NCBI RefSeq assembly: GCF_000189295.2
Contig: NC_016803.1
Coordinates: forward strand, 900,001 to 932,000
DNA length: 32,000 nt
Source: Pseudodesulfovibrio mercurii
GTDB taxonomy: Bacteria > Desulfobacterota > Desulfovibrionia > Desulfovibrionales > Desulfovibrionaceae
Direction: 5' to 3'
Shown here: positions 1 through 32,000 of the stretch, piece by piece
Layout of the letters: every line of letters begins with the position of its first letter
Numbering within the stretch: position 1 is the stretch's first letter
The notes under the pieces: model-generated
What the model was told of the DNA's origin: nothing
Seen by the model: the letters and a program-made list of their open reading frames with translations, nothing else
The model's database searches: none
Program-made: the position numbers and the translations under genes

Positions 1-1070
1 ACCGCCGAGTCCACCAGCATGGTCACGCCGATAATCACGTAGGAGAGCTGGGCCACGGTCGAGTAGGCCAGCCGCGCCTTGATGTCGTCCTTGGTCAGGG
101 CGATGAACGAGGCCACCGTCAGGGTGAAGGCCGCGATGTACGCCGTGGCCATGCCCATGCTCAGATCGCCGAGCCAGGAGCCGGGCGAACCGATGTAGAT
201 CTGGCTCATGGTCAGGGCCGCGGCGGTCTTGGTCCCGAAAGCCGAGAGCACGATGCGGCTGACGCAGAAGACGCCCGCCTTGACGACCGCCACCGCGTGC
301 AGCAAAGCCGAGACCGGGGTGGGCGCGACCATGGCCGACGGGAGCCAGTTGTGGAACGGCATGAGGGCCGCCTTGCCGATGCCGAGGATGAACAGCCAGT
401 AGGTGAGGGTCACCAGTCTGGGATGTGCGGCGATGACCTGGGCGGAGAACATGCCGTGCTGGATGTCGGTCAGGTTGAAGTCGAGGTTGCCGACCAGGAC
501 GTAGGTCAGGACCATGGCGGGCAGGAGGAAGAGCTTGGAGGTACCCATCAAGTAGACGATGTACTTGCGGGCGCCGATCTTGGCCTCCTCGTCCTCATGG
601 TGGTAGACCAGCGGATACGTGAACACGGTGATGACCTCGTAGAAGAGGTAGAGCGTGAACACGTTGGCCGACAGGGCCACGCCCACGGCGCCGAAGATGG
701 CCACCGCGAAGCAGACGTAATAGCGGGTCTGGGCGTGTTCGTTCAGCCCGCGCATGTAGCCGATGTTGTAGCTGGTCACGAAGAACCAGAGGAACGGGGC
801 GATCAGCGCGAAGACCATGGACAGGCCGTCCGCGGCAAAGGCTATGCTGATGCCCGGCAGGATGGTGGTTACGTGGTAGTACAGGACCTTTCCGGCAAGG
901 ACCTTCGGCGCCATCCAGAGCACCGAAGTGAAGGTCAGAAACGCACCGATGAAGCTAATCGCCTCCCGCCGGTTTTCATCCCCCCGACAGAGGTAGATGA
1001 AAAGCGGAGTGAGGAGCGTGAACACCACCGGCAGAAGAATTGGACTATATGTCGTTACACCTTCCATCAT
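1..1070 (-). CDS. nuoL: NADH-quinone oxidoreductase chain L-like antiporter subunit, N-terminal ~356 aa (C-terminus lies beyond window start)
   Basis: Own translation of the minus strand from ATGATG at 1065-1070 (MMEGVTTYSPILLPVV...) stays open to position 1. It contains the antiporter-family hallmark WLPSAMVAPTPVSALLHAVAVVKAG and sits directly after nuoK (stop at 1073). It is absent from the ORF track because it runs off the window. Confidence 0.8.
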   Translation of the reverse strand, partial: MMEGVTTYSPILLPVVFTLLTPLFIYLCRGDENRREAISFIGAFLTFTSVLWMAPKVLAGKVLYYHVTTILPGISIAFAADGLSMVFALIAPFLWFFVTSYNIGYMRGLNEHAQTRYYVCFAVAIFGAVGVALSANVFTLYLFYEVITVFTYPLVYHHEDEEAKIGARKYIVYLMGTSKLFLLPAMVLTYVLVGNLDFNLTDIQHGMFSAQVIAAHPRLVTLTYWLFILGIGKAALMPFHNWLPSAMVAPTPVSALLHAVAVVKAGVFCVSRIVLSAFGTKTAAALTMSQIYIGSPGSWLGDLSMGMATAYIAAFTLTVASFIALTKDDIKARLAYSTVAQLSYVIIGVTMLVDSA

Positions 1071-1072
1071 AG

Positions 1073-1381
1073 CTATTCCTTCAGGGTAGTGATGTCACTG
1101 GATTTGGCGGAGTTGAAACGCCGCGCAACCACCACGATCATGGCCAGGACCAGCGTGGCTTCGGCTGCGGCCAGCCCCATGACGAACAGGGTGCCGAGTT
1201 GCCCCATGACCGCGCTGAAGTCGGTCAGTTGCGCGGCCGCCACCATGGACAGCCCGGCGCCGTTGAGCATCAGCTCCACCGAGATCAGCATGCCGACCAG
1301 GCTCCTGCGCTGGGTCAGGCCGAACAGGCCCGCGCACAGGAGGATCAGGGCGACGATTTGGAATAAGGTCAGTGCGCTCAT
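1073..1381 (-). CDS. nuoK: NADH-quinone oxidoreductase subunit K
   Basis: 102-aa, 3-TM hydrophobic protein (MSALTLFQIVALILLCAGLFG...SVELMLNG...). Its ATG at 1379-1381 abuts the nuoJ stop (1382-1384). Position in the nuo order fits. Confidence 0.9.
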   Translation of the reverse strand: MSALTLFQIVALILLCAGLFGLTQRRSLVGMLISVELMLNGAGLSMVAAAQLTDFSAVMGQLGTLFVMGLAAAEATLVLAMIVVVARRFNSAKSSDITTLKE

Positions 1382-1906
1382 TTACTTGTCCCCTCCGTTT
1401 CTCTGGCCCCTCTTCTCCCAGACCAGCAGGACGGCGCCGGACATGGCGACCATCAGGATGACCGAGATCAGCTCGAAGGGCAGGAAGTAGGACCCGAGCA
1501 ACCCTTCGCCGAGCTGCTTGATGGGCACCTCCACGGGCACGGCCACGGACGGGGCGGGCCGGGTCAGCACCAGCCAGCCCAGGATGGCCGCCGGGGCCAT
1601 GGTCGCGGCCAGGCCGAAGACGTAGCGCTTCATGGGCGCCTTGTCGGCCTCGTCGCCGCCCTGCTCCGCCCGGGTCAGCATGACCGCGAAGAAGATCAGG
1701 ACGCTGACCGCGCCGACGTAGATGAGCAGTTGCATGAAGGCCATGAAGGGCGTGGCCAGCAGCAGGTACATCCCGGCCACGCCGATGAGCGTGGTGATCA
1801 AGCCGATCAGGGCTCGCACCAGACTGCTGCTCGACACGGCGAGGACGGCCCCGCCGAGGATGACGAGCGTGTACACGCCGAATGCAATTTTTGCCAAGAC
1901 TTCCAT
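1382..1906 (-). CDS. nuoJ: NADH-quinone oxidoreductase subunit J
   Basis: 174-aa polytopic protein between nuoI and nuoK. ATG at 1904-1906 lies 1 nt from the nuoI stop. Confidence 0.85.
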   Translation of the reverse strand: MEVLAKIAFGVYTLVILGGAVLAVSSSSLVRALIGLITTLIGVAGMYLLLATPFMAFMQLLIYVGAVSVLIFFAVMLTRAEQGGDEADKAPMKRYVFGLAATMAPAAILGWLVLTRPAPSVAVPVEVPIKQLGEGLLGSYFLPFELISVILMVAMSGAVLLVWEKRGQRNGGDK

Positions 1907-1907
1907 A

Positions 1908-2495
1908 TTACGCCTCCTTCTCCGCCGCGGCCGGGACGGCCTCGGTCTTGTGGGCAGGCGCGGAGAGTTCCGTGGCCTGCGCCTTGAGCCGGGCGAGAAG
2001 ATCGAGTTTCATCTCCTTCCTGGAAGTCGCCACCCAATAGATGTCATTGGAGAATCTCAGCGACTTGGCCGGACAGTTTTCGATGCAGGTGCCGCACAGC
2101 GAGCACAGGGTGTAGTCATAGATGAACTTGGCCGGATTCTTGGGGGCCTTGGGCTTGTTGACCTTTTCCCCCGCTTCCTCGGCCGCCTTCATGGCCGCTT
2201 CCTCCTCGGCGGTGAGCTTGGGAGGCTTGGACTTGACCACGGTCAGGCATTTGCTCGGGCAGTTGGTCACGCACATCATGCAGGAGATGCACTTGGGCGT
2301 GGCCGGATCCTTGGGCTTGCCGATGAGTTCGACATGCCCGCCGTATGTACGCAGGTTCTCGTCGTCGATGACCTCTCGCGGATAGTGGACCGTGACCAGG
2401 GGCTGACAGAAGTACTTGCCCGTGATCTTGAGTCCGACGATCAGGCTCCAGCAATCGAGAATCGGCTGAATGACGTTTTCCTTGAATTTACCCAT
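1908..2495 (-). CDS. nuoI: NADH-quinone oxidoreductase subunit I (2x[4Fe-4S] ferredoxin-type), with a Lys/Glu/Ala-rich insert and C-terminal tail
   Basis: Two CxxCxxCxxxCP motifs (CISCMMCVTNCP, CSLCGTCIENCP). ATG at 2493-2495. Position between nuoH and nuoJ. Confidence 0.9.
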   Translation of the reverse strand: MGKFKENVIQPILDCWSLIVGLKITGKYFCQPLVTVHYPREVIDDENLRTYGGHVELIGKPKDPATPKCISCMMCVTNCPSKCLTVVKSKPPKLTAEEEAAMKAAEEAGEKVNKPKAPKNPAKFIYDYTLCSLCGTCIENCPAKSLRFSNDIYWVATSRKEMKLDLLARLKAQATELSAPAHKTEAVPAAAEKEA

Positions 2496-2507
2496 ATCTC
2501 TCTACCC

Positions 2508-3482
2508 CTACAACTTCATGATCAGCGCGGTGGCCAACAGGTTGAACGTGGCCAGCGGCAGCAACCATTTCCAGTTGATGTTCAGCAGCTGGTCGAAGCG
2601 CACGCGGGGGAAGGTCCAGCGCGCCCAGATCATGAAGGACAACAGGGCGAAGGTCTTGAGGACCATCCACCACCATCCATCGATGCCGGGGAAGGGTCCG
2701 TGATAGCCGCCCAGGAACAGGACGGAACAGACCGAGCACATGACCACCATGTAGCCGTATTCGGCCAGGAAGAAGAGGCCGAAGCCCATGGCCGAATACT
2801 CGGTGTGGAAACCGGCGGTCAGTTCGGACTCGGCCTCGGCCAGGTCGAACGGCGCGCGGTTGGTCTCGCCGAACATGGCCACCAGGAAGATCAGGAAGGC
2901 CAGCGGTTGCTGGAAGATGTACCAGTTCCAGATGTACCCGGACTGCAGATTGGTGATCTCCGTCAGGCTCAGGGTGCCGGTCATGAACGAGATGGCCAGC
3001 ACGGTCAGGAGCAGCGGGATCTCATAGGCCACGGTCTGGGACACGGCACGAGCCGCGCCCAGGAGGCCCCATTTGTTATTGGAGGCCCAGCCGGCCAGGA
3101 TGACGGCCAGGGCGCTGAAGCTGGAGAAGGCCAGAATCAGCAGCAGGCCGAGGTTGACGTCCATGCCCGTCAGCACCGGGCCGTACGGGATGGGCATGTA
3201 GAGCAGCAGGACCGGGATCATGGACAGAAGCGGGGCCAGCCAGTACAGGACCGGGTCCGCGTTGTCCGGGGTCAGGAGCTGTTTGCCCATGAGCTTCAGG
3301 CCGTCGATGAGCGGCTGGAGCGCGCCGTGGGGACCGACCTCGAAGGGACCGGGCCGGCGCTGGATGTGGCCCGCGAACTTGCGTTCGCAGTAGACCCACA
3401 GCAGGGCGTTGATGCCCAGCCAGATCATGGCCGCAATGACCGCGATAACCAGGGGGATCAGGTGTTGTAAGAATGCGTTCAT
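2508..3482 (-). CDS. nuoH: NADH-quinone oxidoreductase subunit H
   Basis: Polytopic protein with CERKFAGHIQRRPGP, comparable to E. coli NuoH GERRLLGLFQNRYGP. Start is ATG at 3480-3482 (MNAFLQ...); the alternative GTG at 3489-3491 directly abuts the nuoD stop. Confidence 0.9.
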   Translation of the reverse strand: MNAFLQHLIPLVIAVIAAMIWLGINALLWVYCERKFAGHIQRRPGPFEVGPHGALQPLIDGLKLMGKQLLTPDNADPVLYWLAPLLSMIPVLLLYMPIPYGPVLTGMDVNLGLLLILAFSSFSALAVILAGWASNNKWGLLGAARAVSQTVAYEIPLLLTVLAISFMTGTLSLTEITNLQSGYIWNWYIFQQPLAFLIFLVAMFGETNRAPFDLAEAESELTAGFHTEYSAMGFGLFFLAEYGYMVVMCSVCSVLFLGGYHGPFPGIDGWWWMVLKTFALLSFMIWARWTFPRVRFDQLLNINWKWLLPLATFNLLATALIMKL

Positions 3483-3491
3483 GAATTCCAC

Positions 3492-4664
3492 CTACCTGTC
3501 GATTTCGGGAATGATCAGGTCCAGGCTGCCCAGGATGGCGACGGCGTCAGCGATGAGCGTGCCGGTGGCGGCCTCGACGAATGCGTTCAGATTGGACAGG
3601 CCGGGCGCACGCAGCTTGACGCGGTACGGAACCTTGCCGCCGTCGGAGAGCACGTAGATGCCGATCTTGCCGCGGCCGCCCTCCACACAGAAGTAGGCCT
3701 CGCCCGCCGGCGGCTTCATGGACGGCTTGGGCGCCTTGTCCATGATGTACCCGCCCTCGGCCGACGGCAGTTGCTCGACCGCCTGCTCAATGATGCGCAG
3801 GGACTGCTCCATCTCGGCCAGCCGGACGTGATAGCGCCCCGCCGAACAGCAGGTGTCCTGGGTCGGAATCTCGAAGTCGAACCGGTCGTAGATCCCGTAG
3901 GGCTCGGCCCTGCGGATGTCATAGGGCACGCCCGCGCCGCGCAGGACCGGACCGGTGCAGCCGTAGCGGCGGCACATGTCCTGATCGATGATGCCGATGC
4001 CCTCGATGCGGCGGCGCAGGATGATGTTCCCGGTGACGAGGTCGTGATACATGGGCAGCCGCTTCCGGAAGTGCGGAATGAACGCCTTGATCAGCTCGAC
4101 ACACTTGTCGTCCATGTCCATCTGCATGCCGCCGACCCGGAAGTTGCTGTAGGTCAGCCTGGAGCCCGAGGGCCTCTGCAGGATGTCCAGAAGCATTTCG
4201 CGGTCTTCGAAGGCGTACAGGATGGGGGTGAAGGCCCCCAGGTCGAGGATGTAGGCGCCCCACCACAGCAGGTGGGAGGCCAGGCGGTTGAGTTCGGTCA
4301 TGATGACGCGAAGGTACTCCGCCCGCTCGGGCACCTCGATGCCCATCAGTTTTTCGACCGCGCCCACGTAGGCCCAGTTCCAGGCCATGGCGTGTCCGTA
4401 GTCGACGCGGCCCATGTTGGGGATGAATCCTCCCCACATCTGGGTCTCGCCCATTTTTTCATGCATGCGGTGCAGGTAGCCCAGCACGGGCTCGGCGCGG
4501 ACGATGTATTCGCCGTCCACCTCGATCATGACCCGCAGAACGCCGTGCGTAGACGGGTGTTGCGGGCCCATGTTGATGATCAGGGTTCCGTCCTGCTTCC
4601 CGGCCTCGAACTTCTGGGTGTAGAAATCACCCTTCATCTGTTCTAAATTCTGGTAAGCCGACAT
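3492..4664 (-). CDS. nuoD: NADH-quinone oxidoreductase subunit D (49-kDa subunit)
   Basis: 390 aa with INMGPQHPSTHGVLRV and a C-terminal ...LDLIIPEIDR, both typical of NuoD. ATG at 4662-4664. Confidence 0.95.
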   Translation of the reverse strand: MSAYQNLEQMKGDFYTQKFEAGKQDGTLIINMGPQHPSTHGVLRVMIEVDGEYIVRAEPVLGYLHRMHEKMGETQMWGGFIPNMGRVDYGHAMAWNWAYVGAVEKLMGIEVPERAEYLRVIMTELNRLASHLLWWGAYILDLGAFTPILYAFEDREMLLDILQRPSGSRLTYSNFRVGGMQMDMDDKCVELIKAFIPHFRKRLPMYHDLVTGNIILRRRIEGIGIIDQDMCRRYGCTGPVLRGAGVPYDIRRAEPYGIYDRFDFEIPTQDTCCSAGRYHVRLAEMEQSLRIIEQAVEQLPSAEGGYIMDKAPKPSMKPPAGEAYFCVEGGRGKIGIYVLSDGGKVPYRVKLRAPGLSNLNAFVEAATGTLIADAVAILGSLDLIIPEIDR

Positions 4665-4706
4665 ACACTCTCAGTCCGGTGTTTGATACCGACCGGTCGC
4701 CCCGGC

Positions 4707-5234
4707 CTACGCGTCGGAGGCCTCCCCGGCCTCCGCTTCCGCAAACAACGCTTCCACTTCCTCGGAGCAGGACACGACTTCGCCCAGGGAGAGCAGCTCC
4801 CCGATGGACTTGCGCACCTTGTCGCTCTTGCGCAGCGGGCAGAGATCCACGTCCTCCACCGCCACGAGCAGCGGCACGAGGTTGGGATGCCCCTCGAAGA
4901 CGACGCCGTGGAAGTCGCGGGTCTCGCGCTCATGCCACTCGGCGCCGCTGAAGACGGATACGATGGACGGGATCACGGGATTGTCCCTGCCGATCAGCAC
5001 TCGGAGGACGACCCGTTCGTTGATGGTCCATCTATTGAAATGATACTGCACCAGGAACCCCTCTTCCACGTCCAGCGCAAAGATGTCCTCCAGGGAGTAT
5101 TCCGCCTCATACAGTTTCCGGGCGGCCTTCACGATCTGGCCGGGGGCCAGAAAGACCGACCACACATGCCCCGTGGTCGCCGGATCCTGCTTGGCGACGC
5201 ACTTGGTCGCCACTCCATCCAAAGCCTGCAACAT
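4707..5234 (-). CDS. nuoC: NADH-quinone oxidoreductase subunit C (30-kDa subunit)
   Basis: ERETRDFHGVVFEGHP motif. ATG at 5232-5234 is preceded by GGAGGGG and lies 2 nt after the nuoB stop (5237-5239). The track ORF start at 5270 is an upstream extension. Confidence 0.85.
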   Translation of the reverse strand: MLQALDGVATKCVAKQDPATTGHVWSVFLAPGQIVKAARKLYEAEYSLEDIFALDVEEGFLVQYHFNRWTINERVVLRVLIGRDNPVIPSIVSVFSGAEWHERETRDFHGVVFEGHPNLVPLLVAVEDVDLCPLRKSDKVRKSIGELLSLGEVVSCSEEVEALFAEAEAGEASDA

Positions 5235-5236
5235 GG

Positions 5237-5782
5237 TTACCCCTCCACCTTGGCGGCGACGGGCCACCAACGTTTACCGGTGATCAGGCGCTGCAGCTCG
5301 AAAAACCCCTCGAGCAGCCCCTCGGGCCTGGGCGGACAGCCCGGCACGTACACATCCACGGGGATGAGCGTGTCCACGCCCTGGATCACGTTGTAGTTGT
5401 CCTTGATCTTGAAGGGCCCGCCGGAAATGGCGCAGTTGCCCATGGCGATGACCCACTTGGGACCGGGCATCTGCTCGTAGAGTCTGACCACCGACGGGGC
5501 CATCTTCTTGTTCACCGTCCCGGCCACGATCATGACATCGGACTGGCGCGGGGAAGGCCGGAAGACCTCCGCCCCGAACCGGGCCATATCGAACCTGGCC
5601 ATACCGGTGGCCATCATCTCGATGGCGCAGCAGGCCAGACCGAAGGTCATGGGCCACAAGGACATGGCCCGACAGACGTTCATGATGTCCTGGGCCAACT
5701 TCATGTTGACCAGCGGCGGGTCCATGTGATGGTTGCCCGCCGTCAGGAATTCCTTTTGCACTACTGAATCCTGCGCGGCCAT
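5237..5782 (-). CDS. nuoB: NADH-quinone oxidoreductase subunit B (N2 cluster subunit)
   Basis: [10 protein letters not shown] ... GNCAISGG ... VPGCPPRPE cysteine motifs. ATG at 5780-5782 is preceded by AAAGGGG. It overlaps the nuoA 3' end by 22 nt. The track start at 5803 is a TTG. Confidence 0.9.
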
Positions 5783-6138
5783 GTGAACACCCCTTTCGCC
5801 CAAAAATAGATGACGGAAAGAATAAGGAAGAACAGGAAGATGAAGACCTTTACGAAGGGAACCCAGCCCTCGGCGTCAGCATACGCCGTGGAGACCGGGA
5901 ACAGGTAAAGGACGTCAACGTCGAAGGCCAGGAAGATCAGGGCGTAGACATAATATGACACGCCCCACCTGGACCACGAGCTGCCGTAGGGAACCATGCC
6001 GCACTCGTACGGCATGCCGATGTCCCCGCCCCTTGCTTGGGGGGCAAGCAGCACCGCAAGCAACAATGGCCCGACAGCGAACAGGACGCCGCCGACCAAA
6101 AACAATACGATTGCAAAATGCAGCCAGTCGAAAAGCAT
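5761..6138 (-). CDS. nuoA: NADH-quinone oxidoreductase subunit A
   Basis: 3-TM protein with a PYECG motif. ATG at 6136-6138 is preceded by AAAGGA. The track start at 6180 is a TTG with no SD, so the shorter form is preferred. Confidence 0.8.
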
Positions 6139-6216
6139 ACCCCATCCTTTGGCAGTAAATTTGCGGGAATCTTGAAACAAAAAGTTTTTTCAAGAATTAA
6201 CGAGTTCCATGCCCCG

Positions 6217-6252
6217 AAAAAAGCGCCAAGTCAAGCACCTTGCGCTTTTTTT
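6217..6252 (-). terminator. Terminator-like hairpin (A6 / 9-bp stem with one bulge / T7) in the nuoA upstream region
   Basis: aaaaaagcgccaag-tcaagca-ccttgcgctttttt; read on the minus strand, the stem is followed by TTTTTT. Its role is unclear: a second terminator for the upstream operon, or an attenuator in the nuo leader. Confidence 0.4.
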
Positions 6253-6374
6253 CGTAAAGAACCCACCGCCTAAGTATGTAATTTTCTTCACTCTGCGCCA
6301 AAGCTCGCCGGACAGACGCCCGGTTCTTCATTTCCCCTCCGTCAAGGCGCGGAATTCGGCCTTGCCGGTGACGG

Positions 6375-6406
6375 AAAAGGGGCGTTCCGCCCCGGCGGAA
6401 CGCCCC
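6375..6406 (-). terminator. Intrinsic terminator of the ComB-like/GGDEF operon
   Basis: Perfect 12-bp stem ggggcgttccgc/gcggaacgcccc (6379-6390 / 6395-6406) with a 4-nt loop, followed on the minus strand by TTTT. It lies 29 nt after the stop at 6435. Confidence 0.6.
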
Positions 6407-6434
6407 CTGAAAAGGTCGTGATCCGAAAACCGCC

Positions 6435-7769
6435 CTATTCCGGGCCGTCGTATTCGGCAAAGGTGCCGAAATCGCTCCGCCCCCGCTTCTTGGCCCCGTA
6501 CATGGCCGCATCGGCGCGGCTGATCAGGGTCACGGTGTCCCTGCCGTCCTCGGGATAAAAGCTGATGCCCACGGTGGCCCCGATGGTCAGGGGCAGGCCG
6601 CCGACCTCGTAGGGCTGCCGGACCACCTCCAGGAGGTCGCGGGCGAAGCTCAGGGCGCCCTCCTGATCGACGATGCCGGGCAGGAGGATGCCGAACTCGT
6701 CCCCGCCCAGCCGGGCCAGGGTGTCGGACTCGCGGGTGCGCTGGCGCAACCGGCCCGCCACCAGGCGCAACAGTTCGTCGCCGGTCTGGTGACCGTGGGT
6801 GTCGTTGACCCGCTTGAAGTGGTCGAGATCGACGAAGAGCACGGCCACCCTGGTCCCGTAGCGCTTGGCCACGGCCAGGGCGTGCTCCAGGCGGTCGAAG
6901 AAGCGGTGCCGGTTGGCGACGCCGGTCAGGCTGTCCAGGGTGGCCAGACGCTTGAGTTCCAGCTCCACGTTCTTGCGCTCGGTAATGTCCTCGAGGACCC
7001 CTTCTATGAACGCGCCGCCCGTTTCCGAGCGGATCATACGGGAGGACTCCGAACACCAGACAACCTTGCCGTCGCGCCGTTGCAGGCGGAACTCGAAGCC
7101 GGTCACGGCCCCGTCGCGCTCCATGCGCTCCCGGTAGTGCCGCCGGTCGTTCTCCTCGACCATGAAGCGGTCCCGGAAACCGGATCGGCCGACCACCTCC
7201 TCCACGCGCTCGTAGCCGAGGATGCGCAGCATGGCCGGGTTGGCCTCCAGGAACGCCCCTTCCGGGGTGCACTGAAAGATGCCTTCGATGGCCCGCTCGA
7301 AGATGGAGCGGTATTTTTCCTCGGCCACGCTCAGGGCGGCCTCGGTGCGGCGGCGCTGTTCCACCTCCCGCTCCAGGAGGACCTTCTGGCGGTGCATCTC
7401 GAGGAACGCCTTGACCTTGCTGATGAGGACGTCCACGTCCACGGGCCGGAACAGGTAGTCCACGGCCCCGGTCTCGTAACCCTGACGGACGTTCTCCTCG
7501 TCCTGGAAAATGGCGGTGATGAAGATGATCGGCACGTGGCGGCTGCGCTCGTGCTCCTTGATCCTGGCCGCGGCCTCGTAGCCGTTCATGCCGGGCATCT
7601 GGATGTCCATCAGGATCAGGGCGAAGTCGTCGCCGCGGGCCAGCTCCACGGCCTCCAGACCGCCGTCCGCCTGGACGACCTCGCACTCCACGTCGCGGAG
7701 CATGTGGTTGAGCAGGGCCAGGTTGGTCCGGGAGTCATCGACGATGAGAATCTTCTGCGGGTCGGTCAT
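6435..7769 (-). CDS. Response-regulator receiver - PAS - GGDEF diguanylate cyclase
   Basis: N-terminal REC (ILIVDDS...LILMDIQMPGMNG), a coiled-coil linker and PAS (EEKYRSIFERAIEGIF...). The GGDEF domain has an intact GGDEF motif and an RxxD I-site (RESD, 5 residues upstream). ATG at 7767-7769 is preceded by GAGGAGGGAG. Confidence 0.9.
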   Translation of the reverse strand: MTDPQKILIVDDSRTNLALLNHMLRDVECEVVQADGGLEAVELARGDDFALILMDIQMPGMNGYEAAARIKEHERSRHVPIIFITAIFQDEENVRQGYETGAVDYLFRPVDVDVLISKVKAFLEMHRQKVLLEREVEQRRRTEAALSVAEEKYRSIFERAIEGIFQCTPEGAFLEANPAMLRILGYERVEEVVGRSGFRDRFMVEENDRRHYRERMERDGAVTGFEFRLQRRDGKVVWCSESSRMIRSETGGAFIEGVLEDITERKNVELELKRLATLDSLTGVANRHRFFDRLEHALAVAKRYGTRVAVLFVDLDHFKRVNDTHGHQTGDELLRLVAGRLRQRTRESDTLARLGGDEFGILLPGIVDQEGALSFARDLLEVVRQPYEVGGLPLTIGATVGISFYPEDGRDTVTLISRADAAMYGAKKRGRSDFGTFAEYDGPE

Positions 7770-7778
7770 GCTCCCTCC

Positions 7779-8483
7779 TCAGGCGGTCTCTCCCTGGGGC
7801 GCGGCCGCCTTCACCAGGCGCACGCCGCCCTCCACGGGTTCCCCCTTGAGGACGAAGTCGAAGCGGTCCAGGTCCATGCACAGCTCGAAGTCCTCCTCCG
7901 GGCAGTCGTCACGGGCGTCGTCGAAGAACTTGGCCGCCGTGTCCACATCCCGCAGGAACTTCTTCAACGTCTTGAAACTGTTGGGATAGTCCTCGAGCTC
8001 GTTCTTGATGTACATGGCGCACATCATGTCCTCCTGAGCGCGCATGACCCCGCCGGTGCCCATGGCCACCAGGGTGACGACCTCGGGATTCCTGGCCCGG
8101 ACGTAGTCCACCACGGCCTGGGCGTTGACAAAGGAGCCCATGATGACCTCGTCGGCATCGGTGCAGACCATGAGCCCGCGCGTGCCCGCGTTGGTCACGT
8201 GGATCAGGGTCTCGCCCCGGATGTCCGCCTGTTCGATGAGCGCCGGGGAGTTGAGGTAGTCGAACTCGCGCGGCGGGACGTCCACCAGCTCGCCGATGAC
8301 CTTGCCGCCGCGCTCGGCGGCCATGGACCGGGCCCGCTCGAAGCTGTCGGTGACGATGTACTCCGCCGCGCCCCCGGCCACCAGGAAGCAGCCCAGGGTG
8401 GTGGACCGGAACACGTCCACGATGACGACCAGACCCTTGGCGCGCTGCGCGCCGGACAAACACTCCACCACGTTCACGATCAT
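7779..8483 (-). CDS. 2-phosphosulfolactate phosphatase (ComB) family protein
   Basis: VVIVDVFRSTT near the N-terminus resembles the ComB-family signature (ViDvlRAtT). ATG at 8481-8483; alternative GTG at 8507. The stop lies 9 nt upstream of the GGDEF gene start, implying co-transcription. Confidence 0.65.
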   Translation of the reverse strand: MIVNVVECLSGAQRAKGLVVIVDVFRSTTLGCFLVAGGAAEYIVTDSFERARSMAAERGGKVIGELVDVPPREFDYLNSPALIEQADIRGETLIHVTNAGTRGLMVCTDADEVIMGSFVNAQAVVDYVRARNPEVVTLVAMGTGGVMRAQEDMMCAMYIKNELEDYPNSFKTLKKFLRDVDTAAKFFDDARDDCPEEDFELCMDLDRFDFVLKGEPVEGGVRLVKAAAPQGETA

Positions 8484-8664
8484 CGGAAAATCCTGTGGGT
8501 TCTGCACCGGGCGGCCCGCTCCAAATCACCTCAACCGCTTGAATCTCATGCGGAACATGGTCGCCCGAAAACGTTTTACCATCTCTCTTAAACCGGCAAC
8601 GCGGCAACAGTAAAGGGTTTTCCATCCGGTTGACGGACCGCTCATTTTATTGCAAACCAGCGAC

Positions 8665-9615
8665 ATGATGAAAAATCGCGTACTGGTCACCGGCGGCTCG
8701 GGGTTCCTCGGCTCGCACCTGTGCGAACGGCTCCTGGACATGGGCCGCGAGGTCATCTGCGTGGACAACTTCTTCACCGGGAGCAAGGCCAACATCCTGC
8801 ACCTGCTGGACAATCCCTATTTCGAGGTCATCCGGCACGACATCACCTTCCCCCTCTACGTGGAGGTGGACGAGATCTACAACCTGGCCTGCCCGGCCTC
8901 GCCCATCCACTACCAGCACGACCCGGTCCAGACCACCAAGACCTCGGTCCACGGGGCCATCAACATGCTCGGCCTGGCCAAGCGGCTCAGGGCACGAATC
9001 TTCCAGGCCTCCACCTCCGAGGTCTACGGCGATCCCGAGGTCCATCCCCAGGCCGAGGGCTACTGGGGCAACGTAAACCCCATCGGCCTGCGTTCCTGCT
9101 ACGACGAGGGCAAGCGGTGCGCCGAGACCCTGTTCTTCGACTACCACCGGCAGCACCGGCTGCGCATCAAGGTCTGCCGCATCTTCAACACCTACGGCCC
9201 GCACATGGCCATGGACGACGGCCGGGTGGTCTCCAACTTCGTGGTCCAGGCCCTCCGGGGCGAGGACCTGACCATCTACGGCAGCGGCGAGCAGACCCGC
9301 AGCTTCTGCTACGTCTCGGACCTGGTGGACGGCATGGTCCGGTTCATGGAGGACACGGACGACGCCTTCATCGGCCCCATGAACCTGGGCAACCCCGACG
9401 AGTGCACCATCCGCGAGCTGGCCGAAACGATCATCGACCTGACCGGCTCGGCCTCGAAAATCCGGTATACCCCCCTGCCCTCGGACGACCCCCTGCAACG
9501 CAGGCCGGACATCGGTCTCGCCCGCGAGACCCTGGGCTGGAAGCCCGTCGTGGACCTGCGCGCGGGCCTGGCCCGGACCATCGAATACTTCGAGGGCGTG
9601 CTCCGCTCCCTGTAG
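8665..9615 (+). CDS. UDP-glucuronate decarboxylase (UDP-xylose synthase-type SDR)
   Basis: [12 protein letters not shown] Rossmann motif, the YDEGKR catalytic YxxxK, and STSEVYGDP...W.GNVNPIG typical of UXS. ATG at 8665; the track start at 8650 is a TTG. Confidence 0.88.
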
Positions 9616-9626
9616 GCGCTCCCCGC

Positions 9627-9681
9627 GACAACGGCGAAGGGGCCGGGGGACGCAACGTCCCCCGGCCCCTTCGCCGTTGTC
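9627..9681. repeat. Perfect 24-bp-arm palindrome between convergent genes (possible bidirectional terminator or REP-like stem-loop)
   Basis: gacaacggcgaaggggccggggga (9627-9650) and tcccccggccccttcgccgttgtc (9658-9681) are exact reverse complements. Two further pairs are possible inside the 7-nt spacer. There is no clear U-tract on either side. Confidence 0.7.
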
Positions 9682-9688
9682 GTCCGGG

Positions 9689-10822
9689 TTATTTCCCGTC
9701 CAGCAGCCCCTCGACCATCTCCACGTAGGGATCGAGCCCGGACAGGACGTGGTCCGGCCACTGGAACGGGCCGGGCCGGGACTCGCCCGCCGCACGCAGA
9801 ACCACCTCGGCCATGGCCGCCTCGTCCGCCGGGTCCGGGAAGACCCAGCGCTGCGGCAGGAAGCGGGCCGAGCCGTTCAGAGCGCTGGACAGGGACCGGC
9901 AGCCGCAGGCCAAGGCCTCCAGCGCGGCGTTGGAGCAGGCGTCGTAGAACGAGGCCAGGATGAAGACATCGGCCGCGCGGTAGAAGGCGGGCATGTCGTC
10001 CACCCTCCCCAGGAAGCGCACCCGGTCGGCCACGCCGAGGTCGCGGGCCAGCCGCTCGTACTTGGCGGGGTTGCGCCCCCCGGCCACGCGCAGGACGTAG
10101 TTTTCGGGCAGCCGCGCGAGCATGCCCACCAGGTGCCGGACGCCCTTGAGGGCGAAGTTGGTGGCCGCCGTGGCCACCACCACCTGGTCCTCGGCGATGT
10201 GCGAGGCGGCCCGCAGCCGCAGCCGCTCCTGGTCGCCGATGGGCGAGAAGCGCTCCAGGTCCGGACGGTTGTAGATCACCGCGATGTCGTCCCGGTTCAG
10301 GTGGGGATGGGACTCCACCAGCCAGTCGCGGACCAGGTCCGACACGCAGACGAGGTGCGGGGTGCGGCGCATGCGGATGCGATCGATGACGTGGATGGCC
10401 CAGTTGCCGGGCGACAGCCGCCTGCGGAGCATCTTGAAGGAGCGGGCGAACCCCCTGGGCCAGGCACGTTTGGACAGTTCCCAGAATTTGGAGATGGGGC
10501 CGCCGCCGATGCGCAGGATGTCCTGGTTCAGGGTCTTGCCCATGCCGAAGACCAGGTCGTAGTCCCCCCTGCGGCAGGCCCTGTCCGCCGCAAAGGCGAA
10601 CCACAGGACCTTGACCAGGCGGAACCCCCCGAACCGGCCCAGGACCACGGGCTCCACCCCTTCGGGCGGATCGGTCTCGCAGCGGGCGCAGATGAAGTCC
10701 ACCTCGTGGCCGCGCGCGGCCAACGCCTCGCTCAGCCGCCAGGCAAAGGATTCCGCGCCGCCGTACCGGCTCAGTCTGGGCATGGTCACGGCCAGCCGCC
10801 CTGTTCTCAACGCCTTTTCCAT
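9689..10822 (-). CDS. Glycosyltransferase family 4 (GT-B, RfaG/WaaG-like)
   Basis: N-terminal RLAVTMPRLSRYGGAESF plus a C-terminal ...ILASFYDACSNAALEALACG (E-x7-E region) are typical of GT4. ATG at 10820-10822; the track start at 10882 is an extension. Confidence 0.8.
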   Translation of the reverse strand: MEKALRTGRLAVTMPRLSRYGGAESFAWRLSEALAARGHEVDFICARCETDPPEGVEPVVLGRFGGFRLVKVLWFAFAADRACRRGDYDLVFGMGKTLNQDILRIGGGPISKFWELSKRAWPRGFARSFKMLRRRLSPGNWAIHVIDRIRMRRTPHLVCVSDLVRDWLVESHPHLNRDDIAVIYNRPDLERFSPIGDQERLRLRAASHIAEDQVVVATAATNFALKGVRHLVGMLARLPENYVLRVAGGRNPAKYERLARDLGVADRVRFLGRVDDMPAFYRAADVFILASFYDACSNAALEALACGCRSLSSALNGSARFLPQRWVFPDPADEAAMAEVVLRAAGESRPGPFQWPDHVLSGLDPYVEMVEGLLDGK

Positions 10823-10919
10823 GAAGTGAACTCTCGAACCTTTTTTATGGTTTGGCAACCGTGGAGTTGCCCGCCGGGCCAAAGACGGCTATGCATTCCG
10901 AAAAATCCGAAGGAACGCC

Positions 10920-11516
10920 ATGTTTTTCAGCACCCCCGCCCCGGACCTGCACCTCTTCCTGCTCATCAACCAGCACTGGCACTGCGCCCTGCTGGACACC
11001 GTCATGCCGCTCTTCTCGTCCATGGCCGTGCTCATGGTCCTGCTCGTGGCCGCCGTGGGCCTGGCCGTGCTCAAGGGCGGCAGGAGGCAGCTGCTCCTGT
11101 TCCTCGTCCTGCTCGTCGGCATGGGCGTCTCGGACTTCTCCACCAACCTGGTCAAGCACCAGATCCACCGGGTCCGCCCGCTCAACGAGGTGGCCGGGAC
11201 CCGCTATGTGGAAAACGGGGAGTGGCGCACCCGGCCGGACACCTTTGTCCGCACCAAGGAGAACGGCACCTCCTACCCCTCGGGCCACGCGGCCAACACC
11301 ATGACCCTGGCCCTGCTCGCCGTGCTCCTGTGGCCGAAGCTCCGGCTGTGGCCCCTGCTGGTCCCGCTGGTGACGGGCTATTCCCGCCTCTACCTGGGCA
11401 AGCACTACCCCACGGACGTCCTCGCCGGATGGCTTTGGGGCGTAGTCGTGGCGGGACTGGTCTGGCTCCTGTGGAAGGAGCTCACGCGCCGTTTTCCGGC
11501 CCTGCGCCCGGAGTGA
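10920..11516 (+). CDS. PAP2-family lipid phosphatase (undecaprenyl-diphosphate or lipid A phosphatase type)
   Basis: All three PAP2 motifs are present: KHQIHRVRP, PSGHA, SRLYLGKHYPTD. Polytopic. ATG is preceded by AAGGAA. Confidence 0.85.
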   Translation: MFFSTPAPDLHLFLLINQHWHCALLDTVMPLFSSMAVLMVLLVAAVGLAVLKGGRRQLLLFLVLLVGMGVSDFSTNLVKHQIHRVRPLNEVAGTRYVENGEWRTRPDTFVRTKENGTSYPSGHAANTMTLALLAVLLWPKLRLWPLLVPLVTGYSRLYLGKHYPTDVLAGWLWGVVVAGLVWLLWKELTRRFPALRPE

Positions 11517-11543
11517 TTCGCCAATCGTCAATTTCCTCGCCGC

Positions 11544-11588
11544 CGAACAACGGACTACTCGTCCCATCGAACGACGGACTATTCGTCC
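11544..11588. repeat. Two 21-nt direct repeats (2 mismatches, 24-nt period) between convergent genes
   Basis: cgaacaacggactactcgtcc (11544-11564) and cgaacgacggactattcgtcc (11568-11588). The second overlaps the TVP38 stop codon. Confidence 0.6.
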
Positions 11589-12292
11589 GCGTCCTCCGAA
11601 ACCCCGGCCTGCCTGCGGTAGCGCCGGTAGACCCGGATGCCCAGCCAGCCCGAGACCACGAAGAGCACGACGCTCATGCCCACGGACAGGATCACGCCCT
11701 CGGTGGACTCGCGGTTCATGCCCGCACCGAACAGGGCGAAGATGAAATTCTGCGGGATATAGCCCAGGGTCGAGCCGAGCACGAAGGGCATGAGCGGGAT
11801 GGAGCTCACCCCGGCGGCCAGGTTGGTGATCAGGTTGGACCCCAGGGGGAACAGCCGGATGGCCAGGGCCGTGTTGAACGGCTCGTGCTGGAGGAAGTGG
11901 TTGATCTTGTGCACGCGCGGGCCGAGCTTGCGCTCCACCAGGTCTCGGCCGCCCATGCGGGCGTAGAGCGCGGCCATGGCGCAGCCCAGTCCCGCGCCCA
12001 CGGTGGACAGCACCGTGCCGCTGAAGGTCCCGAAGGCGAAGCCGCCCAGAAAGCCGATGAGCTGGCGGGGCAGTCCCACGGCGGTGAAGACCGCGCCCAC
12101 GGCCAGAAAGATGACCACGGACAGCGGGCCGCGTCCGAGGATGTGGTCGTTGAACCACTGGGTGTTGGCGAGCATGTCGCCCAGCCCCAGGTACCGGGAG
12201 AGGTACACGGCCCCGCCGAGGATGGCCAGCATGACCAAGCCCTTGGTCAGGGACTTGAAATTCAGGTTGGAGTCGCGCTTATCCGAGGTCAT
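11579..12292 (-). CDS. TVP38/TMEM64 (DedA-related, SNARE-associated) family membrane protein
   Basis: Polytopic protein with ...AIRLFPLGSNLITNLAAGVSSIPLMPFVLGSTLGYIPQ..., typical of the family. ATG at 12290-12292 (alternative GTG at 12301) overlaps the upstream small ORF. Confidence 0.8.
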   Translation of the reverse strand: MTSDKRDSNLNFKSLTKGLVMLAILGGAVYLSRYLGLGDMLANTQWFNDHILGRGPLSVVIFLAVGAVFTAVGLPRQLIGFLGGFAFGTFSGTVLSTVGAGLGCAMAALYARMGGRDLVERKLGPRVHKINHFLQHEPFNTALAIRLFPLGSNLITNLAAGVSSIPLMPFVLGSTLGYIPQNFIFALFGAGMNRESTEGVILSVGMSVVLFVVSGWLGIRVYRRYRRQAGVSEDADE

Positions 12293-12539
12293 TTCGCTCA
12301 CGTTGCATGCAGTAGTACAGGGCCAGCAGGCAGGCCTGGCCGATGACGAACAGCGGGTCGCGCTGGGCGAACCCGTAGGCCAGCCCGGCCAATCCGGAGC
12401 CCCCCAGGGCCGCCAGCACCGGGCGCGCCGGAGGTTGTACGCCTTTCCCGCGCATTCGTAAAATCGCGATGCGCACGAAAAACGCCCCCTGCACGACCAC
12501 GACGAGGGCCAGGAGCCACCAGTGGTCGGGCAGGGTCAT
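12279..12539 (-). CDS. Small (86 aa) 3-TM membrane protein, LAB_N-like (lipid A biosynthesis N-terminal domain-like)
   Basis: C-terminal part of track ORF 12279..13130 starting at ATG 12537-12539 (MTLPDHWWLLALVVVVQGAFFVR...RDPLFVIGQACLLALYY). It is packed tightly between the GT2 stop (12542) and the TVP38 start. The family call is by-eye only. Confidence 0.5.
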   Translation of the reverse strand: MTLPDHWWLLALVVVVQGAFFVRIAILRMRGKGVQPPARPVLAALGGSGLAGLAYGFAQRDPLFVIGQACLLALYYCMQRERNDLG

Positions 12540-12541
12540 GC

Positions 12542-13264
12542 CTATTTCTTCTCTTTGACGGTGTAGCCGATGTGCCGGGTGATGAGCCACTTGACCCCGA
12601 TGAGGTCCCAGATGCCCGCCAGGGCCCGGTCCAGGGTGCCGTACTTGGACACGCCCGCCCCGCGCTGCCGGTGGTTGACCTTGACCTCGTGGATGCGCGC
12701 GCCCTCCATCTTCATCAAAATGGGGAAATAGCGGTGCATGTTCTTGAACCGGGGGATGCGGCGCAGCAGGTCCGTGCGCATGACCTTGAGGGAGCAGCCG
12801 GTGTCGTGCACGCCGTCGTCCACGATGGAGTCGCGGATCCTGTTGGCGATGCGCGAGGAGATGCGCTTGATGAAGGTGTCGCGGCGCCTGGCCCGCCAGC
12901 CGATGACCATCTCGCAGTCCCGGCCGAAGGCGGCGAGCATGTCCGGGATGTCGGCCGGGTCGTTCTGGAGGTCCGCGTCCATGGTGACCACGATGTCCGA
13001 CTCCACGGCGTCGAACCCGGCGCAGAAGGCGGCGGACTGGCCCCTGTTCTCGGCAAAGGCCACGTAGCGCACCTCGGGGTGTTCGGCGGCCAGGTCGCGG
13101 ATGATGTCGAGGCTCCGGTCCGTGCTGCAATCGTCCACGAACACGGCCTCCCAGGGACGGCCCGTGGAATCGGCCGCCGCCCGGATCTCGGCGAACAGGG
13201 TCTGAAGGTTGTCCTGCTCGTTGTAGACCGGCAGGACCACGGAAAACTTTTCGGCGTTGCTCAT
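12542..13264 (-). CDS. GT2 polyprenyl-phosphate glycosyltransferase (ArnC/GtrB/Dpm1-like, soluble short form)
   Basis: FSVVLPVYNE...VFVDDCSTD...TMDADLQNDP (DxD) and a C-terminal ...HRQRGAGVSKY are typical of polyisoprenyl-phosphate sugar transferases. Confidence 0.85.
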   Translation of the reverse strand: MSNAEKFSVVLPVYNEQDNLQTLFAEIRAAADSTGRPWEAVFVDDCSTDRSLDIIRDLAAEHPEVRYVAFAENRGQSAAFCAGFDAVESDIVVTMDADLQNDPADIPDMLAAFGRDCEMVIGWRARRRDTFIKRISSRIANRIRDSIVDDGVHDTGCSLKVMRTDLLRRIPRFKNMHRYFPILMKMEGARIHEVKVNHRQRGAGVSKYGTLDRALAGIWDLIGVKWLITRHIGYTVKEKK

Positions 13265-13382
13265 AGGGGTGATTCTCTACGGAATTCGGGAAGGGTTGTA
13301 AACTTTTTGCTGGTCCTTTCCCCGCCGGACCGCAGTTTTCGCGGCCCGAAAAATATTTTTTGGAATTTCTCTAAATTTGCTG

Positions 13383-13411
13383 TTGACAAAAATCCGTCAC
13401 CAACCTAGATA
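13383..13411 (+). promoter_or_regulatory. Sigma70-type promoter of the tRNA gene
   Basis: TTGACA (13383-13388), a 17-nt spacer, then TAGATA (13406-11). An AT-rich UP-like tract lies upstream (aaaaatattttttggaatttctctaaattt). The element ends ~15 nt before the tRNA 5' end. Confidence 0.55.
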
Positions 13412-13426
13412 CAGCCTCTCACGTGT

Positions 13427-13503
<77 letters not shown>

Positions 13504-13511
13504 AAGAAATC

Positions 13512-13552
13512 AAGCGGTTGCATCTGAATGGATGCAACCGCTTCTTCTTTTT
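13512..13552. terminator. Bidirectional intrinsic terminator (tRNA on the plus strand, aldo/keto reductase on the minus strand)
   Basis: 13-bp stem aagcggttgcatc/gatgcaaccgctt followed by cttcttttt on the plus strand. On the minus strand the stem is followed by GATTTCTTT. Confidence 0.7.
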
Positions 13553-13570
13553 GTCCCCACGCCCCGGCCC

Positions 13571-14527
13571 TCAATACCGCTCGCCCGCGGCGGCGTCCGG
13601 GGGGAAGGCGGCGTCGATGCGCCCCAGTTCCTCCGGGGACAGACGGACCTCGACGGCGGCCGCGTTTTCGTCCAACCGTTCAACCCGGCGGGTGCCGGGG
13701 ATGGGCACCACGTCCTCGCCCCGGGCGAGCAGCCAGGCCAGGGCCAGCTGGGCCGGGGTGCAGCCCTTGTTCCGGGCCAGGCTTTCCACGGCCTCGACCA
13801 GCCTGAGGTTCCGGGCGAAATTCTCCTCCGAAAAACGCGGGTTCTCCAACCGCCAGTCGTCCGGGCTCAGTTCGCTTCGGCTCTTGATCTTCCCGGTCAG
13901 GAAGCCCCGGCCCATGGGGCTGTAGGCGACCAACCCGATGCCCAGCTCACGGCAGGCGTCCAGGACCTCGCCCTCGACCTCGCGGGTCCACAGGGAATAT
14001 TCGTACTGGAGCGCGGCGATGGAATGCACCCCGGCGGCGCGCCGCAGCTCGTCGGCCGAGAGCTCGCACAGACCCAGATGCCGGACCTTGCCCTCCTCCA
14101 CCAGCCGGGCCATGGCCCCCACGGTATCCTCGATGGGCGTGTCCGGGTCCATGCGGTGCTGATAATAGAGGTCGATGCGGTCCGTGCCCAGGCGGCGCAG
14201 GCTGGCCTCGCAGGCCCGGCGCACGTAATCCGGGCTTCCGTCCAGGCCGATGAAGTCGCCCGCCTCGTTGCGCACCACGCCGAACTTAGTGGCCAGGACG
14301 ACCTCGTCCCGGCGGGCGGCAAGGACCTTGCCGAGCAGCCGTTCGTTCGCGCCCAGGCCGTACATGTCGGCCGTGTCCCAGAAGTTAACGCCCACGTCCA
14401 GGGCGTGTTCGAGGGTCGCCAGCGAGCGGCCCTCCTCCCTCGGCCCGTAGAAATCCGACATGCCCATGCAGCCGAGCCCGATGGCCGAAACCGTCGGGCC
14501 GTCGGTTCCCAATCGTCGCGTTTTCAT
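13571..14527 (-). CDS. Aldo/keto reductase (Tas/YhdN-like)
   Basis: 318 aa from ATG 14525-14527: [24 protein letters not shown]...WDTADMYG...IDLYYQHR...[13 protein letters not shown]. The track ORF extension to 15037 has non-coding-like composition. Confidence 0.9.
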
Positions 14528-14640
14528 GCCTGCCCCCTTTGGCGCGGGTGAAGCGGTTTTCCGGTTGCGCCGGGCCGTCACCCGCCCTGTTCCCTCGCCC
14601 CGGGCGCACCCTGCCCACCGGTATAGCATGCCCCGCCCGA

Positions 14641-14674
14641 AAAATGAAAGGGACCCGGCCGGAACCGGGTCCCC
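14641..14674 (-). terminator. Intrinsic terminator of the cytochrome operon
   Basis: Stem gggacccgg/ccgggtccc (14650-14658 / 14665-14673) is followed on the minus strand by TTTCATTTTT. It lies 24 nt after the stop at 14698. Confidence 0.65.
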
Positions 14675-14697
14675 TTGTCGCACGATCAGGAGCTTCC

Positions 14698-17343
14698 CTA
14701 CTTCATGGCCGCCCGGCCCAGGTGGTGCACGTCGGCCGTGACCTCCTTCAGGTGACAGACGGCGCAGTTGCCCTGGGCGCCTATGGCCCGGATGTTGCCC
14801 TGGTATTGCAGGGGCGCGATGTTGTCGCGGTTCGCGCCGTAGCGGTTCACCGCCGGGTAGTTGGCGTGCGGACTGTTGTGGCAGGCGATGCACAGCATCC
14901 TGCCCGTCTTGTCCGGACTGTTGCGGTAGAGGGTGTCCCCGCCCGTGGTCCAGGTGTTGAACCCGAGGGAAGTCTTGGCGTCCGGCTTGACATTGGGGTC
15001 CACGTGGCAGGTCCGGCAGTCCGGCTCCTGCATCCACGGCAGGCGCGGGTTGATGGCGGCCAGGTTCTCGGCGGAGCGCGGGGTCAGGTGGGCCATGAGC
15101 CGACCGGCCCGCTGCTTGCCCTGCTCCTGTTCACGCTTGAGCAGAGACAAGGCGTGGTCCTCCAGGTAGCCGTGGCAGCGCACGCAGCCGATGTCCGCCT
15201 GGGCGTGCACCCCGCGCAGGCACTTGGTCGGGCCGTCGGGCCGGTTGGGATGGCAGTAGGCGCACGCCTCGGAGCCCCGGCCGGACAGGAAGTTGGCGTG
15301 GAAGCCGTGGATGGCCGCCGGCAGGTTCAGGAGGGCGGGGTTGCCCTCGGCCCCCAGGACCGGGTCCGGATGGCAGCTCTGGCAGAGCCGGGGCTTGCCT
15401 CCCTCGGCGGACGCGGCCAGCTCGGTGTTGCTCAGGCGGTCGTGGGACCGGAGCACGTTGCGTCCGGTCGTCCGCGAGATGCCCGCCAGGTCGTCCACCT
15501 TCCACGGGCCGCCGTGGCAGTTCCGGCAGCCCATCTCCGTGGACGTGGGGGCCACGGCCCTGGTCGCGGCCAGGAGCCTGCCCGTGCCCTTTTCGCGGGC
15601 CACCACCGTGAAGACGGGATAGGGGTTGAAGCCGCCGTCCGCCGGGTACGGCTCCACCGGGATGAGCTTGGCCTCGAAGCAGTTGAGCTCGCCGTTCTCG
15701 TGCATGGGCCCGATCAGGCCGCAACCGGCCAGCCCCACATTGTCCTCTGGCCGCGCCCCGAACAGGCACTCCGCGTGTTCCCAGAACAGGGACGCCCTGG
15801 CCGGTTCCTCGAAGCCCGGCTCCACGTGGTAGGAGAGCTCCACGCCCTCGGTGACCACCTCGGGCTTGTCGCCCCGCCGGATCAGCTGGGCGAAGAGGTC
15901 GTTGGCGGGCGGCAGCAGGACCCACTCGGCATAGCTGTCCGAGATGCAGTGCATGCCCAGGTTGTTCCAGGCGAGCAGGACGTACTCGTCCTTGTCGCGG
16001 TCGAAGGGCGGAATGTCCACGGTCAGTTGCGGAGGCGTCCAGGCCCGGTTGCCGGGCTTGCCGCCGTGCAGGCCGTCCACGATGTACGCGGCCAGGGCCA
16101 GCCGCTCCTGGTCCGTGCCCGCCCACGGCGGCATGACCGGGGTGATCCGGCCCATGCCCGCGATCTTGGCGTCCATGCCGACCAGCGGATACTGCGCGGT
16201 CAGGGGCAGGATGTCGTTCATGGGGCCGCCGATGGAGTGGCAGGAGGCGCATTGCAGCTGGAAGAGCACGCGCCCGGCCTCCAGGCGGTTGGCCTCGGTG
16301 ATCGGTCCGACCCTGGCCCACCCGGCCGAGGCCAGCAGGCCGGATTCGCGCAGCCCGTCCAGGTCGGCGGTCCGGATCTGGTTGGAATACATGTACCCGT
16401 GGATGACGTAGGGCTTGCGGGCGGCCTCGCGCAGGAACTCGAAGGTGCCGATGAACCCGAAGCCGAGCAGGAGGAGGATCAGGGACAGGCTGATGCGGGC
16501 CTCCCGGCGCAGGCGCAGGATCATGACCGAGCCCAGGACGAACAGCCCGGCGGCCAGGAACGGGATCAGCCGGTAGAAGGCGGTCATGCGCGCGGCCTTG
16601 ACCGTCAGCCGCTCCAGGGCCTCGGGCGGCAGGACCGAGAAGTACCACCAGCCGAAGCCCACGGCCAGGACCACCGGCACGATGGTCCAGCGGGCGCAGC
16701 AGCGGTAGACCAGCTCCCTTGTCTCCTCGTCCTCGATGCGGTGGGCGGTGAGGAAGCCGAACAGCCCGGCGATCATCAGGGCCATGGCCGTGCGGAAGCA
16801 CAGGCCCGGCCAGAAGGACGGGTTGAAGAAGCCCGCCCAGAAGCCGCCGCCCGTAAGCCACGCCCCCGGCGTGAGCATGAAGCCGATGATCCCGTTGATC
16901 ATGAACAGGGAGAGCCAGGCGAAGACGAAGTACAGCCAGCCGATGATCAGATGGCTGCGCCGGTCCATGCGGTCGAACCGGTAATGGTAGATGAGCAGGG
17001 AGACGATCTCGGCCAGGAAGAAGACCCACTCCGTGGCCCAGGCGAAGACGAAGGTGTGGATCAGCGTGGACGTGGCCTGTGGCGCGATGACCGAGATGGT
17101 GATCCAGATGCCCACGCCGGTCATGCCGCCGAAGACCATGGTCAGGAGCAGGAAAAAGCGCGTGTGCCGCTTGACGTACTCCAACAGCGGCGCGGAGCGG
17201 AGCTTCGCGGCCAGGGTCTCGAACACGGGCAGGAACAGCCCGCCGCCCACGGCGAAGTGGGCCACGAACACGTGCACCACCGCCACCAGGGCGATGAAGA
17301 AGCCGCCGCCGAAGGTCGTCAGTTCCCAGATGGGGTATTGCAT
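14698..17343 (-). CDS. Fusion protein (881 aa): cytochrome bd subunit I (CydA)-like 8-TM domain + monohaem class-I-like cytochrome c domain + haem-free module + heptahaem c domain
   Basis: Start is ATG 17341-17343 ([14 protein letters not shown]...), overlapping the upstream stop (ATGACTAG). Residues 1-310 form about 8 TM helices with CydA-like blocks: VAHFAVGGG in TM1, [15 protein letters not shown]...RFDRM...[19 protein letters not shown]. There are eight CxxCH motifs at residues 365, 606, 664, 694, 720, 776, 818 and 860. The track ORF extension to 18105 is rejected. Confidence 0.85.
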
Positions 17344-17345
17344 GA

Positions 17346-18407
17346 CTAGCCCTCCCTGGACGGCCCGACGGCCAGGCGCAGCATGTAGCCCACGGCGATC
17401 AGCCCCAGCCCCAGGGAAACCAGGAACAGGACCAGGGGCGAGACCTCGCCCGTGACCGTCAGGTGTCGCGGCGAAAAATACGGGGCCAGCGACAGGTTGC
17501 GCAGCACGGCCCGCGCCACGACCATCAGGGAGACGGTGACCACGACCCACAGGGTCGCGCTCCTCGGCCGTCCCGCGAACCCGGCCAGCAGCAACGGAAT
17601 GGTGCTGGCCACGCCCGCCAGGAGCAGGCCCGAGGCCAGGAGGTCGCCGCCCATGAACTGAAGCAGGATACCCCGAGGCAGGGCCATGAGCCACCACAGC
17701 CCGACGGCCATCTGCACCAGGGTCGCGGAGGTGAAGACCTTCATGCCCAGCGCCCTGCCCTGCTCGGCCGCCCAAAGGGGGAGCTGGCCCGGGCGGTCCG
17801 CGACCAAGGCCGCGAACAGGCCGCCCAGGGCGACGCTGGCCAACAGGAAGTGCAGATAGCGGGGCACGGTGGTCGCCTTGAAGAAGGTCAGGATGGTCCC
17901 CTGCGGATTGGTGAAGTATTCGGTCCAGTTGAACGGCGTCTCCATGGTCGCCAGCACGCTGGTCAGCACCAGGGAGATGCACAGGACCATGCCCAGTCCG
18001 AAGACCAGGAAGACGGGTGAGCCGGGATGCTCGGCCTTCTGCCGGTGCTGGTGGATGTACAGGGCGTAGTACCCGGCGATGAGCAGGACGATGACGCTGA
18101 GCCACCAGACCGCGGACAGCACCGCGCTGGTGTAGAACAGGTGGCCGTAGAGCACCTGGAGAAAGAGCAGCGGGGCCACGCCGAAATTGACCGCCAGGGC
18201 GAAGGTCGTGGGCAGCTTGTTCGCCACGGCCCGGGCCAGCGGATCATGCCGGTCCGCCAGGGCCAGCCAGGCGGCCAGCAGCCCGCCCCCCAGCAGGATG
18301 TTGACCATGATGATGTGCGCGACGAATGTCAGGATGTTCAATCCTTCGAACCAGCCCCAGCCCACCGGAATCGCATCCGGCACGGGCATCAACGCAGTCG
18401 GATCCAT
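17346..18407 (-). CDS. Polytopic (about 9-10 TM) membrane protein of unknown function, partner of the CydA-like cytochrome
   Basis: 353 aa from ATG 18405-18407, preceded by GGAGGAGG. Its stop (17346-17348) lies 2 nt from the downstream ATG. TM1 carries LTFVAHIIMVNILLGGGLL, resembling TM1 of the fusion protein. Confidence 0.7.
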   Translation of the reverse strand: MDPTALMPVPDAIPVGWGWFEGLNILTFVAHIIMVNILLGGGLLAAWLALADRHDPLARAVANKLPTTFALAVNFGVAPLLFLQVLYGHLFYTSAVLSAVWWLSVIVLLIAGYYALYIHQHRQKAEHPGSPVFLVFGLGMVLCISLVLTSVLATMETPFNWTEYFTNPQGTILTFFKATTVPRYLHFLLASVALGGLFAALVADRPGQLPLWAAEQGRALGMKVFTSATLVQMAVGLWWLMALPRGILLQFMGGDLLASGLLLAGVASTIPLLLAGFAGRPRSATLWVVVTVSLMVVARAVLRNLSLAPYFSPRHLTVTGEVSPLVLFLVSLGLGLIAVGYMLRLAVGPSREG

Positions 18408-18736
18408 ACAACCTCCTCCGCAGGTGAACACGCCCCGCCCCCATCCCCCGCCGGTGCGCGTGCAGGTATCCGGGACATACCATGTTGCACAATCCGCTAC
18501 AACATTCGGGCCTTTATAAATACCCTTCAGCGCCGTTCCGCCGCACAGGAAACGGGAAATATGCCGCAACGTGAAATTATCGCGCCGGGGCAACCCTTTG
18601 ATTGACTGTACAATTCAATTGGTGCAATGGAGAGAATAGGAGTAAATACCGGCTGCGGGACAACACGCATCGGCAGAGGAAGGGTATACGTTCACAGACC
18701 AACCCGCAGACAACACCTTGAAACGAGGATTGTTCC

Positions 18737-20140
18737 ATGAAGACACTCCTGAAGTTCTCCCCCATCATAGTGGCCGTACTCATGGCCCTCCTGCCCACGC
18801 CCGAAGGGTTGTCACCCAACGCGTGGTATTTCCTCTCCATCTTCGTCGGCGTCGTGGTCGGCCTGATCATCGAGCCCGTTCCGGCCGCCCTGGTCGGCCT
18901 GGCCGGCGTGGCCCTGGTGGCCTTCCTCGGCCTGGTGGACCCCAGCCCGACGGCCAACCGCAACTGGGCCTTGTCCGGCTTCTCCAACGGCGTCATCTGG
19001 CTGATCTTCTCGGCCTTCATGTTCGCCCTGGGCTACCAGAAGACGGGGCTGGGCAGGCGCATCAGCCTGCACCTCATCCGCTACCTGGGCAAGTCCACCC
19101 TGGGACTCGGCTACGCCATCGCCTTTTCCGACGCGATCCTGGCCCCGTTCATGCCCTCCAACACCGCGCGCAGCGCGGGAACCATCTACCCCATCGCCAG
19201 CAACATCCCGCCCATGTTCAACTCCACCCCGGACAACGAGCCGCGCAAGATGGGCGCGTATCTGGCCTGGGTGGGCATCAGCGCCACCTGCGTGACCAGC
19301 TCCATGTTCCTGACCGCCCTGGCCCCGAACCTGCTGGCCGTGGACATGATCCAGAAGAGCGTGGGCGTGACCATCAGCTGGGGCGACTGGGGCAAGATCA
19401 TGATCCCGGCCATGCTGCCCCTGTTCCTGCTGACCCCGTGGCTCGGCTACCTGCTCTATCCCCCGACCCTGAAGCACTCCCCCGAAGCCCCGGCCTGGGC
19501 CGTCGAGGAACTGCGCAAGATGGGCCGCATCTCCACCAAGGAACTGATGATGCTCGGCTACGCCGTGCTGGCCCTGGTCTTCTGGATATTCGGCAAGCAG
19601 TTCCACGTGGACAGCACCGTGGCCGCCATCTCCGTGCTCTCGCTCATGGTCCTGACCAACGTCATCACCTGGCAGGACGTCATCACCAACAAGGGCGCCT
19701 GGAACGTCCTGACCTGGTTCGCCACCCTGGTGGCCATGGCCGCGGGCCTGAAGAAGACCGGCGTGCTCGACTGGGTGGGCCACATGATCTCCAACAACCT
19801 CGCGGGCATGGCGCCGAGCTCGGTGATCATCCTGCTGGTCATCCTCTTCTTCGTGCTCCACTACTTCTTCGCCAGCACCACGGCGCACACCACCGCCCTG
19901 CTGCCCCTGTTCATGGCCACGGCCGCCCCGCTGCTGCCGCCCGAGATGCTGCCCAAGCTGGCGCTCATGCTCGCCGGTTCCCTCGGTCTCATGGGCATCA
20001 TCACCCCCTACGCCACAGGCCCCTCGCCCATCTGGTACGGCGCGGGCTTCATCAGCCAGGCGCGCTGGTGGGCGCTGGGCGGCATCTTCGGCCTGTTCTA
20101 CCTGCTGGCCATGATCGGGGTGACCATATTCTACGTCTAA
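18737..20140 (+). CDS. DASS-family anion transporter (CitT / 2-oxoglutarate-malate translocator-like di/tricarboxylate carrier)
   Basis: 467-aa polytopic protein with FMPSNTARSAGTIYPI and TPYATGPSPI hairpin-loop motifs typical of the DASS family. GAGGA SD precedes the ATG. Confidence 0.88.
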   Translation: MKTLLKFSPIIVAVLMALLPTPEGLSPNAWYFLSIFVGVVVGLIIEPVPAALVGLAGVALVAFLGLVDPSPTANRNWALSGFSNGVIWLIFSAFMFALGYQKTGLGRRISLHLIRYLGKSTLGLGYAIAFSDAILAPFMPSNTARSAGTIYPIASNIPPMFNSTPDNEPRKMGAYLAWVGISATCVTSSMFLTALAPNLLAVDMIQKSVGVTISWGDWGKIMIPAMLPLFLLTPWLGYLLYPPTLKHSPEAPAWAVEELRKMGRISTKELMMLGYAVLALVFWIFGKQFHVDSTVAAISVLSLMVLTNVITWQDVITNKGAWNVLTWFATLVAMAAGLKKTGVLDWVGHMISNNLAGMAPSSVIILLVILFFVLHYFFASTTAHTTALLPLFMATAAPLLPPEMLPKLALMLAGSLGLMGIITPYATGPSPIWYGAGFISQARWWALGGIFGLFYLLAMIGVTIFYV

Positions 20141-20170
20141 CCCCGACGCCCCCGACAACCCCAACCGACC

Positions 20171-20204
20171 GGCCGGCCGCATCCCCGATGCGGCCGGCCT
20201 TTTC
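20171..20204 (+). terminator. Intrinsic terminator of the DASS transporter gene
   Basis: Perfect 13-bp stem ggccggccgcatc/gatgcggccggcc with a 3-nt loop, then TTTT (20200-20203). Confidence 0.75.
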
Positions 20205-20279
20205 GTGCGCCGGTGGAAATGAAGAAACGATCGGAAGCGGAGGCCGCCTCACGACGTTCGCCGGGTCGAGCGGAAGCGC

Positions 20280-20308
20280 AAAAAAAAAGCCCGGTCAAAA
20301 GACCGGGC
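20280..20308 (-). terminator. Intrinsic terminator of the acidic His-rich protein gene
   Basis: Stem gcccggtc/gaccgggc (20289-20296 / 20301-20308), followed on the minus strand by a run of nine T. It lies about 20 nt after the stop at 20330. Confidence 0.75.
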
Positions 20309-20329
20309 TTTCGCGTTCGACGGGAAAAT

Positions 20330-20980
20330 CTAGAGGGCGTGGTGGAAATCGACCACGTGCTGGAGGGCGTCGCCCAGGGGGTCGAAGGTGTCGGCAAAGG
20401 AGCAGAACGACAGGTCGGTCAGGGGCGCGCAGTGCTCCGCGCCGAACAGGGCGGGCACGTATCCGGCCTCGTCGGTGTGGTGCGGGAACACCTCGGGTCC
20501 GTCGGAGAACAGCTCGAAATAGGTCAGGATGTCGGCCCCGTGGTCCGCGTGCGCGCCATGGGCCTGGTCCAGGGCCGAATGCTCGTCCGCTCCGGACGGC
20601 ACGTCGCCCTTGGAGTCCACGTGGTCGCGGAACTCCCCGCTCATGGACCGGTCCGTGAGCGGTCCGGCCGCCGTCTCCATGTTCATGGCCGCGTCGCCGA
20701 AGGCGAACAGGTAGACGTCGCCCGGCACCTCCTCGCCGCCGTGCAGCTCGAACATGGGCAACGCCCCGTCCTGGGCCATGGACAGGTAATCCTTGATGAC
20801 CACCACGCCGCCATGCTCGCCGGTCAGGACCAAGTCGTTGCCCTGGGCCGAAAACACGACCTCGGACACGTAAAAACCGAATTTGACGGGAACGTCGGGA
20901 GAAAGCGTGTACTCGGCGACTTTGCCGGGCTCGGGAAGATCCACCAGCATGGACGTGTGAGTGGGAGCGGATTCCGCCAC
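20330..20980 (-). CDS. Hypothetical acidic, His/Asp-rich protein (~216 aa) with an N-terminal GNDLVL...VVVIKDYL module
   Basis: Coding-like composition, with its own terminator. GTG at 20978-20980 is preceded by a perfect AGGAGG and a 5-nt spacer. Alternative starts are GTG 21010 (track) and ATG 20950, neither with an SD. No signal peptide is seen. Confidence 0.55.
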   Translation of the reverse strand: MAESAPTHTSMLVDLPEPGKVAEYTLSPDVPVKFGFYVSEVVFSAQGNDLVLTGEHGGVVVIKDYLSMAQDGALPMFELHGGEEVPGDVYLFAFGDAAMNMETAAGPLTDRSMSGEFRDHVDSKGDVPSGADEHSALDQAHGAHADHGADILTYFELFSDGPEVFPHHTDEAGYVPALFGAEHCAPLTDLSFCSFADTFDPLGDALQHVVDFHHAL

Positions 20981-21142
20981 GATAGCCTCCTGGGGATAAG
21001 GGGTCGGCACCGACCATGATGTGCCGTTCGCTGCACATCATTAACACAACTAAACAATACTGTCAAAAGCAGTTTAATTCCGCATGTTACCCTGTGGAAA
21101 ACTCGAAAAACACGTCCGATTGAGCACGAAAGGAGCCATTTG

Positions 21143-21991
21143 GTGAAGAAACGGTGTAACCGGTTGACGGCCAACCCCGTTTATCGGTTATATGATCTGA
21201 CCATGCGAATCTATACCATTTTCCATTTTGCGGCAAGTCTCCGCCTCCCCTGGCGGCTTCCGGCCTTCCTGGCCCTGTGGTTTCTCCTGCTGACCGTGCC
21301 GGTCCGGGCCGACGATCCCGGACAGATGATCGCGCCCTGCCTCGCCTGTCACACGGCGGAACGCATCTGCCGGAACGTGGACAGCGGCGACGCGTTCTGG
21401 ACCGACACGGTCAAGCGCATGATCGCCAAGGGAGCGCACGTGGGCCCGGATCAGGTCCCCGGCCTGGTCGCCCTCCTGGCCAACCCCGACCACGCCGAGG
21501 TCCGCAGGCTGCTGGACTGCCCGGCTCCGGGCAGCCCCGAGACGGCGGCCGCCGTCCCCACCGCCGTGATCCTGGGCCATCCCCTGCTCATGATCCTGGT
21601 CCTGCTCCTGGGGCTGTGGGTGGCCTGGCAGGGCGTGAACCGCGCCCGCTTCACCCTGCTCGGGCAAAAGGTCGCCTTCAACTGGAAGGGACACACCCGC
21701 TACGGGCTGGTGGTCATGGCCCTGTGGTTCGTCGGGGCCGTGGGCGGGTCCATCGTGACCGACATGCTCCAGGGCATCCCCGACGCCTACGAACTGCACG
21801 GGACCATGGCCAAGATCATGCTCGCGCTCATCGTCTTCGGCGCGGCCACCGGGCTGTACATGGACCGCAGAAAGGCGAAGCGCTCGATCATGCCCGTGCT
21901 GCACGGCGCGGCCAACATGCTCCTCCTGCTCCTGGCCCTGGGACAGCTCGTCACGGGCCTCGTCATCCTCGGCCGACTGTTCGCGTCCTAG
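21143..21991 (+). CDS. Signal peptide + monohaem cytochrome c domain fused to a 4-TM domain with one His per helix (DUF4079 / cytochrome b561-like)
   Basis: AAAGGAG SD (21129-21135) lies 7 nt before GTG 21143; alternatives are TTG 21140 and ATG 21203. The hydrophobic h-region ends in VRA-DD. CLACH is at 21338-21352, with a distal Met candidate in VKRMIAKGA. Four TM helices follow, each opening with a His: LGHPLLM, KGHTRYG, ELHGTMA, VLHGAAN. Confidence 0.7.
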   Translation: MKKRCNRLTANPVYRLYDLTMRIYTIFHFAASLRLPWRLPAFLALWFLLLTVPVRADDPGQMIAPCLACHTAERICRNVDSGDAFWTDTVKRMIAKGAHVGPDQVPGLVALLANPDHAEVRRLLDCPAPGSPETAAAVPTAVILGHPLLMILVLLLGLWVAWQGVNRARFTLLGQKVAFNWKGHTRYGLVVMALWFVGAVGGSIVTDMLQGIPDAYELHGTMAKIMLALIVFGAATGLYMDRRKAKRSIMPVLHGAANMLLLLLALGQLVTGLVILGRLFAS

Positions 21992-22015
21992 GCGTGATTC
22001 TCGCGAAAACTTCAC

Positions 22016-22042
22016 GGCGGGGCTTGCAACCCCGCCTTTTTT
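22016..22042 (+). terminator. Intrinsic terminator after the c/b fusion gene
   Basis: Stem ggcgggg/ccccgcc (22016-22022 / 22030-22036) with a 7-nt loop, then TTTTTT (22037-22042). Confidence 0.6.
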
Positions 22043-22062
22043 ATGTCCATTATCCGGCCACC

Positions 22063-23133
22063 ATGACCGTATTCAACGACAACGCTGTGGGCGCGCTGGA
22101 ATTCACCGTGACCTGGGAATCGGACGGCGAGCGCCATGAGGAATGGTTTCTGGGCCGCAAGGTCAACCCGGTGAACGACATCTTCCCGACCGGTATGCGC
22201 GAGGCCCTGGAAGGCAAGGAGGCCGGGGAATCCGTGGTCTTCACCTACGAGCCGCGCCTGTGCATCCCCCGGCGCAAGGAGAGCCTGGTCCTGCGCCTGG
22301 ACCGCGACCGGCTGCGGCGCAAGACCGTGCGGGGCGAGCCGATCCTGCCGCGTGTGGGCCGGTTCTATCCCCAGGGACACATCGACGGCCTGCTGGACAT
22401 CTACCCGGACACCCTGACCCCGTTCCGGCTGGTGGACCTGGACAACGAGACCTTCACGGCGGACCGCAACCACCCCCTGGCCGACGTGCCGGTGACCATC
22501 GCGGCCAAGATCCAGTATCTGGAGGAGCGCGACACCGGGACCTACGGCTCCCTGACCCACTGGCGCGAGGCCGTCTGCGACTGGGGGCCGGGCATGCAGG
22601 CCATGCTCCACGGCGAGCCGCCGGACTTCTTTCACCCCGCCTTCTTCGACCGCTTTGCCGACCTGGACGAGGACTTCCGCCCGCCCAGGCCCGATGCGGC
22701 CGCCCTGCGCAACTACCAGTCCATCCTCGGACGGTTCGTGGAACCAGGCATGCGCCTGCTGGACCTCTCCCCGGACTCCGAGCGGCCCACCGGGCAATAC
22801 GACGGCGCGGCCTGCCTGGGCGCCCTGGAATACATGGACCGGCCTGTGGACATCCTGCGCTACGTGGCCTACTTCCTGCCGCCCGGCGCTCCGGTGGTCC
22901 TGGCCTTCTCCGAATCCTTCGACCCGGACCGGGCCATCCGGGGATGGCGGGAGCTCCTGCCCTTCGAACGCATGGGGCTGGCCCTGGAATACCTGCGCAT
23001 GGCCGGATTCACCCGGGACCTGGGGACCGTCTCCGTGCGCAACGACTGGCGCGACCGCGACGACCCCCGGTTCCTGGAGACCAAGGGCGTCAGCGACACC
23101 CTGTTCGTGGCCTACGGGCGCAAGCCGGAATAG
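22063..23133 (+). CDS. Fusion protein: SlyD/FKBP-like N-terminal domain + class-I-methyltransferase-like C-terminal domain lacking the Gly-rich SAM motif
   Basis: 356 aa from ATG 22063. The N-terminal half parallels SlyD block by block: PTGMREALEGKEAGESVVFTY vs LISGLETALEGHEVGDKFDV, and DRNHPLADVPVTIAAKIQYLEERD vs GNHMLAGQNLKFNVEVVAIREATEEE. The C-terminal half has MRLLDLSPDS where MTases carry vLDlGcGtG. The track ORF extension to 21277 overlaps the previous gene and is rejected. Confidence 0.6.
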   Translation: MTVFNDNAVGALEFTVTWESDGERHEEWFLGRKVNPVNDIFPTGMREALEGKEAGESVVFTYEPRLCIPRRKESLVLRLDRDRLRRKTVRGEPILPRVGRFYPQGHIDGLLDIYPDTLTPFRLVDLDNETFTADRNHPLADVPVTIAAKIQYLEERDTGTYGSLTHWREAVCDWGPGMQAMLHGEPPDFFHPAFFDRFADLDEDFRPPRPDAAALRNYQSILGRFVEPGMRLLDLSPDSERPTGQYDGAACLGALEYMDRPVDILRYVAYFLPPGAPVVLAFSESFDPDRAIRGWRELLPFERMGLALEYLRMAGFTRDLGTVSVRNDWRDRDDPRFLETKGVSDTLFVAYGRKPE

Positions 23134-23242
23134 GACGGAAAGCGGAAAGGACGGCGGGCCGCCATGAAACAGCGGCCCGCTGCAAGGTGGGACATGGGGA
23201 CCGCCCCGGACGCCGCCCCGTCCGGGGACGTGCGTTACGCGG

Positions 23243-24319
23243 CTATTCCCCGAGCTTGACGAGGATCTTGATGTTCTCGTCCTTGTTGTTGATCAGTTCC
23301 AGGAACCCCTTCTCCACGATGTCCTCCAGGCCGATGCGTCCGGTGATCAGGGACTCGGCCGTGAGCCGCCCGCCGGCCAGCAGGGCGGACACGCCCATGA
23401 AGTCGTCCAGGGTGTAGGCCAGGGTGCCGATGATGCGCTTGTCCGTGCCGCTCAGGCTGAAGAAGTTGAACTCGCTCGGCTCCTCGAAGATGCCCACGAT
23501 GATGGCCCGGCCCGCGTTGCGGATGAGGTCCACGGCCAGGGGGCCGGTCATCTTGTTGCCCACGCACTCGAAGGACACGTCGGCCCCGGACCCGTTGGTC
23601 ATGGCCTTGACCTCGGCCACGGGATCGCACTCGCGGGGGTTGAGGACCACGTCCGCGCCGCACTCCTTGGCCTTGGCGATGCGGGCGGCGGACATCTCCA
23701 GGACGATGACCTTGGCCGCTCCGGCGGCCCTGGCGGCCATCATGGTGCCCAGACCGATGGTCCCAGCGCCGATGACGACCACGGTCTCGCCGAGGATGGT
23801 GCCCGCCTCGCGCACGGCCTTGAAGCCCGTGGCCAGCGGCTCGATGACCGCCCCGGCCTCGGGGGAAACGCCCTCGGGCAGCACGTAGCAGAGTTCGGCC
23901 GGAACGTTGACGTACCGGGCGAAGGCCCCGTCGTTGTGCAGACCGGTGAAGGCCAGCTTCTCGCAGACGTTGTACCGTCCGGCCCGGCAGGTGACGCACT
24001 CGCCGCAGTGCTGGCAGGCGTCCGGGGCGACCATGTCGCCGACCTTGACGTTGGTCACGCCGTCGCCCAGCTCCACCACCCGGCCGGTGAACTCGTGGCC
24101 CAGGATGACGCTGCCCTGCTTGCCGGTCAGGGGATGCGGAGCGTCCACCGGGATGAAAATGGGCCCGGCCACGTATTCGTGCAGGTCCGACCCGCAGATG
24201 CCGCACCACTCGACCGCGATCTTGACCCAACCCGCCGGAGGGGACGGGGGAACGGGAACGGTCTCCACCCGCACGTCCTCTCTGGCATGCCAAACAGCGG
24301 CTCGCATTGTCTCACTCAT
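23243..24319 (-). CDS. Zn-dependent medium-chain alcohol dehydrogenase (2,3-butanediol / acetoin reductase-like)
   Basis: Catalytic-Zn signature GHEFTGRVVELGDGV with CGICGSDLH, structural-Zn cysteines CQHCGECVTCRAGRYNVC, and NAD fold VIGAGTIGLG. GGAGG SD lies 7 nt before the ATG at 24319. Confidence 0.9.
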   Translation of the reverse strand: MSETMRAAVWHAREDVRVETVPVPPSPPAGWVKIAVEWCGICGSDLHEYVAGPIFIPVDAPHPLTGKQGSVILGHEFTGRVVELGDGVTNVKVGDMVAPDACQHCGECVTCRAGRYNVCEKLAFTGLHNDGAFARYVNVPAELCYVLPEGVSPEAGAVIEPLATGFKAVREAGTILGETVVVIGAGTIGLGTMMAARAAGAAKVIVLEMSAARIAKAKECGADVVLNPRECDPVAEVKAMTNGSGADVSFECVGNKMTGPLAVDLIRNAGRAIIVGIFEEPSEFNFFSLSGTDKRIIGTLAYTLDDFMGVSALLAGGRLTAESLITGRIGLEDIVEKGFLELINNKDENIKILVKLGE

Positions 24320-24393
24320 GGGAAAACCTCCATTACGTTCAGGTTGATGGATTCACGGTTGCCACCGGTGCGCTCTTGACGGTGTCCGCCCTG

Positions 24394-24411
24394 ATGCACC
24401 CCAGATGCCAA
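24394..24411 (-). promoter_or_regulatory. Candidate sigma54 (-24/-12) promoter upstream of the alcohol dehydrogenase
   Basis: The minus strand reads TTGGCATCTGGGGTGCAT. TGGCA and TGCA have the canonical GG-to-GC spacing of TGGCACG-N4-TTGCW. The site lies about 75 nt upstream of the ATG. Confidence 0.3.
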
Positions 24412-24625
24412 GGGGAAAGCGGACGCGCCCGGCCTCCCTCTTCCCCGGCCGGGAACTCCAATGATCCCAAGTCACGAACACGGCCAATTTGGGTATCGGA
24501 CCGAATCGGTATACAAAAGCGGGCTGTGCGAAATTCGAACAGGGCTGACAAAACTGTATGCTTTCCGAACAGAAAACGAACCACAGAAAATGGACGAGAA
24601 CAGACGGAAATCGGGCGCGGAAACG

Positions 24626-24658
24626 AAAAGGCCCCGGAGGCGGAACACCTCCGGGGCC
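24626..24658 (-). terminator. Intrinsic terminator of the thi operon
   Basis: Perfect 11-bp stem ggccccggagg/cctccggggcc (24630-24640 / 24648-24658), followed on the minus strand by TTTTCGTTT. It lies 26 nt after the thiC stop. Confidence 0.75.
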
Positions 24659-24683
24659 GGTTTCGGCGGGAAGCCGGGCCGGA

Positions 24684-25988
24684 CTAGTCGTCCAGCTGGA
24701 TGTCCTTGCCCTCAAGCACGCGGTTCATGTTGCGCACCGCGCACATCTTGCCGCACATGGTGCAGGAGTCCTTGTGCTCGGGCTCCGAGGACTTGCGGTA
24801 TTCCACGGGCTTGACCGGGTCCATGGCCAGGGCGAACTGGGCGTCCCAGTCCAGGGCCGCGCGGGCCCGGGCCATGTTGTTGTCCCACTCCACGGCGCCG
24901 GGATAGCCCTTGGCGATGTCGGCGGCGTGGGCCGCGATGCGGGTGGCCACGATGCCCTCCTTCATGTCCTCGAGGGTGGGCAGGCGCAGGTGTTCGGCCG
25001 GGGTGACGTAGCACAGAAAGTCCGCGCCGGACGCGCCCGCGATGGCCCCGCCGATGGCCGCGGTGATGTGGTCGTAGCCCGGCGCCACGTCCGTGACCAG
25101 GGGGCCGAGGACGTAGAACGGCGCGTTGTGGCACAGCCGTTTCTCGATCATCATGTTGCCGGGAATCTCGTTCATGGCCATGTGGCCGGGGCCCTCGATC
25201 ATGACCTGGACGTTGCGCTCCCAGGCGCGCTTGGTCAGCTCGCCCAGGGTGATCAGCTCCTCCACCTGGGAGGCGTCGGTGGCGTCGTACAGGCAGCCGG
25301 GACGGCAACCGTCGCCCAGGCTCAGGGTCACGTCATATTCTTCGCAGATGTCCAGCAGCCGGTCGAAGTGCTCGTAGAACGGGTTCTCGGCCTTGTTGAT
25401 CTCCATCCAGGTGAACAGCAGGGAGCCGCCGCGCGAGACGATGTTGGTCAGCCGTTTCGCGCTCTTGACCTTCTCGGCGGTGTGCTTGTTCAGGCCCGCG
25501 TGGATGGTCAGGAAGTCCACGCCGTCCATGACGTGGCGCTCGACCACCTTGAAGAACTCGTCCACGGTGATGTCCTGAAGGTTCTTGTCGTAGAAGCCCA
25601 CGGCGTCGTAGATGGGCACCGTGCCGATCATGGCCGGGGACATCTCCACCAGTTTCTGCCGGAATTCCTGAGTCTTGCCGTAGCAGGACAGGTCCATGAT
25701 GGCCTCGGCCTTCATGTCCAGGGCGGCCCGGACCTTTTCCAGCTCGGGCTCGACGTCGCAGCAGTCCTTGGAGATGCCGAGGTTGACGTTGATCTTGATG
25801 CGCATGCCCTCGCCCACGGCCTCGGCGTCCAGGTTCTTGTGGTTCTTGTTGGCCGGGATGATGACCGAACCTCTGGCCATCCGCTCCATGAGGTCCTCGA
25901 TGCGGATGTTTTCCTTACGGGCAACGGTCTCCATCTGGGGGGTGACGATGCCCTTGCGGGCCGCGTCCATTTGCGTGGTATAGCTCAT
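24684..25988 (-). CDS. thiC: Phosphomethylpyrimidine synthase (radical-SAM, short form)
   Basis: 434 aa with ...NVNLGIS...TIHAG...GPGH..., and a C-terminal [11 protein letters not shown] (CxxCxxxxC) cluster motif. Confidence 0.95.
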
Positions 25989-25992
25989 TGGG

Positions 25993-26643
25993 TTACTCCT
26001 TCGCCGCGTCCATTTGGTGACGCAGCGCGGTTATTGTGTCTGCAATATTCGCTCCCCCGACGATCTCGGTGACCAGGGCCGCGCAGCGCGCGCCGTGCCG
26101 GACCACCTCGCCGAGATTGTGCTCCTTGATGCCGCCGATGGCCACGAACGGGATGTCCAGATGGGCGACCACCCAGTCGAGGTATTCGAAGCCCACGGGA
26201 TCGACCACGTCGTCCTTGGTGTAGGTCCTGAAGATCGGACCCACGCCGATGTAGTCCGCGCCGCACCGGACGGCCTCGCGGGCCTGTTCCGGGCTGTGCG
26301 TGGACAGGCCGATGGCCATGTCCGGGCCGACCAGCCGACGGACGCACTCCACGGGCAGGTCCTCCTGCCCCACGTGTACGCCGTCCGCGCCCACCAGGAT
26401 GGCGATGTCGATGTCGTCGTTGACGATGAAGGCGGCCCCGGCCTCGCGGGTCATCTCGCGGATGGCGCGGCACTCCTCGAGCTTGGCGCCCGCCTTCTTC
26501 TCCTTCTCGCGATACTGGACCAGTTTGATGCCCGCGTCGAGCATCTGCCGGACGACCTCGACGTTGGACCGGCCCAGGGAGAATTTCTCGGCGGTCAGGC
26601 AGTAGAGGTCCGTGTCCAGGATATTGTGTCGGGTGATGGTCAT
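25993..26643 (-). CDS. thiE: Thiamine-phosphate synthase
   Basis: 216 aa from ATG 26641-26643 (ATGA overlap with the thiF stop). Motifs: LVQYREK..., FIVNDD...[25 protein letters not shown]. Confidence 0.9.
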
Positions 26644-27272
26644 CACTCGCCCTCCTTGCCGTTCATGGTCCCCAGGAAATGGGACAGGATCACGTCCGCC
26701 TGCTTGGCGGCGGCGATGCCCACCCTGGGCGACAGGGGCGGCGTGTCCAGGTTGCACTCGGTGGTCCCGTCGCCGATGAGATAGAAGTTGTCGCGAATCC
26801 TGCGGGTAACCAGGGCGTCGCCGTCGCCGCAGCCGCCGATGCCCGAGGCCGTGACCACCAGCCTCCCCAGGGGCAGCAGGGCCTCGACCAGCCGCTTCTT
26901 GGCCACGGCCCGGTCCAGGGCCTCGACCACGGCGTCGCACTCGCCGAACAGCCGCTTGACACGGGCCACGTCGATGCGCTCCACGTAGATTTCCAGCTCG
27001 AGGTCGGGGTTCACGGCGCGCATGTTGGCGGCCAGGGCCTCGGCCTTGAACTCGCCCACCTGGGCGCTGAAGAACGCCTGGCGATTCAGGTTGGAGAACT
27101 CCACGCGGTCGAAATCCACCAGGACGAAGCGGGTGAAGCCGCTGCGCACCAGGTGCATGGCGCAGTTGGAGCCCAGTCCGCCGCACCCGGCCATGCCGAT
27201 CTTCACCCGTTGCAGCCGGGCCAGCCTGTCCTCGCCGATGTGGGCGGCGATCCCTTCCTCGACCTTGTTCAT
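26643..27272 (-). CDS. thiF: ThiS adenylyltransferase (short ThiF/MoeB-family E1-like enzyme)
   Basis: GMAGCGGLGSN nucleotide-binding motif and VDFDRVEFSNLNRQ. Position between thiH and thiE. ATGA overlap with the thiH stop. Confidence 0.85.
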   Translation of the reverse strand: MNKVEEGIAAHIGEDRLARLQRVKIGMAGCGGLGSNCAMHLVRSGFTRFVLVDFDRVEFSNLNRQAFFSAQVGEFKAEALAANMRAVNPDLELEIYVERIDVARVKRLFGECDAVVEALDRAVAKKRLVEALLPLGRLVVTASGIGGCGDGDALVTRRIRDNFYLIGDGTTECNLDTPPLSPRVGIAAAKQADVILSHFLGTMNGKEGE

Positions 27273-28414
27273 GCCCCCTCCATGGTTGCAGACGAAGTCT
27301 CGAAGATGGGCTCCCAGTCCTTGAACACGGGCTGGTATCCCTTGAGACGCAGGGCGGCGCAGACCTCGTCCACGCTGCGGGCGTCGCTGATGTCGAACTG
27401 GCCGGTGTTCTCCTCGTCGCTGGTCTCGGCGGAGTGCCCGCCCACGGCCGTGGACACGCCCGCGGACATGCGGGTCACGCCCAGCGGCAGGATGTTCTCG
27501 CGGAACTCGGCGTTCTCGCGGGTGGAGATGGTGATGCCCACCCTGGGCAGGAAGATGCGCAGGGCCATCAGGAACTGGACCATGTCCTTGTCCGAAACGA
27601 TGGTCTTGGGCTCCCAGTCGCCCACGTGCGGACGCATGCGCGGCAGGGACACGGCGATGTCCGTCTCCGGGTAGCGGTGCATGAGATAGGCCGCGTGCAG
27701 GCCGGTCAGGAGCGCGTCGCGCCGCCAGTCGCCCAGCCCCAGGAGCGCGCCGATGTTGACCACGCGCATGCCCGCCCGGCAGGCCCGTTCCGGAGCGTCC
27801 AGACGGAAGCGGTAGTCCCGCTTGGGCCCCTTGGGGTGGAGCACGGCGTACAGCTCCTCGTCGTAGGTCTCCTGGAACATGGTCATGCCGTCCACGCCCG
27901 CCTTGACCAGGCGCGCGTACTCCTCCCCGGTCAGGGCGAAGACCTCGATGGACACGGACGGGAAGTGCTTGTTCAGGACCCTGGTGCAGGCCTCGAGGTA
28001 GTCCACCCCGGTCTTGGCCGGGGCGTCGCCCGTCAGGATGAGCAGGTTCTTGAGCCCGGTGGCCGCGATGGCCGCGCCCTCCACGTCCACCTCCTCCAGG
28101 CTGAGCATGGAGCGGTGGATCTTGTTGGTGCAGTTGAACCCGCAGTAAACGCAGTGGTTGGTGCAGATGTTGGCCAGGTAGAGGGGAGTGAACAGGCTGA
28201 CTGTCCGGCCGAAGTGCTGGACGGTCAACCCGCTGGCCTTGCGGGCCATCTCCTCGAGCAGGGTGGAGGCGGCCGGGCTCATCAGGGCCATGAAGTCCTC
28301 CACCGTGGCCGTGGTCCGGTTCAGGGCCCGGCGCACGTCCTCTTCCGTGAAGTCGTCGAAACGCGCGTCGGGCAGCGCCTCGGCGTAGGTTTCGATGAGC
28401 GGGTAAAAACTCAT
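27269..28414 (-). CDS. thiH: 2-iminoacetate synthase (tyrosine lyase, radical SAM)
   Basis: 381 aa with the CTNHCVYCG radical-SAM CxxxCxxC motif. ATGA overlap with the thiG stop. Confidence 0.9.
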
Positions 28415-29190
28415 GCCGCGCCTCCCAGGAAACCGGTCAGGGGCGAGGAGGCGTCGGCCAGCATCCGTTTCGCGCCGGGACCGGACAGGTACGCCTCGCG
28501 CCCGGCCCGGACCGCGCGACCGAAGGCGCGGGCCATCATGACCGGATCGGCGGCCGTGGCGATGGCCGTGTTGACCAGGACCGCGTCCGCGCCCATCTCC
28601 ATGGCCTCGCAGGCCTCGGACGGACGGCCGATGCCCGCGTCCACCACGATGGGCAGGTCGATCTCCTCGATGAGGATGCGGACCATCTCGCGGGTCTTGA
28701 GCCCCCGGTTGGTGCCGATGGGCGCGCCCAGCGGCATAACCGCGGCCGCCCCCGCATCGACCAGGGCCTTGGCCACGTACAGGTCGGCGTTGACGTAGGG
28801 CAGGACGACGAAGCCCTCCTTGGCCAGGATCTCCGTGGCCTTCACGGTCTCGTAGCCGTCGGGCAGGAGGTAGCGGTTGTCCGAGATGACCTCGATCTTG
28901 ATCCAGTCGCCGCAGCCCATGGCCCGGGCCAGCCGGGCGATGCGCACTGCCTCGTCGGCGTTGCGCGCGCCCGAGGTGTTGGGCAAAAGCTGCATGTGTT
29001 CGGGAATGCAGTCCATGACGTTGCCCGTGGTGGACTGAAGGTCGACCCGGCGCAGGGCCACGGTGATGACCTCGGAGCCCGAGGCCTCGCAGACGGCCGG
29101 GATGATCCCGTCGTCGCCGTATTTTCCGGTGCCGGTGAACAGGCGGCTGGTCAGGGTCCTGCCGCCGATGGTGAAGGTGTCCTTGGTCAT
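28411..29190 (-). CDS. thiG: Thiazole synthase
   Basis: 259 aa from ATG 29188-29190 ([24 protein letters not shown]...WIKIEVI...LPD...MPLGAPIG...). The track extension to 29427 is rejected. Confidence 0.95.
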
Positions 29191-29198
29191 GCGTGCTC

Positions 29199-29399
29199 CT
29201 AGCCCCCGCCCACGAAGCGGAGGATTTCCAGATGGTCGCCGTCGTTCAGGCTCACGGACTCGAAACGCTCGCCGGGCACGATGTCCCCGTTGCGTTCGAC
29301 GACCACGGCCTGGGGCGCGATCTCCTTGGATTCGAGCAAGGCGAGAATGGTCAGGGGCTCGTCCAGCTCCGCCGCCTTGCCGTTGATGGTGACGATCAT
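29199..29399 (-). CDS. thiS: Sulfur-carrier protein ThiS
   Basis: 66 aa ending in the ...FVGGG C-terminal di-glycine. AAGGAGA SD upstream. First gene after the riboswitch. Confidence 0.9.
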
Positions 29400-29425
29400 A
29401 ACGGTCTCCTTGCAGGCGCGATGCC

Positions 29426-29462
29426 AAAGAAAAAGCGCCTGCCTCCGAGGTGAGGCAAGCGC
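29426..29462 (-). terminator. Riboswitch expression-platform terminator (attenuator)
   Basis: The minus strand reads GCGCTTGCCTC-ACCTCG-GAGGCAGGCGC (11-bp stem including one G-U pair), followed by TTTTTCTTT. It lies between the TPP aptamer and the thiS SD. Confidence 0.7.
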
Positions 29463-29490
29463 TACATGATGACGAATTTCGACCCTGTGG

Positions 29491-29578
29491 CAGCTTCCCT
29501 ACGTCGGTATTGTCCGAATCAGGTTCAAAGGGTCGGATCCGCTCGATCCATCTCAGCCCCGAAGGGCCCCCCTAGCTG
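29491..29578 (-). promoter_or_regulatory. TPP (THI-box) riboswitch aptamer
   Basis: The minus strand reads CAGCTAGGGGGGCCCTTCGGGGCTGAGA...GACCCTTTGAACCTGATTCGGACAATACCGACGTAGGGAAGCTG. This matches the conserved GGGG..CUGAGA..ACCCUUUGAACCUGAUCUGGAUAAUGCCAGCGUAGGGA core. P1 is formed by CAGCT/AGCTG. Confidence 0.9.
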
Positions 29579-29685
29579 AGAAAGAACCTATGCCCTTTTC
29601 CAACCCCTGTAAAGTTATTCATGGACACTAAAGTACCGTCCTGAAGCGGCCGATAAGGCTGCCGAGGCATATCATACAACGGGGG

Positions 29686-30135
29686 ATGTCCTTCATGTTT
29701 TCCACATTGTTCCAGGCCACCGGTTTCAAGCGGGCCCTCGACCTGTTCGAGGCGGGTCGGTTAGACGAAGGCAGGGTGCTGCTCAAGAGCCTTCAGGACG
29801 AGTTCCTGGCGGTCTGCGACGAGAACGAGGCCCTCAAGCGGCAGTTGGCCGAGGTGGCGGAAGTCCTCGACCTGGCGGAAAAGGTTCGGTTCGACGGCCA
29901 GAAGTACTGGCTCGACGAGGACGGCGAGCGCAAGGGGCCCTTCTGCCAGGTCTGCTACGACCGCGACGGGCTGCTGGTCCATCTGCACCGGCACGAAAAG
30001 CACTGGGAATGCCAGAGCTGCCACAGCCTCTACGTGGCCTCGGGCGAGGCCGACAAGCCCGCGCCCAAGAAGCCGCGCATGCGCTCCGCCATGGAAAAGA
30101 GCGTGCCCCTGTTCCTGGAACAGGAAATGGGCTGA
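29686..30135 (+). CDS. Hypothetical cytoplasmic coiled-coil + zinc-ribbon protein (149 aa)
   Basis: Coding-like composition. A heptad-like N-terminal half is followed by CQVC...(19 aa)...CQSC, a four-Cys ribbon. No signal peptide. Followed by a strong terminator. Confidence 0.6.
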   Translation: MSFMFSTLFQATGFKRALDLFEAGRLDEGRVLLKSLQDEFLAVCDENEALKRQLAEVAEVLDLAEKVRFDGQKYWLDEDGERKGPFCQVCYDRDGLLVHLHRHEKHWECQSCHSLYVASGEADKPAPKKPRMRSAMEKSVPLFLEQEMG

Positions 30136-30154
30136 TCCGGCCCCGCCACGCGAG

Positions 30155-30191
30155 AAAAGCCCCCGCACGGAACGCCGTGCGGGGGCTTTTT
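30155..30191. terminator. Bidirectional intrinsic terminator
   Basis: Perfect 12-bp stem gcccccgcacgg/ccgtgcgggggc (30159-30170 / 30175-30186), flanked by AAAA upstream and TTTTT downstream. It lies between convergent genes. Confidence 0.75.
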
Positions 30192-30265
30192 CTTGACGTT
30201 GATTTTCCGATGGGCGGAATCGAATCCCGAAGGCCGCTTTGCGGAGAAAGAACGCAGGGACCGGC

Positions 30266-31696
30266 CTAGAGGAACTTGGTCCCGAACAGGGTGGCCCTCC
30301 GGGTCCAGAGTTCGGTCATGCCGTCGTAGTCGAACTTGACCATGCCCCAGGCCAGGTCGTCCACGTTCATGCCCGGCAGATAGACCGCCACGAGCACGTT
30401 CTTGGTCACCCGGCGATGGTCCTTCCACAGGCTGGCGGCAAAGTCCTGAAGGGCCGCGCGGTCGGGCAGCTTGGTGGTGGACAGGAAGACCTTGAGCACG
30501 ATCCAGACCTGACCATACTCGCGGGTCTCGGACTGTTCCAGGAGCTTGTAGCGGTAGCCGTGGGCGGTCTGGTCCGGGGTCGGATCGGGCCGTTTGACGT
30601 CCTGGAAGGCGGACCGGTCGATGACCAGGGTCTGCTGCTTTCCGGATTCGGGCGCGGTCCGGGGCTCATAGGCCGGTTCCGGCGCGGTCCGGGGCTCGGA
30701 CTTCGTGGCCTCGGCCTTGATGGCGGCGGCCGAAAGCTCGGGTGCCTCCACCTTGGTGGGCCGGGCGGGTTCGGCGGGTTTCGCCGGGGCCTCGGCCCGG
30801 ACGGACGCGGCCTGGGGCGTCACCGGCGCGACCACCACGCCCGCCTCGCGCGAATTGGCGTCCATGGCCGAGCGCAGGGAGTAGCCCAGGGAACTGCTCT
30901 CCGAGCGGATCATGTCGCTGGCCTTGAAGACCGCGTACCAGCCGTTGGCGAGCAGGCCGAGCTGAACCACGTCGCCGGGCCGCAGGGTCCTGACCAGGGG
31001 CGAATTGGTGGTCCGGCTCTGGTACACGTTGACCTCGTTGGTCAGGGCCACCCGCTGGATGGCCGTGGACTGCTGTTCGGGCGCGGCTTCGGCCCGGACC
31101 GGCGCGGCGGGCGCGGCGGCCGGAGCCGGGGCCGGGGCTGCGGCGGCGACCGGAGCCGGGGCTGCGGTGCGCTCCCCTGCCGGGACCGGCTCCAGGTACT
31201 TGGTGCTGCAATAGCCGATGCCGTTCATCTTGGAACGGATGGTCGCCTCGGCCGAAAAGACCATGGTCCAGTCGTCCTCGGGAAAATCGATGAGCACGGG
31301 CTCCCCGGCCTCCAGGGTGCGGACCTTGGTCCCCCGGACGTTCGGCTCGGAGCGGATGTTCAGCTTGGTGGACGAGCGGACCAGCTCACCCCACGGCTTG
31401 GGCTCGTAACGGTCCCGTGTGGACGTGAGGAACTTGGCGTTGGAGTAGCCGGCGGCCTTGGCCTCGCTCGGGTCCGTGGCGGCGGGCTCGTAGATGGCCA
31501 CCCAGCCGTCCTTTTCGTGGGCCACCCGGACCTTCTGTCCGGCGTACAGGCTGCCTATCCACTCGGCCTTGGGCGAACGGCCGTCGCGCAGGTTGAGCGG
31601 ACGGTCCGTGTACATGATCCTGCCGAAGGCGAAGGCGGAGGAAGCGGCCAGGACCAGGGCCAGGGCCGCGACGAGAGTCAGGGAAAGTCTGCGCAT
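30266..31696 (-). CDS. Secreted protein with three SH3b-like modules, Ala/Pro-rich linkers and a C-terminal domain of unknown function
   Basis: ATG 31694-31696 is preceded by GGGGGTGA. Signal peptide MRRLSLTLVAALALVLAASSAFA. Three repeats of the pattern LN(I/V)R...G..V..L..G..V......(D/N)GW..V. Linkers include AAPAPVAAAAPAPAPAAAPAAP. Confidence 0.75.
   Translation of the reverse strand: MRRLSLTLVAALALVLAASSAFAFGRIMYTDRPLNLRDGRSPKAEWIGSLYAGQKVRVAHEKDGWVAIYEPAATDPSEAKAAGYSNAKFLTSTRDRYEPKPWGELVRSSTKLNIRSEPNVRGTKVRTLEAGEPVLIDFPEDDWTMVFSAEATIRSKMNGIGYCSTKYLEPVPAGERTAAPAPVAAAAPAPAPAAAPAAPVRAEAAPEQQSTAIQRVALTNEVNVYQSRTTNSPLVRTLRPGDVVQLGLLANGWYAVFKASDMIRSESSSLGYSLRSAMDANSREAGVVVAPVTPQAASVRAEAPAKPAEPARPTKVEAPELSAAAIKAEATKSEPRTAPEPAYEPRTAPESGKQQTLVIDRSAFQDVKRPDPTPDQTAHGYRYKLLEQSETREYGQVWIVLKVFLSTTKLPDRAALQDFAASLWKDHRRVTKNVLVAVYLPGMNVDDLAWGMVKFDYDGMTELWTRRATLFGTKFL
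30647..30697. repeat. In-frame 30-nt tandem duplication inside the SH3b gene
   Basis: ttcgggcgcggtccggggctc (30647-30667) and ttccggcgcggtccggggctc (30677-30697), encoding EPRTAPE twice. Confidence 0.7.
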
Positions 31697-31708
31697 GATC
31701 GTCACCCC

Positions 31709-32000
31709 CTACTTCATGGAGTTGAGTTCACGGATGACCCGGTCCGTGATGTCCATGTTGCCGTCCACGTAACCGATGATCTCCGGGTCGGTCAGGATCA
31801 TGGTGAACCCCTGCTCTCGGGCGATCTCCCTGAGGATGGAGTCGGCCCGGCGCATGACGAAGCGGATCAGGCGGCGTTCCTCGTCCTGAATCTCCTGGTT
31901 GCTGTTCTGGACCAGCTGCTCGTAGCCGCGCACGGCCAGGCGCAGCTCGTTCTCGCGGCTCTGCTGTTCGCTCACGGACAGGGCGTCCTCCTTGAGGCCC
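31709..32000 (-). CDS. skp: OmpH/Skp-family periplasmic chaperone, C-terminal part (N-terminus beyond window end)
   Basis: The frame is open to the window edge. The C-terminus ...IAREQGFTMILTDPEIIGYVDGNMDITDRVIRELN matches the Skp pattern (gydlVld...v.y.....DiT..vi..ln), preceded by a coiled-coil region. Confidence 0.65.
   Translation of the reverse strand, partial: GLKEDALSVSEQQSRENELRLAVRGYEQLVQNSNQEIQDEERRLIRFVMRRADSILREIAREQGFTMILTDPEIIGYVDGNMDITDRVIRELNSMK

Follow-up and report, generated by a model that had tools for sequence, protein, structure and literature searches.

The closest described relatives of this locus are OR-C1a and OR-C1b, two subfamilies that Murali, Gennis and Hemp introduced within the cytochrome bd superfamily (2021, ISME J; bioRxiv 10.1101/2021.01.16.426971). 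OR-C is one of three families in this superfamily and the sole one predicted to use cytochrome c, which the same authors proposed as the electron donor of OR-C1 (10.1101/2021.01.16.426971). In their Table S7, DND132_0856 of Desulfovibrio desulfuricans ND132 is listed with 8 haems and haem-free 'hypothetical proteins' beside OR-C1a are entered as OR-C1b, while their Table S6 gives H24, E105 and E112 as the reference residues for H19, E99 and E107 (10.1101/2021.01.16.426971). Literature up to 2026 in the available paper library was searched by family name and by locus tag (DND132_0856-58, the paralogue DND132_2492, Daes_0497, BN4_11825, Dbac_2631) for biochemical characterisation of any OR-C member and none was found, as a sequence-only reading of this locus had stated. 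That reading had also pointed to surveys containing c-haem-fused CydA homologues, correctly, since OR-C1a was named and DND132_0856 was listed with 8 haems in 2021. What it overstated was the novelty: the family has been named and given a predicted function, that of a cytochrome-c-dependent O2 reductase, although no experiment was found. OR-C1a is already known as a bioinformatic class, catalogued in 2021 with the present gene included, and its orthologues have been assigned a function by prediction only, not by experiment.

In the window (the whole 32,000-nucleotide stretch of DNA that was analysed), the OR-C1a gene occupies positions 14698..17343 on the minus strand. The open reading frame has an ATG start and encodes 881 aa, recognised by translation, Pfam and an AF2 model as a CydA-like subunit I with eight c-type haems. 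The OR-C1b gene lies upstream (17346..18407, minus strand) and encodes a haem-c-free partner of 353 aa with 9 transmembrane (TM) helices and a CydA/CydB fold. Its product is 100% identical to DND132_0857, and from this identity of the upstream neighbour and the Table S7 entry we infer that the OR-C1a gene is DND132_0856. As read from the sequence, the TAG stop of OR-C1b stands 2 nt ahead of the OR-C1a ATG, a gap that suggests translational coupling of both genes. A putative ribosome binding site, GGGAGGG (17350..17356, minus strand), lies within the end of OR-C1b, 6 nt ahead of the OR-C1a ATG; another, GGAGGAGG (18412..18419, minus strand), precedes the OR-C1b ATG at 18407 by 4 nt. Following a terminator scan, an intrinsic terminator (14637..14676, minus strand) was located 22 nt past the OR-C1a stop, and its predicted 13-bp stem with 8 GC pairs, followed by a T-run, closes the two-gene operon. 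A sigma-70 promoter scan upstream of the operon returned none, and the ORF list contained no small CydX/S-like ORF within it. In the window the operon is flanked by genes for glycosyltransferases, an aldo-keto reductase and a DASS transporter. The best explanation of the genes at 18407-14698 (minus strand) is a self-contained OR-C1-type operon, consisting of OR-C1b (DND132_0857) followed by OR-C1a (DND132_0856). By sequence comparison the two genes are an OR-C1a/OR-C1b pair in the sense of Murali et al. (2021).

OR-C1a consists of four parts. A CydA-like membrane domain of 8 helices comes first, followed by a class-I monohaem c domain, then by a beta-rich module without haem and finally by a heptahaem domain. 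The membrane domain (residues 1-310; 16414..17343, minus strand) was delimited by profile alignment, Foldseek and the AF2 model (pLDDT 91.3). Hydropathy and model agree on eight TM helices, the number that had been counted by eye in place of nine. The CydA-like character proposed for the N-terminal ~310 residues was borne out as well: Pfam PF01654 (cytochrome bd subunit I) matched residues 17-195 significantly (E 1.9e-7, 30.5 bits, cut-off 26.2), the OR-C1a family profile matched Geobacillus CydA 5doq_A at E 4e-6 using HMMER, and the AF2 model was matched by Foldseek to all solved CydA chains (probability 1.0, TMt 0.52-0.70). The numbers of K+R in successive loops (5/0/4/0/4/3/4) fit the positive-inside rule with the protein N-out/C-out and its haem-c region in the periplasm, where the sequence-only reading had also placed it. 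The link between TM6 and TM7 spans only ~14-17 residues in hydropathy and model, close to the earlier estimate of ~17, and OR-C1a is therefore predicted to be without a Q-loop.

Conservation of OR-C1a columns was judged in 121 homologues. Invariant residues include H24 (equivalent to His19), E105 and E112 (E99 and E107), S145 and H131 (H126). The TM1 His had to be reassigned: it had been read as H29 in VAHFAVGGG, whereas the profile alignment and Table S6 of Murali et al. (2021) identify the invariant H24 in VVHVFV, a register shift of 5 residues. E302, R305, E306, R309 and P311 are likewise invariant and correspond to the E445-GRQPW motif, in which E306 is the equivalent of E445, the OR-C1a segment being aligned to AGWYLAEVGRQPWILRGYMK by hhalign at E 4e-4. 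At the position of the b558 ligand His186, the HMMER alignment to 5doq_A places the invariant R184, confirming the replacement of His by Arg that had been suspected, and no Met is conserved where TM7 begins, so that the M393-type b558 ligand is lost. The di-haem and proton-channel residues are at least 90% conserved in distant 1-haem forms. At the level of alignment and model, OR-C1a is thus shown to be a CydA homologue ending after TM8, in which the residues of the putative high-spin di-haem site are kept (H24, E105, E112, S145, H131, E306) and from which both b558 ligands and the Q-loop are lost. The NCBI name of the homologues, 'cytochrome ubiquinol oxidase subunit I', is misleading, because Q-loop and b558 ligands are missing.

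CxxCH motifs start at residues 365, 606, 654, 694, 720, 776, 818 and 860 of OR-C1a, and all eight are invariant across the 121 homologues, including the seven at 606-864 that had been noticed before. The class-I monohaem c domain (residues ~345-430; 16054..16311, minus strand) carries C365-x-x-C368-H369 and an axial Met404. It was matched by Pfam Cytochrome_CBB3, a CcoP-type family, at E 6.6e-6 (26.8 bits, cut-off 27) and by cytochrome c6 in the PDB at E 1e-4, with the invariant M404 (VMPPW) aligned to the Met of the c6 MPAF motif; the earlier designation of CASCH 365 and PVMPPW as a class-I domain with its Met ligand was therefore sound. Being common to 1-, 2-, 3- and 8-haem forms, this domain is a family-wide hallmark. 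The haem-free module that follows (residues 431-600; 15544..16053, minus strand), previously described as ~170 aa long, is beta-rich: the AF2 model shows nine strands with pLDDT >90. Its conserved columns include W459-N-N-L-G-M464-H-C...D469...P478-P-A-N, in which H465 and C466 are not strictly invariant. Searched alone against Pfam, the module returned nothing at E<=10. It has no significant fold or sequence match in the PDB, and a Foldseek search of the PDB with the full OR-C1a model gave no significant match for residues 430-881.

The heptahaem c domain (residues 601-881; 14698..15543, minus strand), delimited by Pfam and conservation, contains the remaining seven motifs, beginning with that at 606, together with further conserved His residues at 634, 679, 682, 713, 730, 826, 873 and 874. 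It was matched by Pfam Cytochrome_C7 (43 bits) and c3_2. PF22113 (MtrC/MtrF II-IV domain) matched residues 692-873 with 42.6 bits (range 41-43, cut-off 30), while TIGR03507/03508 scores were far under cut-off and no MtrC fold was matched in the PDB by Foldseek. Because eight conserved spare His and Met404 of the monohaem domain are available, all c haems of OR-C1a can be six-coordinate, and none appears obviously catalytic.

The partner OR-C1b was aligned to OR-C1a by hhalign over 271 columns (probability 94.5%, E 7.4e-8). Its AF2 model (pLDDT 89.9) has 9 TM helices and was matched by Foldseek to CydB and CydA (probability 1.0, TM 0.67/0.71). Pfam and NCBIfam gave no match to OR-C1b, its profile gave no bd match among PDB sequences, and BLASTP with the membrane domain of OR-C1a as query did not detect it. 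The kinship of both subunits is visible only by profile-profile and fold comparison. On these comparisons OR-C1b is a divergent 9-TM paralogue of CydA/CydB fold at the position of CydB. H31, N36, Q84, R183, H186, M295, R299 and R303 are invariant, and partners encoded in 1- and 2-haem operons keep these residues too; H31 (TM1, equivalent to His19) and M295 (TM8) are kept from 8-haem Desulfovibrionaceae to 1-haem operons of Acidobacteria and Omnitrophota. In R183-Y-L-H186, the spacing from the (N/D)P motif equals that of the canonical b558 ligand His186, and equivalents of E99, E107 and E445 are absent. The conserved H31, H186 and M295 hint at extra cofactors outside the scheme of a cytochrome c oxidase. 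That OR-C1b carries its own b-type haem(s), rather than being a haem-free CydB analogue, is a possibility that we regard as rather doubtful. If true, the low-spin haem 'missing' from OR-C1a would now reside in its paralogue, and >10 haems would form a pseudo-symmetric array in the complex. The chemistry of such a complex could then depart from that of a simple cytochrome c oxidase, be it through another route for electrons, a link to quinone or another substrate.

More than 3,230 OR-C1a homologues were found, the full-length ones at 52-87% identity. OR-C1b lies immediately upstream of OR-C1a in 79/83 loci and, after clustering of all flanking ORFs, no other flanking family recurs in >7/83, which agrees with the description of an orphan module in so far as the upstream paralogue alone is syntenic. 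Inspection of three genome contexts and five 1-/2-haem contexts likewise gave no conserved neighbour beyond the partner gene. Some 1- and 2-haem operons adjoin AhpC/OsmC-type (peroxiredoxin-type) genes, and one metagenomic 1-haem operon runs on into NuoF-like and FdhA-like genes (NAD-type formate dehydrogenase, FDH). The 8-haem form has a broad distribution: relatives occur in at least 595 GTDB species genomes, the best 80 of which all have the 8-haem form and belong to Desulfobacterota, Bacteroidota, Ignavibacteria, Calditrichia, Krumholzibacteriia and Gemmatimonadales. Relatives with 1 haem were found in microaerophiles and aerobes, among them Hydrogenobacter, Thermocrinis, Sulfurospirillum, Chitinophaga, Myroides and Lysinibacillus; 1-haem members from Desulfovibrio were not returned in the third homologue search.

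We consider it somewhat better than an even chance that OR-C1 is a quinone-independent periplasmic-cytochrome-c:O2 oxidoreductase. O2 reduction is extrapolated from the conserved active-site residues. Electron entry through haem c instead of a quinol site at the Q-loop, as predicted in the sequence-only reading, is supported by the profile matches, the topology and the AF2/Foldseek results. In short, reduced periplasmic cytochromes would dock on the heptahaem domain. In a sulfate reducer these would presumably be type I c3, a pool that receives its electrons from hydrogenases and formate dehydrogenases. A haem-c wire would carry the electrons to the monohaem domain, which would be located on the periplasmic face where canonical enzymes have the Q-loop and b558, and which would pass them on to the di-haem site in TM1-4/TM8. 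There, O2 would be reduced to water with cytoplasmic protons supplied via the conserved Glu/Ser/His channel. With electrons from the periplasm and protons from the cytoplasm, such an enzyme would remove O2 and generate membrane potential by charge separation, without quinones. The 1-haem relatives in aerobes and microaerophiles and the AhpC/OsmC-type neighbours fit an O2-related role. The OR-C1 operon has no informative neighbours and no evident O2-responsive regulator site in the window, an observation that counts against the O2 scheme, as do the hints of extra cofactors in OR-C1b and the strong conservation of a beta module to which the scheme gives no role. We know of no requirement for haem-d synthesis or insertion in the OR-C family.

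Multihaem c membrane complexes of Desulfobacterota such as Qrc, Hmc and Tmc usually join the periplasmic c3 pool to menaquinone, and OR-C1 might accordingly be an alternative to Qrc, a periplasmic-cytochrome:menaquinone oxidoreductase or the reverse. The haem-c wire would then lead to b-type haems and, in place of an O2 site, to a quinone site formed by OR-C1b or between the subunits. The family-wide invariant H31, R183-x-x-H186 and M295 of OR-C1b, with H186 spaced from NP/DP like a b558 ligand, would suit such a role, as would the structural quinone bound by canonical CydB in E. coli bd-I structures. We nevertheless hold it to be unlikely: the Q-loop and b558 ligands are absent from OR-C1a, the residues that are kept (E105, E112, S145, H131, H24, E306) point to O2 and proton chemistry and not to quinol oxidation, and aerobes with 1-haem relatives already own quinol oxidoreductases of the bc1/ACIII type. 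About equally improbable is a detoxifying reductase acting on NO, nitrite, H2O2 or peroxynitrite at the di-haem site or a haem c, with O2 as a side substrate. Peroxidase/catalase-like and NO-related activities are documented for canonical bd oxidases, peroxiredoxin-type genes adjoin some 1-/2-haem operons, and the G-M-H-C motif of the beta module could make a substrate or metal site; yet H465 and C466 of this motif fall short of strict invariance, the eight spare His and Met404 allow six-coordination of every c haem, none being evidently catalytic, and no nitrogen-oxide or peroxide regulon genes adjoin the operon in the window.

Still less probable is that OR-C1 is devoted to one periplasmic dehydrogenase, for instance FDH, as its membrane partner in a formate:O2 or formate:acceptor chain, instead of being a general oxidase of the cytochrome pool. 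The idea draws on the five-gene fdh2 operon of D. vulgaris (DVU2485-2481), which encodes an O2-insensitive FDH (bioRxiv 10.1101/2022.01.18.476765) and includes DVU2483 and DVU2484, both 'cytochrome c' genes (PMC10920352), as well as on the metagenomic 1-haem operon that continues into NuoF-like and FdhA-like genes. DVU2484/2485 are, however, a putative OR-C1a/b pair by inferred identity, an FDH stands beside the pair in 0/83 8-haem loci and is absent in 4/5 of the 1-/2-haem contexts inspected, and no dehydrogenase genes are present near the operon in the window. The cytochrome c:O2 oxidoreductase is the favoured reading. Should OR-C1 truly be an oxidase, many anaerobes regarded as 'strict' would possess a path to O2 that bypasses quinones and starts from the periplasmic pool of hydrogenases, formate dehydrogenases and cytochrome c3. 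Such a path matters for how sulfate reducers and the mercury methylator ND132 tolerate O2. In genomic terms the gene is a textbook member of a named family.

Compared with OR-C1a/b of Murali et al. (2021), the locus shares the 8 TM helices, the missing quinol site, the C-terminal periplasmic haem c (8 CxxCH in Desulfovibrionia) and the adjacent paralogue, and H24, E105, E112, S145 and H131 carry identical numbering. There is no difference in kind; the refinements concern E445, for which Table S6 has '-' and E306 was found here; the position of His186, given there as F183 and here, in the HMMER alignment, as R184; and OR-C1b, for which 9 TM helices were obtained instead of 8. The present analysis adds the E306 equivalence, the 9-helix OR-C1b with its own family-wide His/His/Met set (H31, H186, M295), a refinement of the 2021 description, and a beta module without Pfam or PDB match. 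In archaeal CydAA' (qOR4a/4b), a diverged paralogue of CydA serves as second subunit and lacks the proton-channel glutamates as well as the quinol site (Murali 2021, 10.1101/2021.01.16.426971); the E99/E107/E445 equivalents are likewise lost from OR-C1b, but in CydAA' quinol is oxidised via the qOR4a Q-site and no haem c is present.

With canonical CydAB (qOR1-3; E. coli bd-I 6RKO/6RX4, Geobacillus 5DOQ, M. smegmatis 9R2G), OR-C1a has the subunit I fold in common, together with the TM1 His, two TM3 Glu, the TM4 His/Ser and the TM8 Glu-x-x-Arg-x-Pro, and both are heterodimers with a pseudo-symmetric partner. In contrast, OR-C1a is without Q-loop and b558 His/Met and has a 570-residue periplasmic octahaem extension in place of TM9; OR-C1b is a distinct paralogue, CydB-like only in fold and without a match to CydB (PF02322), and the donor is presumably cytochrome c and not quinol. 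Haem-copper oxidases (caa3 subunit II, cbb3 CcoP) follow the same logic of a tethered class-I haem c domain as electron entry, which is an analogy only, as the catalytic subunit is unrelated and OR-C1 has no copper site.

A periplasmic multihaem c 'antenna', probably talking to type I cytochrome c3, is shared with Qrc, Hmc, Tmc, Nhc, Ohc and MtrC/OmcA. OR-C1 nevertheless falls outside the Qrc/Hmc/Tmc/Nhc/Ohc group, as had been proposed: the OR-C1a anchor is CydA-like, not NrfD/NarI/HdrE-like, and Pfam and NCBIfam revealed no NrfD, NarI or FeS subunits in the operon, both genes of which encode the CydA fold. MtrC and OmcA are decahaem outer-membrane lipoproteins built of two pentahaem domains (II and IV) and the flanking beta-barrel domains I and III; OR-C1a differs as an inner-membrane fusion, and its beta module has no detectable relation to domains I/III of MtrC.

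The OR-C1a gene (DND132_0856) occupies window positions 14698-17343 on the minus strand, where the sequence-only reading had placed it, and encodes a protein of 881 aa beginning MQYPIW. Its ATG lies at 17343, with a ribosome-binding site, GGGAGGG, read from the sequence 6 nt 5′ of it. An alternative GTG start at 18105 gives a longer frame but overlaps the upstream OR-C1b gene (17346-18407, minus strand; 353 aa). The OR-C1b ATG is preceded by GGAGGAGG and its TAG stop codon is separated from the OR-C1a ATG by 2 nt. The protein matches DND132_0857 of strain ND132 (Pseudodesulfovibrio mercurii, formerly Desulfovibrio desulfuricans) with 100% identity. An intrinsic terminator with a 13-bp stem was detected 3′ of OR-C1a by terminator scan (14676-14647, minus strand) which, together with the adjoining OR-C1b gene, defines a two-gene operon.

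The flanking genes in the window are unrelated to this operon. One flank carries glycosyltransferases, a PAP2 protein, a VTT/DedA protein, an aldo-keto reductase and tRNA-Met; the other carries a divergently transcribed DASS transporter. The tRNA-Met (CAT) gene is located at 13427-13503 (plus strand), with the glycosyltransferase cluster on one side and the aldo-keto reductase gene on the other. The 283-aa product of 21140-21991 (plus strand), 2.7 kb from the operon, has a hydrophobic N-terminal segment, one haem-c motif (CLACH) and, C-terminally, the four-helix membrane domain DUF4079 (Pfam E 3.8e-8); it resembles a monohaem cytochrome c anchored in the membrane and fused to DUF4079. Pfam families at E<=0.001 were found neither for the very acidic 226-aa product of 20330-21010 (minus strand) nor for the 424-aa ORF at 22143-23417 (plus strand).

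OR-C1a was described in the sequence-only reading as a CydA-like domain of about eight membrane helices fused to a periplasmic octahaem cytochrome c, and this observation was confirmed. PF01654 (cytochrome bd subunit I) matches residues 17-195 with 30.5 bits (cut-off 26.2), and eight helices are given both by hydropathy and by AlphaFold2, whose model is confident (mean pLDDT 91.3, pTM 0.88). Loop charges (K+R 5/0/4/0/4/3/4) are consistent with an N-out, C-out topology, placing the haem-c part in the periplasm, the location needed for haem c maturation. TM6 and TM7 are connected by a short helix of ~15 residues, in agreement with the proposed absence of a Q-loop, which in quinol oxidases comprises 60-140 residues. 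All eight expected CxxCH motifs are present, starting at residues 365, 606, 654, 694, 720, 776, 818 and 860. Residues 353-421 resemble class I cytochromes c of the CcoP type (26.8 bits, 0.2 under the Pfam cut-off), and the suggested Met ligand, M404, is invariant and aligns with the axial Met of cytochrome c6. The presumed haem-free module corresponds to a nine-strand beta module without CxxCH (residues 431-600), for which neither a Pfam match, even at E<=10, nor a PDB match was obtained. The last 280 residues match the c7, c3 and MtrC-domain II/IV families of Pfam. Foldseek searches of the PDB with the model ranked CydA of every solved bd oxidase on top (E 3e-8 to 8e-6, probability 1.0, TM-score <=0.70 on target), followed by CydB chains.

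A profile of 32 homologues matches Geobacillus CydA (5doq_A; E 4e-6), and residues were assigned from this alignment. H24 corresponds to the TM1 haem ligand (Geobacillus His21, E. coli His19), and the proton-channel residues E105, E112 and H131 correspond to Geobacillus E101, E108 and His128 and to E. coli E99, E107 and His126, respectively. Six residues separate E105 and E112, as in qOR2-4. At the position of the b558 ligand, His186 in both Geobacillus and E. coli, OR-C1a carries R184, the replacement by Arg noticed earlier. A second stretch aligns with WYLAEVGRQPWILRGYMK (hhalign E 4e-4, 35% identity over 20 residues), identifying E306 as the E378/E445 equivalent. H24, E105, E112, H131, S145, R184, E302, R305, E306, R309 and P311 are invariant among 121 full-length homologues and conserved to 90% or more in the distantly related 1-haem forms. 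OR-C1a thus keeps the di-haem/proton-channel half of bd oxidase, without the quinol/b558 half. The interpretation given in the sequence-only reading is supported apart from the TM1 register, which was 5 residues off: the conserved candidate for the ligand is H24 rather than H29.

Sequence searches of Pfam, NCBIfam and the PDB gave no match for OR-C1b, and BLASTP showed no similarity to OR-C1a. OR-C1b is tied to the bd fold by profile-profile comparison with the OR-C1a membrane domain (271 columns, 94.5% probability, E 7.4e-8), by an AlphaFold model predicting nine membrane helices (pLDDT 89.9), and by structural matches of that model to CydB and CydA chains (probability 1.0; TM 0.67/0.71 to 5doq_B and 9r2g_D). 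Equivalents of E99, E107 and E445 are lacking; H31, N36, Q84, R183, H186, M295, R299 and R303 are invariant, H31 being aligned with H24/His19. H186 lies nine residues past a (D/N)P motif, exactly as does the b558 ligand His186 of Geobacillus and E. coli CydA, and all three share a basic residue three positions ahead of the His. A relocated low-spin haem and further cofactors in OR-C1b are a tentative possibility.

More than 3,230 database relatives of OR-C1a were retrieved; the best 120 are all ~870-900 aa, with full-length identities of 52-87%. The ND132 protein itself was absent from the top matches of this word-indexed search, the best of which was 87% identical. Using one genome per GTDB species, at least 595 loci were detected, the best 80 of which fall in Desulfovibrionales, Desulfobacterales, Desulfobulbales, Desulfuromonadales/Geobacteraceae, Bacteroidales/Prolixibacteraceae/Draconibacterium, Ignavibacteria/Melioribacteraceae/Kapabacteria, Calditrichia, Krumholzibacteriia, Eisenbacteria, Gemmatimonadales and others. 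Homologues from 83 loci all carry eight CxxCH motifs (nine in one start-extended ORF). The partner gene lies directly upstream in 79 of these, and three of the remaining four have no upstream sequence present; no further flanking gene family was seen to recur in more than 7 of the 83. An exhaustive search with residues 1-430 against 50%-identity representatives yielded 1,069 clusters, with C-terminal architectures of 1, 2, 3 or 8 haems, one haem being the commonest. Judged from these sequences, what the family has in common is the monohaem domain that follows TM8, and the beta module and heptahaem domain are an add-on.

In the inspected 1- and 2-haem operons the partner gene is located downstream rather than upstream, and conserved neighbours besides it were not found. 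These partners (~370 aa), from unrelated metagenomes, match the OR-C1b profile with E 1e-73 to 1e-89 and retain its conserved residues, including H31, H186 and M295. On one metagenomic contig (L084, 6001-12600), a 1-haem OR-C1a/OR-C1b pair is followed, with overlapping stop and start codons, by NuoF-like and molybdopterin FdhA-like genes, which look like an NAD-type formate dehydrogenase in this single case. Two other metagenomic genomes, one of them from Omnitrophota (L085, 1535-3433; L086, 5411-5872), have genes for peroxiredoxin-type proteins (AhpC/Redoxin, OsmC), an FMN reductase and a DsrE-like protein up to 4.5 kb upstream of 1- or 2-haem OR-C operons, on the opposite strand. These neighbours are weak, circumstantial evidence of an oxidative-stress setting.

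Domain order, topology, conserved residues and the obligate pairing of OR-C1a with OR-C1b are shown by the analysis. Electrons from periplasmic cytochromes would be taken up by the heptahaem domain and handed on to the His/Met monohaem c, an entry point replacing b558 and the Q-loop, and from there to two high-spin haems with H24, E105 and E306 as ligands. O2 would be reduced at these haems with cytoplasmic protons delivered through an E112/E105/S145/H131 channel, with charge separation as the result. An O2 reductase fed by periplasmic cytochromes via haem c is somewhat probable, and is favoured because exactly the proton-channel and active-site residues are conserved and because 1-haem relatives occur in microaerophiles and aerobes. 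A cytochrome:quinone oxidoreductase with cofactors in OR-C1b appears unlikely, and a reductase acting on NO, nitrite or peroxide equally so.

A role as dedicated partner to a periplasmic dehydrogenase is less likely still. The D. vulgaris fdh2 operon (DVU2485-2481), encoding an O2-insensitive formate dehydrogenase (bioRxiv 10.1101/2022.01.18.476765), contains two 'cytochrome c' genes (PMC10920352), which are probably a 1-haem OR-C1a/b pair, judging from the listing of Dvul_0759 and its neighbour by Murali et al. (2021). Together with the L084 operon, which runs on into FDH-like genes, this hints at formate-linked OR-C variants. No such link was seen for the 8-haem form or within the window.

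The operon matches a class of the cytochrome bd superfamily named by Murali, Gennis and Hemp (2021, bioRxiv 10.1101/2021.01.16.426971). In that work, OR-C1a is described as having, in the typical case, eight helices and a long C-terminal extension in the periplasm; it is paired with an adjacent paralogue, OR-C1b, cytochrome c being the proposed donor. Its Table S6 reference residues (H24, E105, E112, S145, H131, Y119, Y121, V77, W80) carry the same numbers as in the window's protein. Table S7 enters DND132_0856 of Desulfovibrio desulfuricans ND132 with 8 haems, so the gene is an already known, listed member of a named family. The table also holds a second 8-haem copy, DND132_2492, from the ND132 genome, and enters haem-free 'hypothetical proteins' adjoining OR-C1a genes as OR-C1b. 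Within the paper library searched, no OR-C enzyme was seen to have been studied biochemically, genetically or structurally, and more recent publications, among them a 2026 cryo-EM study of bd-I, mention OR-C solely as a phylogenetic class. OR-C1a/OR-C1b is a widespread, uncharacterised and probably important enzyme, a fair experimental target rather than a new discovery. The database name 'cytochrome ubiquinol oxidase subunit I' is misleading, because OR-C1a has no quinol site. Small additions to the published account are the beta module without detectable relatives of known structure, the apparent nine rather than eight helices of the OR-C1b model, and its conserved His/His/Met, for which no discussion was found in the available part of the preprint. 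Finally, the E445 position, absent according to Table S6, is here represented by the conserved E306 in an E-x-x-R-x-P-(Y/W) motif.

Follow-up and report, generated by a model that had tools for sequence, protein, structure and literature searches.

A cytochrome c/DUF4079 fusion protein of Pseudodesulfovibrio mercurii as a candidate three-haem transmembrane electron-transfer protein

Introduction

Fusions between a periplasmic haem domain and a di-haem b membrane anchor are already known, and so are transmembrane electron wires of the cytochrome b561 type. In CYBDOM proteins, a DOMON haem domain is fused to b561; the substrate site of b561 is basic, and ascorbate docks there. The bacterial c-b fusions of the CbcL type are quinone-reactive, and CbcL itself carries many haems c. 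The four-helix di-haem b proteins CybB and FdnI bind quinones at the edge of their bundle and, to our knowledge, the bacterial di-haem b anchors that have been characterised react with quinones almost without exception. Another small membrane protein, CtaM, of the DUF420 family, is needed for haem-copper oxidase activity. In sulfate reducers, the electron routes across the inner membrane are limited in number and consist of heavily studied large complexes (for instance Qrc, Tmc, Hmc and Dsr). Finally, DUF4079 is an uncharacterised protein family that occurs in cyanobacteria and plants as well.

In this study, we analysed a gene of the sulfate reducer Pseudodesulfovibrio mercurii in which a cytochrome c is joined to an anchor of the DUF4079 type. 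All coordinates below refer to the window, i.e. the whole stretch of DNA that was analysed (32,000 nucleotides of contig NC_016803.1, from position 900,001 to position 932,000). We consider that the product is a three-haem, single-polypeptide transmembrane electron-transfer protein (c-b-b), with a probability of roughly 0.6. It would resemble CYBDOM proteins in joining an extracytoplasmic haem domain to a b561-type di-haem core, which gives a three-haem transmembrane chain. Its outer domain, however, is an N-terminal class I haem c rather than a DOMON haem b, and the outer domains of the two are analogous, not homologous. As in CbcL, one protein unites a periplasmic haem c with a putative membrane di-haem b, and as in CybB and FdnI (PF01292), the anchor has four helices and would hold two haems. 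It differs from all three by its b family, PF01292 being weakly matched by 4 of the 82 relatives examined. What is new is not the principle of such a fusion; it is an anchor from an uncharacterised family, reduced to four helices, and the partners that go with it. A literature search returned no paper characterising DUF4079, the c/DUF4079 fusion or its pairing with P460 proteins, nor any biochemistry on haem b in a DUF4079 protein. This agrees with the first-pass annotation of this DNA, made from the sequence, whose author knew of no characterised member of such a fusion.

Results

Extent of the fusion gene and flanking signals

The fusion gene (P0001) lies on the forward strand at 21203..21991 and comprises 262 codons plus the stop codon. 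In the first-pass annotation it had been started at a GTG at 21143, which is not the conserved start: in an alignment of homologues, all of them begin at the Met matching the ATG at 21203, 60 nt further in, and the in-frame extension 5' of this ATG is interrupted by stop codons in two orthologous loci (L001 and L016). Given these upstream stops and the shared Met, the gene was taken as 21203-21991. The longer open reading frame, starting at 21140/21143 with an AGGAG in front, was ruled out, since the corresponding extensions of orthologues carry stop codons. The closest named relatives of the protein are found in Pseudodesulfovibrio, with 72-77% identity, and databases label it either 'DUF4079 family protein' or 'cytochrome c domain-containing protein'.

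An AT-rich spacer of 190 nt separates the gene from a divergent upstream gene. It contains a promoter-like arrangement on the forward strand (TTGACG, 19 nt, TATATG; 21164..21194), which ends 8 nt before the ATG at 21203 and recurs in four more loci of the Pseudodesulfovibrio type (L001, L012, L015 and L016); a scan with promoter consensus sequences did not call this element. We looked for a Shine-Dalgarno sequence before the same ATG and none is present. With a promoter-like element so close to the start codon and no Shine-Dalgarno sequence, the mRNA may be leaderless. In the Desulfomicrobiaceae orthologues, AAAGGAGG precedes the ATG instead. Straight after the stop codon, an intrinsic terminator is found on the same strand (22016..22043; 7 G-C pairs, then a run of T), and the gene looks monocistronic, forming a single-gene transcription unit.

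In the divergent intergenic region we also observed the motif TTACCCTGTGGAAAAC (21087-21102), about 100 nt 5' of the ATG, which is kept in 5 out of the 5 Pseudodesulfovibrio-type loci compared and may be the site of a regulator.

An exported monohaem cytochrome c domain

Residues 1-36 (21203..21310, forward strand) read as a signal peptide: its n-region has three Arg, its h-region is LPAFLALWFLLLTVPV, and a probable cleavage site lies at VRA-DD. It is of the Sec type and has no twin-Arg motif, and the A-x-A before (A)D is kept in homologues. Behind it, residues 37-110 (21311..21532, forward strand) were assigned to a periplasmic monohaem class I-like cytochrome c domain, on the basis of SorB-like matches and invariant motifs. 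The sole CxxCH of the protein is CLACH (residues 46-50, 21338-21352, forward strand), and it is invariant. Met73 (21419-21421, forward strand), in VKRMIAKGA, is invariant in the fusions and is the probable sixth ligand of haem c, because the other candidate, His79, is conserved in close relatives only. Signal peptide, CLACH and downstream Met, all three already pointed out in the first reading of this DNA, are thus present in the translated frame, and one CxxCH with a distal Met behind a signal peptide is, by sequence, the signature of an exported class I c-type cytochrome. Among 10 representatives of the fusion, down to 33% identity, C46, C49, H50, R54, C56, M73 and C106 are invariant.

The closest described relative of this domain is SorB, with which it shares the layout of a small His/Met monohaem c and the alignment of CxxCH, FW and (K/R)MI. 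The match to the NCBIfam SorB model (NF052246) has a score of 26.7 bits (E = 4.3e-6), far under the equivalog cut-off of 93 bits, and that to the SorB chain of the PDB (2blf_B) has an E-value of 0.78, with CxxCH, FW and the Met of KMI in register. The domain further differs from SorB in having no SorA partner and in carrying two extra invariant Cys. It was modelled by AF2 with a pLDDT of 86-94, and belongs to a roughly 70-aa type of unit with a wide distribution, found elsewhere also in tandem repeats.

The two extra Cys are Cys56, in the sequence RIC, and Cys106, just before the linker. Both are common to stand-alone cytochromes of about 95 aa, which stop right behind the second Cys; this sharing suggests that Cys56 and Cys106 may form a disulphide, and that the c domain may originate from a small soluble cytochrome. 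The linker that follows (residues 111-119, 21533..21559, forward strand) is rich in Pro and Ala and poorly conserved, and forms the block of lowest pLDDT in the mature protein (68). A split form, in which a gene for a small two-Cys cytochrome would sit beside a gene for an unfused anchor, was not found for the three stand-alone cytochromes checked (P0164, P0155 and P0134), whose neighbours are CutA1, HhH-GPD or other genes, none of them encoding DUF4079. On two unrelated contigs, stand-alone cytochromes c that share the CxxCH...RIC...C arrangement of the fused domain (about 100 aa) are encoded directly upstream of CutA1 (L037, 1109-1800; L039, 3180-3826).

A four-helix anchor with four conserved histidines

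Residues 120-262 (21560..21988, forward strand) make up a four-helix membrane domain, b561-core-like and of the DUF4079 type, delimited by its PF13301 match, the AF2 model and the conservation of its His. With an alignment of 82 sequences, AF2 placed helices at residues 120-153, 161-190, 197-222 and 229-261; the pLDDT was 85 for the whole fusion protein, and the anchor modelled alone again gave four helices, with a pLDDT of 93.8 and a pTM of 0.87. Together with hydropathy, this supports the four transmembrane helices initially proposed, each having a His near its start. These putative haem b ligands, all conserved and all on the forward strand, are His126 in GHPLLM (21578-21580), His164 in KGHTRYG (21692-21694), His199 in ELHGTMA (21797-21799) and His234 in VLHGAAN (21902-21904). 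The predicted cytoplasmic loops contain 4 and 5 Lys or Arg, and the periplasmic loop contains 3 Asp or Glu and no Lys or Arg. With the c domain outside, these charges fit the positive-inside rule and the predicted sidedness, i.e. His126 and His199 outside, His164 and His234 inside.

The first-pass annotation had named two ways in which this picture could fail, namely that the four His would not be conserved in homologues, or that they would not face a common cavity. On the first point, the four residues are invariant among 15 close homologues and, together with P127, among the 10 representatives of the fusion, whose identity goes down to 33%; more broadly, each of them is found in 104 to 106 of 107 DUF4079-like representatives (at least 97%), a pattern far beyond chance. 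For the second point, a sequence proxy was used: conservation moments were calculated at 100 degrees per residue and compared with those obtained after shuffling. Conservation was one-sided in all four helices, with 0.05-0.9% of the shuffles reaching the observed moment (p = 0.0005-0.009), and each His was 0-13 degrees off the centre of the conserved face of its helix. Moreover, a same pattern is repeated in every helix, namely His (0), +4, +14 and Gly (+18), the latter being G144, G182, G217 and G252. By this proxy, the four His would face a common cavity, each on a conserved face with a Gly at +18. In each helix, the His may ligate one haem and the Gly, about five turns off, may make room for the other, as would be required of a two-haem bundle of four helices. 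In the cytoplasmic loops, for their part, conservation is strong at basic and aromatic positions (R147, F159, W161, K162 and the motif YMDRxKxxR).

The DUF4079 family and its relation to cytochrome b561

A resemblance to DUF4079 had been put forward, and it holds at the curated cut-off: PF13301 gives 34.4 bits for a gathering score of 31.4, and residues 124-257 cover positions 3-139 of the 141 of the profile. Sub-threshold Pfam matches were also obtained with DUF420, Cytochrom_B561 and PepSY_TM, which we take to form, with DUF4079, one Pfam clan of two-haem cytochromes. PF01292 (prokaryotic b561, or CybB) gave no match for the fusion protein at E ≤ 10. A word-indexed homology search returned close relatives only, and the deeper set comes from HMMER, which, run exhaustively against 1.84 billion representatives, yielded 201 relatives. 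About ten clusters at 50% identity have the c + anchor fusion, most of the others consist of the anchor by itself (about 140 aa), and some match the c domain alone. When 82 relatives were scanned, DUF4079 was matched by 76, DUF420 by 44, Cytochrom_B561 by 35 (best E = 2.6e-7) and PF01292 by 4, the matches to the last three families being weak, though consistent for Cytochrom_B561. Compared with DUF4079 as a whole, which mostly consists of stand-alone proteins of about 140 aa, the fusion protein adds a cytochrome c, and its subfamily is borderline and divergent, several close unfused relatives scoring 20-29 bits.

The first reading had also compared the anchor with cytochrome b561. As in b561 and Dcytb (PF03188; PDB 4o6y and 5zle), four His are carried by four consecutive transmembrane helices with a similar spacing (38/35/35 in the fusion protein, 36/34/39 in Dcytb), and the first helix has an HPxLM opening, the GHPLLM of the fusion protein recalling the WHPVLM of Dcytb. 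The register of the two proteins could be set through the B561 profile. Residues 49-185 of Dcytb (the sequence supplied was identical to PDB 5zle_A) cover this profile one to one, which puts its haem ligand His86 at position 38, and the match of the fusion protein opens precisely at His164, at this same position 38. Helices TM1-4 of the fusion protein therefore correspond to TM2-5 of b561, with the same sidedness. The likeness is thus borne out in spacing, sidedness and register, but not in profile score, since Cytochrom_B561 (PF03188) gives 15.0 bits (E = 0.03), under its gathering score of 23. The fusion protein also differs from b561 and Dcytb in being bacterial, in having an exported cytochrome c, in that no ascorbate system is expected, and in having only four helices, i.e. 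the TM2-5 core, where PF03188 has six.

Other profile and structure comparisons lent no further support. An hhalign comparison of the anchor alignment with Dcytb and Arabidopsis b561 gave a probability of 35%, with His aligned on His and a register shifted by one helix, a shift that we take as a sign of the internal pseudo-symmetry of the bundle. The anchor profile, run against PDB chain sequences, retrieved no b561 and gave chance matches to rhodopsin and MCU, and the whole fusion protein retrieved SorB alone, by the match reported above. With Foldseek, neither the full nor the anchor-only model gave anything in the PDB at E ≤ 0.001. Structures of b561 and Dcytb came out with a TM-score of 0.59-0.60 on the query and an E-value of about 2, among generic or designed four-helix bundles; for 4o6y_B, the TM-score was 0.60 at 24% identity (E = 1.9), and designed bundles ranked above it. 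The designed di-haem protein 4D2 was among these non-significant helical-bundle matches.

Gene neighbourhoods and periplasmic haem c partners

In Pseudodesulfovibrio, the gene order is DASS transporter, protein of 222-226 aa, fusion gene, protein of about 355 aa. In the window, the two flanking genes encode an acidic, His-rich protein of 226 aa (20330-21010, reverse strand) and a protein of 354 aa (22063-23133, forward strand), neither having a Pfam match. Both are syntenic with the fusion gene in Pseudodesulfovibrio-type loci, but not in Desulfomicrobiaceae, where the orthologue is flanked by proVWX-like genes and a DEAD-box helicase gene. Because this order is not shared by Desulfomicrobiaceae, synteny was dropped as a functional clue, and the gene context yields no pathway.

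Another membrane protein of the c-b fusion type, of about 881 aa, is encoded 3 kb from the fusion gene (14698-17343, reverse strand, in a reading frame open to 18105). Its N-terminal membrane domain resembles subunit I of cytochrome bd (Pfam Cyt_bd_oxida_I, E of about 2e-7), and is followed by a cytochrome c domain of the cbb3 type and by seven more CxxCH, in a region with c7-, c3- and MtrC-like matches. Its gene is present in one orthologous locus (L012) and absent from another (L015).

We also examined 25 loci where a relative of the anchor is encoded unfused (35-47% identity to the anchor of the fusion protein), the metagenome loci having been gathered with a narrower anchor alignment. In 14 of them, the gene immediately upstream, in the same orientation, codes for a secreted monohaem protein of the Cytochrome_P460 family; the count is 6 of 9 for the loci from genomes and 8 of 16 for those from metagenomes, several of the remaining loci being too short upstream. 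The P460-family partner has about 160 aa and a C-terminal CxxCH, and is matched by PF16694 with 42.7 bits (cut-off 27). These P460 + DUF4079-like cassettes (loci L003, L005, L007, L009, L010, L011, L017, L018, L019, L022, L025, L027, L028 and L030) are found in Desulfobacterales, Thermodesulfobacteriota, Gammaproteobacteria metagenome-assembled genomes and metagenomes, and a literature search returned no report of such a cassette. When the anchors were arranged in a neighbour-joining tree, those of the fused proteins grouped as one clade, placed beside the P460-linked ones. This clade of anchors is recurrently combined with a periplasmic haem c, either in cis or in an operon, and the recurrent pairing, taken with the fusion itself, supports an exchange of electrons between the anchor and a periplasmic haem.

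Two other contexts were observed for unfused genes. In three loci (L029, L032 and L033), the DUF4079-like gene (around 2990-3417) lies about 0.9 kb downstream of genes for a caa3-type oxidase (COX3, COX4_pro and COX2 with cytochrome c domains), which recalls the link between DUF420/CtaM and oxidases. In L008 (775-1756), the DUF4079-like gene overlaps, as judged by eye, the start of a downstream MsrB-like gene with a signal peptide, a layout reminiscent of MsrQ/MsrP.

Discussion

From what is observed here, namely the domain architecture, the family membership, the topology signals, and the conservation and helical phase of the ligands, we infer how haem b could be bound, how the His could be paired, where electrons could flow and with which partners. 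The N-terminal domain would be exported by Sec and gain one covalent haem c (His50/Met73) in the periplasm. A short flexible linker would tie it to the four-helix bundle, which is probably the counterpart, in bacteria, of helices 2-5 of the eukaryotic cytochrome b561. This bundle would hold two bis-His haems b, one bound by His126 and His199 on the periplasmic side, the other by His164 and His234 on the cytoplasmic side. With haem c, outer haem b and inner haem b in one chain, electrons could pass across the membrane, running between c, b(outer) and b(inner) in either direction, so that periplasmic c-type redox proteins would be linked to the inner membrane face.

What the inner haem exchanges electrons with is a distinct question. 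The first-pass annotation had supposed a chain working without a quinone site; this is an assumption, since the four-helix anchors of CybB and FdnI bind quinones. Our own preference, a slight and tentative one falling short of even odds, is an exchange with the menaquinone pool at the edge of the bundle. We find it somewhat doubtful that the inner haem is instead served by a soluble anionic donor docking on the conserved basic loops of the cytoplasmic side, such that a cytoplasmic molecule or protein would directly reduce or oxidise the inner haem b, as in ascorbate-dependent b561 and CYBDOM proteins. Such a quinone-independent wire would suit the fact that the nearest family is the ascorbate-type eukaryotic b561 (35 of 82 relatives, versus 4 of 82 for PF01292), and the basic and aromatic cytoplasmic loops do recall the b561 substrate site. 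Yet basic loops are expected anyway on this side of the membrane, by the positive-inside rule, no gene for a candidate cytoplasmic donor is linked to the fusion gene in the window or in the orthologous loci, and the bacterial di-haem b anchors that we know to be characterised nearly all react with quinones.

Two further explanations do without any electron conduit. The weak DUF420 matches of 44 of the 82 relatives, and the three unfused relatives encoded just 3' of COX3, COX4 and COX2-cytochrome c genes, could suggest an assembly or haem-handling factor similar to CtaM, a distant relative from the DUF420 family; the His of such a factor would bind haem transiently. We hold this to be very improbable for the fusion protein, as a chaperone role hardly accounts for the covalently fused electron-transfer cytochrome c or for the P460-family partner that recurs, and as no oxidase genes are found near it in the window or the orthologous loci. 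Even less credit goes to an anchor with a single haem b, or with a metal ion instead, that would mainly hold the c domain at the membrane, with no transmembrane flow. Structural searches, it is true, could not tell the anchor from a generic four-helix bundle, but the four His are equally conserved on both faces of the membrane, each with its conserved Gly face, none of which a plain anchor needs, and the unfused members of the family have no tethered domain to hold. We thus retain the c-b-b protein as the main reading.

If this c-b-b reading is true, no simpler natural c-b-b wire than this single polypeptide of 26 kDa would be known, and such a minimal module would be attractive for mechanistic as well as synthetic-biology work. 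It assigns a concrete and testable function to DUF4079. Should the protein be a small menaquinol:cytochrome c oxidoreductase instead, it would still represent a new type of anchor, although a conceptually ordinary one. The pairing of P460-family and DUF4079-like genes, for its part, offers the P460/c'-beta-type cytochromes of anaerobes a possible redox partner. A wider reading, which we regard as rather unlikely, is that DUF4079-type proteins are the bacterial, quinone-independent counterpart of b561 and CYBDOM proteins, dedicated two-haem wires that would directly feed or drain a periplasmic haem c from a cytoplasmic reductant, with the periplasmic module either fused, as here, or, as in the sister clade, encoded apart in the form of a P460-family enzyme. 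If true, the P460/c'-beta-type proteins of those organisms would have their missing redox partner identified, and DUF4079-type proteins would constitute an unrecognised electron route of the inner membrane in sulfate reducers and other anaerobes.
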